Shown here piece after piece: positions 1 through 64,000 of a DNA stretch of 64,000 bases. Where the stretch lies: NCBI GenBank assembly GCA_027923505.1, contig BROI01000008.1, forward strand, positions 434,001 through 498,000. The letters run 5' to 3'. Each line of letters begins with the position of its first letter. Position 1 is the first letter of the stretch. Both the position numbers and the translations under genes were made by a program. The notes beneath the pieces were generated by a model, which had not been told where the DNA came from, made no database searches, and saw only the letters and a program-made list of their open reading frames with translations. The DNA comes from Mayamaea pseudoterrestris. Its lineage: Eukaryota.

Positions 1-1091
1 CTCCCACCCACCAGTTTCGACGGATGACGTAGGACAAACTAACATATACACGAGTAAAGAAGCCGTAAGCATCAGTCCTTTGCATGAGTAGTCACACATC
101 GTGCCATTTCTGACCTACCTTCCATGTGTATCTTATCGTGTCGGACAAGCTCGATAATTTCCTCGCTTTTAACGATGCGATACCCATGTCCAATTCGTTT
201 AGCTCCGTATTCCTTTACAGCTCGGCGAACATTTTCAGTTGCATTTTCGGAAGCTTCTCCAGCATGAATGGTGATCGACACGTTCTCGTCTTTAGCGCGT
301 TGAATCATTTCATAATGTGGACGAAAAAGTTCTGGGTACCCATCTTCATCGAAATGCTCCTCACCAGCGGCAATGTCAATCCCCACCACCGGGCAGATCT
401 CATCTTTTCGATGCTCCAATGCCATGTCTAGTGTAGGCATGGCCCAATCTGGTCTCCACGTCAAGGCGCAAAAGATTTGATTCACAGTAATCGTAAACTT
501 TTGACAGCCCCGCACCAAACCGCGCGTGACGGCCTCGTAGATTTGTTCGGCAGAGATTGGGTTGTTCGGGTCCGATGCATCACCTTGAAAGCTGTCTGCA
601 AACAAAAATGGAGAGTATCGGACCTCCGTGTAGACTGTATTCTGCTCCCATTGACGCTGGACGAAATCATGCGCAAGTTGCTCCAGTAGATGCAAATCGC
701 GTCTTACAAGCGGCAAAAAGATCTCAAAGCAGTTAAGCATGGCCTTCAATGAGCGATTTCCTCGACAGGTGCACAAATTATGGAACTTGCGTTGCGTGCT
801 ACAATCTTCAACGAGCTTTCTAACTTCCAGTGACTGGCCCGGCTCCCACGGCAAGTCGGCTTTAACAGGAAGACAGTACAGCTTGTCGGGATTCTCGTTT
901 AGATACTTCCACAAGAAATCAGGATCAAACGACCCATCCAAGTGGACGTGGAGTTCCACTTTAGGGCATTCGCGAATGAACTCTTCATCGCTTTCGTTGT
1001 AAGATTGCCAGCCCGGTCGCTCGCTGAGGTAACGTATCAGTCGTTTCACTTCGTGCGAGCCTTCGTGGTCTTTCGAAGCTTCCTTTGCCAT
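1..1091 (-). CDS. ADA: Adenosine deaminase (3' end runs off the window)
   Basis: The ORF has PKVELHVHLDGS, YTEVRYSP, GIDIAAGE, TIHAGE and RIGHGY motifs. Removing the GT-AG intron 39..118 restores the conserved MEVCPTSS motif. Confidence 0.92.
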
Positions 1092-1424
1092 GACATTGAT
1101 TGATCAAACAGTCGTTCCACAACAGCAATCCTTGCTCACAAAATATGCCTCATATAATAAGCACTCTACTGACAAGGTTGTCGATGGCCGTCGAAAACGG
1201 AACTGCCAACTGCCAATGATCGTCGCCGTCTTCGTGGTTTTTCGACCGTCAACAGCGGTGCGACATATACTATGTTTTGCCGAGCTCACAATTTATGCAC
1301 CGTAGGTGTATATATACACGTTAATCGTACAACTTACCAAGCTTTGACGCTAAATTTGCTTTAAGTTTATATACAAAAGGGAGTAACTGAATCAAAGAGA
1401 GAGAGACGAGAGGTTGAACCATTT

Positions 1425-3640
1425 TCATTTCTCGCTCTCGTCCGACTTGGCCACCAGCCGATCAATTACAGCAAACTGCCTGGGCCAGCTCACATTGTAC
1501 AAGAATTGACGCAAGTCAAAGCGGTTGTCATCGGGAGAGTAACCTTCCGCATGATATGCCGGTGTGATTGTGCACATTTTGTGTCGATTCACGGCGTAGT
1601 AGTAGAAGAATCGTTTTACTTTAGTCGCCACTTCGACAGGCGGCGTGTCATTCCAAATGATGCATAACTTGCGAAACCTGCAGAATGAAAAGATAGTGAG
1701 ATGCTATTTCGCAATGTGTGGGCGAAAACTATATCCATGACTTACATTGAGACGGGTCCACATCGAGAAAGCTTGCGCAAACTACCAAAAAGCCCGAGTT
1801 CGTAATACGACATGCCCATATCCTCTTCATCGAGCTGCGAATGTTCCTCATCGACTCCATTTTCTCCAGTTGATGGTCTTAACTCAGCAGTCGGGGGCGC
1901 TTCTGCGACATCGGCTAGCACATCCCAGCCATACGCCAAGGAAGCCCAAATTAGCATTTTCTTTAAATCACCCTTCGAGATCGCTCCGATCGGATTCAGA
2001 TCCGCAGATGAGCAGTCATATTTCGTCATGTAGCCGCGCAGGCCCTCATCCACATTGGCCGAACCCAATACAAGAAGAAACCCCGAGCGGCTGCGTACCC
2101 ACGGCAAAAGTTGTGCGTAAAGGTAGGCTGTCACCATTCGCAGTCGGGCTTGAATATTTTGCATCGCCAAGTCTTCCGTCATGGTTCCTCCGTGGGATGA
2201 AAAGCGGGGAGACATGCCAGTCGTCAGGGTAAACACTTTTAAAACTGCTTCTACCATGAGACCAATTGGTATGGACAGGTGGTAGCTCCCAATTGTATCT
2301 CCCAATCGTTTTGCTCGGTCGGTCGTCTTGGTCGACGAGTTCCTTGTTCCCATGAATGCTGTATGCAAGATAATATTCGCAAGCTCTTGTGATGTCGCTG
2401 GTACCCAAGATGCAAGCTCTTGTCGACAAACTCGACGGCAATCTTGAGCGACTTGCCCATTCAGATCCTTCTGCGCAGCTACAGTCACCAACTGACACAT
2501 GGCACCCACTATGGCAGCGACGGATGACGAGTCTGCTCCACCCGATAACGGCAAAAAGAAACCTGCAGCGCCCGACCGACGAAGATAATCCCATAGCCAG
2601 CAAGCCGGTCCCAAACAACACTCTTCCTCGGAAATGTGGACTTGCAATGATTCCAATGGAATCGATGGTGTCGAAAGGTAATCGCCACGAACAAGGCAAA
2701 AGTCAGAGTCATCCACGTAACAGCCACGAGAGGAAATAGCTGCTTGTATCCCAATAGAAGGAATAGATGCACGGTAGGAGCGAACATCATCCAAATCCAC
2801 TGTTGCTGTAATCACTTCCACATCTTCGAGACTAAACTGGGAAGCTTGCGCTAGAATCCTGCCGTTGCAGGCAATGAGTGCGCCGCCATCATAATATAGA
2901 CGACCGCCATCACATCCCCGTTGGTTCGCATACAAATACACGCCTCCACATTTTCGAGTCGCAGATACAATGAGCTCCAATCGTTGATTAAGCTTGCGGA
3001 GTTCGTGGTAGCTGCCAGATCCATTTCCAATAATCTCCACGCCTTGTAGAGCTAGTTCAATGTGCGTCGATCGAGGTGTCCACAGTTCTTCACAACTTTC
3101 GCATCCAACAGTAGTGCCGTCTCCAAACAGCATATACTGAATTCCAAACGTCGCCGTCGCCTGCTGAAACTTCTCTCGAAACGTGCCCGGCAAAACAAGC
3201 TTTTCAACTTGTCCCATGGTCCCACGAAAAGATGTAAAATACCGAGATTCCCTGTAATTACCTTGATCAGCCATGGCAGTTTTGGGTCGGATCAAAAGAA
3301 TTTTCTTGTCGCGGACAAGGACCCTGCAGTTGTATCTAACGCCTCCAAACAAGACTGGCATGCCAAAATCGCACAGCATGCCATCAGTTGCACCTCGCTC
3401 CATAAGCTCTGCGAGACTTTCCCAGCAATGCGCAAAAGTGTCTTGCTCGAGAAAATGATCTTCACATCCATAGCCGCAAATCTCCAGCTCGGGTCCAAGT
3501 CGATAGGAAGCCCCGTGTTCCTTGGCTTTTAAACAGCTTCTCAGTATTCGTTCCATGTTTCCATCAAAATCAAGAGCCCATTGATTGAGGTTGCAGGTAG
3601 CGACAGTCACCAACGATGCCCCACCTCCTGGATTTTTCAT
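1425..3640 (-). CDS. NADSYN1: Glutamine-dependent NAD(+) synthetase
   Basis: An N-terminal nitrilase-like domain ([28 protein letters not shown]) is followed by the synthetase domain ([31 protein letters not shown]). Intron 1678..1745 joins to the final exon ([26 protein letters not shown]). Confidence 0.95.
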
Positions 3641-4649
3641 AATGTGCGTACAGATATCAGGCAAGACTTACTCCAGTGTTATTTACGATCAATGAGGACA
3701 AACCCCATGGTCGCGACGGTCAAGACACGACGAAATAATGTGGTACCGGTAGGATATAATATCCGGACATGCTTCACGACATTAATTGGCATACTGACGC
3801 TGCGACTGCATGAAGTTTCGCGTTGGGCACCTGCAATGACCCTGACAATGACCATTAGCTATCCCATAACACATTGCTTTACTAAAGGGTATGCACTCAA
3901 AGAGCCATTGATTACCACTGGAGAACTGCAATCTCTAGCCTCTTCTTGTCCTTGTTTCCTATAAACAAGAGTCGTTGGCATCAACCCATTAAATGGCTGC
4001 TTTGACAGCAAGTGTCTATTTTAATGACTACTGTTTGGCAGTGTTTGTGTGCGCGGACCGCGCTAAAAGGTGTTTGCAGGCTTTGTGAACCATTGATCCT
4101 GCCACCTCCCCGCCCCGCGAATGTGTTATTATTTATTTGATTGTTGCATCAAGCGCGTTTGAAATTATATTCATTGCGCCAAGTTATCAGGGTCTGACCT
4201 GACCGCGTGGCAGTTCCAATGGAACAAACCGTACTCGAATGGTGACAAGTCTCTACAGGTTAAAATATATTATTAAAGCCACAAAACAATATATATTAGT
4301 GATTGACCTGACCTGAGTAGAGGTTCAATGACTAATGCAGGGAACCATTGGATACATCACTCGACAGTCTTTGACCATAGTGTGCAGTCATAGAGAGTGA
4401 GCACGTAACTCGGGTGGGCCGTCTCTCAACTTCAGGCTCCCACCTGGATAAGCGGATCTTTTCTGCTGGCGAGAGCGGCGTAAAAGCCGCAAGGCGAGTA
4501 GCTAATGTAGTTACTAAATCATTGAGTTATTATTATTATAATGAGCACGTACTTAGAAAATGTTGTTGATTCCCTTTTATATTAGTACTACTTGTACAAA
4601 TCGTTTGCTCACGGGAGACTCCCACATTTTCCCGTGTTTATTTACAAAT

Positions 4650-5675
4650 TTACAAAGACTTGACGGCAATTATGGCCAAGTCGAGTGGCGCCAGCGTTCG
4701 GCAAGATGGGCAGTAGACCATTGTCATATCGTTGGCCGCCAATAATTCCGCCCCACATCCAACGCAGCCAACCTTGATTACCTTTCCCATCTTCGTGGCC
4801 TCCTCCACGCGAGCTTTAGTAATACTTTCGACTTGTCTGCCTTGGAGAAACAAAGCGAGGTTGGCAGTAGCACATTTTTCGAAATGGGGCGTAGGACATG
4901 AAACCGACTCAGTAGCAGCATCGTCTGAAATGGAATATGCAGTACCATAAAGCGGCAATCCCTTGCAGCTTGTTCGACGAACCGAGCTGGTCTCGAGGAA
5001 TCGTGTCGGGTGTGCAGTACTTCGCTGTCGCTTTAAAGAGCCCGACTCCTGTCGTGATGGCGCTGATTCAATGGACGTAGTAGTTTTGGCTTTGTAGGCA
5101 GGTGCTTGATTATTTTCCTCCTGGATTTGCCGCAAGATATCCATTTGCTGCTCCACGATCGAGTCCGATGCTTTTAATGATGTCAAATCGTATGCGTTAC
5201 TGGTGCGAACCGAAAAGACCGAAGATGCATCCCGACGATGATTGTAAACTTCTCGTTGCGTCTGTGTTGCAATGGAATCCTCTTGGTTTCCATCAAATGA
5301 TTCCGTCTCCTTGGCTTCCTCTGGATCGGGACGTCCTAAGCGTGACGCGATTCCAGTCATGCTATTTCGTGATGCCAGGGTGGCGTGTCGCTTGAAAGAG
5401 GGAAAGTCATTCTCGTGCGATGACGATTCATTATCGTCAAAATCGCCATAGTCGTCATCGTCTTCGTCGTCCTCGTCATCCAAAAAGTTCGTCTCAATTT
5501 GAGACGTCAATGCATTTACCTTGGGAATGAGCGAGACACGAGTCGGCAGAGTCATGTGTTTTTCCATGGCTGGGTCAACTTCATCGTCTGAGACGAGTTC
5601 TCGCTTGCTTTGGCGCATGGACTGCTGCCATTGACGACGGAAAGTGAATGACGGTATGTTGAAGGACGTCATCAT
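4650..5675 (-). CDS. Hypothetical protein: low-complexity acidic/Ser-rich N-terminus with a C-terminal C4 zinc ribbon
   Basis: A ~340-aa ORF with CVGC-x14-CPSC at the C-terminus. The first ATG is at 5675. Confidence 0.65.
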   Translation of the reverse strand: MMTSFNIPSFTFRRQWQQSMRQSKRELVSDDEVDPAMEKHMTLPTRVSLIPKVNALTSQIETNFLDDEDDEDDDDYGDFDDNESSSHENDFPSFKRHATLASRNSMTGIASRLGRPDPEEAKETESFDGNQEDSIATQTQREVYNHRRDASSVFSVRTSNAYDLTSLKASDSIVEQQMDILRQIQEENNQAPAYKAKTTTSIESAPSRQESGSLKRQRSTAHPTRFLETSSVRRTSCKGLPLYGTAYSISDDAATESVSCPTPHFEKCATANLALFLQGRQVESITKARVEEATKMGKVIKVGCVGCGAELLAANDMTMVYCPSCRTLAPLDLAIIAVKSL

Positions 5676-6038
5676 GGTTGTTGGTGCGTCTTGCAAACTG
5701 CTACCGAGAGCTTGGATTAACTTGCTTTTGCAATTATGAGGCTGCGCAAGCCTGCGAGTCAGCAGCTTCCGTTCCGCGATGCTTTAGTCGTAAGATCACG
5801 CTGTCATTCCGTCCCATTCACAGTTCGGAGCTTCGGAGTTATTTTTGGTACCGTTGCATGACGCAGCGGTTTCTTTCAGTCGCAGCGGTATGAGCCGGTA
5901 CGACGTACGCAGGCATACGTACGATACGTCGTACTAGCACAAACGCTGCTCAATCGGCTCCATTATAAAAGTATACTACGAGCATGCACTCGGCTATAAT
6001 CTTCACTACAAAAGGAACGCTACCAGAAGATCCAAGAA

Positions 6039-7043
6039 CTATGATTTCCTTCTGCATGCATTGCAGACCGACCTTCCATTTCTTAGATAGACGGCGAAAC
6101 AGATGACTTTGCACAGATCACAGCAACTTCCCAGATTACCGGCCAATGTAGCCGTTTTTGCTGCGCTAGTGGCATCTTTTTGAGAAGCTTGCGACATACA
6201 GTTAAATCCGGACTTTTGGTGTGCTTCAAAAGTACTTATCGGCTGCGATTCGGTGCGGGGTGCGACACGGATTACCTGTGCGTCCTGTGTTGACCGAAAG
6301 AAAGCACTGCGAAAGGAAGTCTCCCACGCAGCGACTCGACAGCCATGGTCGTCACAGTGTAAGCAATCCTTAAGGGACAATGTGTTGTTTGCGCCATATT
6401 GTTGTAAAGGCGCACGTGTATTCGACCGCCTGGAGAGCAACAGTTGAGCGCACTTTTCAAAGTTTGGTTTATCTCCAGCAACTTCATTCCATCTTGCGAC
6501 GGATGCCATGGCTTCATCAGTATGATCCAAACGCTCCATTGCAACTTCCAATGGAGTCTTGTTCGTCATGTCCTTCATGTTTAAAGCCGTTTCATGCAAC
6601 CCTCTCGAATGCAATGCCTCCATTAAGAGTTGAACGGCCATGAAACGTCCACCCGCCGCTGCCTTGTGCAAAGGTGTCATTCTATCGCCAAAACTTGTGT
6701 CAATTGCTAGCAAGTCGCAGTCTATCTCATTCACAAGTAGCTGCATGGTTGCAACGGCCCCAGAGAAGCTCGCTCGATGCAATGGCGTACATAGACTTTT
6801 GTCTGAACCATTCACTCCACAGCCAGACTGCAAAAGCAGCGCCGTCGCTGCCACTTGTCCATGCTGCGCCGCCAGGTGAAGTGGAGTGTCTCCGGTCAGT
6901 GGATCGACACGTCGAGCGAGCTGCTTGAGGCCGTGTCGTGACAATCCCTGAACGTCGCCGTATTCGGCGCTTGTAAATGACGAGAGGCATAGCGGAAGAC
7001 GCTTGCAAGGACAGGAAGCAGGTTCTAGTGACAATGATGTCAT
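6039..7043 (-). CDS. Ankyrin-repeat protein with Cys-rich C-terminus
   Basis: GDTPLHLAA, TPLHRAS, TPLHKAA and KTPLEVA ankyrin motifs are present, with terminal CDLC...CNAC. Confidence 0.85.
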   Translation of the reverse strand: MTSLSLEPASCPCKRLPLCLSSFTSAEYGDVQGLSRHGLKQLARRVDPLTGDTPLHLAAQHGQVAATALLLQSGCGVNGSDKSLCTPLHRASFSGAVATMQLLVNEIDCDLLAIDTSFGDRMTPLHKAAAGGRFMAVQLLMEALHSRGLHETALNMKDMTNKTPLEVAMERLDHTDEAMASVARWNEVAGDKPNFEKCAQLLLSRRSNTRAPLQQYGANNTLSLKDCLHCDDHGCRVAAWETSFRSAFFRSTQDAQVIRVAPRTESQPISTFEAHQKSGFNCMSQASQKDATSAAKTATLAGNLGSCCDLCKVICFAVYLRNGRSVCNACRRKS

Positions 7044-7241
7044 CTGTAATAGATTACTGCCTTTTGAATGCCTGGGAATGTAAGGACGTCGGACATGCAC
7101 GACAAATAAATGATTCGTGTGTCGACGAGCAGTGAGGATCACTACCGATGCGACTTTGTTTGATTGAAATCGCAAATGGTTTCGCCGTCACCACAGCAAT
7201 TAGCACCTCATCGTCTCGCAAAGGCTCTACTCTATTATACG

Positions 7242-7853
7242 ATGAGTGATCTTATATCAGAAGCCATTGAGAGTTACAATGTCGTGGAAGAAGAAGCATG
7301 TAATAACGTGGAAGTTGTTCCCTTTGGCGTCCACGTGTCGTCCGTCTCGGATATGCTGGCTTTCGAACGGCCAAGCAGTCTAAAAGCTACTCTGACGTCG
7401 AATTTATACCTCGAAAAGGGTATTGTTGGGACGATTCTCGTTATGAATAATAAATCGGTTTTGGTGTGGTTTGGCTGGGGTCAACTCGATCATGAGGCTT
7501 CAGGAACAAAAGCTCGTCGACCAACTGCTATTGGAACGGCGACTAATCTCGGCATGAGGCCTTTGATGATTGGAATGCCTCGCACAAAGTATCAAGGTGC
7601 CTTTTCAGGGGAATCGGAAGGTCCAGTTTCAAAACTAATTGGGTCGGAGAACGACGAGGAAGAGACACTGGCGCGGAACCTTTCGGCGCGACTTTCAATG
7701 AAGCTGGGTGTTCCGGTCATGGTATCATGTAGCTTTGAAGGCTGTCCATTATCTTTAGAAGGAGACGTTGAAGCTGGGACGATCCAGCATCGAGCTGCAG
7801 CTCAAGCTGAACGAAAGATTTTTAAAATTCTCCAGACGAAACTGAAGATTTGA
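7242..7853 (+). CDS. Proteasome assembly chaperone 4 (PAC4/PSMG4)-like protein
   Basis: The pattern SVLVWFG ... LMIGMP ... SKLIG ... LSARLSMKLGVPVMVSC resembles the PAC4 family. Confidence 0.6.
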   Translation: MSDLISEAIESYNVVEEEACNNVEVVPFGVHVSSVSDMLAFERPSSLKATLTSNLYLEKGIVGTILVMNNKSVLVWFGWGQLDHEASGTKARRPTAIGTATNLGMRPLMIGMPRTKYQGAFSGESEGPVSKLIGSENDEEETLARNLSARLSMKLGVPVMVSCSFEGCPLSLEGDVEAGTIQHRAAAQAERKIFKILQTKLKI

Positions 7854-7955
7854 GCTTGCAGTACAAGGCAACATCTGTTCTGTATTCATATGTTTTATAA
7901 ATGTGTAGGATAACCTAAAGTCTGAATCACATTACAAAATGCTACCATCGCTATG

Positions 7956-8635
7956 TTATGGCACATCGTCAGTGATTCGATCCGGCACATAGACTGTCAT
8001 GCCATTCATGTCCTTTGTCAAAACCACTGCACTCGCCAGACGACTCCCTTCGTAAATCTCGTCTGCTTCCCAGTAGTCCTCCAACATTTGCTCCTCAATC
8101 GGCGTCTTCCGAGGTGCAGTGTCCTTGCCATTGCCGACAAGTACAACGTGGTCATAGCCCGACGAAACACCCTCACCAAAGGTTGGCTCAATCCACGAGT
8201 CCGTTCGTTGGACTTCTGGCGGAGCGGCAGGGTTGCTCGGTCCGAGCTCAATGTCGTGAAGCTCGCAAATCTCAGCCAGCGTTTTGCCTGTGGGTGCAAT
8301 ATTAATAATACGGTTAGAATGTAATAGATAAGATTTGGCACCGTCAAACGACCGGTGCAACTTGTCGTCGATAATCTTGACAATTTCTTTCGAAAAAGCC
8401 ACTCCCATGTTGTGTCACTTTGCAGCATGCAAGGCCCATGCATGCACTTACCAACGAGACCTGTCACCTTGCGTCGAGCACCAGAAGGATCGACGAATGT
8501 CAAGTCAATCAACAGATCCTTGACGGAAGGTGCGGCCGGAGCGGTTGCCGCCGCGGCGTTGGCGCTGAAGTAAACTCGCGATAGCGCTGTACTACGCAGA
8601 CTACCGGTAGCTCTCTGTGCAATTATTCGAAACAT
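7956..8635 (-). CDS. Mitochondrial adrenodoxin-fold protein, complex I ferredoxin (C1-FDX/NDUFX)-like, lacking Fe-S cysteines
   Basis: An Arg/Ser/Ala-rich presequence precedes LTFVDPSGARRKVTGLVG. Intron 8288..8451 joins to KTLAE...SRLASAVVLTKDMNGMTVYVP, a 2Fe-2S ferredoxin fold pattern. Confidence 0.75.
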
Positions 8636-8912
8636 TGCAACTTGTCTATTGGAATTGAAGGATGTGTTTTGCTTGCGGGAACTTACTGTTAATGCATGAT
8701 CTGGGCAGCAACCTGCAATCGATGGTGATGATGTCAGTCCCTCTCGTCGTGCCGTGCCCCTTTTTCGCTCGCCCCCATGTGGGTACCGCAGTGACATTGC
8801 ACGACAGACTGCGCCCCTCGTCGTCGACCATGGCTGGCATTTCCAATTTCCATTTGTTCCTGTCCGTTAGAAACGCGACGTCTTTGGGACTTCCAGCGCA
8901 AGCTGCTGGAAA

Positions 8913-10489
8913 ATGAGCTCAGGGAGAGTGTCAGGTCGTCAGCTGGTTACTCGTCCGCCAATTGTTCCGTCGTCGTTCGATAAATTGCAACCTGATCGGT
9001 TTGACCAATTTCTCTTGTCCTACGAGGACGAAGACGACGAAAACTTTAGATACAAGTTACATGTATTGGATATAAACCTTCTAGCGACGACGAATATTGC
9101 ATATGCGACAGCTGTCTTTCTTATTCCGGCAGGAAGAGAGGGTGAATACATGTTCTCATCCAAGAATGGACTGGCAAGCATCGCAGAATCGGCCAAGTGT
9201 GCTCGCATGATCGCTGGTGAGTAAATGGGGATGAATCGCTTGTTGTTGCAATTGTATCTATCTTTCTTTTTTCGTGAGCATTACTCTAATCAATCTGACC
9301 TACGCTATCAGTGTCTTTTGGACGTCACCATGTCTTTGAAAGCCAGCAGCTGGTTCAAGAGGAGTTGACTTTTGTGGTGCAGCTTCTGTCGCGGCAAGGC
9401 AAATTCTTGCCGTCGTACACTCAGATAAACAATGAAAAAGACATACCATTTATGGCTTTGGATGGTTTGGGGAAGCGTCGAGTTGTGGCGGAAGGTCAGA
9501 GCGAGTTAAGCGGAAAGTACATAGTGGAGCAGGTCCAGGCCGACGCCCAACAAGTCCGACGGCTTTACTTTTTGGACAATCCGTTTTTGATCCAGACTGA
9601 AGTTGTGATGAAGGAACTGGAAGGTGGCGTCTATGTCGTTGACCAAGCACATGCAGCTTTCGATTATCACAAAGCTGGTACGTAACCAACGGCCCGTAAA
9701 GATTGATATGAATCATGCACTAATGATGATCGTCACGACGCAGTGGTAGCCGGACTTCTTGCGCTTGTTGATTCACTTAATCACGGGATGTTGATTGGTT
9801 TGGGAGGAGGTGGCTTTGTAAACTTTCTGCACCATGTCTCGCCGGATTGCAAGATAACAGCTGTTGAGCTAGACCCCGCCATTGTCGCCATCGCTAAACA
9901 AAACTTTGGACTCGACAGTCCGTCTTTGCAAGGAGTTCTTGTGTTAAAAATTGGCGACGGATTGGCAATTGGTGTCGAAGGCGCGGAAGTGTCTACCGCC
10001 GAAAAAAGAATCATGCTGCCACCCGAGTCTCTTTCTTTCATAGTCGTTGACGTTGATACCAAAGACAAGACTGTTGGCATGTCATGTCCGCCAGTATCCT
10101 TCCTTGACCAAGGCTATCTCGAACAGCTAGCTACACTGCTGGTTCCGTCGGGAGTGCTGGCAATTAATGTTTCTGCTCGTGATCCCAGTTTGCTTAATGT
10201 TGCTTGCAGCAGCGTTAAAAAGGTCTTTTCCACCGTTTTCTTCTCAAAGAAAAACACCCATGAAGATATCAATGTGGTTCTCTTGGCTACTCAATGCGAT
10301 AGTGCATCGGTAAATGATGGCCCCTTCCAAAATTTGGACGTCAGAACCGGAGATGAACTGCGACTTTTCGCCCATAATTTGTCTATCTGGACCGGAGACT
10401 CGCAAGTTGGAGGGGAAATCGTAAATAATAAGACTCGAAAGAAGAAGTCTAAGAGTAACAAACGCAAGGGAGGCGGCAAACACCGGTAG
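8913..10489 (+). CDS. METTL13 C-terminal-domain-like (spermidine-synthase-fold) SAM methyltransferase
   Basis: Three exons (introns 9217..9311 and 9678..9743 restore frame). Motifs include AVFLIPAGRE, LIGLGGG, VELDP, IVVDVD and GMSCPP. Confidence 0.75.
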
Positions 10490-10849
10490 CAATTATGTTA
10501 TGCGAGATTCACAAGTGCATTCCCATAGTGTGTGAGAGCTGAGACAATAAGCCACCACATAGAGTAGCGCCTTATTTTACGAGCATAGTACTTTAGACGT
10601 GCTCAGATGGAGCCAGTTTGTACCGTATATTCGTAGAATATTCGATATCGCACTACCGTGGCTAATCGTTAACATCAAAGCGTACACGTAGCAAACGTCC
10701 GATTTAAAACCGCTACGATTCCACCAGTTGTGACCGCAGCGCGCCACGACCATTCGACAAGACAATAAGCTCCGCCCTCCGCCGCGACTGCGTCCTTTTT
10801 CATAACCGACATAGACATTCCTATTTTTGTTGATGCACAGATTTCAACC

Positions 10850-11711
10850 ATGGGTGGAGACGATCTTGGAAGCGATGACGAGTGCTTGTATGCTTCAAAC
10901 CAGAGTGCTGAAAACGACTTGAGCGACACCGAAGAACAAACAGACGGCACCGTCGGCGATACCACCAACAAGCGCAAGTGCGTTAAAGGCCTGGTCGAGC
11001 CCACGATAAGCACGAAGAAACCGAAGACTGAGAAAGGTAGTGTGACCGTATCGGAGCAAACAGCGCAGGATCAAGCGGCTATTCTGTCATCTGCTTTGGC
11101 GAAGTATGCATCTACTTTGGACTCTCAACCTCGGAACATCGAGCTTGAGGCCGGCTATTTTGCCACATCCACGCAGCAATCTCTGTTGTTACGTTTGACT
11201 AGTGTTGTCGCCCAAAACAAGATACGAAAATGGAAGCATAAGCTGTCTCCTTGTGTGGTATGTACATGTACGACCCAGTAATGTATGAAAAAGAAGTTGA
11301 AGTAAAATTTGTCCTCATATCGATAGGTTTCAAATCTTACAGGTTGTCGTTTGCCTCTCGGCTCGTCGGGCGGTCCATGTATTGAAAGAGTTATCTCCCA
11401 TGAAGGCGAGAGCCGCAAAGTTGTTTCCGAAGAATAATTCAATAACTGAGCAGCTCAAAGAGCTAGCCGAGACAACTTTTGGACTTGCCGTCGGAACGCC
11501 TCACCGGTTACAAGCGCTATGCAAAGGTGATGACTCTGCGTGTTTATCATTCCGTCATACAAAGCTCGTAGTTTTTGACTGCGAGCTGTCTGACAAGCAC
11601 TATTCTGTGTTAACCTTGCCAGACACGGCACCGAGTTGTCTGGGCTTGCTTGTCGAGCATATTCTTCCAGAACTCCACAAGCGAAAGGATATTCGCATTG
11701 GATTACTTTAA
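10850..11711 (+). CDS. CMS1/CMSS1-like 90S pre-ribosome protein (degenerate DEAD-like fold)
   Basis: The protein starts MGGDDL. Intron 11258..11342 gives PCVVVVCLSARRA...AKLF...EQ...AVGTPHRL, characteristic of CMS1. Confidence 0.75.
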
Positions 11712-11746
11712 CGTATGTGTATCAGTTTATGTCTATATATGTGTAT

Positions 11747-14239
11747 TTAGCAAGAGTCGTCTAGAGGGACCGGGAGAAGTGGCAAAAAAATCTCTTGGTC
11801 GTCGGTCACTGAAAGGTCCAGCTCCTGAATATAACTCATGGCGGCCTCATAACATGCCAAGTAGTATCCGATCTCGCCAATCTTATTGATGGGGTCGCAA
11901 AGTGTTTTCAGTAGCACACCCAAAGCGCATGGACGATCCAAGTCCGCCTTGACCATGCAATATATGAATATGGGAAGAAAATTGTCGGCGCCGAGGTTGG
12001 GCGACCGAGAAGTAGCAAGTCCTTCTTGACCCAAATGTGTGGCGCCGTGCTCCGACGAGACTAGCCGCGATATTTCACGAGCCGCTTCGACGATGGCACG
12101 AAGCTTGACGCAAGGTAGCGTGCTCTGGCCGACCCCCTCCTTCAAAATACTACAGACGGTGGACCAGCCCGTCGGACTCAGCATGCCTTCTGCAATCCGA
12201 AATCTAACCTGTGGACGTTTACGTAACTCGCTGATCTTAAACTGTATCTCAATATCCTCGTGTCTCCAGCCATTGACCAGCCATCGGGACATAACGCCTC
12301 TAAGAGGCACGTAGACCTCGATTTCGATTTGCTCCCTGACGGCCTCACGGACTAGTGTTTCCCATAACACGACTCCATTAGGCCCCGCAAACGACTCATT
12401 TAGAACTCTATACTCGTCCCACTCGCCAATAGATTGAAAATCATTCATGCAACCTTCTATTATCATGTTTTGAAGTTGGTCCAGAAACGTTCTCGCTTCA
12501 TCGAGACTTTCCATCGCTCGGTTTTTTAATACCGAGCGTCCTTGCGACTCAAGAAATTCAAGTTCCTCCAGGCGTGGCCCCTTTGCTCGAGTATTTTCTA
12601 TGAACGCTTTAATCACCTTCTGTACGCCTTCAAGAAGCATGAGTCTATATGTGAATTGCTGGATGCTCCGCTTCAGCGACCTCAAAACAACACTCGAGTC
12701 CAGCATGTCCTTAGAATGCATCGCAGGGTTAGCGAGAGTCATTTCGCAGCCAAGAAACGATTGAACGTAGACGAGCGCTTCGACGACATTTGGATTCAAA
12801 TGTTCTTTGTAAATCATGGAACAAAGAAAATGTAAAAAGTGCTCAAGTTGACGGCATTTTGACTGGCCGGTAGTGATCGTTTCTTTTCTTAACGGGCTGC
12901 CGAAAAGCGAATATGCTTGTCTCGGAAATGGAAGTTCAGCAATACAGCCGTGTAAATCCGTCACAAGTGCTTTAAGATCGCAAAAATCTCGGAGGTAGCG
13001 AATGGGTGCGTACCACTCAACTCCAGTTTCAATGTCATAAACCCAGATTGTGTAGGCGGTCTCGTTGCCATCCAAAAAAGAATTGACAATATGCACACAT
13101 AATGCCTTTCGAACATTAGCAAGAGGAAAACTAAAAGACGGGGTGCTTTCCCATTGTAGCGCTCTCTCTGTATACTGATAAAGCATGTTAGTGTTGCTAC
13201 GTTCCGCCTCGTAGGAATTGAGGATGCCCTTGACACGAAGAAGCGCAACAAAGGGATGGACTAGAGGCCGTTTAGATATCCAGTTCAAGGGCGTCGAGTT
13301 AAAGGTTGTATCACTTGGCGGTGTTGACGTTTGCGATGAAGCATCTGAGATAGTGAATTTCAATCGAGGAGCATGGGTGTCCTGCACATCAACCGGCGAC
13401 TTCACGCCTTGTGGAATTAATTCTTTTCGAAACAAATGCAGCACAACAGGATCGTCTGACTCCTTTATGGCTCGCACAGCGTGCTGCAGCAAGGTTTCAT
13501 CCGGCAGTACCCCTTCAAAAAGTGCAGTTCCATTAATGCCAATTAAAGCATCACCAGGAGATATCTGGGCGAGTATTGCAGGACCTTTAACTTTTTCAAT
13601 GGCATCTAGCGACAGTGTCCGCACCCGACAATTTCGACTCGTCAACGAGTGTACCCAGATACTGCCATTCAGCTCACATAGCGTTAGGCCAAGCCCGATG
13701 TCAGGATCGCGGAAAATTGCTCTCGTGTAATAGTGTTGCAAATTGATTGGACCTTCCTTTGCTAAATCTCTGAAAAGCATATGCTGCTGCATTGCTCGCT
13801 TTTCTAAGTCGTCCACCAGCTGATAGTGCCACTGGCCGCTGTCTTCGTCCAGTTTGCGAATTGCCATGCTTGGTGGTAAACGGAGGAAGTCGTGAGGTAA
13901 TGTAATGTGCTTTCTCCAATAAATCTCCGCAACTCTTTCCTCGGCAGATAGTTCATCCATGATCCTTCGTCCCAGCTTAGATATTGGCAACAAATACGCT
14001 CGTTTTCTCTCGTTCGACCCCCTCTGGGTTGTCGGGGATGTGGTCCGTTGCTTCTCACCGACTCGCTCTCGATGAAGCTCCTTAAGTTCCACTGTTGATA
14101 ATTCAGGAAATATTTGACGCAAAAGACAGATAGCTTCGGCATCGTCTTCAACAGCGCAGGTGTCTAGCTCAACCAATGCAACTGAATTTGAAGAAGAATT
14201 CCTTGTCAAACAAGCACGCATCGGCTGACTCTCGTCCAT
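11747..14239 (-). CDS. PDZ-PX-VPS9 domain protein (putative Rab5 GEF)
   Basis: PDZ (GLGLTL...GPAILAQISPGDALIGING), PX-like (YTIWVYD..RYLRDF..LPFP) and VPS9 (GADNFLPIFIY..GEIGYYL) motifs are present. A possible CUE-like segment (LRQIFPEL) lies near the N-terminus. Confidence 0.8.
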   Translation of the reverse strand: MDESQPMRACLTRNSSSNSVALVELDTCAVEDDAEAICLLRQIFPELSTVELKELHRERVGEKQRTTSPTTQRGSNERKRAYLLPISKLGRRIMDELSAEERVAEIYWRKHITLPHDFLRLPPSMAIRKLDEDSGQWHYQLVDDLEKRAMQQHMLFRDLAKEGPINLQHYYTRAIFRDPDIGLGLTLCELNGSIWVHSLTSRNCRVRTLSLDAIEKVKGPAILAQISPGDALIGINGTALFEGVLPDETLLQHAVRAIKESDDPVVLHLFRKELIPQGVKSPVDVQDTHAPRLKFTISDASSQTSTPPSDTTFNSTPLNWISKRPLVHPFVALLRVKGILNSYEAERSNTNMLYQYTERALQWESTPSFSFPLANVRKALCVHIVNSFLDGNETAYTIWVYDIETGVEWYAPIRYLRDFCDLKALVTDLHGCIAELPFPRQAYSLFGSPLRKETITTGQSKCRQLEHFLHFLCSMIYKEHLNPNVVEALVYVQSFLGCEMTLANPAMHSKDMLDSSVVLRSLKRSIQQFTYRLMLLEGVQKVIKAFIENTRAKGPRLEELEFLESQGRSVLKNRAMESLDEARTFLDQLQNMIIEGCMNDFQSIGEWDEYRVLNESFAGPNGVVLWETLVREAVREQIEIEVYVPLRGVMSRWLVNGWRHEDIEIQFKISELRKRPQVRFRIAEGMLSPTGWSTVCSILKEGVGQSTLPCVKLRAIVEAAREISRLVSSEHGATHLGQEGLATSRSPNLGADNFLPIFIYCMVKADLDRPCALGVLLKTLCDPINKIGEIGYYLACYEAAMSYIQELDLSVTDDQEIFLPLLPVPLDDSC

Positions 14240-14599
14240 GATGTTGGATGACGAATGACGACTGCTGTTGTTGACTCTGTATTGACGCCAATGAATGCAA
14301 TCGCTCACATCCGAGAGTCTTGGCAGCGCGGGAGCCCAACGTATAAGTACTTTATCATCATCGTCTCAGGAACGAAAGGAATATGCATCCATCACGACAA
14401 AGCGATGCGTTTCATCTTTGTTGTTGTCGCAATGTTAATGACCTTATTGGCACGATTCGTACGCGTACGACGTACGACTCGCTTCGTGGCCTGGAAGCGA
14501 TAGTCTCTCGCCACAATGCTGGCTAATAGCTATCGCGTATGTTATGGATGAACCACTAATTGTACTCTTTTATCGACAGTATGGATATCGTATGATTGC

Positions 14600-16810
14600 T
14601 TAAAGGTAAGGCATTGGTCCTCCGCTCCAAGTATTTGCCCGCACGAGGCCTTTTTTCAAGGTGGGCATATGCGGCATGGCATGCATGTTCATGTGACGTG
14701 CTTGCGCAGCGAGCTGCTCATTGGCTTGCATTACTTTGGATTTTTCGACAAAGAGTGCTTTTTGCTCGTCGCTCAACAGTTGCGGGTGTTCGAGAAGCTT
14801 GCTCGCGGATGGACGATTCTCTGCTACGGGATTCATCATGTGCCGAATCAGAGTGTTCATGTCATGCCGCGTATTCGGTAGCGGCAATAACTTTCCGGCT
14901 CGAATATCCTGCCATTCTTGTCCATCCATCGGTAATGGTCGACCAAGACAAATCTCGTACAGTGTTGCACCCAGAGAAAAGATGTCACTTTTGGTCAAAT
15001 CGCTGTGATTGCCGCTCAAGAGCTCAAGAGACATGAATCGCGAGTCTCCCTCCTCAACATCTTCGTGAATTGACGCGAGTGTGACAAGGCCGAAATCGGC
15101 CAGCTTGTATTGATCATTCTTGAGTAAAATATTAGGAGGTTTGATATCCAGATGCACCATGTCTTGGCGATGGATAAACTCCAAGGCAAGCAGCATTTCG
15201 CGAAGAAGCTTGAACCGACGATGGTCGCTAAAGGGCCCCGAGGCAATTTCATTGCTCAAAGTCGACGAGCAGAGTTCCGTTTGAATGTACAACAAGTTGT
15301 CCTCCATCCATGCTTGGTGGTAGCGCACAATATGAAAGGTAGCAGTGTCCGCTTGGTCAGAGAGTGCAGCCAAAGCGTAAACCTGTAATCATGAGATGCA
15401 AATTTTAGTGCAATCTCATCATCAAGTACGATGCGATGCAGTACAAGGGATACACATTTAAATACGACTCACCTCTTTCAACATGCGATCGCGATCCATT
15501 GCTCCGCGAGCAGCCCTTTTTCCCTTTTTAACCGCGTACATACATCCATCCAGCCGACTAAGGACTTTGTAAACTGTTCCAAAGCATCCTGTCCCAATGA
15601 CATCAAGAACGTCGTAATCAGTGTAGAATCGAGACTTGCGTCCGTTGTTTGTCTCGTCTTCCTCGTCCATGTTCATGTTAACGTACTGGCCTGGATGCGG
15701 GGTTCGAGCTGGTGGCAAGGAATTGGCAGTCGTCCGACGCTCCACAAAGGGAGTGCTCGGATCCTGTCTGCGAATGGATGGATAAGCGGATCTGTTCGGC
15801 TTGGCCTTGACGGGAGTTGGCGGCGGAAAGCTCATGGCATCTGTTGGACTGATTTCTCGTTTCAATAGTGCATCATCAAGTGAAGCTTGTTTGGTATCAA
15901 TCAACAATTGCTTCGTGGCCGGGAATGAACTGAATGAGGTGGCAACATGCTGCTCCGACGCGGCGACGACATCGTCCGACATGCGCAACCTTCGTACTTT
16001 CATCAAGCTCTCGTTTTTGGACGGTGCCGTGGCCAAGTCTTCGTGAATTGGTGAGCCCGTAAAGGAGAAGCGTCTGTCGGGAAAGCCAGAAAACAAAGCA
16101 TCGTCGCCCATTGAAACTGACGGACTATCGGTAGGGAATCGTTTCGACGAAGGTGCTGCTGCGCGGTGACGAGGCGGAATGGCTGCCATCTTGTGATTGT
16201 CTTGATCGCTCGCGTAGAAAGAAAGCGGCATGGAAGGACCAGGAGCAGCCGAAGTAGCCCAAACGGTATCCTCCTCCATCATCATGGGCGAGCTAAAGGG
16301 ATTTTTCGACTCGACGTATCGGCCATCCATGGTGAGAAATGCATTGGGTGACTTGTGGGGCGACATTTGCATCATCATGGAATCTCCTCCTGCAAAAGCT
16401 CTTCCAGGCGAATTTGGTCGGTCAGCCGATGTTCGCTTTCTTCCGTGTACGGGAGGAAGAGTGAACGAGTGAATATTATTCGAGTTGCCTGGCCCCGGGC
16501 TATATCCAAAATCCATGCCGAGATTGAGTGGCCGAAGGGTTGGCCGTTGCGCCGATGGAGGCGACAAATCAATGTCACTTCCATCATCAAAGAGTCGACG
16601 ACTTTCTTCAGTAGACTTTCGGCCTAGACTGACACGGGAGCGTCGGCTTTGACTGCTGCTACCGCTGGAGTGTTGTGACTGAGGAGGACTGCCGGTAGAG
16701 AGAATTGAGTCTTCCTCCATCATGATGGTAGCCAAGGACTCGACTTCTGACGTTGTTGTCGTCATGCTCATGAGACTAGATCGACCTTCCTTGAACGGCG
16801 TCATGTTCAT
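14600..16810 (-). CDS. WEE1: Wee1-like protein kinase
   Basis: IGTGCFGTV, YAVKK, HLDIKPPNI, DFG and the Wee1-type EEGDSRFM motif are present. Intron 15383..15472 gives MLKEVYALAAL. The long N-terminus is Ser/Pro-rich. Confidence 0.9.
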
Positions 16811-17512
16811 GAGTAGTGTCGTTCGGGTTGGAAAAGTTAGCAGCCACAGCGTTACTTCGTAAGGCGCGTCTGGCGTAAGATATTGATGCGGAAGCTGATG
16901 ACAGGCGGTGACTGAATAGAACAAAAAGTGCGTCTGTCGTCTTTTCCTTTCGCCTTTTATCCACTTGCAATTCTAGTATCCTCTACACTGATGAAACAAC
17001 ACAACGTGACTTCGAATGTCGCTCCTAATTTGTTTGACAAGCGGTTGTGTTTCAAAATGCATTTGGAGAGCCAAGGAGGTCGCAAACAAGACCGACCATG
17101 CCGATCATTGGAGGGACGATCGCGCAACGGCGAAATGAGCTAAAATAGTCGCAATCAGTCGCAGTCCGACACGGATGTTTACCGCTTTACTAAAACACGC
17201 TTGGAAACTGCTTGCTGCCCTTGCTCGTCGAAGCAGCAACATCCAAAAGAGAAAGCCGAAGTTGCTTCTGCGTTGTTTGATCAAGGTACGCTAATTCTTT
17301 AACATTCGATAACTCGAGAGTAAAATAAGACTCTGCGCTTGCTTGCTGAAGTGGTTACAGAGGGTGAAGAGGAACGAGCAACCGAGTCATTCGGTGTGGT
17401 CAGGTCGCAGGTTCATCGTTTGTGTTATCGGTATGCTTTTCCATCGCAACGCCTATCATCATGCCTTTCAACTCATTGGTTGCGCTATCTTTTTTTCGTA
17501 GTCACAACAATC

Positions 17513-17857
17513 ATGGCAAAGACAAAGACTGATCTCGTCACACGAGACTACACCATTCACCTTTCAAAGCGCGTGCACAAGCTTCAATTCAAGCGTCGCG
17601 CTCCACGAGCTGTCAAGGAAATCAAGGCGTTTGCAACAAAGGCAATGAACACAAAAGACGTTCGCATTGACTCCGCCTTGAACAAGTACATTTGGAAGCA
17701 AGGCATCAAGAATGTTCCCACCCGAGTCCGCGTGCGCCTCAGTCGAAAGATTAACGATGATGAAGAGGCAGACGAAAAGCTTTACACACTGGCACAATTG
17801 ATTGAAGTTGACTCTTTCAAAGGACTTCAGACGGAGGAAAAGACTGACGAGGCATAG
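17513..17857 (+). CDS. RPL31: 60S ribosomal protein L31 (eL31)
   Basis: VTRDYTIHLSKRVH..FKRRAPRAVKEI..DVRID..LNKYIWKQGIKNVPTRVRVR. A probable 5'UTR intron lies at 17286..17501. Confidence 0.97.
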   Translation: MAKTKTDLVTRDYTIHLSKRVHKLQFKRRAPRAVKEIKAFATKAMNTKDVRIDSALNKYIWKQGIKNVPTRVRVRLSRKINDDEEADEKLYTLAQLIEVDSFKGLQTEEKTDEA

Positions 17858-17988
17858 ATACGTATAATCGGTAACTTGCTCCTTACTCTCGTTCTTCGCT
17901 ATCGTACAAATGCAATCATAATCAATATCTAGCGTAAACTATAAAAGTACGATATGCATTCAAACATCCATGCCAGTTATTCAATTCT

Positions 17989-18585
17989 CTATGCGTACTG
18001 AACACTCAAGCGACGCTCCAACTTGGGTGTCAGACGCGAGTTTGTATCTCGCGGCACCTGCTGCGAGCACGTCCGTCGAGGCGGCTTGCGTCGACTCTCC
18101 TCCCGGCCCTTGTATAAACCCTTGTGTGAAACACCTTCAGCATGAGTTAATAGTTGGGTTCGATAAAAGCGAGCTGCCTTGGTTTGGTAGCGCTTCGTCG
18201 GCATATCGCCCATTTCATGTCGCTCAAAGAAAGTTTGGAGCTGTGCATTGCCGCCTTCAAGCATGCTCAAAATCTGCAAGTGGGTCCAGCTATCCATGGA
18301 AATACTACGAACAGTCGACGTTCGAACGCCGTAGGATCGATGCCGTCCACTACAGCGTAAACAGATCAATGAGCCAAAGCTTACCGACGCCCAGTCAGGG
18401 TTGGGACTACCGCAATCGACGCAGGCGGCATTCCCTGGGAGCTCCTTGAGAAGCTTGCAACATGCTACTCCAAACCTGCCTCCTTCATGAGCTGGAAGGT
18501 TTCGAAGTTCCTCCAGCTCCTGCGCGGCGCGGGAGACAATCAACGAGGATGAATCTTCCGTCAGTGCATTACTGCTTGGACGCAT
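17989..18585 (-). CDS. ArfGAP domain protein
   Basis: GNAACVDCGSPNPDWAS..ICLRCSGRHRSYGV..VRSISMDSW..MLEGGN, i.e. the CX2CX16CX2CX4R motif. Confidence 0.92.
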   Translation of the reverse strand: MRPSSNALTEDSSSLIVSRAAQELEELRNLPAHEGGRFGVACCKLLKELPGNAACVDCGSPNPDWASVSFGSLICLRCSGRHRSYGVRTSTVRSISMDSWTHLQILSMLEGGNAQLQTFFERHEMGDMPTKRYQTKAARFYRTQLLTHAEGVSHKGLYKGREESRRKPPRRTCSQQVPRDTNSRLTPKLERRLSVQYA

Positions 18586-19493
18586 GTTCACTGTTCCTGG
18601 CCAAGGAATGACCGACCGACTGGTTTTGCCTGCCTTGGCAGTGAATTGAATATGAAATCCAGGTTGATTGCTTCTTGCTAGTGTTGTATCGGTATTAGCT
18701 GATTGCGGGCAGTTGGATGCGATATTCTTTCACAGTTCACCGTTCGTAGCACAAAGCCTACTCCATCTGGACTCCGTCGCTCATCTTTTATCGACTTGTA
18801 GGCTTCGGTACGAAAAGCTTCATGCAGCATTCGGCTGGCAACCACGAAAAACGGACGTCGCAATTCAAATTCAATAGCCCCGCGCGCCATTGATGAAAGG
18901 CCGAAATGATTTGAACGGCCTGCGCACCTCGTCAGAGGCAACATCTGCCCCATGGACCACTCATTTCTGAAAATGGAATCACGGACATGTGCCAAGATAC
19001 CAGGAAAGAGTTATCGACACGAAAAGGTGACTCTCCCACTGACGTCACAAGCGAGATTCTCCGCTTAGCCCCAAAGCGAAGGCATATAACCAGCAAGACC
19101 AATTTACTTAACGGATTACGATCAGCCACGAAAGTCTACGAGCGCTACGTGACGAACCGTGCAGCTTAGACCTTTCATCGCCTTCGCTTGATTCAACCGC
19201 ACATAATCCTTGCCTGGAGCGGTCCTGTCACTGCCTGACACCAAACGTTCCTTTCTTGCTCCATCTTACAATATAAGCCTTGCCGAACGAGCATTTTCAT
19301 CTTAGCAGGTCCCAAGCAGGTGAGTTGTTTAAACAATTGCGCATTGATCCATTGCGAGCCCTCGATGCTTGTACGTCAAGCTGTTGATTGTAGACCGTTG
19401 GACGATTCGACGTTCCATTCCTTCTTGCAATCATCACTCGAACCACTTACCCAAATCATTACGTACAACGATCTTGAATCTTGACGCAGGATT

Positions 19494-20855
19494 ATGATGA
19501 ATCGTCCTTCTGTTCCTCACGCTCAAGCGGGTGATGGTAATAATCATTTGGAGCCTGGCAACGCCGGACCTGCCGCTTCTGCTGCTGCTGGCTTTCGCGG
19601 CCAGCCATTTCCCAGCTACCAGGCGCAGCAAATGATGGCCATGGGCGGCATGGGAATGGGAATGCCTTCTGGCGTTGGAGGCGTCCCGACTAATATGCAA
19701 CATATGCAGAGTATGCTGCAAATGCCCATGGACGCTCATCACTACATGGATCAGCAGCCACTTTCGCCAGGCATGTCTCTCGCGGCTGCGCAACGCATGC
19801 AGATGAGCACCAATACTGCACAGGCACTCTATAACAGCATGACGGGTCAGACACCGGCGTCTCCAGCCTTTCACCCAATGGATGCCAGTATGGCGGAAGG
19901 GCATCGCATCTTAGCACAGCAGCAGCAACACCACGGGCAGCAGCCAATGCAGCAACAGCATCATGACCGCGAGGAGGAGCTCTTGCTCAACTTGTTGATT
20001 TCTCGCCGCCAGCGAGGCCAAACTACCCCGGGAATCGACGGTCGCAATTTGTCATTGGCGGAGGAACTCATGCGCATGCGTCGGCAACAACAGGAACAGC
20101 AGCTCCAAATGAGCGCAGGGGGTGGCGCTCAGTTGCCTGGCATGCCGCCCCTTTTCCATCAAGACATGGCCAGTATGAATGCCTTGGCGGAGGGACGGAT
20201 CGATAGGTCTCCGACGCAACTCATGGATGCGCGCTCGCAGGAGATGCTCGAGTATTCTTCGGGGCGTGGAGGCATCAAGCGACCCGTTTACGCGGATCCT
20301 AACGCCTTTAAGTTTCCGCATATGCAGGATGAGGCACCTTCAAAGAAGAAGCGAAAGCATAAGAAGAAGCCAGTTGACATGCCTCGTCGTCCTCTTTCAG
20401 CGTACAACTTATTCTTTTCAGAGGAGCGGGAGCGCATTCTCAAGGAGATTGCTGACAAGGATCCCGCAGCGGCTGATGGAGACGACGACGCCTCAGACAA
20501 GAAGGAGGTTGTTTCCGACGCCGACGAGTCGGAATCGGGCAAGCCTCAGGCACTCGTTCGACCCATTATTCCTGCTGACCGCAAGCGACGGCCTCACCGC
20601 AAAACGCACGGCAAGATTTCCTTCCAGGAACTGGCGCGTTCGGTCGGTGAGCGCTGGAAGGCACTTGACGAAGACCGACGCAAGTACTACCAAGAATTGG
20701 CTAAGGAAGACATGAAGCGACAAAAGGCAGCCATGGAAGATTATTACGCCAAGCAAAACATTCCCACGTCCGCATCGTCGGCGACCTACCAACCAAAAAG
20801 CAGCGACGGCGGTATGGTCAAGCAAGAAGGCATTGGACAGACGCAGATGCTTTAG
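19494..20855 (+). CDS. HMG-box protein with a Gln/Met-rich N-terminus
   Basis: PRRPLSAYNLFFSEER ... HRKTHGKISFQELARSVGERWK form a split HMG box with an acidic insertion. A probable 5'UTR intron lies at 19320..19489. Confidence 0.9.
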   Translation: MMNRPSVPHAQAGDGNNHLEPGNAGPAASAAAGFRGQPFPSYQAQQMMAMGGMGMGMPSGVGGVPTNMQHMQSMLQMPMDAHHYMDQQPLSPGMSLAAAQRMQMSTNTAQALYNSMTGQTPASPAFHPMDASMAEGHRILAQQQQHHGQQPMQQQHHDREEELLLNLLISRRQRGQTTPGIDGRNLSLAEELMRMRRQQQEQQLQMSAGGGAQLPGMPPLFHQDMASMNALAEGRIDRSPTQLMDARSQEMLEYSSGRGGIKRPVYADPNAFKFPHMQDEAPSKKKRKHKKKPVDMPRRPLSAYNLFFSEERERILKEIADKDPAAADGDDDASDKKEVVSDADESESGKPQALVRPIIPADRKRRPHRKTHGKISFQELARSVGERWKALDEDRRKYYQELAKEDMKRQKAAMEDYYAKQNIPTSASSATYQPKSSDGGMVKQEGIGQTQML

Positions 20856-21023
20856 TTGATCAGTTTGCACGTGTTGTTTTGTGTGAGTGGAGTCTATATC
20901 TATCTTAGTTTATTGCTTTTAATTTTTCTTCTTAGTAACTTACGTCATTCTGCCGTAGTCCGGCTTACCGGTACGGGCTTGTTCAAAGATCCGTACAAGT
21001 ACTGTAGTTTTCGCAACTACTAT

Positions 21024-21793
21024 TCAATAAATCACGCCCGTATCGCCATACTTTTGTAATACTCTTTGGCCTTGTTCCTGTAGTATTCTAAACTTGACCG
21101 TAATGCCCGCAGCTTCTAAAGCCCTGTATGATTCGGGGAAGACTGGACCTTCGTTGAAACCAATCGCTTCGGCGTCCGTCTTGGTAGCAGAGCAGTGAAG
21201 CTCCGATACTCCCGACCATAGCACGGACCCTAGGCACATGCAACAAGGCTCACAACTCGTGCACAGTATGTATTCATGCGTTTCGTTGGCAGTCAAGGAG
21301 TGGTTTCGAATCGCTTGTTCGGCGAACTGGATAGCTGTCGTTTCTCCATGTAGCACTGAGTTGGACAAGGGCACGACGCGGTTACATCCACAGGCGACAA
21401 GCGAAGCTATACCAGTGGTTTTTTCTCGGGAGAATATAGCAGTTCCAAACGGTCCACCCGTATTGTGTTCGACATTCATTGCGCTAATATTTATTGCAAC
21501 TTGCATCATGTCGGAATCCGTCATGAAGGCCTTGTCTTTTAATGCAATTTCATAGCGATGCAGCCATTCAGGAAGTGTGACTAAGACTGATCTGTCAGAG
21601 AGAATGGATATGTCGGTTTAATGTAAGGACACGCAAGCAAATAAATGGTAAATCATGCGTGCGACGAGCGACGTGCGACGTACCTCCGTCTAGTCTTCAG
21701 CTTTCTCACGGCCATTGCAGACATTAATGCTGCTGCCGTGGCTGATAATATCAATGCTGTCGTGGTCCATTTTTCAGAGAACACCTTGCTCAT
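21024..21793 (-). CDS. Cytidine/deoxycytidylate deaminase-family zinc enzyme (GuaD-type guanine deaminase-like) with an N-terminal hydrophobic anchor
   Basis: GGPFG, HGE and EPCCMC zinc motifs plus IGFNEG. Intron 21592..21683 joins an upstream exon encoding MSKVFSEKWTTTALILSATAAALMSAMAVRK. Confidence 0.8.
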
Positions 21794-22105
21794 GGTGAAG
21801 TGATGTACTGTTAGTCGTTTGTGGCGTCGACTTGTTCCTCTTCCAACTGCCGATCTTGTTGTAGGAAGCCGCGGCTGTGGGACTACCGGTACTCCAAAGC
21901 AATCCAGTCGTGCTTAATTGTGTTTGGGCCTTTCTGTCAAGGAGATGTCGTACTGTTATTCGCATACGAGGTACGGCGCGTGCATGCTCGTGCAAGGGGC
22001 CGAGTTCTCGTTTGCAGTCGTCGGTCGACTTCGCCCATGGGGTCACTCACACAAACAACCATCATCCTTTGCTCTATATCAATCATCCGATTTCAACTAT
22101 ACTGA

Positions 22106-22684
22106 ATGGAGCTGTTGTCGAATCGTTCCTTGGCGGTAAGCCGCATTTGCAAGGGCAACAGCATTGCCATGAGTAAACTTGTAACTGAGAATTTAGACGA
22201 CGAGGAAGAGTCCCTCGCCGAGACAGCTTCCGTTGACAGCAGCGACTGCGTGGCTTCGTGTTCCTTGCCCTTGCATGATATGCCAGAAATAAGCTCATTA
22301 AATGCTGACTCGATGATGTGTGCGTCGTGTCGACGATGTCAGCTGGCCATGAACCTGGAAAGAAGTTGTTGTCCATATTCTCCCAAGAAAGAAATATTCT
22401 ATACCCGTTGTCAGGTGAGGAGCCACGACTCGGAATTAAGCTGCTGGTTGATTGCTGGCAGTGACATTTATGACGCAACAAGTCTTCTCAAGACGCATCC
22501 TGGCGGGAAGGAATGTATTTTGAGAAAAGCAGGAGGAGTCGACGATTGCTCGCTCGACGTTTACTTTCATTCGCAGCGAGGCCAAGAATTGTGGAAACGG
22601 TATCGGATTGGACGGTTGATTGAATGCGGACAAAAACCTTCATCAACGAGTAATCAGTGGTGGATGTTTTGGTCCAAGGATTAA
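22106..22684 (+). CDS. Cytochrome b5-like heme-binding domain protein
   Basis: CWLIAG..YDAT..HPGG..ILRKAG..FHS..W..YRIGRL. Confidence 0.85.
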   Translation: MELLSNRSLAVSRICKGNSIAMSKLVTENLDDEEESLAETASVDSSDCVASCSLPLHDMPEISSLNADSMMCASCRRCQLAMNLERSCCPYSPKKEIFYTRCQVRSHDSELSCWLIAGSDIYDATSLLKTHPGGKECILRKAGGVDDCSLDVYFHSQRGQELWKRYRIGRLIECGQKPSSTSNQWWMFWSKD

Positions 22685-22837
22685 AACTTCACTGACAGGA
22701 TGATACTTTGTGCCTCGTTGATGCGCACTTCTGCGCCCATTACGGAAACCGGAAACTCGGTGTACGTCATATTGTTCCACGTTAATTGGACCTTTCATAA
22801 AACATGATTTAAAGTACTTATGTTCGAATAGAAAACT

Positions 22838-23725
22838 CTATTTAAGTCTGAGCTGCTTGGCCGCAACGGCCTTAAAACTCTCCTTTAGCTCCTTGCCAAA
22901 CGCAACTTCCACCAATTTCGATAGCTGCGCGTCGCTAACACTTGCGTGCTTGTCAGTCTCTTGCATTCGAATTCCTGCGAGTACTTGATCAAACAACTCC
23001 CGCTCCACTCCAAGTTCCGATAGCAGCGCCTGTAATCGATCCAAGACAGAAATGCCTCCTTGTTGATGCGATTGATTGAACTCGTCGATACTTTTCAATT
23101 TCACAGCTTCTTCAGCCTTGTCCCTCAAATCACTTCCTCCCAAAAACTGTGGTGCATCCGTCTCCTTGACATCCGTACAAGCGCCAGTCATGCAACCAGG
23201 AATAGCCTCGAACGTTTCCCAGTCATAAGCCTTTTTATTGGGACAGCAGCTCCAAAACTTCGCCGTCTCGTGAAAAACTGGAGGAGACTTATGATAACAG
23301 CAATCAGGATAGGGACCACCTTTCGGAAATCTGTTCTTGCAACCAAAGTGCGTGCATGCGACTGTATTCTTGAGCAATTCTTGGCGCTGCTTGGCGTCGA
23401 CTTCCTGCTGGTGACGCATGGCGGCAAGAGTCGTGGATGGTCCATGACAAACGTACAGGTCGGATCGGTCAGGAATGACGTCAAGTATTACTGCATCAGA
23501 TGCTAGCATCACCAACTTCCCTTCCATGTCCTTGATAGATAGGTGGAGTTCAGCCATGTGGAGAGGATTTCGGCTGCCCAAGGATTCGTTGGAAATGTAC
23601 GATTCGACAAACGTATCGAGAAGTTTACTCGTTGGTCCATCCTTCCAGCTCTTTGGTAGTGTGATCTTGAGCGTCTTGTGGAGCTCGGTATTTTGGTTAT
23701 CTTCGTAGTAGATGAACACCTTCAT
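22838..23725 (-). CDS. CHORD-domain protein
   Basis: CTHFGCKNRF...CCYHKSPPVFHETAKFWSCC...FEAIPGC matches the CHORD zinc domain. Confidence 0.85.
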   Translation of the reverse strand: MKVFIYYEDNQNTELHKTLKITLPKSWKDGPTSKLLDTFVESYISNESLGSRNPLHMAELHLSIKDMEGKLVMLASDAVILDVIPDRSDLYVCHGPSTTLAAMRHQQEVDAKQRQELLKNTVACTHFGCKNRFPKGGPYPDCCYHKSPPVFHETAKFWSCCPNKKAYDWETFEAIPGCMTGACTDVKETDAPQFLGGSDLRDKAEEAVKLKSIDEFNQSHQQGGISVLDRLQALLSELGVERELFDQVLAGIRMQETDKHASVSDAQLSKLVEVAFGKELKESFKAVAAKQLRLK

Positions 23726-24108
23726 TGTTGTGAGGTGATGAGGTACAGTATGTACAGGTGAGGGAGGAGCAATGGTTGGTTTGGTGTTTGGTCGACGTGT
23801 TGTTATGTTGTGGCTGCGAATCCAAACGAGTCCCGATATGACTTTCATGAGTCATTCAACGCGCGAGCCGACGCTCGCCTTCCGATGCTAGCGCGCTCAC
23901 ACTTTGTTCACACGACTAACTCTTGCTCCCACGGTATGTACATAACAAGTTGCGTCGTTTCGGCGGTTTTATGATCAACACCTTGCTTAAGTATTGTACC
24001 TCAGCCAGAGAAATACTACGAACAGGAAGGAGACTAATACAAAAAGAATAAGTTTGGTGGTGACGTTCCCCAGACTGCCGACAGCCGAGGCCACCAATCA
24101 CTTCGTCA

Positions 24109-25062
24109 ATGACGAGGAGGACGGACAGTGTTGCTGAAACAACTTCCGGTAGTCCTACAAATGCCAGCAGCCAAGAGCGATTGCACGCTTACTTTGAAAG
24201 AACCAGTGTACTCAGTCGACATGAGCGCGAGGTCATTATACCGGCGCTCGCCATTCGAAGCTACCATCTACCGGGCACCTCGTCGTACTGGAAAGACTGG
24301 TTTAGCTATCTGGCCAACAATCATCCCGTCTTTGGCATTTGCTGCCATCATCCATTACATCCAGTGAGAACAAAGATACGGGTTTTATCGCTTTTTGGGA
24401 GCATTGCCTTTGGACTTGCCGCCACCAACATCATATGGTTGTACTTTCAACAACACGATGATGCAACCTTGCTTACAGTATCACCGACAAATGTTACCTC
24501 TGTAACGAAGTCGATGAGTGGCAACATTACTACATCTGACAACGACGCCTCCATTCAGGTTACGCAATCCATGTTGATTCTATGGACGTTAGGCGGTGGG
24601 ACGCATGCCTTGTTTGATAACATCATTTGGTTTGTTTCGGCCTGCGTCTGTTGCTTGCCGAGTGGTCATACTAATTACACACGATGGAAACGCTACAAGA
24701 GGCTTGGCACTTTCTTTGTCCTCGTCGCTGTGACACTGTCAGTGGCTGTTGCATCAATGGTAATTCTCTTGCGCGTCTTGGCTGAGTCGAATGGTGACAA
24801 TGACAGCGAAGCCATGGACGATGCAATAGACTTGGAAAGCGTCAAGGACGCCTCCAGCTTTCGATTTCTAGTCAGCTACTGCATTGAATTAGCTTTGGCA
24901 TTGTTTGTCTACTATCCAATAATTGCCTTTGTGCTCTTTTCGGGTGTTATTGGTTGTGGAACTCTTCCAATACTTGGTGGGCGGCCGTACGAAATGCGAC
25001 AGGAACGTCTGGAGGAAGCCAAACATGCGTCAAGAGATAGCACCGAAAACGAGGGACCATAA
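24109..25062 (+). CDS. Hypothetical multi-pass membrane protein
   Basis: A 317-aa ORF with about four hydrophobic segments and an NNHPVFGICCHHPLHP motif. Confidence 0.7.
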   Translation: MTRRTDSVAETTSGSPTNASSQERLHAYFERTSVLSRHEREVIIPALAIRSYHLPGTSSYWKDWFSYLANNHPVFGICCHHPLHPVRTKIRVLSLFGSIAFGLAATNIIWLYFQQHDDATLLTVSPTNVTSVTKSMSGNITTSDNDASIQVTQSMLILWTLGGGTHALFDNIIWFVSACVCCLPSGHTNYTRWKRYKRLGTFFVLVAVTLSVAVASMVILLRVLAESNGDNDSEAMDDAIDLESVKDASSFRFLVSYCIELALALFVYYPIIAFVLFSGVIGCGTLPILGGRPYEMRQERLEEAKHASRDSTENEGP

Positions 25063-25152
25063 CATATCATGTACATTGTAAGGATTTGAAAATAAATTTA
25101 CTGCCAATACTCTTTAGAGCGGGCAGGCCAAATCGAAAGACCAATTTAGAGT

Positions 25153-27654
25153 TTACTCGTCGTCCTGGTCATCTTCATCTGGCCCCATGTCAACGATATT
25201 TGGAAAGTCAAAATCGACGACGTCCTGTGCTACCTGTTCGGAAGTTTCAAGCGGCAACTGCTTGTCACGATCCTCGACCAGCGTCGTTGGAAGTACGACT
25301 GACTGGTTCGCTTCCGATGAAATTTGGTGGATAGGTCGCTTTCGTGCCTCAGCTGTCTTCGCCACTCCAGGACTTGCTTTGGCTACTTCAAGCGTCATTT
25401 TCCTTGTGGCAGTGACACTTGGATCACCTTCAGTCGCTTCCTCATCGGTCGGTGCCACTCTCGAGCCCTCCTGTATTGCGCCATCCTTTTGCAGAACTTC
25501 CATAAATGTACTTACGGAGATACCACGACGGCTCCCGCTCGTAGATCGCTTGCGATCAGGTATGCGAATAAGCAGCGCCGGTACACGAGGAGAAAATGCC
25601 GCGTTACATACGGTTAATGCCCTCGCAAAGATGCCATTAGTCTCCGCTGAACATGAACTCTGACAGTGACGTGTCACCGTGAGCAAGTCATTCACAAGCC
25701 ACGAGGTGGACCCATCGGGCCAAGACGTAAGTACACATGATGTGCCAAGGGAAATTATAGCGTTGATAGAATTGGAGGTGCAAACATTTGACTCTCCGTC
25801 AAACAGCACAGAAAATGAACGTTTCGTGACAGAGTCCACAAATTGGCGAAGATTTAGCGACATATACTCTCCGCCGAAAAGCAAGGTGGTCTCGAGACAA
25901 GACAATGCAGCGTTCAGAAGTTCATTTCGCTCCTGAGCATTTCCCCAAAATCCCGTAGAGTCTTTTTTGACCGTCAATATCTCAATAACAATACCGCCAA
26001 CCAATAAGACACTTTGTTCCGTCAGCGATACTGTATGTCTTGCTCCATGCGATGTTAAACTTAAAAGATCTCCATCCAAAGCCTGCAGACAGCTTCGAAA
26101 TGTTTTAACCGCCATGGTGCGTAGCACCACCGAGTTGTGAAGCCAACGTTTGTGGCCTTGCGTGAGTAGTTCTACCGCGGTTGGATCAACGACGCCCCGT
26201 ACTGACACGGTGGACGAGCTTAAAAGTGAGGAGGTGATAATTCGTCTTATTGGAGTCGCGAAAGGTGCCAAACATGGTCCACCAAGCGAGTCCAAAACGC
26301 AGGTCATCATTGCGAGACCGTATTGCTGAAGTAGGTTGGCCACGTGATGCACCATCGCCGACGGCGACATTAGATTTTCGGCGACAATTTCAAAGCGAAG
26401 CCGCTTTTTGGTATTATGATAAGTGTTTTCGCTCTTAATTGGACTTGACACCATCTCCTCTAAAAGCTCGAGTATTGCCGCCACGTTGATGGAGGCTGTT
26501 GAGCAACCATTAGTTACCGAAGCTGGAGGGCTTTCGAGCAACTTGCACAACATGACACACAGGATGTTCAATATATGAGTATAAGCTTCCAATCTTGTTT
26601 GTTCGGCTGAAACTGATCGCATCTGTTCGATAGACTCAGTGGCGACTTTGCATACCCCACTTGACGTGATGGCAGCTGTAGCATCCAGATCAGCGCTCGA
26701 CCCTGGATTGATTGGCATTGCCGCGGCACGGACCAGTAAAGAGATCGCTCTCGTGAAGTTACGAACATTGCTTTCCCATATCGATGCTGGTGTCGCTCCA
26801 TCCAAGCCCCCGGCGCATGGTAAACTGGCATTCAGATCAGCCGCCGCTTCGACTACTCGTCGGTCCGTGATAGCAATCGTTGACAATGCTAAATAACCAA
26901 GATCTTTTATGAGCTGCACACTTCTCGAAAGCTTCGTCCCAAAGAAAACTAATAAAACGGCTGATGCATTGAGGCATGAAGCTAATGTTGCCATGAGTTC
27001 GTTGTCATCCGGTGCGGTTAGACGCACACCACCCGCACTGACTGGAATGCCCTTGAGTAACGTCATCGAGGAAGAACATAACAGAGACAGCAGCTGCTTG
27101 CCGTTAGATGCAAGTAGCTCATACTCGGCAAGCACCGACGGCTCGACGGAATCTTGAGACGCTAGAAAGCAAGCCCATGCATGCAGAAAATCGGCGGCAA
27201 GTTTCACCATGACATCCCAGCATGATTGAAAAATCGACGATTTACGACTTGGGCTATCAAGCATGCGAGTAACTGTTGATATCAAGAGTTGAGTATCAAG
27301 TGCCGTTGATGAAGTAATTGCTTCGTCGCCTTCGTTTGCCGTCCACGCCGCGGAACGATGCCGCTTGTTTGCTCCAGCCGTAGACGCGGTTGCAGAGACG
27401 GCCAGAATTTGACAAGCCTGCTCAACGTCTCCAAATAATAGTCCCTCGCGTAATGTGTTGGCAGTCAAATTACTGAAACTAACAACAAACTCCTCCATGA
27501 GCTGCTGATCGTCCTCATCGTTTTCGCGCATTCGTTCCAAGGTTCGCAACATTGTCAGCAATTTCTGCCCGACGTTGGCATCGCTAGACGAAGAACGACG
27601 CTTAGGATGAGGTGGAGTTAGGCTTGCGGATGACTTAAAAGAAATGAACTTCAT
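25153..27654 (-). CDS. Large helical protein, possibly Rix1/PELP1-like (start uncertain)
   Basis: An 833-aa Leu/Ala-rich ORF. PRVPAL near the end of the helical region and the acidic terminal FPNIVDMGPDEDD resemble Rix1/PELP1 C-termini. Confidence 0.5.
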   Translation of the reverse strand: MKFISFKSSASLTPPHPKRRSSSSDANVGQKLLTMLRTLERMRENDEDDQQLMEEFVVSFSNLTANTLREGLLFGDVEQACQILAVSATASTAGANKRHRSAAWTANEGDEAITSSTALDTQLLISTVTRMLDSPSRKSSIFQSCWDVMVKLAADFLHAWACFLASQDSVEPSVLAEYELLASNGKQLLSLLCSSSMTLLKGIPVSAGGVRLTAPDDNELMATLASCLNASAVLLVFFGTKLSRSVQLIKDLGYLALSTIAITDRRVVEAAADLNASLPCAGGLDGATPASIWESNVRNFTRAISLLVRAAAMPINPGSSADLDATAAITSSGVCKVATESIEQMRSVSAEQTRLEAYTHILNILCVMLCKLLESPPASVTNGCSTASINVAAILELLEEMVSSPIKSENTYHNTKKRLRFEIVAENLMSPSAMVHHVANLLQQYGLAMMTCVLDSLGGPCLAPFATPIRRIITSSLLSSSTVSVRGVVDPTAVELLTQGHKRWLHNSVVLRTMAVKTFRSCLQALDGDLLSLTSHGARHTVSLTEQSVLLVGGIVIEILTVKKDSTGFWGNAQERNELLNAALSCLETTLLFGGEYMSLNLRQFVDSVTKRSFSVLFDGESNVCTSNSINAIISLGTSCVLTSWPDGSTSWLVNDLLTVTRHCQSSCSAETNGIFARALTVCNAAFSPRVPALLIRIPDRKRSTSGSRRGISVSTFMEVLQKDGAIQEGSRVAPTDEEATEGDPSVTATRKMTLEVAKASPGVAKTAEARKRPIHQISSEANQSVVLPTTLVEDRDKQLPLETSEQVAQDVVDFDFPNIVDMGPDEDDQDDE

Positions 27655-28040
27655 CGTACTCTAATGGCAGCTTATGCACAATTACAGCCTCGACACTCAA
27701 CCGAAAAAGAAAAACAGGATGGTTGGCCCTTGGCGCGTTCGAAAACACCAACCCTACCGTAGTCAGACAAACTGCTTAGCTAACACGCTCAAGTCAAAGC
27801 CTAAACCGGATAGATGTGACGAGAGTCAGAGAGAGCACTGGTCCGCAACAGTATGACGAGCTATAATACAGCGAATCATTCTGGTGCATATTGTCTGCTT
27901 GAACTAACTGTAAGTGGAGTGTGACTTCTCGCAACGCATTCGAGTACACTGTCCGGTAGTCAAAGCTAACATGACTCACCAAAAAATGATCATGCATATA
28001 GAGATATCACTCATGTGTTCTATACAAGCTTATGTTGCCT

Positions 28041-28901
28041 TTACGAGTCTGTGATTTTGCCGCAGCCGCGCTTTTGAAATTCTCCTCGGATTTGTTGCGC
28101 GTTGCAAATTGCAGGAAAGAAATGCACCTGTCCAGCAACAGCGTTGCCCGCAGCAATTGATTCCGGATCGTTAGCTTTGGCTCCTGGTCCCTCTGTCCAA
28201 GTTGTTGAATCAGTCTGGGTCTCTTTAAAATAGATCAAAATCGGACCGATAGGACCGTCAATCCACCCTTTTGGGAAAAAATCGTAGTTCACAATAGTAT
28301 CGGTTCGCCAGCGATTAGCTCCACCTACGTAAGTTGGACACGCAATGAATGAGACTTTATTACTCACCGTGACTGCCCAAGAAACAAGAAACAAGAAACA
28401 CAAGAAGGTTGACAAAAACTTACCGACGACGACATTTTCTCCTGACGACTTGAGTTCGCCAGCTTGTTCTCCCTTATTTAGTAGCTCAATTGAGTCTCCG
28501 TCAAAGACAAAGCGGACGCGAGATGCTTGGACGAGGAAAAGGACGCCGAGAAGGGTGATGAAGGGTCCGAGCCAGATTTGAAGAAAAGGTACCGTGTCGA
28601 GAGCGCCACCGAGCACTAAGAATACTGCACCTACTCGATAATCTGGGTCGATAACAACATCATCAAACTTTGGTTTGATCGGCGTGGCGCTTTCTTGTTG
28701 TTTCGGCTTGAAGAATTCGGTAATGCCCCTGAAATCGCCAAAGCTGTGAAGCGCAGATTTTGAAACGGCAGGCCCTGGTGATCGAGCACCTGCGACAAGA
28801 TTGTGACTCTCACGGGTCACAAAAGCATTTGAAAGACTAAAGCATTCTGAAAGGCATACAATAGAGAGCATCAGCGGCCATTGGTGGCTTAAAATCATCA
28901 T
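28041..28901 (-). CDS. DUF3119-family plastid membrane protein
   Basis: A signal peptide plus SNAF (ASAFAP-like) precedes RVRFVFD..GENVVVGGANRW..PILIYFKETQT..GQVHFFP. Intron at 28325..28423. Confidence 0.75.
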   Translation of the reverse strand: MMILSHQWPLMLSIVCLSECFSLSNAFVTRESHNLVAGARSPGPAVSKSALHSFGDFRGITEFFKPKQQESATPIKPKFDDVVIDPDYRVGAVFLVLGGALDTVPFLQIWLGPFITLLGVLFLVQASRVRFVFDGDSIELLNKGEQAGELKSSGENVVVGKFLSTFLCFLFLVSWAVTVSNKVSFIACPTYVGGANRWRTDTIVNYDFFPKGWIDGPIGPILIYFKETQTDSTTWTEGPGAKANDPESIAAGNAVAGQVHFFPAICNAQQIRGEFQKRGCGKITDS

Positions 28902-29035
28902 GGTTACGAAGGCGCAAGAATGCACTTGAATGATGTATGTGATCGCAGCTGCGGCGCGCAGTCGTCAGTCACTGCTTGAAACCAATGCGACACTTCATCG
29001 CCGCGCCGTCGCGCCAAACCATGTGTGATCGAAAG

Positions 29036-30772
29036 ATGTCGTCACAAAGTCATATCGCATACACTTCATACTCTGCCAGTATGCGAGCGCTGAAGGCAGA
29101 AAGGGTCGATACTCCTAGCATATATATGTTTACTGATGCTGCTAAACCAGTCTATGTGCGATCGAGTAGCAATGATGAACTTGAAAATAGCAGAATCTGC
29201 AGCCTACTCTCCTCACTTCGGTCGTCGGTTGTTCATGGACGATTAAAGCTAGGCGATATCAGAAGTATGCGTTCGGGGTCTCTGCAATTATCATTCATGG
29301 CCATTGACTCTCTGATTATGGTTGCTGTTATCAGAGTGGACGGCGACGATACAATGGAATATGCGATGTGTTTGCGGCTTGTTTTGGAATACGTGTATGC
29401 GCAATTACTCACTACCTTGACTAATCAAGCGCTCACTTTGATCAGCGAAGAGCCTACTTTTGATCTTCACCGGCTGCTTGGGAGTGCTGATTTGTCGATG
29501 GGTCTATTTTGTGTAAAGAATCCATTTGTCCAAACAGGCTGCTTCCTGACAGGAGGCATTGAGCCATTCTTTCCTTTGAGTCCGCACGTCAGGGAAGCTG
29601 CCTCGTTGATTTTGCAAGATCTTAATAGCAAGGTCGCGCAAAATTATGTGTTTGCGATGATTGTATCGGACACTAAACTTGTCGTCTTGGTGCAGCCGCC
29701 GCAACGTGAGCATTCTGTGAACAACTTTGACCTGCAACTCTTCATCTTGTTTATTTGTCGACAACCAAACCTACTCTCGGATGATCTATGGCTTCCGTTC
29801 TGTTTCCCGCGGTTTAATGCTAAAGGGTATCTTCACTGTTACACCAACTGTCTGGATGCGAAGACGAAGACAGTGCTCGTGTTGGTGGCGCAAGATCCAT
29901 CGCTGTTTCTAGTAGCTCGGTCAGACGCAGCCACCAAAGTACGACCAAAGTTAGGCTTGCTTACATATGACAACGAGTCGTTACTAGAAATTATTGATGA
30001 TCAGATACAGGTGGGCCAAGTGGCACATATTATGCGAAGAGCGGACGTAAATTGGAGACGAAGCAAAATTGACAACAGTTATGCCGACGAAGATGATGAT
30101 TACGAGGTTATATTGTCGCAGAATGAGGAGCGCGCGATGGCTTTAATTCAAGAAATCACTTTGGCGACGGCATGTTCAAAAGCTGAACAGCTTTTGAAAG
30201 ATCTCGTGGATGCAGCTGTTATTTTCCACTTTGTCTTTCGACTACGTGTCCCAGCAGAAACAAAAGATGGGGGCTATCTAATTCAATCTATTGCTACCGC
30301 AAGGCCGCCACAAAATTCGGTTCCCGAAAACCTTGTATGGAACAACTATCGCAAGCTGAGTTTGCGGCTGCGCCTGGGGTCGGCAGCACCTGCAACAGTC
30401 TTCGGGGACCTTGACAACGTGCCTGCCGCTAACCGAATTTGCGAATTTCCTGCCATGAATGTTGTTGAATCAGCTCCAGATCTTCAGGGTGTATGTTACG
30501 CTATGGAAGGTATGTCGACTTTCCTGGCAATGAATGGGCAGGGGAAGGAAGACTTTGAATTGTAAGTAGTTTTGAATGTACAGTGCATGCTGGTGAATGA
30601 GGCACCAGCTAACCATTTCGAATCAATTTGCAGGTATTTGACGACGGCAACTGCCTCTAAATCTTCAATTAAAGAGGTCGCAGCTCATGCCGCCAAGCTC
30701 GCGCGAAATATCATTATGAATCAAAAAGAAATATTTCTGTGCCATCCACTGACATGGTCTCAGGCAGACTAA
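29036..30772 (+). CDS. MON1: Vacuolar fusion protein Mon1 (Rab7 GEF subunit); start uncertain
   Basis: MFTDAAKPVY, LEYVYAQLL..LT, FDLHRLLGS, DLQLFI and WLPFCFPRFNAKGYLHCY motifs. Intron at 30562..30633. Confidence 0.85.
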
Positions 30773-33618
30773 GCACAAAGAGAGATGCCGATGTCTGTAC
30801 TCTGGCTTGTCGCGCTAGAAACGCTCCAAAACCAATTCCGGAAACTTGAGTCCACTGTTGTGTCATGGAAGTTGACTTTCTCTTGTAGCGACGTTAGTTT
30901 TTGGGGTGAAAGGTCAGCAAGGGCTGGGTAGTGCGCCAGCTGATGTTCAATTGGGTCAGCATGAGAGGGTGCGAGCAACGCGATAAATCGTCTACACATT
31001 GAGTCATTTTCCATTAAAATATGCAGCGTCGGTACCGGGAATCGGTGCATGGTTCTCTCCGCGAGGAAAAGTTTAAAATGGTCTCTCACTGCATCATACT
31101 CGGACGCATGCGCGGATTTCCCGCTCCAAACAAAAAGCTCATAGAAATGATCGGCAACCAATATGACATTATCCCAAAGCGCCAACGTATCTGGTGGAAC
31201 TGAGCTAACGTGCGTTGTCTCTGCATCGGAGACCAGTGCACCAGAGCTCCACAAACTAAGGGCCATCATGCAGAGACTATCCTCAAGCGGAAGGCGTAAA
31301 AAGAGAGAGCGTAAATGAACACGATCGTCTAGGGATTGCATTGGGCCAGGAGAGACTAATGGTCCTCGTCGAAGATGGTAAAGTCGTCGCAATGCATCTG
31401 AAAGCTCGGGAGGGAAAGCAAAGTCAAGTGACGAGCCGGCCGCTCTTATACCACCCTCTTCTGTTAAATCAACTCTGTATTACGAAATCATTATTTTAAT
31501 GAGAACATTTTTAATAAACAGCGCACCATGATGTGCACGTACCCACGGCGAGCTGTGCCCTGCTGTAAACCAAGCAATCTGTAGGCTACCGAAATTTTTT
31601 GAATTGTCGCGTCGATGTCCTGCTGCGCATCGTAAGCCAAAGCTTCTAGTGTTGCTTGGTCAAAGGTTTCCAGTAAAGTGTTGTTCGTTGCGTCGCGGCC
31701 AAAGTTGGCCCTGTATACGGCCTCCTTTCCAAGCAACACGGGTACAACTTCTTCATCCACACCGTCAAGGAACTCGACCACGTCGTTAGCAGTAGCAAGA
31801 CGACGAGTAAAGGTTTTGGTAACAAGTACATTGCCTTGACGATTTATATACCGTGCAATGCATTGAAACAGTGCGTGACTTTCGTGTTGGAAAAATTCGT
31901 TCATTTGTAGCATAACACTAAAAGTGCTGATAGGGTCGACGCGGCCAACGTGGATTCGAATCAATGTAGCGTCCACTATGTCGGCTATCGGTAGGCTAAT
32001 TTTCACCTTCTTGGCTGCTGCTAATGAAGCTCCCAAAGCAAAAGATGATCTTTCGCCCGCCAGCATTCGCTTCGAATCCTCCACGAGCTCACCCGGTCCA
32101 ACGACGTGCGTCACAGTGAAGAAGCTGTAAGGGAAAGGCGAAAAGAGAGTTTCATTAAACTAGTTTGTTCAAACACGTATAAGTTACTCGAGTGACTAAC
32201 CTGGGCACGCGAATGTCAAGAATGCACCCATCAATCCACTGCTCGTCAGCAACTAGCATGCTGCTGCCAGGGGTATCCGGCATATTGAAGTGCAAACCGG
32301 GCACGAAGGTCTCATGGAACAAATAATGCAAATTCTTTATCAGCGAGTCCGCTTCAAACACGAGGCTTGGCAATACATAGCCAGAACTTGGTTCGACCAG
32401 TGCTTGATAGGATGCCAAGGCGACTTCTGTCGCACCAGAACAGAATACATCCACGGCAACTCCAGCCTCTGACGACGCTTTGCCAACGAGTGAGAAATAG
32501 TCAATCGCTTGAGCAAGCTTGGCTGGATTCACAACGTCTATTTTGTTCTGTATCTGAAATGCTGATGCAGACTCTGCCGTAAAAGAGTCAACGTCGACCA
32601 CTGATCCATCACCATAGTTAGGGCATCCATTGGTGAAAAGGAAAATTCTGGCAGTCCTGGCCGGCTTGTCGGGGTCAGCTGTTGCTAATTCAATGGCGGC
32701 TTGCATGGCTTCACCAACGTTTCGCGTCCCGCGCTTCTTAGTGGGCTTGTCGGTGGCGGGTGATGAGGTCCAAGGCGACTGGTGTCGATTAGCTTGCGTC
32801 GTTTCGCCAAGCTCCTTCCTAATGCGCTCCTCCTTATTTTGTTTCAGCTGCTCCAGTCTTGACAAGCGCGCAACAGGTACGGATTCATCGCTTTGTGTTT
32901 CATCGGGTGCCGATACTCCGTAGGCCGCAAACAATGTTCTCCAGAGGCAGTCAAACTCGTGGTCGTGGTCGAGTGAGACCAAGTAGTTTTGGCGACTTAA
33001 ATGAGCGTCCGTGATTTGCTCATGCTTTGCGAAAACATCAGCTGATACAAGACCTTGAGACGCATTTCCTATCTGATAAATGTGCAGCATCTTACCAAAA
33101 GTAATGACGCCGAGCTGTAGACTCGTAGTGTGGTTCGTCGACGATGTTCCAAGCACCTGTTGAACTGCCGTTCCGATGGCATGAGCATCCAGCCGCGGCA
33201 AGTTTTGGTCCATGACTAGCAAAATAGTCAAGCTATCTCTCTCGTCGCTTTCCGCGAGTGTCTGTCTGTATTCAATGCCCGGGACTTGCGTCATGGGCGA
33301 CCGTAGCATCTCTGGGGTGGTGACGTTCCTTCCCTGGCAAAGTGGGCAAATCCATACATTTTCGTCAACTTTAAGCTCGGCATAAATGTTTAAGTAGGCG
33401 CAACATGTCAAACACATGACTGGAGGAAGCGCAGTGCCGTTACATTGATAAACGGACCAGTCATTGTCATCGGATAGCGGGTTAAAGGGCGTCCACAAAA
33501 AGCCAAACGGAAGTTCACAGCTCTGCTCCAAACCTGGTCCAGGAGGCGTCTTGGATGCTGAGAAAATTGGTCCATTTCCAGCGCGATATCGGGTGAAGGA
33601 TGATTCCGTCGTGTTCAT
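30769..33618 (-). CDS. Divergent Sec23/Sec24-family COPII protein
   Basis: LPFGFLWTPF, zinc finger CLTC..WICPLC, vWA trunk (IFLFTNGCPNYGDG) and helical/gelsolin region (YHLRRGPL, DHFYELFVWSG, RFPVP, RRFIALLAPSHAD). Introns at 32125..32200 and 31475..31542. Confidence 0.85.
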
Positions 33619-33944
33619 GATGCTTGCTTTTGGTATTTGATAAGTATATGGTTGGTTCAACTGTTAATGTGGAATACAGAAATGCAAAAGATTTGCATCA
33701 TGCAGTCGCGACGCTGCACTCGAGTTTTTTTGTGTCTTAGCGGGATATAAAGCGTCGGACCGGCTTTGAATCTTGACCGCAGACCTACATGTTTTTCCAG
33801 TCGTCCTCGTTCACGCCATGGCACCCACAGCTCACACATTGATCGTTGCCGACCATTGACATCAATATTATTGATCCAGCAACGTAGAACATAGCACTGC
33901 TGCAGCTGGTCACACCTTCAATTATCTCTATCATACTTTTCAAT

Positions 33945-35572
33945 ATGTCAATCGAACAATGGGATTTGACATCCAAAGTTTCACCCTACCTCGACCGCCA
34001 CATGCTCTTTCCTTTGCTCGAGTACACGGATACACTTATTGCCAATCAAACGGTCTCATACTCGAGCGAAGATGTTGCCGCTGCCCGACTGAGTCTGGTG
34101 CGCCCCACCCACATGGTGGATTATGCTATTGAAGCATACAAGAAATTGCATGGAGACAATGCTGACATTCCAGATGACTTGGTGCAGCAAAAGGATAGAG
34201 TCTTTGTTGAGCTCGAGGAACTCCGAAAAGGTTGTGAAGAGCTAGACAAATTATGCAATGACAAGGAGGAACGGGTACGTTGTTGACTACTCGGATCGAT
34301 TCTTGTCTGCATGCTTTCGCCATTTTTACTGATCAAATTGTGTTGTCACTTACTCTGCTTCGCTCACTACTGCAGGCCAAGCTAGGTGCGGCTGGCAAGT
34401 GGAACGTTGATGGTTTGCATTCTGCGAAGCAAATTACATCGGAGACTGTAGAGCTCTACCGCAAAATGGCTCACTATAATTTTGACTGCGGCGACTATCA
34501 GGCAGCGCGTGATAAGTTAGCGAATTACATTAGCCTCTTTGCGTCTCCTCCGGCGCAATCACAGGACGATGTCGACGAAGACTTGGTCGCCGCGGGTATT
34601 TCTAGTGCCACGAATCAGAGCGCCACATATGGAAACGATCCCAAGGAGGCAGGAAATGCCAGTATGTACCACTTGAAGGGAATGGACGATGCCATGTTAC
34701 AAGTTCTTTGGGGGCGCCTAGCGTGCGAAATCCTTTTGATGGATTGGGACGCGGCGTCTGTGGCTGTCGAGGCGGTAAAGACGGGTATGGAAACGCTGGT
34801 CACGCAAGACAGGTTGTCTTCACTCTCGGCGCTCCAGCAACGAACTTGGTTGTTGCATTGGTCTCTCTTTGTTTACTGGAACAACAGCAGCAACGGTGGT
34901 CTCGAGCAGTTAGTGGACCTTTATCAGTCGGAACGATGCAAGCAGGCAATCACGACGAACGCGCCGCACTTGCTTCGGTATTTAACCGCGGCTGTTTTGG
35001 TCTGTAAGCGTCGTATCACTAAAAAGGCTGCCGCTGGATCAAATGCGGAAGCTCGTCGATTGATGAAAAATTTGATTCACGTTATGAATGATTGCGATTA
35101 TTCCGATCCCATTGTGGAGTTTGTTAATTGCTTGTGCGTCAAGTTTGACTTTGAGGTAGCGCAAGCGAAGCTGAGCGAATGTGAAAAGGTTTTGTCAGCC
35201 GACTTTTTCCTTTGCCGTCAGACTAAGTTGCTTATGGAAGAGGCTCGAGTCTTTGTTTTTGAGAATTTTTGCCGAATTCACAATAAAATTGATCTGAAAG
35301 CTCTTGGCGAGAAGTTGGCCATGGATCAAGAAGAAGCGGAGCGGTGGATAGTGGATCTGATTCGAAATGCTGATTTGGATGCCAAGATTGATTCCGATGA
35401 AGGCTGTGTTGTCATGGGTGGAACGCAGCAGACACTATACGAGCAAGTAGTAGAGCGAACACGTGATTTGAATGTTCGAAGCGCGGCGCTGTCGCAAAAT
35501 GTTGTAAAGCTCTTGGACAATGCGAGGAAAGATAAAGCTAAACGAGAACGGGCGTCGCGCGAGGAAGAATAA
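33945..35572 (+). CDS. EIF3E: Eukaryotic translation initiation factor 3 subunit E
   Basis: WDLT..YLDRHMLFPLLE, LWGRLACEIL, LQQRTWLLHWSLFV and a PCI domain (AERWIVDLIRNA.LDAKID). Intron at 34275..34375. Confidence 0.95.
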
Positions 35573-35821
35573 TTAGATGCTTTGTGGAGCAGTTGGGTAG
35601 TGAGCTCGTAACACTTAATGTTTGTACCGGTATATCCTGGAAAAGACGAGTGTAGTTTCACCAATTTGTGTCATCAACTATCATAACAGACAAACTGTTA
35701 ATGCTGTCGCTACCTACAGTTTTACCGGTATTACCGCTCGTCGCGTTACTTGGCAAATTTTCATTACCACTGAGACTCAGCGACACGATGCATCTCGACG
35801 TCCAACATGCACAAATCCACC

Positions 35822-38800
35822 ATGGCGACCGCATCATCTCCCAGCAAACCATACAACCCGTTTGACGACGTTGACAGCTTTGCCGAAGACTCCAATACCA
35901 CTAACAAAAATAAGAATTCGTTTGAAATTGATACAAAATCCTTTCTCTTCGCTCAGGATGACTTAAGAACAACGCAGCTAAAGCAAGTAGCACCTGCTAA
36001 TGCCGAGGCGTCCTTCCAGTACTTGGGTGACATCCCTTATCGACGCGTTCCCATATATTCCAATGTCAAATGGGCGCATCGCAGTCATTTTCGCTCTCAA
36101 AAAGTCGCATCCGACGACCAACTTGAGCGACAAATGAGTAATATGAATACGCGACTCGTCGGCTGTCCTAATGGAGGGCCAGTTGCAACCATATCCGTTC
36201 CTCTAAAATCATCAACAACGTCGCAATTGCGCTTGCAGACCAACGCGGGGGTCACGATTGCGGTCATGGACTTTCCGCCGCCGCCCAGTGCAACTCTTTT
36301 AAAGCAATACAGTGCTGCCGACATTTTGACAGTTGGCTTCACAAGTCGAGCAATTCTCGTCGTGGTTTTGCAGGATTCTTTGTGCTACACGTACGATTTG
36401 GCGCTTCAAGATGTGATTTCGCCCTTTTACATTCTTCCGGGCGCGTCGACGGAGCTTCAGCACGCGACTGTCTACGAGGGAGGAGTCGCCGTTCTGGCCA
36501 AGAATAAATTGTCGGCTATTGTTGAGTTACTCGACGTCCACGACGATCCGTCTTATTCAAACAATGCTCACGTGGCGGCTCGCGTTGTCACTTCTGCAAG
36601 CGCATCGACGGAAGCAAACACAATGGGAGACTTAACAACTACTGCCGCCTCTTCATACTACGCCTTAGTGACACCTCTGCCGACGGCTGTTTACGCTAGC
36701 GAGCACTTCTTATCCTACCTTTCCCTGGCCGTATTGCCGCGTCAACGAACAGCTTCACGGCATCCCGAAGTTTTTATCTCCACGACGGATAACAGCGTTA
36801 TTGTTTGTCGAGTCGATACAATCGAAATTCTTGATGTGGACTGCCGTGCTCGCATGGTTTCTCCAATTGTTGACATGGCGCTTGCACCGAATGGACGATT
36901 TTTGGCCTGCTTTACCGAGTCGGCCGTACTGACCGTCATCTCCACCTCGTTTGATACCAAAGTACTTGACTTTGATACTTCGGAAGGCTCAAACGCGCCG
37001 CCTATTGATATGAAATGGTGTGGAGAGGACAGTGTAGTCCTGTATTGGAAGAATATTGGGATTCTAATGGTCGGGCCTTTTGGTGATTGGTTGCGTTTTC
37101 CTTACGAAGGAACAGAGAATGTCTATATCATTCCAGAGATTGATTGCTGTCGGGTCGTTACCGATTCTGCGGTGGAGATACTCCAGCGAGTGCCTCCAGT
37201 GACGGCGCAGTTGCTCCGTTTGGGGAGCATTGACGCGAGCGCAATGCTGTTGGATGCTTCAGACGATTTTGCAGCTGGTTCGCCGGCGGCTAATACAGCC
37301 ATTCGGGAAATTGATCCGAACATGCTGGTAGAAGCGATTGAAACGTGCGTAGAGGCGGCGGCGAAGGAGTTTGATATCTTGACGCAGAAGCGATTGCTGC
37401 GAGCGGCGTCGTACGGCATGCAGTTTTTTTACAAATCTAAAACGAATTACTCACTGATTATGGGTGGGCCTGCGGATGGATCGGAGCAAGACCTTAGCGT
37501 TCTGCCGTCGCCTGTGGCCGTTAAGTTTGTCAAGATTTCTAGGAAAATACGGTGTTTAAATCAATTAAGGAATCCTCGGGTTGGTTTTGTCCTGACGTCG
37601 GCGCAGTATGATGCGATCACACCGATGGGGGTTACTGCTCGATTATGCATGATGAAGCGACCAAGTCTGGCGGTAGCAATTAGCAAGTATTTGCATCTTC
37701 CTCACATGGTCCAGCTGTATTCGCGAGCTCAAAAGGCATGTGCGTTGGTGGAAGCGGAAACCGATTTGTCTGATTCAGAATTGGCCGAGCAGGCCATCGA
37801 AATTGTTAATGGGAAACCAGCCTCAGATGTCGCACCATGCATTAATCGCGGAGGATACGCGACAGTTGCTTTGTCTGCGAGCAGAGCTGGTCACCCAGGC
37901 GTGGCAAATTTGCTTCTTATGCTCGAGTCAAGCGTTGCCGACAAGGTTCCTACGCTGTTGTCGAACGGATCGTACGCCGACGCCATTGCGGTGGCGACAA
38001 CTCATCGAGATGCTGACTACATATTTCATATTATAGTGGAGTATGAAAGGTCGCTGTCCAAAACGTTGGGCGGGGATGCGGCAAAGGCGCAATCAGCGCT
38101 CTTTGCGACAGTATCTTTGAAATTTACCCCCGAAGCTTTCCATACGCTCTGCAGATACTTGTTATCAGTCACCGCAACGGTCAAGGACGCCTCTAAACTT
38201 CTGCTTCGAGCCCAACGATATACGGATGCAGGCTCGACGATTGCCATCAGAGCATTGAAACAGACGGACCCGCGCGAACGTCACGGAATGCTGCTTGAGG
38301 CGTCTCGCGTCTTTGGATCGGGAAAGGAAACAGCATTCCAAAAGTCTTGTACCGATGACCAAGTTGAGCTTCTGAAGGATCTTGATACAATTAAAACCAA
38401 GTATTCGTCGATTCATATTGAAGTGGACGGCTGCAGCATCGTAAGTACCATATCAGCTCTTATCCATGCCGCTTCTCTGCATGAAAGGGAACAGCATCGT
38501 CTTTTGTCGGACGTTGACAAAATTGCCAGGAAATATCGCGTCTCGGAGAAGAGACTGTGGGCGGTTAAGGTCAAGGCGTTTTCGGACAGCAGACAATGGA
38601 GCAACCTTCGAACTCTGGCGGAATCGAAAAAATCGCCCATCGGGTACAAGCCTTTCGCTCGTGCGGCAATACGAGGGAAGCAGCCTATCTCGGAAGTGCT
38701 CCGATATGTGAGTCGTGTCGCTCTCCCGGAAGATAAGTACGACTTGCTCGTTGAGAGCAAGCTGTGGAAAGATGCCCTCGAAGAGGCATTCAAATTGAAG

Positions 38801-38890
38801 GATAATCGACGCATCCTGAATGTGAAGGGTTTATGTAACGACTCAGACCTGCAAATCGTTGCTGACCAAATGCTCGGCCGTATTGCGTGA
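35822..38890 (+). CDS. VPS16: Vacuolar protein sorting 16 (HOPS/CORVET core)
   Basis: GCPNGGPVA, MKWCGEDSV, PEIDCCRV, QKRLLRAASYG and KKSPIGYKPF motifs in a ~1020-aa ORF. Confidence 0.93.
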   Translation: MATASSPSKPYNPFDDVDSFAEDSNTTNKNKNSFEIDTKSFLFAQDDLRTTQLKQVAPANAEASFQYLGDIPYRRVPIYSNVKWAHRSHFRSQKVASDDQLERQMSNMNTRLVGCPNGGPVATISVPLKSSTTSQLRLQTNAGVTIAVMDFPPPPSATLLKQYSAADILTVGFTSRAILVVVLQDSLCYTYDLALQDVISPFYILPGASTELQHATVYEGGVAVLAKNKLSAIVELLDVHDDPSYSNNAHVAARVVTSASASTEANTMGDLTTTAASSYYALVTPLPTAVYASEHFLSYLSLAVLPRQRTASRHPEVFISTTDNSVIVCRVDTIEILDVDCRARMVSPIVDMALAPNGRFLACFTESAVLTVISTSFDTKVLDFDTSEGSNAPPIDMKWCGEDSVVLYWKNIGILMVGPFGDWLRFPYEGTENVYIIPEIDCCRVVTDSAVEILQRVPPVTAQLLRLGSIDASAMLLDASDDFAAGSPAANTAIREIDPNMLVEAIETCVEAAAKEFDILTQKRLLRAASYGMQFFYKSKTNYSLIMGGPADGSEQDLSVLPSPVAVKFVKISRKIRCLNQLRNPRVGFVLTSAQYDAITPMGVTARLCMMKRPSLAVAISKYLHLPHMVQLYSRAQKACALVEAETDLSDSELAEQAIEIVNGKPASDVAPCINRGGYATVALSASRAGHPGVANLLLMLESSVADKVPTLLSNGSYADAIAVATTHRDADYIFHIIVEYERSLSKTLGGDAAKAQSALFATVSLKFTPEAFHTLCRYLLSVTATVKDASKLLLRAQRYTDAGSTIAIRALKQTDPRERHGMLLEASRVFGSGKETAFQKSCTDDQVELLKDLDTIKTKYSSIHIEVDGCSIVSTISALIHAASLHEREQHRLLSDVDKIARKYRVSEKRLWAVKVKAFSDSRQWSNLRTLAESKKSPIGYKPFARAAIRGKQPISEVLRYVSRVALPEDKYDLLVESKLWKDALEEAFKLKDNRRILNVKGLCNDSDLQIVADQMLGRIA

Positions 38891-38974
38891 AATAGATCAT
38901 AACGAAAGAAATTATAAATACTGGCAGATTTATTGATACCCTACGTATCCTACTTTTATGTGCGGCAAAAACAC

Positions 38975-41284
38975 CTAGCTTGTTGTTACGCGCCCAAGTT
39001 CGCGTGTGTTGTAAGAGCCGCACTTGCACTTGAGCCCAACAAAATGATAAGGGGCCTGGCCAGTTTCGCAACAGTCCTGGCAGTAGATGCTACTGACCGT
39101 CGACAAATAGGCGGCGGGCATGGGTTGCATCCGAATTGCATTGTCGAGGAGGGAATACAGTTCTTTCATTTCTTCCATCGATCGATGGCACAGCGGGCAC
39201 GTGTGAGAGTGTCGTCTGTATTCCGTGTAGCAGCTCATATGCATCACATGTCCGCATTTTAATCCTCGCAGGGGTTCCGTCGACTGAAAAAGCTGCTCGT
39301 GACATATCGGGCAGTCGCCTTGGAGTTTCTGTGGGATGCAACGATGCTCTTCATCGCTAAGAGATACGCAGGCGTTGCAGCGCATGCAGTGACGGAAATC
39401 AATGCCCAACCCTTTTCCGAGTCGGCAGATGTTGCAGTACTGCAAGTAAAAAATGATGAGCAATCGAGTAATCATAGAGAGTGTGGCGGCAGAGCAACTT
39501 ACAGGGCAATGAAAAATTTCTCTCTGGCTGTCGTCGAACAAGTTACATATGCGACAAAAGTATCTCGCGAAAGGACGCCCTCGCGACTCGCAATCTGGGT
39601 TAATACAACGATCGTTGGATGGTTGCAGCGCACTGCAATGCATGCACATGATTTCTGTGACTGCGTAAACAATTGAGATAGCAGTGAGAGATCACTTCCC
39701 AAATATCGGGCTCTTTGTAAAGTTTACATGCCGATAATTACCTGCGTATCGATCGAGCGGTTCGTCTTGATCGCGCAGTGGAAGCTCGCGCTGTTGATCA
39801 CAGCACAACCGACACGTATACAGACGACCTGATGTTGGATGACGTAGCTTGCAGCCGCGCGCATAGTGAGGACAACCAAGCACCGTTGCCGCCGCTCCGT
39901 CGTGGTATGTCGGAGCGAGTTCGGCGGCTGAGAACAAAGGAACGCTGCCGTCAGCAGGTAGCTGCGCACTTGTTTCGAGACCATTCCAATCGACAAACGT
40001 GCCACCTTCCGTTTTCTTATAATAAATAGAGGGAGGCGTAAAACAACGACGAGTACGTGTCGTCACAGGAACTCCACTCAGGGCTGTCCCACCTTGTGCT
40101 ATGCTTTGCCTGGACAAAAAAGCCGGCGTCGTCGTTGGAGGAGAGCTATTAACGAGCGTCGCATCCGCTTCTTCAAGCCGCACCCTCGTCCGTTCACGAA
40201 AGACACTGTCTCGGAGACTTTGAATCGTCTGGTTTTTCTGCTCCGCCGACAAGTGTGGATTCGACGCCACCGCCCGAATGAGCTTTTCCATATCAGCCGG
40301 TGAAGTGACTAGTTGCGAATTTAGGCTGGATGCAGCAGCGACGCTTGACATCGTGTCTTCCCGTTGGAGCATGTAATTATTGTGGTTATTTTGATCGGCC
40401 TTGGGCCTCTTGTCAGTCTGCATAGAAACCGTGTACACAGCTGGGCGCTTCTTGTCATTGTCATCGGCAGTGCCTGCAATCGGAGGCGCAGCGTCCTCTC
40501 CTGCCTCAATGTCTCCGTCGTCGTAAAACTTGCCCTTCTCCACCTCCGCCTCTGCATCCATCCACCCACTCATCTGCAGCCACTGATCGAAAAAAGTATT
40601 TTCCATACTTTGTTTCATGTATTTGATCATTTCCTTTCGGTCGTCTACTGCAAGGTTCTGCACCGCCATGGTCATAATGTTGGCAATGGTATCAGCGCTT
40701 CTTCGACCCATAATAAGACCGACCAGCTCAACAATTTCGTTTTTAGAGAGGTACTTGACAACAAGCGGCAGGCACTGCGTTTCTTCCTTTTCAAGATGAT
40801 CCATCAGATGGGTCGCCAGCTGCTCGGTCCTCTGGCTGATATTCATAACAACGCTCAGTTTTTCCTGCTGGTCGCTGCCTTCTTTACGCAAAACTTCATT
40901 TAATTCGGACAAAAGTTGATCCACGGCACTAAACATGCGATCCTCATCCGCATGGTCGTCTTCGTACTCCTTCTGCTTGGGGCTCCCGTGCACTTGGTGC
41001 GTCTTTTCTCGAAGCTTGGGCCATATAAATTGATCTTCCGCTTGACTATGCGCTCGAAAGACACTCCAAATGACAGTGAATCTCCCCGCAACCTTCTTTT
41101 CCAAATCATTGTCTGTTTCTCCTTCCTTAACAATGGCTGCCAGCTTGTTCACGTCCGTATGCAGCGCGCGTAGAGCACCGCGAAGACAATCATGGAGGTG
41201 GATAATCTCCACGAGGGCACAGTCGCCAAAGAGCTCCTTCCGACGCTTCGTGATAATCATTTCTTCGTCTTGATCAGGTTTCAT
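38975..41284 (-). CDS. Hemerythrin + CHY/CTCHY zinc finger + RING-H2 + zinc-ribbon E3 ligase (BRUTUS/HRZ-like)
   Basis: HHE motifs HLHDCLR, HSQAED, DHADED and HLEKEE, then GCPHYARGC, CPIC..CGHVMH..C..CPLC and YHFVGLKCKCGSYNT. Introns at 39661..39741 and 39440..39502. Confidence 0.88.
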
Positions 41285-42112
41285 TCCCTTTAGTGTGTTT
41301 CGCTGTATAAAGGGACAGGAAGGTTCGCAGCAAAGGTGTGTGTCGTGCACGCGATGAAACGAGGCGCGTTGTGCGGTCGCACAAGTGGCGCGCGTGTGTC
41401 CATGCGCTCACATTCGTACCGGTTTTCGGTGCGACAGTGCCTGTTCCAATCGTTGGAAGATGGCGGGATAAATATATTATTACTTCCGGCCTACTAAGTA
41501 GTGGGCATTACGTTTAGACAGACTAATAAAAACATAAACGATTGTCAGATCATTCTAGATGTTCTCTGGCTCGCCGTCTGAACTGCCCGATCATTTCTGT
41601 TTAAACATTAGTATTCATCCTTACCACTCCGAGGCGATGATTAAAGCTCATCAGCTGCAACATTGCTGCTGTGACTGTCACTTTGTGATCGTAAGCAAGC
41701 ACAATAAAAGAGGCATGCAGAAGGTGATAACTCGAGGCCGCGCCGAGCCATAAAACGTTCATCCACACCGACTAAAGCGAGTTGTTTTAGCTTTCTTTTT
41801 TCATTGTATTCGTCCGTATCTCCAATTAACAGCACTTCTAGTCACAAATTCTAACCATTCATTGTCTGCCGCATAAGAGTCAGCCTTGCAAGTGAACACG
41901 ATGCGATCGCCAAGCAGCGTGTAGTGACATTTGACACAGATGCTCTCAAAATGATGCTCATCAAACATGTGTCATGTGCATGTTACCCGCAACATGCTCC
42001 AAAGGCAAAGCGCCAAAAGATCACAATAGATGCGACGAGTGAGAATGGCACTCTCGTGCCATGATTGGTAATTGTCCAGGGGATAATCATTAGCAATCAA
42101 ATTGCTGCTCCA

Positions 42113-43276
42113 TCAACAACATATTGCAACCATTGCTTCGGCTGCTCGGTCGACATCCTCGTCAGATACATCCATGTGCGTGACCGCCCGAAACATGTCT
42201 CCACTCCGACTGTAGCCGCCAGTAAGCTTAATGCCAGACTCTTTAGCAAGAAGCTGTGCAAAGCTGTCTTTCGTAACGGCCGAATGCTCCGGAAGAGCAA
42301 AGAAAACCATATTGGTCTCGACGTGCCGAGCCAGACGAAAGCCATGACATTGTAGTTCTTTCGCCAATCGTTTGGCTCGAATGTGATCGTCTCGAAGGCG
42401 AGAAACATTGTTTTTTAGCGCAAACAAGCCCATGGCGGCAATCACGCCAGATTGACGCATGCCACCCCCGCATCGCTTGCGAGCTCGTCGTGCCAGCCGA
42501 ATAAACTCACCATTTCCCACCAAAACGCTTCCCAGCGGACAACCCAAGCCCTTGGAAAGGCAAATGGAGACGCTATTGGCACCATGGCCCAATGATTTCG
42601 CCGGCACCTTCAACGCTTCAGCGGCGTTGAAAATTCTCGCACCATCCAAATGCAAGTTAATGTCCATTCGCTTGCACAGTTCTCCCATCTGAGCCATATA
42701 GTCATGAGACAAGGGTACACCTCCCATCATATTGTGTGTGTTCTCAAGACAAAGTAAACGAGTGTGCGCGTAATGGTCATCGTCATCCTTTCGACAGGCA
42801 CTAATAATTTCCGATGCATCCAACTGGGCCGTTATTGCGTCTTCCTGTAACTGTCTAGAGCTGACTGCTCCCATGGACGCGTAGTTTCCTCCTTCGTACA
42901 AACATATATGCGAGTTGGCGCCCATGATGATTTCAGCTCCTCGAGTATGGCAGTGAGCCATGATTGCAACAAGATTCGCCATAGTTCCGGTTGGTACAAA
43001 GAGACCAGCTTCCTTGTCAAATAGCTCAGTTGCAGCGTACGACTCCAGCTCACGTACAGTAGGATCCTCTCCCATGACGTCGTCTCCAGTCGTGGCATTA
43101 AGAGCGGCTTCAAGCATGAGTCTCGAGGGAGCCGTGACAGTGTCGCTGCGAAGATCAATGACTCGATCATCGTGCACGAGTGCGGCGTAAAATCTTAATT
43201 GAATGTTCTTGCAATCGACTATTGGACGGCCTCTTATTGAGCATGCCTTTGCAATGAATCTGCCAACCGGTAGCAT
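42113..43276 (-). CDS. Low-specificity L-threonine aldolase (possible organellar presequence)
   Basis: IDLRSDTVT, GDDVMGEDPTV, GTMANL, LENTHN, HLDGARIFNA, CLSKGLGCPLGS and GGGMRQSG. Confidence 0.95.
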   Translation of the reverse strand: MLPVGRFIAKACSIRGRPIVDCKNIQLRFYAALVHDDRVIDLRSDTVTAPSRLMLEAALNATTGDDVMGEDPTVRELESYAATELFDKEAGLFVPTGTMANLVAIMAHCHTRGAEIIMGANSHICLYEGGNYASMGAVSSRQLQEDAITAQLDASEIISACRKDDDDHYAHTRLLCLENTHNMMGGVPLSHDYMAQMGELCKRMDINLHLDGARIFNAAEALKVPAKSLGHGANSVSICLSKGLGCPLGSVLVGNGEFIRLARRARKRCGGGMRQSGVIAAMGLFALKNNVSRLRDDHIRAKRLAKELQCHGFRLARHVETNMVFFALPEHSAVTKDSFAQLLAKESGIKLTGGYSRSGDMFRAVTHMDVSDEDVDRAAEAMVAICC

Positions 43277-43479
43277 TGTGCCAGAATCCAGGATCGAAAA
43301 CAATTCCCATGGTCACGAATGAAACGAACCGACGAGAGAGTGATCGGGCTGACGCAGTGCCGGTAAGACGAATATCTTCTTTACAGTGACGGTGAGACAT
43401 TTCAGACTTCGCCAGACCATCAAGTTTTTACTCCGCGACACTTTACCCTTTATTCTATTACATCGTCTCGCCACTCTAC

Positions 43480-44673
43480 ATGGCTGCTAACAAGGTGGAC
43501 TGTCTTGTCATTGGATCTGGTGTTATTGGTTTGGCATGCGCTAGAAGTTTGGCGAGACGTGGCCGAGAAGTCCTCATTATCGACAAGGCGGCGACCATTG
43601 GTGCCGAAACGTCCTCGCGAAACTCTCAAGTCATTCATAGTGGAATCTACTATCCTAAAAATTCATTCAAGGCTCGATTTTGTGTTCAAGGACGAAAACG
43701 GCTTTATGATTACTGTCACGAGTGGAACATACCAGTAAACCAATGCGGCAAACTCATTGTCGCAACCTCGGAAGAACAATTCCACTCGACAATACAACCG
43801 CTACATAAACAAGCCCAACAAAATGGAGTCGAAGATACAAGAATCTTGTTCAGTGACGAGGTAAAAGAGATGGAGCCTCTTGTATCATCCTTTGGCGCGC
43901 TGTACTCGCCATCGACTGGCGTTGTGAACGCACATGCTTTCATGACGAGCATGTTAACAGACGCCGAATCAAACGGGGCAATGCTTGCATTGCGTTCCAC
44001 AGTCCTTGACGCTCGCAGGGAGCAAAATAAATGTTTATCGCTGTATGCGGAAGGTACATGGATTACTGCCAGGCACGTTGTCAACGCCAGTGGCCTCTGG
44101 TCTGATCGCATTGCCAGATTGATTCATCAACGCCTTGCGACTTGCAGTACGATCGACAATACCAAGTCGCAATGGCAGCCTCCGCGACAATACCTTTGCA
44201 AAGGAACATACTTTCGACTACAAGATGACAATCCACCGCCATTTCGTCACTTGATTTACCCAGTTCCTGACCAGCGAGGAGGCCTAGGAATCCACGCGAC
44301 CATTGACATGGCGGGGCAGGTCAAGTTTGGCCCCGATGTCGAGTGGCTCGATGCAAACGATGACCCCGATGCCATTGACTACAATCCGGATCCCAGTCGA
44401 GCCGACGCCTTTTATGAAGCCATTCGATCGTACTTTCCAATTTTGAGCGACAACTCATTGCAGATTGACTATACAGGTGTCCGGCCGAAGTTAACGTATC
44501 CGTCGATAGAATGTGGCGCAAACGCCCTGCTGTTTCGTGATTTTCACTTTGCGACGGAGAAACATCATGGTTTGCTTGGTCTTATGCACTTGTTCGGTAT
44601 GGAAAGCCCTGGTCTGACAAGCTCCATGGCTATTGCCGAGTATGTGTGTGATGAACTGTTGAAAAATGGTTGA
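43480..44673 (+). CDS. L2HGDH: L-2-hydroxyglutarate dehydrogenase family FAD oxidoreductase
   Basis: VIGSGVIG, TSSRNSQVIHSGIYY, CGKLIVAT, LIYPVP..GLGIHAT, FGPDVEW and GMESPGLTSS. Confidence 0.9.
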   Translation: MAANKVDCLVIGSGVIGLACARSLARRGREVLIIDKAATIGAETSSRNSQVIHSGIYYPKNSFKARFCVQGRKRLYDYCHEWNIPVNQCGKLIVATSEEQFHSTIQPLHKQAQQNGVEDTRILFSDEVKEMEPLVSSFGALYSPSTGVVNAHAFMTSMLTDAESNGAMLALRSTVLDARREQNKCLSLYAEGTWITARHVVNASGLWSDRIARLIHQRLATCSTIDNTKSQWQPPRQYLCKGTYFRLQDDNPPPFRHLIYPVPDQRGGLGIHATIDMAGQVKFGPDVEWLDANDDPDAIDYNPDPSRADAFYEAIRSYFPILSDNSLQIDYTGVRPKLTYPSIECGANALLFRDFHFATEKHHGLLGLMHLFGMESPGLTSSMAIAEYVCDELLKNG

Positions 44674-44730
44674 CGATAGCCAAGTAGCCAAAAATTATTG
44701 CACATTATAGCACTACAACTATACGTATAC

Positions 44731-45510
44731 TCATTTTCGTCTTTCTATACTATGACTCGCTCGTTTCACCATTCCGTCGATTGCCTGGATCATTAAATCT
44801 GTATTCGATCCAACGGGATCTGTCGTAAGAATGGGGATTGTTACATTTAAGCTCTCGATCGCCTCCTTGACAAGCTGCGGAATGTCTTCCTGCACATGCC
44901 GACCAGGACTCAAAAAATATGGGTGACAAACGATTTCATCAACGCCCGATTCAAGTAGACATTCAATTCCGTCCCTGATAGATGGGGCTGCAATCTCCAT
45001 GTGCGCAGCCGTAACAATCGTTTTGGAGGCATCGGCAACAGATTGTTGATACAGTCGCGCCAACTCCAAGAGGCGCTGATTTGCGTCAGGCCGACGCGAG
45101 CCATGATCGATCAGTAAAACACCTGTTCGTCTACTTTGGATTGAAAGCTTGTCGCCGACAACTTTATCCGGCGTTCCGTGTGTGTATTCATGAGGCGAAA
45201 TCGTTGGGTCAAAGAACTCTGCGTCGTCCGTGGCAACTGACTCGTGGAGTGTTGGTGGCGGCACATTTAATCGATCCATTTGCAACGGCCTTCGCTCTCG
45301 TGTAATTGAGATTTCTCGCGGTCTCTCGTCCGGATTAATCCCATTTGGATATGCGTGTGGGCTCAAAAGAGGATCAAAGTAGTCGAACAAGTCTTGATCC
45401 TCGTCATCGGACGATTGCGCAACTGATGAAAATCGACAAATCGCCCTTCTTGGCGTAAATAATGTTAAACTATAGCAAAAAACCACTTTTGAAAGCATAA
45501 TATACAACAT
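44731..45510 (-). CDS. SIRB: Sirohydrochlorin ferrochelatase (SirB/CbiX class II chelatase), probably plastid-targeted
   Basis: LLIDHGSRR, AHMEIAAPSI and HPYFLSPGRHVQEDIP, with a hydrophobic N-terminus. Confidence 0.88.
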   Translation of the reverse strand: MLYIMLSKVVFCYSLTLFTPRRAICRFSSVAQSSDDEDQDLFDYFDPLLSPHAYPNGINPDERPREISITRERRPLQMDRLNVPPPTLHESVATDDAEFFDPTISPHEYTHGTPDKVVGDKLSIQSRRTGVLLIDHGSRRPDANQRLLELARLYQQSVADASKTIVTAAHMEIAAPSIRDGIECLLESGVDEIVCHPYFLSPGRHVQEDIPQLVKEAIESLNVTIPILTTDPVGSNTDLMIQAIDGMVKRASHSIERRK

Positions 45511-45869
45511 CTTTATTGTCTTGTCCAAGCGCTTTTCAAATAATCTTTTGCGCTCAGCGACGGCCTCGATCTTTGAACTGCCATGGCGGTGATGAAGCGT
45601 CGCATCTTCCGAAAACGTGACGCGGCGGCGCGGTCGTCCGTTTTTCCTCCGCTAGCTATTCCACCGGTGACTACTTCGTTCCTCGTGGTACAGTACAAGT
45701 GCCTCCTAGTTATCGCTATACTCTACCGTAATAGTTTTTATTTTCAGATATCATATTATAGGAATGTTCAGTCTTACTGAATTTGATTACCATTTACCAT
45801 CCATATTACTCACACTAACACCGTTCTGTCCAGCCACTTGGGTGCCATGAGCCATCCTATGTGAAACTC

Positions 45870-46491
45870 TCAGAGCACAAGCCCCATGAAGGCTCCACCC
45901 GCCAGGCCAAGCGCCGCATTTCGCTGTCGTTGCACAAACGTCTGAATGGTGCCCGGATTCAACCGACGGTGGACTTGCTGTCTGTAATTCGATGCTTGCT
46001 GGAAGAATGTCTCCTTGACATTATTCATTATCGTACTATGCTCTTCCGAAAGTTTGATATGCTCCAATGCACCACTGTAATGAAGAATTTCCGCACTAAG
46101 AGTTCAGCAAAAGGGAGATGATAAATGAGGGTATAACTTCCACGATAACAGTATAACGAGACATGCTTATCATATTGCTCGCAATGGCAGTGTCCGCAAA
46201 AACTTACGCAACGTATGCCGCCACCCCAATCTTGGCTGCCTTGTAGGCTGAGTTAGCGACTATCCGTGTCACTACAAAGCCCGTCAGTCCTGAAGCAATC
46301 AACTGGTTTCGTGGAGAGAGCTGATGAAACGTGTTTCCGATTTTAGTTGCCACCGTCTTGACAAAGCCGACGCCGTCTTCCATAGACTCTTCCATATCAC
46401 GAATGACATTTGACGCTACCAAAGACGGCCGTGAACAATAAACCAAGTATAGGATCAGGAAGCGAGCAATGTTTCTGGATGAAAGCACCAT
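45870..46491 (-). CDS. FUN14-like small membrane protein
   Basis: Two exons (intron 46075..46207) give QLIASGLTGFV...KAAKIGVAAYVAGALEH...GLAGGAFMGLVL, a FUN14-like pattern. Confidence 0.55.
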
Positions 46492-46618
46492 ATTGAAAGT
46501 TTTGTGCGAGCGAAGTCGAGCGGGAATTCACGAGAACCGGTCCGACATCCACGCGTCAAAGATTTGCCTCGACTCTCTTCCATCAATCGCATGCTCAAAA
46601 CCATCACCATCGAACACC

Positions 46619-48094
46619 ATGACGGAAGGCGCCTGGCTTCGAGACTTGACCATTCACGACCTGTTACGCCTTGGTTCTTACCTTTCAGAGCAATCGTTGA
46701 GAAATGTGAGCGCTACAACCATCGGCATTGTTCATTTTTCGGCCTCGTGGTGTCCTTGCTTCAGACAAGCATCAGACAGCGACGAGATTTTGCAACAGAA
46801 CCTGCTCAGTACAACGCCAAGAGGTCTTCAAGACGCGTATTGTTTTGCGGCAAGTGTTATTTTGAATGGAACGGAAGATCTACGTCTGTATATAGGCGAT
46901 GACGGTAGAGATACTCCATTCCCTGTGCCTCCAAGTTCACTTCCTGCTATTGCAGTCATTTCGCTACCAGCTGGCGAACTTGTTCCAACAATCGCTTATG
47001 TTAACTTGGCCTCGGAACATATCTATGACGGCCTCATGAGCAACAATAGAGAGTCATTTAAGTTTCTCGCTCGAGAACTTAAGTCTCTTGTCCGTGACCT
47101 TGAGTCGAGTTTCAACATCGCAGTCTCGCCTTCGTCCTGTTCCTCAGCGATTCGCCTCTTCATTGCTGGCGACCGCTCCTCAGTCGGCAAGTCGAGCGTG
47201 TGTTTGGGCATTATAGGAGTTCTCTTACGCCAAGGTTTGACGGCTGACGATTTGGCCTATATCAAGCCTGCAACGCAGTCGGAGAGTACGCAGCTCATTC
47301 AAGTGTATTGCGAGTCAGTAGGAGTTGACTGCGTCCCCATTGGACCTTTGGTCTATTATCGTGGCTTTACGCGAGCCTACTTGGCAGGAGAAACACCCAC
47401 AAGTGAGGAACTTTTGGCTGATTGTGCGAACGCCGTCGATCGAATCGCCCGAGACAAAAAGATAGTCTTGGTGGACGGAGTTGGATTTCCAGCTGTTGGG
47501 TCGATTTGTGGAACAGACAATGCTGCAGTATTAAAAGCCTGCAGCTATCCATCTGAAAATGACGGTGATCATGAACGACGTCCGATGGGAGTCATTCTTG
47601 TTGGTGGCAGTGGTGTCGGTGCCGCAGTGGATGCATTTAATTTAAACGCCACATATTTCAAGAGTAAGGGCGTGCCAGTCCTTGGTGCCATTTTCAACAA
47701 GCTATCCTTGACAGGTTTCTACTCCCTGGAGAGCTGCAAAGAGCAAGTTACAAGATATTTTGATATGCAGCAGCAAAACAATGAACATAACTATATTCCG
47801 TTCGGTTTTGTGCCAGTTGTACCCGAGATAGCAGAGATAGCAAATTATGATCATGGGATTGCGAATGCCCATGATTTTGTACGTATTTTCAACGAGCAAG
47901 TCGACGTTGCGGCCATTGTCGCGAGTGCAACCGACGTTGATGGTAAGGGTAGAGCGCTTGTGCCCATGGTTCGAGCAAAAAAGGATGGGTTTAACTCTGA
48001 TGAAGCTCTTGCTCGTACGAGTAAGTCTAAGCTTCGTTCAAGACTACAGATTGAGTCAGAGGCTGTCATGTCTGGTGCGCAAACGTCAGCGTGA
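46619..48094 (+). CDS. Thioredoxin-like domain fused to a BioD/Pta-N (AAA_26) type P-loop NTPase
   Basis: N-terminal IVHFSASWCPC. C-terminal LFIAGDRSSVGKSSVCLG, AYIKPATQ, VLVDGVG and GAIFNK. Confidence 0.7.
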   Translation: MTEGAWLRDLTIHDLLRLGSYLSEQSLRNVSATTIGIVHFSASWCPCFRQASDSDEILQQNLLSTTPRGLQDAYCFAASVILNGTEDLRLYIGDDGRDTPFPVPPSSLPAIAVISLPAGELVPTIAYVNLASEHIYDGLMSNNRESFKFLARELKSLVRDLESSFNIAVSPSSCSSAIRLFIAGDRSSVGKSSVCLGIIGVLLRQGLTADDLAYIKPATQSESTQLIQVYCESVGVDCVPIGPLVYYRGFTRAYLAGETPTSEELLADCANAVDRIARDKKIVLVDGVGFPAVGSICGTDNAAVLKACSYPSENDGDHERRPMGVILVGGSGVGAAVDAFNLNATYFKSKGVPVLGAIFNKLSLTGFYSLESCKEQVTRYFDMQQQNNEHNYIPFGFVPVVPEIAEIANYDHGIANAHDFVRIFNEQVDVAAIVASATDVDGKGRALVPMVRAKKDGFNSDEALARTSKSKLRSRLQIESEAVMSGAQTSA

Positions 48095-48328
48095 GGTTAG
48101 GCCTCTTTCTGCAGTTTGCATCGTTTACGTGTCGGGTGGTGGTTTTGGAAACATTTTAACAAATGAATGACGCTGCTGCAATGCTTCCGCCGTTGTAACA
48201 GCTGACGCACTCCTACGTTACCCCAATGGGCACTCTAAATTGCAGAAAGAGGCAAATAAAATGATATATTACCTGTTTAATATGTACATGTGGAAGCTTA
48301 AGCCTTTGCGGCGGGTATTGCACATTTT

Positions 48329-49521
48329 TCACTTCGTCAGCCAACCTCCATGTAAATATTGAAAATGCTCTGGTGCAGCAACTCGCTCATGAATATTCGC
48401 CAGACATTCAAAGTCTGATTCGTTTTGTCCAATGGCACTATTGAACAGTGCTTCATTGACTTGATGTGTCTGTCCTCTAAAAACATAGCCATTTGCTTGA
48501 TCAATCTTGGCCAGAACGCGTCCAACGGACTCGGCACTGTTTATGTCCAAAGGCACAAACGACAAGAGTCCAAAGTCTTGCACGACTTCGGCCATTGACT
48601 CATGAAGTTTGCGGAATTTTTGTTGAAGTCTTGATTGCCGTCGCCGCTGTCGTGCCTTTTGGTATTCATCATCGTCCGCCAATGCGTCCCACAGATCCTG
48701 GTTGCTATCGATTGCAAGGTTTGAAGTGTCGAGGAATGGCAGCAAGCGATCAAGATTAAGACATTCGGTAAAAAACTGAACTTGCATGGGTAGAAACATG
48801 TTGCTGGCATTGTCGTGTCCTTCTTCGAGGCTTGATGTGACTAGATCGGCTTTCGATAAGACACTGACAGCTGGTAATTCGAGACGTAAGAGCATAGTTG
48901 TTCCTAGCAAGGCAGCAGATATAAATTTAGAAGCATCTGTACAGTACTGGAAATCAATCAGCTGAACCATTGTCATTCGTAGCTGTAATAGAGATTCAAG
49001 GCGGTGCAAAATGTTGCGCGCACAGGAACTGTGTGTATAGAGCTCAACCTGCCCAGGAAAATCTAACAGCAAATACGAATCAGCTTGTATCCGCTGCTCG
49101 ATAGCTTGAGCAATCTCTTCCAAATGAGCTTCTATGTATTCCATACAATAAATAAGACCTCCATTAGGTCCCAACTGCGTTTCCTCGCAGACGGCTTGCA
49201 ACGTGACAGCTTCGCGGCAAACGTCGTAGGCGGCTTCCAAAGGAAGCGATTCGTTGGCTGGATCAAGGTTAATGACCTTTGCCTTACGACCCAACAATCG
49301 TAAATACTGTTGCATTCCATCGCAAAAGGTTGTCTTGCCCTGCACATGGATGGAGCATTGAGTCAGTATTTTCCGAGATGAGGTGGAGAGGCGAACCAAA
49401 TTTCGGTATCAGATGCATGAGTGACTGGCTCCATTTCATGATATTTCTTTCCATCGGAACAACTTACACTTCCTGGCGGACCGACCACAGCAATCCCGAA
49501 CCTAGGTGATTGTTGAACCAT
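48329..49521 (-). CDS. GPN2: GPN-loop GTPase 2
   Basis: Intron 49340..49467 reconstitutes VVGPPGSGKTTFC. INLDPAN, LGPNGGL, DFPGQVELYTH and VLSKAD are also present. Confidence 0.92.
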
Positions 49522-49551
49522 AGCAATTGTACTCGAGCATACACCCACACC

Positions 49552-50994
49552 ATGGAGGCAATTGATGCATCTCCGCAGTGCCGTCGAGATTCTGCTTCAA
49601 AATCGCACCGTTACTCGTCAATCGCTGAGCGACATCTGCTGATTCTGCTGATCCATCATCATCTTGCATGCACCTCGCACCTCCCATTTCGTATGATGTG
49701 TACTACGTAAACTACTTGTGTATACACTAGAAATCACTGAAAACCCTGCAGTCATTACCTTTTGAAGACTATGAAATTGAAACAGCTAACGCCAATTCTT
49801 GTTTTAGGCAGTCGAGCAACTCTTCGTATCCTTGGGGAAGCGGTCTCACCCGCATCATGTGCATCTTCATCCTCGTCCAAGTTACTGCGTCCGCCTATCG
49901 GTTTAAGGAATCTCGGCAATACGTGCTACATCAATGCTCAACTGCAATGCCATTTCCATATACCATACGTTAGGCAGCTGATAATGGGAGACGCTGTTAG
50001 CAGCATCAACAAGGAGAACACCACATTACAACAATCATCGAATCTTACCGACTCGGAAACAATGTCATCGCCACCACCAGTTGCAAGCGGTGCCCTGTTA
50101 GCACTTCGTCACGTATTCAGAGACATGTATCAGTCAAGTATTCCAGTCGCCCCGTCAATCCTTTGTATGAAACTTGGAATTAATGCATACGAGCAGCAAG
50201 ATTCCCAGGAGTTTTGGAAGCTTCTGCTACCTGCTATTGCTTTGCCTGCATTGACCGACCTTTACCAGGGAGCGTATATCGACTATATTGTCGCGCTGGA
50301 CGGTTCGAAGAGAGAAAAGCGACGAGAAGAGACGTTTCTGGACTTGTCGCTGGATTTGCAGTCTTCCGATGGATCCCTGGATACGGCCTTGGCAAGTCTC
50401 TTCGGACCGCCCGAATTACTTTCAGTTGCGCAAGGCAATGGTTGGCGACCGGAAAAGGGAGCCGACAAGGTTGATGCGCACAAGGGGTCAATATTAACGG
50501 CACAAGGACTGCCTCCGATACTACAGCTGCATCTGAAACGGTTTAACTATGACTGGAACACGGAAACGACCGTCAAGCTGAACTGCCCTCTTGCTTTTCC
50601 TTTGGAACTAGATCTGGGTTCGCTCTGCGATAAGAAAGGCCAGGGCAAGGTGACACCACCTCCGAGTTATGATCTTCAAAGTATTGTTGTCCATGTTGGA
50701 GAGTATGGAGCCGGCCATTACTACGCTTACGTACGAATGGATGTTACTTCCGACAACTGGTTTCGCTTTAACGATCAAGAGGTGGTCAAAGTATTATGGG
50801 AGGAAGTTTTGGCCGATGCTAGCAATGCTGCAATACCAAAACCTACTTGTGGCAGGGGTATGTTTGCACGTTTGTCGAGAGCGCTATTTCCCAAGCGAAC
50901 TACACATGGATACGGTGGTCGATCTAGCAGTGCGTACGTCCTCCAATACGTGCGTCGATCGGACCTACCAATGTTATATTTAGATAATTCATAA
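49552..50994 (+). CDS. Ubiquitin-specific protease (peptidase C19); 5' exon tentative
   Basis: Cys box GLRNLGNTCYINAQLQ, QQDSQEF, LHLKRF and His box GHYYAY..WFRFND. A putative first exon 49552..49690 with intron 49691..49807 keeps frame. Confidence 0.85.
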
Positions 50995-51057
50995 CGTATG
51001 TGCAAAGCCATTGCGGAATTATAGACATGTTACATGGAGTTTTCTATGCTGGTGACT

Positions 51058-52407
51058 CTATAAAGTGCGCATTGTAGCAGCTAAATGAAACTGCTCGGCG
51101 AGTACCCTCTCAAACGACTCGTCAATTGTCTTTGCTATCCGTATCATATCCTCAGGTAGCGGCGCATCAAAGTCCATCACTTTTCCAGTTATTGGATGCT
51201 CCAGCTGCAATCGATAAGCGTGCAATAGCGGTCGATCCAACTGGTGCGTCTTGTATAATTTCTTATTCCAGTCGGCGAGTCCATATACAGTGTCGCCGTA
51301 GATTGGCGTTTTACGATCCTGTAAATGAACGCGTACTTGGTGCGTACGCCCAGTGATGATTCGCACTTGCGCCAAGGCAAGTTTGCCGTTAAACACTACG
51401 GAGTCGACAAAGGACATTGCCTTGCGCCCTTTAGATTCCATGGCAGCGGTCGGCAATTGCCGTTGTGACGAGCGATGAGGATCTGGCACGACGCGCATTC
51501 GTTGGCGGTGTATGGGATGCCTTTCAATTGGTTTGTCAATCTTCACGTCAGACCCAGGGTTTCCTACCGTTATAGCCAGATATGCTTTCTTTACGCGCCG
51601 ATCCTTAAACGCTTGCGACAGTTTGGCGAGGGCATCTTTCGATTTGGCCACAACAATTATTCCTGTGGTTCCCTTGTCGATGCGATGAACAATGCCTGGG
51701 CGGAATGACGTTTCATCGGCGATCGTTTCGTCGTCTGCAAAGTCGCCGGGTCCATAAGGACTCGTGGTAGTCAGGTAATAAGCCAGAGCGTTGCAGAGAG
51801 TTCCGTTCCAGTGACCGACGGCAGGATGCACTACCATTCCTGCTGCCTTGTTGATGACAATCATGTGTTTATCCTCAAACAAAATATCCAGATGAATTTT
51901 TTCCGGCTGGATGTGAGTTAGGTTTTGCGGACCGATGGCGGAAAGTAGTAGCTGCAAGGTTTGACCTTGTTGAACCTTATGGGACTTGCGATGCACCGGC
52001 ATTTTCCTATCGTCCTCATCCACAAGCCAAACCAGACCATCTGCAATCATGTTGACACATGTTGAACGAGATAACTGCGGTTGACAAGCAACCATTGCGG
52101 CATCGATGCGCAAATTGTGTAAATCGGCGAGAATAGGATAGGAAAGTGCTTCGGATGATGATGAATCCAACAGCAAATCTTCCTCTACATCATATCCCTC
52201 CTCCAGCTGAGTAACGGCATCAAGTTGTTGTTCGTACGCTTCCAATGATTCCAAATCAAACGACGCTTTGGGCGGTGGTTTAGCTGATAAACATGTCGTC
52301 CGCCTCATCGGATTGTTGAAAATCGAAAATGCTTCAATGCCAGTCGACAATGCCAGCGTAAGGAAAGATATCATTATGGCATTCCTGGGCCCTATATCAT
52401 TCTTCAT
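51058..52407 (-). CDS. RluA/RluD-family pseudouridine synthase with S4 domain, probably plastid-targeted
   Basis: Signal peptide plus IEAF, followed by INKAAGMVVHP, RPGIVHRIDKGTTG, TGRTHQVRVH and LLHAYRL..HP. Confidence 0.92.
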   Translation of the reverse strand: MKNDIGPRNAIMISFLTLALSTGIEAFSIFNNPMRRTTCLSAKPPPKASFDLESLEAYEQQLDAVTQLEEGYDVEEDLLLDSSSSEALSYPILADLHNLRIDAAMVACQPQLSRSTCVNMIADGLVWLVDEDDRKMPVHRKSHKVQQGQTLQLLLSAIGPQNLTHIQPEKIHLDILFEDKHMIVINKAAGMVVHPAVGHWNGTLCNALAYYLTTTSPYGPGDFADDETIADETSFRPGIVHRIDKGTTGIIVVAKSKDALAKLSQAFKDRRVKKAYLAITVGNPGSDVKIDKPIERHPIHRQRMRVVPDPHRSSQRQLPTAAMESKGRKAMSFVDSVVFNGKLALAQVRIITGRTHQVRVHLQDRKTPIYGDTVYGLADWNKKLYKTHQLDRPLLHAYRLQLEHPITGKVMDFDAPLPEDMIRIAKTIDESFERVLAEQFHLAATMRTL

Positions 52408-52724
52408 AGTCTAACACTGCTTGCAATCAAGACTGCAAACGGTAAAGGTGCTGTAGAGGTTACAATTATACCTGTTTTTAATCTGACAAGGTCAATTTGA
52501 AAATCGCAAATCGATTGGCTCAAGCAGCTAAACCTATGCGACGATAATTAGTGCCGGACCGACAGTGACTGGCACGAGGTTCGCTGCCTATTACCAGTTG
52601 TACTGGTATCTATCAGGGTATTTAAAGAACCAGTGCAGTATGTACGGTGCTATGTAATACCGGTATATCGGATCCGTTTGCGGTTCCGTAGGCGCATGCA
52701 TGCTTGCTTGCTCAATGGCATGCC

Positions 52725-52890
52725 CACTGAGCTGCTAAGAGGGTGACAAGTTTGATACTGTATAGAAATGAGACTGGGACATGTGCGGTGGCTCATTATG
52801 CTTGGCGCTTAGACCACTTAACAGCATAATTGGTGGCAAGCTGCTGGTGTGAGTGCTTAGAGACAAAGTGGGAGTTACAGATTGGGAGCC
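52725..52890 (-). repeat. Degenerate inverted copy of the 144-bp PSxx repeat unit
   Basis: The reverse complement reads ccagcagcttgccacca...aagcgccaagc...cccagtctc...aacttgtcaccctct, colinear with the 63-kb repeat unit. Confidence 0.6.
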
Positions 52891-52969
52891 TGCAGGGCTG
52901 CAGTACTATACCAACTAATGTATGTGGCCCAGACACACATTAGACAACTTTCAACAGTCCATCCTCAAA

Positions 52970-54084
52970 GCCATGTCCATTACCATAATACACCAGGATG
53001 GTGACAGAACAATTATTTAGGCTGCGCAACAAGATAGTATGCCTGGCAAATGTCTCAGTAGACTGCAATGTGACTGGTGACAACTTCTCACCAGTCTACG
53101 CCAGCAGTTGCCTTGATATTCAATGACAATACATCAGGCCAGGTGTACACCAAATCATACAAGCATGGTGCCAACATAAATATCAGGCTGTGCTACAAGA
53201 TGGTATGCCTGGTGGGTGCCCTAGTAGACTGCAATGTGACTGGTGAGAACTTCTCACCAGTCTGAGCCTGCAGGTGATGCCCTGACATTCCATGGCCAAC
53301 ATAACATGCCATGTATACACCCAAATCACACCAGAATGGTGCCAACATCATTATGCAGTCTGCGCTACAAGATGGTATGCCTGGTTGGTGTCTCAGTAGA
53401 CTGCAATGTGACTGGTGAGAACTTGTCACCAGTCTCAGCCCGCAGATGCCTTGGCATTCAATTGTCCATATAACATGCCAAGTTTACATCCAAATCACAC
53501 CAGAATGGTGCCAACATCATTATTCAGTCTGCGCTACAAGATGGTATGCCTGGTGGGTGCCCTAGTAGACTGCAATGTGACTGGTGAGAACTTCTCACCA
53601 GTCTCAGCCCACAGGTGCCTTGACACTCTATTGCCCATATAACATGCCATGCATACACCCAAATCACACCAGAATGGTGCCAACATCATTATGCAGTCTG
53701 AGCTACAAGATGGTGTGCCTGGCTGGTGTCTCAGTCAACTGCAATGTGATTAATGAGAACTTCTCACCAGTCTCAACCCACAGATGCCTTGACATTCAAT
53801 TGCCCATATAGCATGCCACGTATACATTCAAATCACACCAAAATAGTGCCAAAACATCATTATTCCGTCTGCGCTACAAGATGGTATGCCTGGTTGGTGT
53901 CTCCGTAGACTGCAATGTGACTTGTGACAAGTTGTCACCAGTCTCGGCCCACAGATGCCCTGACATTCAATTGCCCCTATAACATGCCATGTATACACCT
54001 GAATCACACCAGAATGGTGCCAAAATAATTATTCAGTCTGCGCTACAAGATGGTTTGCCTGGCTGGTGCCCCAGTAGACTGCAA
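52970..54084. repeat. Tandem array of ~6.5 copies of a ~169-bp unit with an internal 25-bp palindrome
   Basis: The anchor position recurs at 53077, 53243, 53415, 53584, 53753 and 53924 (spacings 166, 172, 169, 169, 171). The core is GACTGGTGAGAA-C-TTCTCACCAGTC. Confidence 0.95.
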
Positions 54085-54532
54085 GATAGCATCTAGTTTA
54101 GCTACTTATTCGTTTTGCTATTAATACCGTAGACTGTTCGGTCTGACTCTCGTCAGATCGGTCCCTTCCCCTTGTGGCAAAGTGAAAATTCCGGCGCGCA
54201 AAACACGTTTTCGGTACAAGGCCTACACAAATTTCTACGCGGACTATGTGTCTCGGGACTCGAAAACGGTCAACGGATTACATCGGCATTGGACGAAGTA
54301 CGACGCGCCGGTACTCCCGCAAGGAACGACACGGCAGGTGCTACACACTAGCTGGGCATTATTGCATACTAGCTAACAAGCAGTCTTATAAGCATATAAA
54401 ACACCATGTTAGGCAGCTCAAGTGGTGTGCCATTTAATCGCGCCTACCTCCAAATGCATGAAGTATGGTTCAACTCCTCATCACCAGCTTGGCATCCTCT
54501 GAGGCTCACAGTCTGTCTTTAGCAATGATCAA

Positions 54533-54629
54533 GCAGCTTGCCGTCAAGTGTGCTGTCATGTGATCCAAGCGGCAAGCCCAGTGACTCGCCTAGCGCAGGA
54601 CCCATTCTCCTTCCCATTTCAGCACAAAG
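54533..54629 (+). repeat. Left part of the PSxx repeat unit interrupted by the retrotransposon
   Basis: agcagcttgccgtcaagtgtg...gcaggaccc matches the 144-bp unit and continues in register at 62930. Confidence 0.85.
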
Positions 54630-55016
54630 AGTTAAGGTATCTTCGGATCGGGTTCATATCTCTCCGGTACTCCGGGTCCGTTTCGACACCCATCATGTGT
54701 GGTCGGAATGTTCTTCATGTTGCTTGCTTCACCATGGCAACGCCTTGCTAGTAAAGGCATGCCCCAACCTCTCGCAAGCATGGTTACACTGTCAAACGGT
54801 CTATTATTACATAGGGAATCAGTTGAGGCGATCCGTTTGGCATGCATAACTGTAGTTTTCGCCCAACGCCTCGGGCGATGGTTTTGCAACTTGTTCGCTC
54901 AAATCTCGCTCACAATCTGATAGTCTGGTTGGTCCATAACACTATAAAGCAACAGTTGCATTACAAAGCATCTCCTTTCATCGTACTCAAGTAGATTGCA
55001 TCAAGCATTCTTCACT
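54630..55016 (+). repeat. 5' LTR (387 bp; AGTT...CACT)
   Basis: Identical by eye to 62538..62924. A TATA-like ctataaag lies near 54942. Confidence 0.95.
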
Positions 55017-55029
55017 GGTTACGGGCCCA
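55017..55029 (+). promoter_or_regulatory. Primer-binding site of the internal (half-tRNA iMet) type
   Basis: GGTTACGGGCCCA directly follows the LTR. It is one mismatch from GGTTATGGGCCCA, the Drosophila copia-type PBS complementary to the tRNA-iMet anticodon arm. Confidence 0.7.
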
Positions 55030-55147
55030 AGTTAAAGCCTTACACGCCAACGTTTCCTTCAAGCAAACGATTCCTTTTACGTCGGGACGCCGCCGTTTAA
55101 ACAAGCCAACAAGCCTTTGATATCAAGCTCCATACCCTGCAAGAAGC

Positions 55148-58100
55148 ATGTCGACACCTACTACTGCTCCCCAAGACACTGAACCGGCCGAGGATCCGTT
55201 TCAGCCCGTCCTCCCCAAGAAAAAGCGCAACCCTGCTCCAAAGGATGGAGAGGGTCCAGTCCCTGCTCCAAAGGATGGAGAGGAACCCCCGACGCCGTCT
55301 CCAAAGGTTGGAGGCAAGCCATGGCCTACACCTCCCCACGCTCCCGCTCCCGCTCCCGCTCCAGCTCAGGCGCCCGTCCCGCCGCCTGCTCCTGCTCCTC
55401 CGGCTCCTCCAGCCCCTCCGGCGCCTCCAGCTCCTCCAGCTCCTCCAGCTCCACCGGCGCCTCCTGCCCCGCCTGCTCCTCCTGCCCCGCCGGCAGACGA
55501 GCCGCCTGAAGATCCAGGCGCCTTGGCGGCAGCCGTGGATGCGGATCGCCCTCCTAAACCGGTGCACGGTGCACTTTGCAAATTGGAAAAGAAGTACATT
55601 CCCTACACTGGCGGTGAGCCGGCCCGTGACTTTGCCGAGTTCCCTCAGCCAGCCTACACCATCCGTCCGTCTCCATTGGCTCGCCTCCGGTTTGATGATG
55701 CCAAGCTCACCGGTTGGAATGCCCGTACCAAAGGACTGTCGCAAAAGCTGTCCTTAAAGGGCGACCTGCTCGCTTGGGAAATGCAGGTTGAGGAGCATCT
55801 CGTCACCCATGGAATGGACACCATTGTGCACCTCGATCACCCTTTGGATGACAAGCAAACCGTCTCCATTATCAAGCACAGTGGGCTTTTCTTGACCACC
55901 GACGAGGTCATCCGTCATCTCGAGGGACCCAAGAAGACCTGGGACCCTTATGATGAGGCAAATGATGATGAGGCCACCACATTCCTTCGCAATTCCATTG
56001 ATTCCGAGTTGCTCAAGCGCCTCATGTACCAAACGCCCGGCGGCAAGAAGGAGCCCTTTGTCATCACCTTTTCCCGTGTCATGTCAATGATGCGCCAGCA
56101 CAACCGCGAGGTTCACCACCGCATCGAACGGGAGGCAGTGGCCATCCGTCCCCAAGCTTTTGCAGGCCAAAACATCACTGCTTATGCGACCGCTGTACTG
56201 GACAAGCTCAAGCCTCTCTTCAATGCCTGCACCTACAATCATGATACCACTGAGGAGCTCATCATGGCCCTAAACACCGCAGGAGGCGAGTGTTTGAAGG
56301 AAAACCCTGGTGAGCTGGCCTTCCGTGAGGCGCTTTATCCCTTCAAAAAGCGTTACTATAAGGCCCGCCTGGAGCTCCGCCCCATGCGTGAAAGTGAACG
56401 GCATTTCTACATGGCGGAGCAGCGGTGCCTGCCCGAAGACCTCTTTGCTGATGCCATTGCCTCCTATGACGTCCTCTGTTCCAAGCAATTGTGGCAGCCT
56501 GCCCGCAACCGCACGGATTCGCGGGTTCCCCAAGCCAATCTCCTCGAGCTCAATACCAAGTCCCAGAGCTCCTCCCGCTCCACCCTTGCCCAGCGCGGCT
56601 GTTTTGTATGCGGTTCCATGGCTCACCAAATTACCGACTGCCCCAAAAAGGACGAGCATTTCAACCCGAAGAAGGATGGTGGTTCCAACGGTGGTGGCTC
56701 CGGTGGATCCAGCAAGCCCTCCCATTCCGGTTCTGGTCGAGGCAACCAAGGCAAAGGCAACTCCTCCCGTCAGAACAATAATGGCAAGGGCAACAAAGGC
56801 AACAACAACCGCTCCTCCAACGGCAAAAAGGGCCGTTCCTCCTCCAACCAGGACTCCAAGCTCTGGTGTGGCTATTGCACTCGGTATGGCACCCACTGCA
56901 CCAAGGAGCACAAGGACACGCGCACCATGAAGAACCCACCCAAGGAGCCTCCTACTCATCAGGCAAACCTTGCAAATGTGCATGATCCCAATGAGTGGGT
57001 GGTCCCTTATGTTAACCTGGCGCAAGTTGAGTTCCAAAAGCGCTGGTCTGCCCCGTCTCCTGATCCTGCCACTGTCCCAGTTGCTGCCCCACTTGTGAAC
57101 CGTTGGGTGGCGCCTCCTCGCATCATTCCTGATGGCCCTCCTACAGTTCCTCCTCCTGTGGCTGCAGCTCCTACTGTCATTGATTTAACTGAGACGGTTG
57201 TGGATTTGACCCTTGACGGGGGATCTGACAGTGAATCCGGTCACAGTGCCTCCACCGTTCCCAGCACCAACAAGGCAAAGCGCCCTGCTCGGTCCCACAG
57301 CAGTCCCTCTCGGTTCCCCAAGTCTGCCAAGATTGCTGTTGGTACCTTGCTCCTTTTGAGCCTGTGTGCTCCCAAGGCTGATGCATTTGCCCCGTTTGTC
57401 GCCCTCCGCCCTGCTGTGACCCCAGCTCCAAGCCCTACACTCAGCCAAGTGTATGAGTGGTTTCCGCCCGTGTTCACCCCAGTTCCTGAGCCTGCCTTGC
57501 CTACCGCCACCATTCACCTTCAGGAGACTGCCTCTCGGTTTAAGGAAGCCATTGGTGTGCCTGTGCCTGCCGTCACCCTTCTGGCCTCCTCGCTCCTTGA
57601 GCTCGCCAGCTCCAGCCTCTCCCTTGTGCATGCCACCCTCTTCTTCTACTGGATGCACTGGGAGCTCATTGAACCTTTCCTTTTGTGGTTCTTTCTGGCT
57701 GGATTGGTTCTGCTTGCCTGCTGGTACCGCGCCGCCTACCGCCGCCTTCGTCGGGGCCCACTTGGATGCCAACCTGCTCCATACTTGCGGCGCCTCCTCC
57801 TGCCTTACCGTGCCTACCGCGCCTTGAGTCGCACTGCCTGGCGAGGTATTCAAAGGTCTGTCTGGTGGGAAGCCTTCCTTTTGATGGATCATTTTGACCG
57901 GCGCCTCACACGGTGGTTTGCTCGGCAGTTTGCCTACTGGCTCTCCTACTGGCCTGCCAACGGGGGAAGATGCCATGCGAGGCCTGCGACTGTCCCTTTA
58001 CACCTTCAACGGGCACTCCTGGATCCCAATGCAATGATTGGCCATGTGGATCCTCAATATCCTCGGTATGTACCTGCCTCTCCCCGCAACAAGCGCCGCC

Positions 58101-58372
58101 GCCGCCAGCGCCGCAACAAGCGCGACCGCTGTGTTGCTGTGGCTGTTCCAGTTGCTCCTCCTCCGCCGCCTCTTCCAGTCCCTCACGTCCCTAAATCCCG
58201 CCGTCGAGGCCGCCGAGGCCGAGGCCGTTCCCGTAAAGGCAAGTCCCTTGGAAGAGACCAGTCTCGCAGCCCCTCCCGTGATCCTAAACGGGGGAATACT
58301 TTGTCAACCCAGCACGAGACCAAGCCATCTGCCAAGTCCATCACCAGACGCCGTTCACGTCCCTCCCATTAG
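55148..58372 (+). CDS. gag: Retrotransposon ORF1: Gag with a long membrane-protein-like C-terminal extension
   Basis: 1074 aa. It has a (PPA)n N-terminus, a CCHC knuckle CFVCGSMAHQITDC (56600..56641) and a second CxxC-H-H motif (56867..56911). Hydrophobic segments lie at ~57330-57395 and 57550-57730, followed by an Arg-rich tail. Confidence 0.9.
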   Translation: MSTPTTAPQDTEPAEDPFQPVLPKKKRNPAPKDGEGPVPAPKDGEEPPTPSPKVGGKPWPTPPHAPAPAPAPAQAPVPPPAPAPPAPPAPPAPPAPPAPPAPPAPPAPPAPPAPPADEPPEDPGALAAAVDADRPPKPVHGALCKLEKKYIPYTGGEPARDFAEFPQPAYTIRPSPLARLRFDDAKLTGWNARTKGLSQKLSLKGDLLAWEMQVEEHLVTHGMDTIVHLDHPLDDKQTVSIIKHSGLFLTTDEVIRHLEGPKKTWDPYDEANDDEATTFLRNSIDSELLKRLMYQTPGGKKEPFVITFSRVMSMMRQHNREVHHRIEREAVAIRPQAFAGQNITAYATAVLDKLKPLFNACTYNHDTTEELIMALNTAGGECLKENPGELAFREALYPFKKRYYKARLELRPMRESERHFYMAEQRCLPEDLFADAIASYDVLCSKQLWQPARNRTDSRVPQANLLELNTKSQSSSRSTLAQRGCFVCGSMAHQITDCPKKDEHFNPKKDGGSNGGGSGGSSKPSHSGSGRGNQGKGNSSRQNNNGKGNKGNNNRSSNGKKGRSSSNQDSKLWCGYCTRYGTHCTKEHKDTRTMKNPPKEPPTHQANLANVHDPNEWVVPYVNLAQVEFQKRWSAPSPDPATVPVAAPLVNRWVAPPRIIPDGPPTVPPPVAAAPTVIDLTETVVDLTLDGGSDSESGHSASTVPSTNKAKRPARSHSSPSRFPKSAKIAVGTLLLLSLCAPKADAFAPFVALRPAVTPAPSPTLSQVYEWFPPVFTPVPEPALPTATIHLQETASRFKEAIGVPVPAVTLLASSLLELASSSLSLVHATLFFYWMHWELIEPFLLWFFLAGLVLLACWYRAAYRRLRRGPLGCQPAPYLRRLLLPYRAYRALSRTAWRGIQRSVWWEAFLLMDHFDRRLTRWFARQFAYWLSYWPANGGRCHARPATVPLHLQRALLDPNAMIGHVDPQYPRYVPASPRNKRRRRQRRNKRDRCVAVAVPVAPPPPPLPVPHVPKSRRRGRRGRGRSRKGKSLGRDQSRSPSRDPKRGNTLSTQHETKPSAKSITRRRSRPSH

Positions 58373-61300
58373 CTATCTTGCTTCTGCCTACGTCTTGAGC
58401 CTTTCCTCCTCTGAGCGAGAGGCATTGGCTCTTAGACTTCGCAGCCATCCCGACGCCAATCCTAACTTCATTGACTCTAAGCCCAAGGCTAAAGAAGAGC
58501 AGTTCAAAGTGATTTGGGATTCAGGCGCCAGCATCTCCCTTTCTCCATGCCGCTCTGACTTTGTTGGTCCAATTGAAACGCCTCCTGAGGGAGCATTTAT
58601 CAATGGATTGTTTCAACCTGGTCGCATTGCAGGCAGGGGATGTGTTGCCTGGACCTTCCTTGACAATGGAGGCATGCGGCGCACCCTCAAACTCCCTGCA
58701 TATTACGTTCCTACTGGAAAGGTTCGGTTGCTCAGTACCTCCAACTTGCTGCAGCAATACCCAGAGGAATTCATCTATGGAGATGAGCATGCTATCTATC
58801 TAAGTGGAACCAAGTCTACCACGCATGAGGATGGATCCATTACCAACAATGGGATTGAAGTCTTGGTGGATCCTGATTCAAACTTGCCCACTGCCTACGC
58901 CATTGACAATGATTCTGGCCCAAATGCCTTTTACATCGATCCTGGAACACCTGGCCCTCCACCTGGTCCAGCACCAAGTTCACCTTCTGACCAATCACAA
59001 GGCGAAGGAGGCTCAAGTGGTTCATCTCCTGGTTCTCCACAAGGCCCTCGAGACCCTGATCCGCCTTCTTCTTCCCCATCTGGCGCGCCAAGTGCTCCAG
59101 GCTCTCCATATTGCCTTGCAGTCACCCCAGCTCCTTCCGTCCTTTCAAACATCAACAAGAATCTCAGTGAGTCTGAAAAGGAGCTCCTTAGATGGCATTT
59201 CCGCCTTGGCCATCTCGCCTTCAACCGGATCCAGTTCCTGATGCGCAGTGGCACCCTCTCCCATTCAGAGGCCCAGCGCAGGCTCCATGCCCTTAGCTCC
59301 CGCATTATTCACCCTCCAATGTGTGCTGCCTGTCAATATGCCAAGCAAAAGGTTCGCGCAACCCCAGGCATTCAGTCTCAAGCAGTTAAAGACCGAGCGG
59401 GTGTCCTACGGCGCGACAATCTGTTTCCAGGGCAGCGCGTCAGTGTGGACCATTTCATTTGCTCTACAAAGGGCCGTGACCTGTTCAACTCTAGAGGCAA
59501 GAGTCAAGAAACTGAGCTCTTCAGTGGCGGTTGCATCTTTGTGGATCATGCTACTGGCTTTGTCCACATTGAGTTCCAGAAGCACCTCAATTCTGATGAA
59601 ACGCTTGCAGCCAAGGAGGCCTTTGAGCTCAAATGCCGTGACTTTGGAGTCCTTCCTCAAGAGTATCTTTCAGACAATGGAAGAGCCTTTACCTCCCAAG
59701 CATTTGCGCAGCATTTGTCCACCTTTGCTCAAGTTAGCAGGTTTGCTGGCACTGGAGCCCACCATCACAATGGCATTGCAGAGCGCAGTATCCAAACAAT
59801 CATGAGCATCTCGCGTGCTATGATGCTGCATGCCTCCATCCACTGGAGTGAAGTCTCTGATCCTAATCTGTGGCCCATGGCCTGCAGCTACGCCGTCTTC
59901 CTTTGGAACAAGATGCCAGACCTGCAAAGCGGTGTGAGTCCCCATGACCTCTTTACCAGGACTCGCTGGCCTCAAGCCAAGTTCCATGACCTCCATGTAT
60001 GGGGATGCCCAGTGTATGTCCTTGAAAAGCGCCTTTCTGATGGCCAGAAGCTTCCAAGGTGGTCACCTCGCTCCAAGCGCTGCATCTTCATGGGTATGAG
60101 CGACAGTCATGCCAGCTCTGTCCCTTTGGTCCTCAATCCTGCAACAGGAGCTATTACACCACAGTTCCATGTTGTTTTTGATGACTGGTTTGCTACAGTT
60201 ACCTCGGAACCGTCCAGTTTGCCTGACTTCAACACCCCGGCCTGGGACAAGATGTTTGGCGAAAGCGCCTACCAGTACATTCCCACCGACGAACCCGAGT
60301 CTCTGTCTGCAACACCGGATGATGCTACACCTCCCATTACTGAAGCTGCAAGTCAAAGGATCGACAGGGTACAGAATGCCTTCGAACGCAACAGTCCCCC
60401 TCGCGTCCTTCCCATTCCGCCTCCGCCTGAGCCAACCTGGGCACAGCTTCCGCCAGCACCGGCGCCAATGCCAGCTACGCCAGCGGTACCAAGAGCGCCC
60501 AGTCCTCCTCCTACAAGGGCGCCAAGTTCGCCTCCACCAAGGGCGCCTAGTCCTCCTCCTGCAAGGGCGCCTAGTCCGCCTCCAACAAGGGCGCCATCTC
60601 CCATTTTGCACGACCCAAGGGCGAACGAATCCGCACCTCCGTCGTCACCTGCACCTCCGCCGGCTCCAGCTACACAGCATGAACCAAGACGCTCTAGTCG
60701 CTCCAATTTTGGTGTTCAACCCAATCGACTTACCTACCCGCGCCTTGGCCTTCCAGCCATGTTCGCCTACACTGAAAAGGTGGCTGAGTATGCCCATTTT
60801 GCCTCCCTGTATTCCGCCTTCCGCATCCCAGCGCCAGCCATTTACAAAGCTGCTGCCTCTGATCCCGACACCCTTTCCTGGGATGAGGCAATGTGCGATG
60901 TATCTCACCGAGATCACTGGCTCAAGGCTGCAGAAGGAGAAATCACATCCCTACAGTCAAAAGGCACATGGATTGAAGTCCCCAAGTCTGAGGCCAAGAG
61001 CAGGATCATCCCCGGCACCTGGGTCTTTCGCCGCAAGCGTTCACCCGATGGCACAATCAAGAAGTACAAAGCTCGCTTCTGTGTCCGTGGTGACCTTGAG
61101 GAAGGCTCATTTGACACCTTTGCCCCGGTTGTGGCCTGGTCTACCATTCGCCTCCTCCTAGTGTTTGCCCTGACCCTTGACTGGCATGCCTGCACCGTCG
61201 ATTTTGCAAGTGCCTTTGTCCAAGATGAATTGGATAAGCCAGTCTGGATTCACATTCCTCGAGGTTTCAACTCAAGCAAAGGCCCCAACCACTGCCTGCG

Positions 61301-62441
61301 CCTCAAGAAGAGCCTCTACGGCTTGTCCGTTGCACCCCGACTCTGGTTTCAACACCTGTGCAGCGCCTTGAAAAGCCTTGGTCTCATACAAAGCTCCTTT
61401 GACCAATGCTTGTTCTTTGGCCTTGGTCTAGTGTGCGGGTGCTATGTGGACGATTTAGCTATCATTGGCAAGACTCCAAAGGTTGTCAACGACTTTGTTG
61501 CAAAGCACCGGTCCCTTGGTCTTGAACTCACTCAGGAAGACTCCCTTTGCGAGTACCTTGGCATCAAGCTTGTACGTGATGATGCTAAAGGGACCTACAC
61601 TCTCACCCAACAAGGATTGATTGACAAGATTATCACTGCCACTGGCCTTGCCGAGTCCAACCCCAACAGTGTCCCTGCTACCCAGCTTGCCCTTGGCACC
61701 GACCCCGATGGAGCCTACATGCAAGAAGGCTGGTCCTACCCTTCTGTTGTTGGCATGCTCCTCTATCTTGCCATCAATACCCGCCCAGACATTGCCTATG
61801 CCATCAGTCAAGTAGCACGTTTCAACCATGGTCCCAAGCAGACTCATGCGAGAGCTGTTAAAATGATTGTCCGTTACCTCAAGGGATCCCGCACCATTGG
61901 CACCGTCATGAAGCCAAATGGTTCCTTCAATCTTGATCTTTATACGGATGCCGACTATGCTGGTTTGTATAAACAGGAACCCGACCATTCTGCTACAGCA
62001 GTCCGCTCTCGTACAGGCTACATCATTCTTCTCGGTAGCTGCCCGCTTGTTTGGAAATCCCAGCTACAGACCGAGATTGCCCTTTCAACTCTGGAAGCCA
62101 AGTACTGTGCACTCTCCCTTGGTCTTAAAGCCCTTCTCCCTCTCAAGCGCATCCTTATGGAAGTCCTTCAGACCCTCCGCCTTCCCAGTCCTACAGCAAC
62201 TTGCGTGAGCGCTCGTGCCTACCAGGATAACCAAGGCGCCTTCTACCTTGCCGTCAATAAGCGCCTCACCAACCGCACCAAGCACATGTTGGTCAAGTTC
62301 CATTGGTTTTGGCGCCACCATGAGCAAGGCGAATTCTCTATCTGCATGGTTAAGTCGGCCGATCAACTGGCAGACTACCTCACCAAGGGTCTCTCCAAGG
62401 ATGTGTTCCTCAAGAACCGCAGAAGCGTCCAACACAATTAA
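58038..62441 (+). CDS. pol: Retrotransposon ORF2: Pol (protease, integrase, RT, RNase H), in the +1 frame relative to gag
   Basis: PR IWDSGAS; HHCC WHFRLGH..CAAC; IN VDH/SDNG/GIAER; RT KYKARFCVRGD, VDFASAF, SLYGL, YVDD; RH YTDADYA, YQDNQ, RTKH, QLADYLTK. Confidence 0.95.
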   Translation: MAMWILNILGMYLPLPATSAAAASAATSATAVLLWLFQLLLLRRLFQSLTSLNPAVEAAEAEAVPVKASPLEETSLAAPPVILNGGILCQPSTRPSHLPSPSPDAVHVPPISYLASAYVLSLSSSEREALALRLRSHPDANPNFIDSKPKAKEEQFKVIWDSGASISLSPCRSDFVGPIETPPEGAFINGLFQPGRIAGRGCVAWTFLDNGGMRRTLKLPAYYVPTGKVRLLSTSNLLQQYPEEFIYGDEHAIYLSGTKSTTHEDGSITNNGIEVLVDPDSNLPTAYAIDNDSGPNAFYIDPGTPGPPPGPAPSSPSDQSQGEGGSSGSSPGSPQGPRDPDPPSSSPSGAPSAPGSPYCLAVTPAPSVLSNINKNLSESEKELLRWHFRLGHLAFNRIQFLMRSGTLSHSEAQRRLHALSSRIIHPPMCAACQYAKQKVRATPGIQSQAVKDRAGVLRRDNLFPGQRVSVDHFICSTKGRDLFNSRGKSQETELFSGGCIFVDHATGFVHIEFQKHLNSDETLAAKEAFELKCRDFGVLPQEYLSDNGRAFTSQAFAQHLSTFAQVSRFAGTGAHHHNGIAERSIQTIMSISRAMMLHASIHWSEVSDPNLWPMACSYAVFLWNKMPDLQSGVSPHDLFTRTRWPQAKFHDLHVWGCPVYVLEKRLSDGQKLPRWSPRSKRCIFMGMSDSHASSVPLVLNPATGAITPQFHVVFDDWFATVTSEPSSLPDFNTPAWDKMFGESAYQYIPTDEPESLSATPDDATPPITEAASQRIDRVQNAFERNSPPRVLPIPPPPEPTWAQLPPAPAPMPATPAVPRAPSPPPTRAPSSPPPRAPSPPPARAPSPPPTRAPSPILHDPRANESAPPSSPAPPPAPATQHEPRRSSRSNFGVQPNRLTYPRLGLPAMFAYTEKVAEYAHFASLYSAFRIPAPAIYKAAASDPDTLSWDEAMCDVSHRDHWLKAAEGEITSLQSKGTWIEVPKSEAKSRIIPGTWVFRRKRSPDGTIKKYKARFCVRGDLEEGSFDTFAPVVAWSTIRLLLVFALTLDWHACTVDFASAFVQDELDKPVWIHIPRGFNSSKGPNHCLRLKKSLYGLSVAPRLWFQHLCSALKSLGLIQSSFDQCLFFGLGLVCGCYVDDLAIIGKTPKVVNDFVAKHRSLGLELTQEDSLCEYLGIKLVRDDAKGTYTLTQQGLIDKIITATGLAESNPNSVPATQLALGTDPDGAYMQEGWSYPSVVGMLLYLAINTRPDIAYAISQVARFNHGPKQTHARAVKMIVRYLKGSRTIGTVMKPNGSFNLDLYTDADYAGLYKQEPDHSATAVRSRTGYIILLGSCPLVWKSQLQTEIALSTLEAKYCALSLGLKALLPLKRILMEVLQTLRLPSPTATCVSARAYQDNQGAFYLAVNKRLTNRTKHMLVKFHWFWRHHEQGEFSICMVKSADQLADYLTKGLSKDVFLKNRRSVQHN

Positions 62442-62524
62442 GCTCCTGCTGCTTCTTCTACATCTCTACACCTCTACATTCAAATAACTACATTTTACAT
62501 TCCCATTCCTATTTGCCTGCATTC

Positions 62525-62537
62525 AAGCGCAAGGGCG
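62525..62537 (+). promoter_or_regulatory. Polypurine tract
   Basis: The purine-rich aagcgcaagggcg lies immediately 5' of the 3' LTR. Confidence 0.65.
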
Positions 62538-62924
62538 AGTTAAGGTATCTTCGGATCGGGTTCATATCTCTCCGGTACTCCGGGTCCGTTTCGACACCCA
62601 TCATGTGTGGTCGGAATGTTCTTCATGTTGCTTGCTTCACCATGGCAACGCCTTGCTAGTAAAGGCATGCCCCAACCTCTCGCAAGCATGGTTACACTGT
62701 CAAACGGTCTATTATTACATAGGGAATCAGTTGAGGCGATCCGTTTGGCATGCATAACTGTAGTTTTCGCCCAACGCCTCGGGCGATGGTTTTGCAACTT
62801 GTTCGCTCAAATCTCGCTCACAATCTGATAGTCTGGTTGGTCCATAACACTATAAAGCAACAGTTGCATTACAAAGCATCTCCTTTCATCGTACTCAAGT
62901 AGATTGCATCAAGCATTCTTCACT
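62538..62924 (+). repeat. 3' LTR (387 bp)
   Basis: Direct repeat of 54630..55016, followed by the TSD CAAAG. Confidence 0.95.
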
Positions 62925-62929
62925 CAAAG

Positions 62930-63953
62930 CTTGTCACATTCTGTAGCTTCCAGTTGGTCTCCCAGCACTTACTCCAGCAGCCTACCATCAAAGCGCCAAG
63001 CCCAGAGTGTCACCTAGCGCAGGACCCAGTCTCCATCATAGTGCAGCACCAATATTTTCCTCTTCTGCAGCTTCCAACACCCGCCCCAGCAGCTTGTTAA
63101 CAAATGTGCCTTTCAGTGACCCAAGCGCCAAGCGCAGTGATCCCTGCACCGTACCAAGCAGCTTGCCATCAAGTGTGCCATCAAGTAATCTATGCGTTAA
63201 GCCCAGTGTCTTACCTAGCGCAGGACCCAGTATCCTTCCCAGTGCAGCTCCAAGCTTGTCACCATCTGTGGCTCCCAGTTGCTCTCCCAGCAGCCATCCC
63301 AGCAGCTTGCCATCAAGTGTGCCATCATGTGGTCCAAGCGGCAAGCCCAGTAACTCACCTAGCGCAGGACCCAGTCTCCTTCCCAGTGCAGCTGCAAGCT
63401 TGTCACCCTCTGTAGCTCCCAGTTGGTCTCCCAGCACCCAATCCAGCAGCTTGCCATCAAGTGTGCCAACATGTGATCCAAGCGGCAAGCCCAGTGACTC
63501 ACCTAGAGCAGGACCCAGTCTCCTTCCCAGTGCAGCATCAAGCTTGTCACCCTCTAGTAGCTCCCAGTTTGTCTATCAGCACTCAACCCGGCAGCTTGCC
63601 ATCAAGTGTGCCATCAAGTGATCCAAATGCCAAGCTAGGCTCTCCGTTTGTCTCTAGGCACTAAACCCAGCAGCTTGCCATCAAGTGTGCCAACATGTGA
63701 TCCAAGCGGCAAGCCTAGTGACTCACCTAGAGCAGGACCCAGTCTCCTTCCCAGTGCAGATGCAAGCTTGGTCACCCTCTGTAGCTCCTAGCTGGTCTCC
63801 CAGCACCCAACCCAGCAGCTTGCCATCAAGTGTGTTGTCATGTGATGCAAGCGGCAAGCCCAGTGACTCACCTAGCGCAGGACTCAGTCTCCTTCCCAGT
63901 GCAGCTTCGAGTTTGTCACCCTCTGTGGCTCTCAGTTTGTCTCCAAGCACTTA
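62930..63953 (+). pseudogene. Decayed Pro/Ser-rich (PSxx)n coding repeat with a 144-bp higher-order unit
   Basis: The agcagcttgcc anchor recurs at 63157, 63301, 63445 and ~63590. Translation gives PSSLPSSVPS..PSGKPSDSPSAGPSLLPSAAPSLSPSVAPS, with frameshifts and many Cys/Trp codons consistent with CpG decay. Confidence 0.8.
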
Positions 63954-64000
63954 AAAGTATGTTGTCTTTAGAAGCAAGCAGTAAGTATTTGTAATCAATA

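Follow-up and report, generated by a model that had tools for sequence, protein, structure and literature searches.

A Ty1/copia retrotransposon with AGT...ACT long terminal repeat ends in the diatom Mayamaea pseudoterrestris

Structure of the element

The window, meaning the whole stretch of DNA analyzed (64,000 nucleotides; positions 434,001 to 498,000 of contig BROI01000008.1, assembly GCA_027923505.1), contains at 54630-62924 a young diatom retrotransposon of the Ty1/copia type that was recently inserted and whose long terminal repeats (LTRs) start with AGT and end with ACT. All features described here lie on the forward strand. The 5' LTR (54630-55016; 387 bp, AGTTAA...TTCACT) is identical to the 3' LTR (62538-62924; 387 bp), and the mismatch-free identity spans 54629-55016 and 62537-62924. 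The G at 54629 and 62537 is common to the target-site duplication (TSD) and the polypurine tract (PPT) by chance, and the LTR proper is therefore 387 bp. The TSD consists of 5 bp, CAAAG, with a left copy at 54625-54629 and a right copy at 62925-62929. A primer-binding site (PBS; 55017-55030) abuts the 5' LTR and is complementary to the host's initiator tRNA-Met at nt 26-39, while the PPT (AAGCGCAAGGGCG, 62525-62537) ends directly before the AGT of the 3' LTR, in the same register as the PPT of related elements (GAGAGGGAG). The hallmarks of Ty1/copia elements, namely two LTRs, PBS, PPT, and TSD, are all present. An earlier note had fixed the boundaries by LTR identity, a PBS following ACT, a PPT preceding AGT, and the CAAAG duplication, and each of these cues holds, with the PBS starting from 55017 and the PPT extending to 62537.

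The gag-side frame (55148-58372; 1074 aa) has no Pfam match and contains a CCHC zinc knuckle (56600-56641) as well as a hydrophobic segment close to 57665. The pol frame (58038-62441) encodes, in this order, a protease (motif WDSGA at 58515, residue 159), an integrase (59148-60230), a reverse transcriptase (RT; YVDD at 61443), and an RNase H (ADYLTK at 62370, residue 1444), which by Pfam and motifs is the domain order of Ty1/copia. The Pfam matches are gag_pre-integrs (residues 373-436), rve (494-562, below the Pfam cut-off), SH3 (647-715), and RVT_2 (984-1213). Small indels around 58300-58460 split gag and pol in this copy, and two other copies of the family have a single frame of 2445-2449 aa; the split may arise from either decay or an assembly error.

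The insertion split a host tandem repeat of ~144 bp with a Ser/Pro-rich frame, one part of which lies at 62930-63950 and the other at ~54489-54624. As had been proposed, removal of the element and one CAAAG restores an empty site whose register agrees with that of five units of the host repeat. None of the contig joints listed spans precisely this empty site, and no RNA holder of the element was found among those listed.

Family copies and sister families in the genome

A genome search for the LTR of this family (family A) returned 10 matches, with AGT at 9/9 readable starts and ACT at 9/9 readable ends. The statement that the ends are AGT...ACT and not TG...CA thus holds wherever an LTR end of this family can be read. 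Three full-length copies are flanked by TSDs, all three have AG...CT ends, and their TSDs are all different (CAAAG here, CCCCA on contig C27, and GTCGG on contig C31). As a control, LTR pairs were recovered in 13 out of 20 other copia loci of the same assembly, of which 12 start with TG and one is missing its first base; there was no A start among them.

A search of the genome with the integrase identified 36 matches, which were sorted into families. Families B, C, and D (74-82% identity) have AGT...ACT ends, with TTCACT at the right end in families A, B, and D and TTTAACT in family C. Family E (55% identity), the most numerous related family in the genome with 24 LTR matches, has AGT...ATA ends, family F (41% identity) has TA...GA ends, and family G (37-40% identity) has TG...CA ends and a different primer site. 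Perfect 5-bp TSDs flank eight AG...CT insertions (three in A, two each in B and C, and one in D; two of the eight are solo LTRs), as well as four AG...TA and two TA...GA insertions; the remaining copies are truncated or have unmatched flanks. Since the further copies and solo LTRs carry AG...CT ends with 5-bp TSDs of their own, the element is not an isolated mutant. The earlier note had also described the end change as symmetric, which is the case in this family (AG...CT) but is not a general rule, as family E is asymmetric (AG...TA). At least five families starting with AG are present in this 30.6-Mb genome, and motif lists restricted to T starts would fail to recognize them as intact. LTR finders based on TG..CA would miss the AG families, to judge from the motifs in the available part of the LTR_retriever preprint (bioRxiv 137141).

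Among 38 TSD flanks from families A-E, unmatched ones included, position 5 is G in 27 and position 1 is C in 22. The corresponding counts for the TSDs of the diatom elements CoDi1/CoDi2 are 7/25 and 3/25 (counted here from Table S11, PMC8147415). The C-N-N-N-G target bias provides a second testable trait of A-start integrases. Because position 5 of the TSD is biased toward G, the G before AGT looked ambiguous, and a 4-bp TSD with GAGT...CACT ends had been considered. This frequent G (27/38 flanks) would suit a 4-bp reading, and the numerous small indels in some copies of the assembly would suit a local misassembly. However, the duplication also comprises all five bases where A, T, or C precedes AGT (CCCCA, ACCGT, and GTCTC, respectively), and the 4-bp reading fails already at the C27 copy, where AGT follows an A that is itself duplicated within CCCCA. 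Moreover, a short-read Logan contig (run X1, record 8, 389 nt) matches end to end and sits exactly on the 3' LTR at 62538-62924, so that both LTR ends are reproduced. This contig argues against misassembly, although the run may be the source sample and hence not an independent population. Other copia families of the assembly end in TG...CA. The chance that a misassembly, an isolated mutation, or a 4-bp TSD explains these ends is therefore negligible. Boundaries shifted along the element were likewise ruled out.

Primer site and putative priming

The host tRNA-Met gene, which starts with A1, was located at L128:1474-1546. The PBS of the present copy forms 12/14 Watson-Crick pairs and one G:U pair with nt 26-39 of this tRNA, and the copy on C27 forms 13/14. 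Across families A-F, 10-14 of the 14 PBS positions pair with approximately nt 26-39 of tRNA-Met. This complementarity suggests half-tRNA priming by an initiator tRNA-Met fragment. Half-tRNA-primed Ty1/copia elements (genus Hemivirus; Osser, Bryco, and Gymco-II, 1/2 tRNA-Met) similarly have a PBS for the anticodon arm that abuts the LTR (PMC8515867; available part of PMC6317226). The A...T termini set the Mayamaea element apart from these hemivirus-type elements, and common priming does not show kinship.

The position of the primer raises the question of whether the last T at U5 belongs to the LTR. The junction ACT|GGTT can also be read as AC|TGGTT, resembling a CCA-type primer site, in which case the T would derive from an A added to the half-tRNA that pairs with TGG, rather than from LTR sequence read by the integrase. 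This origin is highly improbable, as nt 40 of the tRNA is C and the T would be untemplated; it would also leave both the A at U3 and the ATA end of family E unexplained.

Ends of metagenomic relatives

Metagenomic relatives were collected at 79 loci, 33 of which have a readable PPT junction. The first bases at these junctions are A in 25 (21 AGT, three AGC, and one AAT), TGT in six, and ambiguous in two; these starts were mostly read from the PPT register alone, both LTR starts being visible only in locus L083. Among 34 elements with a readable start, A is the first base in all 27 that do not start with T (23 AGT, three AGC, and one AAT). TG- and AG-elements have one PPT consensus (GAGAGGGAG) and one PBS (GGTTATGAGCCC) in common, placed at the same distance from the LTR; therefore, only the outermost pair differs. 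Both ends are known for 17 elements, of which 11 start with A (10 ending with T) and six start with T (all ending with A). The terminal bases are accordingly complementary in 16/17, a covariation that reflects about one evolutionary transition and not independent events.

The named homologues are diatom proteins with 62-70% integrase identity, and Atlas clusters with a record are mostly from Bacillariophyta. A protein search of viral contigs yielded no relative, and pol was found in 0/120 loci with the PBS pattern. Five matches occurred in prokaryote genome contigs, all in metagenome-assembled genomes and one with a TGT start, and these are probably stray eukaryotic contigs. On sequence evidence, the A-start ends belong to a broad lineage and are heritable, not an isolated mutation.

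The equal spacing also bears on whether a canonical CA is hidden two bases inside the right end (...TTCA-CT). In that case, CA would be the true signal and AG/CT would be unprocessed dinucleotide extensions such as those of retroviral cDNA, which the TTCACT ends of families A, B, and D appear to suit. This explanation is very unlikely and is refuted by the register, as equal PPT and PBS spacing in TG- and AG-elements means that nothing was added. Furthermore, the joined strand of the other end reads TTAA-CT or CGA-CT, not CA-CT, and the right end is TTTAACT in family C and TGACT, TTACT, CGACT, or TCGCT in relatives.

The U5 ends are more varied (ACT, GCT, CCT, AGT, ATT, GAT, GTT, ATA, and ACA) than the U3 starts. 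Within the group to which the A-start elements belong, the 18 readable U5 ends are CT (10), TT (two), CA (two), AT, GT, TA, and GA, and the last base is T in 14/18, compared with 0/10 outside the group. The near-uniform U3 starts beside widely varying U5 ends could indicate an integrase that is relaxed for the terminal base, with the A at U3 set by reverse transcription (either through the RNase H cut between PPT and U3 or through initiation of the plus strand) and U5 drifting freely. Symmetry is not required for transposition, as families E (AG...TA) and F (TA...GA) transpose with clean 5-bp TSDs, and published CoDi and plant copia elements tolerate TA..TA, TG..CT, and other ends (PMC8147415; available part of PMC9804982). 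On the other hand, free drift would not favor the base complementary to the U3 start, as found in the 14/18 ends, and the PPT consensus is the same in TG- and AG-elements. A relaxed integrase of this kind is rather unlikely, though it is by far the most serious competitor.

Proposed model of reverse transcription and integration

The reading that we prefer, with a probability of roughly two in three, is that of a half-tRNA-primed copia lineage in which the outermost LTR pair is A...T instead of T...A, flush cDNA is joined via its 3' T, and both ends are read by a symmetric intasome. The DNA itself directly shows the terminal sequences, the 5-bp TSDs, and that neither priming signal has shifted in register. 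Minus-strand synthesis would be primed by a 5' 39-nt fragment of the initiator tRNA bound beside U5, and plus-strand synthesis would begin at the PPT beside U3. The cDNA would then have flush AGT...ACT ends, with joining through the T at its 3' terminus (...CT-OH), a stagger of 5 bp, and a preference for C-N-N-N-G targets. The intasome may keep the inner C:G pair at U3, favor or tolerate T at the last position, and be looser at U5 than at U3. Because the separately templated ends change together, the common reader is most likely a two-fold symmetric intasome. Integrase specificity may have been altered, as the earlier note suggested, but the drifting right end weighs against this claim, and relaxed recognition of the last base would explain the ends as well as a switch would. 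The terminal CA is usually taken as an invariant integrase signal, from which the A-start lineage departs.

Integrase and candidate residue

The integrase has an HHCC zinc domain, an intact D470-D545-E581 triad (D,D35E), and an SH3-like domain, and its fold resembles that of retroviral integrases. An AlphaFold model built from seven sequences was used only for confirming the fold, as its mean pLDDT is 54 and that of loop 203-208 is <50. HHHNG is the loop motif, in which H576 (encoded at 59766) is the candidate residue, and the loop aligns without gaps to HTLV-2 integrase. Comparison with TG...CA relatives, which the earlier note had recommended, revealed one weak candidate in this loop, and a scan of integrase columns found no position that cleanly separates A-start from TG-start elements. 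Position 207 of the integrase region, in the loop, ranks first in 868 tests for the CT right end, with His in 8/10 CT ends and 1/18 others (p 1.2e-4 uncorrected, ~0.1 after Bonferroni correction, and only four changes on the tree), and Gln is present at this position in all 11 TG...CA elements. Counted from the catalytic Glu, it adjoins the counterpart of RSV Gln151 and PFV Gln215, and the RSV residue makes a stacking contact with the guanine opposite the terminal C according to the available part of the source (PMC7955051). The Q/H difference at position 207 may serve as a lead only, since kinship confounds it and it is not significant once corrected. The A-start lineage (~40-100% integrase identity) has close TG...CA relatives whose primer sites are the same, and this provides a natural comparison for residues that read the terminal base pair.

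Phylogeny and direction of change

The tree set comprised 75 rows after removal of 12 near-duplicate or partial rows and of rows <290 aa, and doubtful end calls (the starts of L051 and L121 and the end of L091) were entered as unknown. On the integrase tree, the first base changes once, compared with 6.5 changes for shuffled labels (0/500 shuffles were as low). With one partial outgroup as the root, TG...CA is basal on this tree, which would make A-start elements a derived clade. This placement is contradicted by the integrase+RT trees, in which the TG...CA group is nested within A-start elements and A-start monophyly occurs in 0/67 bootstraps, and by RT trees with eight outgroups, in which A-start monophyly occurs in 0/80, the TG group is monophyletic in 69/80, and the TG group is again nested within A-start elements. 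The trees thus disagree on the direction between end types with low basal support, and suggest about one transition separating them. As a tentative and rather doubtful possibility, AG...CT may represent a second end-code of the integrase that is old, belongs to a widespread copia lineage of diatoms, and arose independently of the insect element Zam. It would perhaps be the ancestral state among half-tRNA-primed elements, TG...CA having returned once and at both ends simultaneously, and the loop Gln/His change (HHQNG to HHHNG) would tune CT recognition.

Comparison with known elements

TG...CA ends are typical of Pseudoviridae, although they are not a listed criterion in the ICTV profile (PMC8515867). 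The available part of Maumus et al. (2009; PMC2806351) reports that TG/CA is missing in 3/26 CoDi families, and all terminal motifs in Tables S10 and S11 of Filloramo et al. (2021; PMC8147415) start with T (TGCA, TACA, TGTA, TATA, TTCG, TGAG, TGGA, and TGAT). The Mayamaea element resembles CoDi elements in its diatom host, copia domain order, length near the CoDi range of 5.2-8.1 kb, and 5-bp TSD, but AG...CT is not among the motifs of PMC8147415. Plant non-TGCA Copia elements (including Tos17 TG..GA, AtRE1 TA..TA, TARE1 TA..CA, and a lotus element TG..CT) show that non-canonical ends, including CT right ends, can be heritable and competent for transposition (available parts of PMC9804982 and bioRxiv 137141). 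In the same parts of these two plant surveys, the first T is called invariable and most ends are not palindromic, whereas the elements described here start with A and have mostly complementary ends; an A start was thus rightly considered unexpected for copia. A search of open-licence PMC and bioRxiv text found no copia element with AG...CT ends, and the available parts of PMC2774666, PMC5445492, PMC8632968, PMC8383894, PMC5776459, and bioRxiv 2025.10.24.684338 contained nothing further on termini. The published non-TG...CA copia ends that were found all keep the first T.

AGT starts had been noted as known for gypsy elements, and the available part of PMC3601003 describes them for the Zam type only. 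Errantiviruses of the Zam clade (Ty3/gypsy, insects) have the ends AGTTAYRK...TAAYT, and family C in this genome has AGTTAAAG...TTTAACT. The left end AGTTA of the element in the window matches the Zam type, and its right end is TCACT (TAACT in family C). The Zam clade belongs to another superfamily, in which RT comes before integrase, whereas the Mayamaea element has integrase ahead of RT and showed no env frame; the resemblance between the ends is convergent.

Target Sites and Element Termini

Insertions of families A–E in the genome assembly (G000), which comprise the Ty1/copia family of the window element (family A) and related families whose LTRs begin with AGT, have a C-N-N-N-G target bias, with G at the fifth position in 27 of 38 flanks and C at the first in 22 of 38. 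The bias is apparently absent in nine TG...CA insertions with a target-site duplication (TSD) at other copia loci of the same assembly. Two copies of family F (L036 on contig C24 and L038 on C5) have TA...GA ends and 5-bp TSDs. Since the sixth flank base is likewise T in both copies, the family F TSD may instead be 6 bp long, with an LTR beginning with A.

Insertion Context and Shared Flanks

Host tandem arrays, one with a ~169-bp and the other with a ~144-bp repeat unit, are located in the window at 52940–54084 and 63100–63950. The array of the ~144-bp unit contains a Ser/Pro-rich frame. This repeat also occurs in inverted orientation at 52787–52887. Related elements may be clustered in satellite DNA, as three related insertions (L018, L019, and L135) are apparently within similar arrays.

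A 97-bp LTR start (L010, G000:C4:1208237-1208333) has a 40-bp upstream flank identical to that of the full-length family A copy on C31, marking a duplicated, allelic, or misjoined junction. Identical 5-bp flanks on separate contigs, namely CTATG for L143 (C37) and L140 (C19) and CTTGG for L169 (C32) and L171 (C7), suggest either that copies have recombined with one another or that the assembly is broken within elements.

Primer Sites and the Zinc Knuckle–Protease Linker

Family G, which has TG...CA ends, is represented by L039 (G000:C9, about 610–620 kb) and L040 (G000:C28, about 338–348 kb). Its primer site, directly beside the LTR, matches nt 10–23 (D-arm) of the host initiator tRNA at 14/14 positions, which suggests, from sequence complementarity, that the putative primer is an initiator-tRNA fragment of only about 23 nt. 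At the primer-site position of other copia families (loci L323–L326, L329, and L331), no initiator tRNA match was found and the sequence is palindrome-like.

A hydrophobic, membrane-like stretch of 19 residues occurs within the long zinc knuckle–protease linker (window 56640–58500; loci L015, L018, L048, L049, L057, and L072) in all six frames in which both markers were found. Upstream of it, family A has a signal-peptide-like stretch ending in ADAFAP, and this end presumably resembles a diatom plastid-targeting motif.

Follow-up and report, generated by a model that had tools for sequence, protein, structure and literature searches.

The element and its reading frames

The window analyzed here is a 64,000-nucleotide stretch of Mayamaea pseudoterrestris DNA (GCA_027923505.1, BROI01000008.1:434001-498000), and all features described below lie on its plus strand. 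A pair of long terminal repeats (LTRs) was found as a BLAST block of 388 nt with 100% identity (54629-55016 and 62537-62924). The 5' LTR was assigned from this block to 54630..55016 and the 3' LTR to 62538..62924. The target-site duplication CAAAG was read from the sequence at 54625..54629 on the left and at 62925-62929 on the right. Two overlapping open reading frames were found between the LTRs. ORF1 (55148..58372; 1074 aa, translated from 55148-58369) encodes a Pro-rich N-terminus, a gag core, two zinc knuckles, and a 486-aa extension. ORF2 (58038..62441) is the pol frame and encodes protease, GAG-pre-integrase, integrase, and RVT_2. The protease motif DSGAS is located in ORF2 at 58518-58532 and is followed by Pfam domains in the order PF13976, rve, SH3_retrovirus, and RVT_2, which is the order of copia elements. 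The features by which Ty1/copia elements are recognized were all found: direct LTRs with a short target-site duplication, a CCHC knuckle in Gag, and the copia order of pol domains. The element is best explained as a Ty1/copia LTR retrotransposon, intact and very young, that belongs to a diatom-specific lineage. The best 120 of 1326 pol matches share 44-61% identity with it, and the few source-named ones are diatoms; by pol similarity, it is a candidate member of the CoDi-like lineage. Source-named pol matches among these best 120 include Mayamaea, Fragilaria, and Cylindrotheca.

The gag core of ORF1 matches relatives, with a best E-value of 6e-47 (protein P0003; search of 120 proteins). The CCHC zinc knuckle, CFVCGSMAHQITDC, is located at aa 485-498 (56600..56641). 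A second knuckle-like motif, CGYCTRYGTHCTKEH, at aa 574-588 (56867..56911), is homologous to the family motif WCxKCxRWTTTHxTxxH. It is followed at 56963..56998 by ANLANVHDPNEW (consensus ANxxLVxDPSAW), the last part of ORF1 that can be aligned by sequence to relatives. An extension past the knuckles had been claimed by an earlier reading of the sequence alone, herein referred to as the sequence-only reading. The extension is present. Counted from aa 588, where the second knuckle ends, up to the stop codon, it measures 486 aa instead of the claimed 450 aa or so.

The ORF1 frame is stop-free from 55118 to 58370 (3252 nt), whereas the other two forward frames contain 9 and 22 stops in 57000-58300 and are both closed through 57000-58035. 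A is depleted at third codon positions, with fractions of 0.06-0.15 in the extension, 0.10 in gag, and 0.14-0.15 in pol. A sister copy of approximately 99% identity was found in the public runs X1 and X2, belonging to two studies, and its comparison with the window lists 40 of the 324 substitution differences and 12 of the 68 indels. Among the listed coding substitutions, 29 of 33 are synonymous. Those in the extension comprise 9 synonymous and 2 conservative changes (L845I and F849L, both in the hydrophobic helix described below), an excess of synonymous changes that refers to the subset of 40 out of 324 differences. Upstream of the frame junction, every listed indel of the extension has a length divisible by three (+15 at 57240, -3 at 58145, and +6 at 58211), and an indel of +9 is located in the knuckle linker at 56739. 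These observations support the view that the extension is a translated coding sequence, apparently under purifying selection. A non-functional spacer, an intron, or an accidentally open frame could account for a region that is skewed in composition to Pro, Ala, and Arg and has no homologue detectable by sequence, but such an origin is highly improbable in view of the single open frame, a codon bias like that in the rest of the element, the in-frame indels, and the 9 synonymous vs. 2 conservative changes among those listed. Additionally, any route from gag to pol must read the ORF1 frame at least to 58038, and no contig joint skips the region.

Pol lies in the +1 frame relative to ORF1 (p%3=2 for ORF1 and p%3=0 for pol), with an overlap at 58038-58372. 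Inside this overlap, the T-run at 58300..58302 has one T more than the sister copy, as seen in all covering contigs in X1 and X2. Since the sister copy lacks one T at 58300, its gag, linker, and pol are in one frame. In the relatives, gag and pol are joined in one ORF of about 2000-2400 aa. The ORF1 stop is therefore best explained as a probable one-base peculiarity of this copy, due to either a mutation or a homopolymer sequencing error, and the earlier claim that ORF1 continues instead of entering protease would describe this copy only. A programmed +1 frameshift of the Ty1 type was considered but is not supported: none of the Ty1-type slippery heptamers looked for was found in the ORF1/ORF2 overlap, the sister copy is in frame, and the relatives are single ORFs. 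For CoDi-like diatom copia elements, passages of one published description report gag and pol in one ORF or split by one stop or frameshift (Maumus et al., 2009, PMC2806351).

The extension and its counterparts in diatom relatives

The extension contains several hydrophobic segments followed by a basic region. The first is a signal-peptide-like segment, KSAKIAVGTLLLLSLCAPKADA, at aa 725-746 (57320-57385), followed by FAP, so that the whole spans aa 725-749 (57320..57394), with the hexapeptide ADAFAP at 57377-57394. A middle hydrophobic stretch, AIGVPVPAVTLLASSLLELASSSLSLVHATLFFYW, is located at aa 801-835 (57548..57652) and reaches a Kyte-Doolittle mean over 19 residues (KD) of up to 1.69. The third is a membrane-type helix with an entry motif, HWELIEPFLLWFF...LACWY, at aa 837-860 (57656..57727), in which the helix proper, PFLLWFFLAGLVLLACWY, occupies aa 843-860 (57674-57727). 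Among the listed differences from the sister copy, 57656..57727 has four synonymous changes besides L845I and F849L. The helix has the highest KD in ORF1 (2.28) and a crude insertion energy of 0.2-0.3 kcal/mol on a Hessa-type scale. It has the sequence features of a membrane helix, namely a run of 18 or more residues that are strongly hydrophobic and carry no charge, with aromatic residues at the ends and a positive flank. This flank, RAAYRRLRR (57728-57754), directly follows the helix and opens a basic and aromatic region (57728..58299) with W/Y/R-rich helices, RNKRRRRQRRNKRDR, and KSRRRGRRGRGRSRKGK; Arg-rich runs were found at 58085-58129 and 58193-58243. The signal-like segment, ADAFAP, the helix, RAAYRRLRR, and the Arg-rich tail had all been named by the sequence-only reading, and each was located on the translation where it had been placed.

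Relatives were defined as those 75 of the best 120 proteins (of 1326 pol matches) that have both a CCHC knuckle and a protease motif. Their linkers between knuckle and protease are 255-698 aa long. A 19-residue window with KD of at least 1.6 was found in 72 of the 75 linkers, and KD of at least 2.0 in 56; no linker segment reaches 1.6 in the other 3. The corresponding numbers are 1 and 0 of 75 for gag, and 59 and 8 of 75 for pol, which is three times longer. A crude insertion energy below 1 kcal/mol, on a Hessa-type scale, was obtained for 52 of 75 linkers, no gag, and 3 pol parts. A hydrophobic segment was also found in 15 of the 18 knuckle-less matches with at least 190 aa upstream of protease. 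The segments in relatives consist of 19-25 uncharged residues, are bordered by Trp, Tyr, or Phe, and lead directly into a polybasic run; the last hydrophobic helix lies about 190-350 aa upstream of protease. Only one hydrophobic cluster was found in 28 of the 72 relatives at the threshold used, and some of these single clusters extend over 40-60 aa. The 30 residues that follow the last hydrophobic segment have a mean net charge of +4.75, which is positive in 62 and at least +4 in 45 of the 72 relatives. The N-terminal flank of the module has a mean net charge of -1 and is positive in 18 of 72. The last helix of the family opens with an AP..W motif, whose Trp is at least 90% conserved in an alignment of 70 sequences. 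In an alignment of 32 sequences, this Trp is invariant, and the Pro and two Arg of RxxRR are at least 90% conserved.

The element in the window has the same arrangement: a 486-aa extension (against a threshold of more than 250 aa for linkers) with a KD of 2.28, the polybasic run RAAYRRLRR, and a helix that precedes the protease Asp by 281 aa, a distance within the range seen in the family. Its entry motif is EPFLLW, one residue longer than AP..W. A profile of the relatives' linkers matches ORF1 colinearly, with 22.8 bits for the knuckles and ANL motif (aa 485-622), a weak 1.6 bits for the helix (aa 808-857, with P843 and W848 on the family Pro and Trp), and protease in ORF2. The family motif HRxYPxxLR, located between helix and protease, had no match in ORF1 or ORF2 with this profile. 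With a 75-residue motif profile, the extension scores -3.9 bits, a value equalled or exceeded by 555 of 1000 shuffles; the AP..W expression also matches 36 of 109 pol parts. By itself, the match in sequence between the helix of the window and the family motif is without statistical significance. The linker is best explained as evolving too fast in sequence for homology searches while its design is fixed. As judged from these protein sequences, the data support a membrane-type hydrophobic module between the zinc knuckles and protease as a lineage-wide feature of related diatom copia polyproteins (72/75). The sequence-only reading had suspected that a membrane-type module in this position was undescribed; no description was found in the literature searched, which agrees with this suspicion, and the module proved to be family-wide.

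As an alternative source of the extension, the captured 5' end of a host gene for a plastid-targeted protein had been proposed. ASAFAP is a diatom plastid-targeting motif, and ADAFAP agrees with it at 5/6 positions, a likeness that is the one point in favor of capture. Against it, a search of 1.84 billion representative proteins with a 474-aa extension query gave no match at E-values up to 0.001. No homologue of the extension was found in 5.8 billion proteins by a word-indexed search or in scans of metagenome and viral contigs, and the ESM Atlas gave no usable match. Moreover, a module of the same design occupies the same place in relatives at only 44-59% pol identity, which argues that it is old and belongs to the element. 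Host capture is thus extremely improbable.

The signal-peptide-like segment

In the sequence-only reading, aa 725-746 would be an internal, cleavable signal peptide. Signal peptidase would cut at ADA|FAP and free Gag, aa 747-842 would be lumenal in the ER or chloroplast-ER, and the helix at aa 843-860 would anchor the downstream product, as in the capsid-signal-envelope polyproteins of RNA viruses. The local pattern was confirmed: a crude rule, which asks for a basic n-region, then 11 or more uncharged residues as the core, and finally a small residue at both -3 and -1, matches ORF1 only once, exactly at KSAKIAVGTLLLLSLCAPKADA, and finds a match in 64 of 2000 shuffles of the extension. The segment has a hydrophobic core of only 12-13 residues, with Ala at -3 and -1, and the locus fits our own crude rule, including Phe at +1. 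Additionally, 57377-57394 is unchanged among the listed differences from the sister copy, with two spans Gag and Pol would not be separated by the membrane, and the basic flank after the helix would suit a cytosolic C-terminal side.

The distribution of the pattern in relatives points against cleavage. Across related diatom copia elements, it is the hydrophobic module that is conserved, not the site: A.AF.P was found in none of the 75 linkers of relatives. The looser form [AGS].[AGS]F[AS]P was found in 3 of 75, and two of these represent the FAP..W start of the main helix with no preceding signal core. The signal-peptide-like pattern occurs in 10 of 75 linkers vs. 24 of 75 pol parts and is, per residue, no commoner than in pol. 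The segment itself is not N-terminal, starting at aa 725 of 1074 with 724 residues ahead of it, and Met is absent from ORF1 between aa 594 and 836. The middle stretch at aa 801-835 could be the partner span instead. The cleavage model is accordingly very unlikely, and the link to plastid targeting through ASAFAP finds no support. ADA|FAP most likely resembles a cleavage site by chance, as part of this element's first hydrophobic helix, and KSAKIAVGTLLLLSLCAPKADA may simply be the first hydrophobic helix of the module.

The proposed likeness to envelope proteins also failed. N-x-S/T sites of ORF1 were found only at aa 342, 454, 538, and 554. Since the would-be lumenal loop is at most 97 aa long and no such site follows aa 554, the module is not env-like. 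An Env-like glycoprotein was rejected on the size of this loop, its lack of a glycosylation site, and the location of the module in frame between gag and pol. Internal hydrophobic signals or anchors directly after a basic, nucleic-acid-binding capsid part are found in the polyproteins of flaviviruses, alphaviruses, and rubella virus, which have large glycosylated ectodomains and depend on signal peptidase. The diatom element differs from them in its short loop without N-x-S/T, in the unconserved cleavage motif, and in the enzymes, instead of an envelope, that follow the module.

Proposed membrane anchoring and known systems

The region is probably a conserved membrane-anchoring helical module inside Gag-Pol. 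We infer its insertion from Kyte-Doolittle averages and a crude sum on a Hessa-type scale, and its topology, the identity of the membrane, and a role in assembly are likewise proposed conditionally. The linker, read as part of the Gag(-Pol) polyprotein, contributes one to three hydrophobic helices, the last of membrane grade. This last helix opens with the near-invariant Pro...Trp (AP..W in the family, with EPFLLW as its candidate counterpart here) and is followed directly by the polybasic stretch. The module would insert into an endomembrane, for which the ER is the simplest choice, and would form a helical hairpin or another anchor with an even number of spans; its basic side, Gag, and Pol would all remain cytosolic. 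The polyprotein and the RNA under translation would thereby be tethered and concentrated at the membrane for particle assembly, and the element's own protease would then free the parts. The positive-inside rule fails to confirm a hairpin with both ends cytosolic, because the N-terminal flank is not basic in relatives.

The helices could instead lie outside the membrane, as a soluble or self-associating bundle in Gag-Pol, for example a dimerization or assembly domain that controls protease activation, with the basic stretch binding RNA. AlphaFold2 predicted, for the linker of a relative with a 32-row alignment, four long helices with pLDDT of about 76-87, including the AP..W helix at residues 204-225, and a second-knuckle domain with pLDDT of 94-96. 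Consecutive long helices, partly amphipathic, around a hydrophobic one would suit a bundle, as would the N-terminal flank that is not basic and a post-helix region whose abundance of Arg, Trp, and Tyr recalls nucleic-acid-binding tails. Additionally, KD of 1.6-2.1 is possible in soluble folds, since one conserved buried stretch of pol reaches it. However, the predicted model is not compact (pTM 0.24) and gave no fold match, and KD of at least 2.0 and energies below 1 kcal/mol are concentrated in linkers (56 and 52 of 75) as compared with gag (0 and 0) and pol (8 and 3). Uncharged stretches of 19-25 residues that have aromatic ends and pass straight into a polybasic run are, moreover, the usual signature of membrane helices. 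The single-sequence model of the window's own protein was uninformative (mean pLDDT 45). A soluble bundle is thus unlikely, and the membrane-anchoring module is retained as the preferred reading.

Several known systems resemble such an anchor in part. Env-like genes of Sireviruses and plant LTR elements are extra ORFs after pol. Published passages on these elements mention an 'envelope-like gene' and 'additional ORFs' (PMC3599292; PMC7264820), and these genes share with the present element extra membrane-related coding capacity in LTR retrotransposons, copia-type ones included. Here, in contrast, the module sits between nucleocapsid and protease in the same frame and lacks a sizeable ectodomain. 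To our knowledge, Ty1 has no membrane-type helix between nucleocapsid and protease. Ty1, also a Ty1/copia element, is reported to have its assembly site nucleated at the ER by co-translational targeting of the nascent polyprotein: SRP takes part in the translation of its RNA, and its Gag travels by way of the ER (Doh, Lutz and Curcio, 2014, PMC3945221). The diatom element differs in having a hydrophobic module hard-wired in its polyprotein, and it may itself involve the ER.

The sORF2/FAST-like proteins of MDG1-group Ty3/gypsy elements are described, in sections of their report, as separate ORFs of 63-107 aa that precede gag or follow pol and mostly carry an N-myristoylation motif, in gypsy-type elements of insects (PMC11952523). 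As far as these sections go, they are similar to the present module in a retrotransposon-encoded hydrophobic helix, a juxtamembrane polybasic region, an aromatic residue just past the helix, and a divergence that defies homology detection. Here, however, the helix forms part of Gag-Pol, in a copia-type element of a unicellular alga. Membership in this group was rejected: the element has a helix and a polybasic region, but they are not encoded by an ORF of their own, and no start codon lies nearby.

The closest known elements are the CoDi-like copia elements (PMC2806351; Llorens et al., 2009, PMC2774666). In the portions of these reports considered here, they share with the present element the PR, IN, RT, RH order and near-identical LTRs, and the nearest pol relatives of the present element, among the best 120, include source-named diatom proteins. 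The word 'transmembrane' occurs 0 times in the main text of PMC2806351 or PMC2774666, and the same portions make no mention of a long hydrophobic linker.

A further-reaching possibility, which we regard as quite unlikely, is that a diatom copia lineage has built a true membrane-integral segment into Gag-Pol. Processing by protease could then leave a small membrane protein with a helix and a polybasic tail, FAST-like/sORF2-like or viroporin-like. Particles might then assemble at one particular endomembrane (ER, chloroplast-ER, or lipid droplets), perhaps with envelopment or cell-to-cell transfer, for example at mating. If true, this would be a route to retrovirus-like behavior without env genes, in a unicellular alga.

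Structure of the element and features of the ORF1 extension

The ORF1 extension under study is enclosed in an 8.3-kb Ty1/copia LTR retrotransposon. The LTRs of this element share a 388-nt block with 100% identity (54629-55016 and 62537-62924) and are flanked on both sides by a 5-bp target duplication, CAAAG. ORF1 (55148-58372) encodes 1074 aa, including a Pro-rich N-terminus, a gag core, a CCHC knuckle at aa 485-498, and, at aa 574-588, a second motif resembling a knuckle. The frame of ORF2, open at 58038-62441, encodes protease (DSGAS at 58518-58532), GAG-pre-integrase, integrase, and RVT_2 domains. The G+C content is 52-58% in the element and about 48% in the gene-dense window as a whole.

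The insertion site lies in tandem-repeat DNA (52940-54628 and 62925-64000); the repeat unit measures about 169 nt at 52940-54084, and units of about 144 nt lie to the left and right of the element. In plus-strand frames, these repeats read as Ser/Pro-rich repeats (…PSSLPSSVPSCGPSGKPS…) and resemble a repeat-protein gene interrupted by the element. In one contig of the public sequencing run X1, position 54613 is continued directly by 62996; this joint could reflect either an empty site or an artefact of the repeats. Within the element, a PAPPAPP… repeat was found in the gag N-terminus (55325-55495, ORF1 aa ~60-116), and Pro accounts for 40% of aa 1-130. Contigs of the runs end inside this repeat, at 55329-55411, and a sister copy of the element (about 99% identical; runs X1 and X2) has deletions of 9 and 3 nt there (55444, 55454). 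Another Pro-rich repeat (…PPPTRAPSSPPPRAPSPPPARAPSPPPTRAPSP…) occupies the integrase-to-RT interval of pol (60300-60720) and includes two nearly repeated 35-nt stretches, at 60490-60524 and at 60562-60596; a variable Pro-rich spacer is also present between integrase and RT in related elements. The minus strand at 57185-57976 contains a 263-aa ORF antisense to the extension, which most likely results from a composition rich in G+C and poor in stops.

The extension follows the second knuckle and comprises 486 aa up to the ORF1 stop. For this region, the sequence-only reading had named an internal signal peptide with an ADA/FAP site, a transmembrane helix, and an Arg-rich tail, and each of these features lies at the position given there. 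The signal-peptide-like segment KSAKIAVGTLLLLSLCAPKADA is followed by FAP (ADAFAP at 57377-57394). The membrane-type helix PFLLWFFLAGLVLLACWY (57674-57727) is followed by RAAYRRLRR and then by two Arg-rich runs. The highest hydrophobicity of any 19-mer in ORF1 (Kyte-Doolittle [KD] 2.28) is reached in this helix, against 1.54 in the core of the signal-peptide-like segment and 1.69 in a middle stretch at aa 801-827. An AlphaFold2 model of aa 705-1050, built without an alignment, was uninformative (mean pLDDT 45).

Coding status, selection, and the gag-pol frame

The ORF1 frame runs for 3252 nt without a stop. The other two forward frames contain many stops between 57000 and 58035; therefore, a ribosome passing from gag to pol must read the ORF1 frame to at least 58038. 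Depletion of A at the third codon position of the extension (0.06-0.15) is equal to that of gag and pol.

Near-identical DNA was found in four public runs (X1-X4) from two studies, compared as contigs. A 2995-nt X1 contig, together with matching X2 contigs, spans 56487-59452 with 33 substitutions relative to the window. The following tallies rest on 40 of the 324 substitution differences and 12 of the 68 indels. Among the listed coding substitutions of the sister copy, 29 of 33 are synonymous. Those listed for the extension include nine synonymous and two conservative (L845I, F849L) changes, and six of these 11 are clustered within 36 nt of the helix. The listed indels of the extension upstream of the frame junction (+15, -3, and +6), as well as that of the knuckle linker (+9), are all multiples of three.

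The pol frame is +1 relative to ORF1. At 58300, all covering X1 and X2 contigs have TT versus TTT in the window, and with one T fewer the ORF1 frame runs directly into the pol frame. The X1 contig is also 29 nt longer than the window sequence (2995 versus 2966 nt at 56487-59452), that is, -1 modulo 3, so gag and pol fall in one frame. None of the slippery heptamers compared is present in the ORF1/ORF2 overlap, and the related elements are single ORFs of about 2000-2400 aa. Thus, the last 24 ORF1 residues with the stop are best explained as a one-base mutation or homopolymer error peculiar to this copy rather than as a programmed arrangement. Just 5' of the protease, at 58427-58456, a 30-nt interval of the sister copy shows changes of +3, -1, and -1 nt and forms a small hypervariable patch of the pol frame, in which further indels beyond those listed must restore the frame.

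A membrane-type module between gag and protease

Homology searches with the extension itself were negative. No matches to its 474-aa sequence were found among 1.84 billion representative proteins (HMMER), and the ESM Atlas provided no usable match. A word-indexed collection of 5.8 billion proteins, covered for subject lengths of 590-1880, yielded nothing for ORF1 residues 601-1074 or 125-600; the gag relatives, which exceed these lengths, were later reached through pol. Scans of metagenome contigs with ORF1 and with pol, and of viral contigs with ORF1, provided no confirmed relative, and sequences of the PDB matched ORF1 no better than expected by chance (E ≥ 0.076).

In total, 1326 matches were found by the pol search, and the best 120 (44-61% identity) were examined. 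Some of these 120 are named by their sources as Mayamaea, Fragilaria, and Cylindrotheca, all diatoms. Their gag cores match that of the window with E-values of up to 6e-47 in the 120-protein search. When the extension was compared with the same proteins, phmmer with default settings found nothing, and phmmer --max and blastp found only low-complexity matches to Pro-rich pol (best E 0.001). After exclusion of 11 proteins without a protease motif (regex) and 34 without an upstream CCHC knuckle, 75 relatives were kept, with knuckle-to-protease linkers of 255-698 aa.

A hydrophobic 19-mer was found in the linkers of 72 of the 75 relatives at KD ≥ 1.6 and of 56 at KD ≥ 2.0. By the same test, the gag parts have such a segment in one and none of the 75, respectively. 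The pol parts, three times longer, have it in 59 and eight, mostly at one conserved site of the RT region. A crude sum on a Hessa-type scale (<1 kcal/mol) selected 52 of 75 linkers, no gag part, and three pol parts. Among the 34 knuckle-less matches, 15 of the 18 that extend 190 aa or more beyond the protease on its N-terminal side also have a hydrophobic segment. The number of hydrophobic clusters (KD 1.6) is two in 38 relatives, one in 28, and three in six; some of the single clusters are 40-60 aa wide. The last cluster typically starts with (W)xLLAPLLWI, and the 30 aa after it carry a positive net charge in 62 of 72 relatives (mean +4.75). The Trp of the Pro…Trp motif opening the last helix (AP..W) is at least 90% conserved in a 70-sequence whole-protein alignment. 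This Trp is invariant in a 32-sequence alignment, where conservation also reaches at least 90% for the Pro, for two Arg of RxxRR, and for YPxxLR further downstream. The membrane-type module between gag and protease is real, selected, and lineage-wide.

Between the helix and the protease, the A3 consensus of many relatives reads GSIRxHGxHRxYPxxLRxxGHF…APT, with …REG… and …LRMALQAP.RFR… later. A second, strongly conserved module follows the CCHC knuckle (56867-56998 in the window; P0002-P0120 in the relatives) and reads SW(R/K)xxPP…TFxWCxKCxRWTTTHxTxxH…ANxxLVxDPSAW. It was modeled by AlphaFold2 as a small beta domain (pLDDT 94-96), the sole Foldseek neighbours of which are plant SBP zinc-finger chains, at very weak scores. 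No Pfam family matches this second-knuckle module in ORF1.

The distance from the window helix to the downstream protease Asp is 281 aa, and that from the family segments is about 190-350 aa; by position, the two correspond. A profile built from the linkers of the relatives aligns with the window in the same order at the knuckles and ANL..DP..W (aa 485-622, 22.8 bits), at the helix (aa 808-857; weak, 1.6 bits), where P843 and W848 fall on the AP..W columns, and at the protease in ORF2. A profile of 62 AP..W windows scored the extension no better than shuffles, and HRxYPxxLR was not found in the window with the linker profile; sequence statistics alone do not show the correspondence. One alignment (A1), combining a window fragment with 64 whole relatives, smeared the fragment over the whole polyprotein and was rejected for folding. 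The AlphaFold2 model of the P0043 relative's linker (32-row alignment; mean pLDDT 65, pTM 0.24) contains a small confident domain around the second knuckle (pLDDT 94-96) and four long helices at residues 117-225 (pLDDT ~76-87), the last being the AP..W helix, with a basic helix after it. Foldseek found no PDB match to this model with E ≤ 0.001.

The membrane reading of the extension is supported for the module between gag and protease; its signal-peptidase, plastid, and envelope parts are not supported. The local signal-peptide-like pattern is genuine, and with 64 of 2000 shuffles of the extension reaching it, its occurrence by chance is moderately unlikely. That aa 725-746 form a cleaved signal peptide is improbable. 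The ADA/FAP site is absent from the linkers of the relatives (A.AF.P in 0 of 75). A looser motif pattern was found in three of 75, two of which (...FAPILW and ...FAPMIW) are starts of the main helix. A crude signal-peptide-like rule selected 10 of 75 linkers, with a per-residue frequency no higher than in pol. Moreover, the segment lies 724 residues from the protein start without a nearby Met, and the putative lumenal loop, of at most 97 aa, has no N-x-S/T site. Residues 725-746 are therefore read either as the form that the first hydrophobic helix takes in this element or as a product of chance. Capture of a host gene, suggested earlier as the 5' end of a plastid protein, is very unlikely, since none of the searches found a homologue and the position of the module is conserved.

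Possible role and significance

The module may anchor Gag-Pol to an endomembrane; its basic side would face the cytosol, and with it the enzymes. Gag would lie on that side too only if the chain crossed the membrane an even number of times or formed a re-entrant hairpin. The frequent two-cluster pattern of the relatives fits such a topology; it is not confirmed by the N-flank, whose charge averages -1 and is positive in 18 of 72. Tethering could concentrate the polyprotein and RNA for particle assembly. Membrane insertion, its topology, the target membrane, and any function are inferred.

Copia-type elements form cytoplasmic, envelope-less particles, and membrane segments are not known from their polyproteins. 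The literature searched, which covered few subscription journals, does not describe such a segment. The word "transmembrane" occurs in the main text of neither of the founding CoDi papers (PMC2806351, PMC2774666); long gag-protease spacers may already be listed in Additional file 1 of the former, which gives ORF1/ORF2 lengths of CoDi elements, and in the additional files of the latter. The nearest functional analogies are the FAST-like sORF2 proteins of insect gypsy-type elements, as outlined in PMC11952523, and the env-like ORFs of plant elements; unlike the module, both are separate ORFs. The anchoring idea is conceptually close to assembly of yeast Ty1, which is described as starting at the ER (PMC3945221).

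The module is invisible to homology search and was seen only through its physical properties at a fixed position, which calls for caution in annotation. A membrane-grade helix is selected for at one place of the polyprotein in at least 72 of the 75 diatom relatives. Such a helix would be a new component in the biology of LTR retrotransposons and would tie in with the ER start of Ty1 assembly. Copia-type elements of this kind are described as the most abundant transposons of diatom genomes (PMC2806351), and the module offers a simple and testable way into the site and mode of their assembly.
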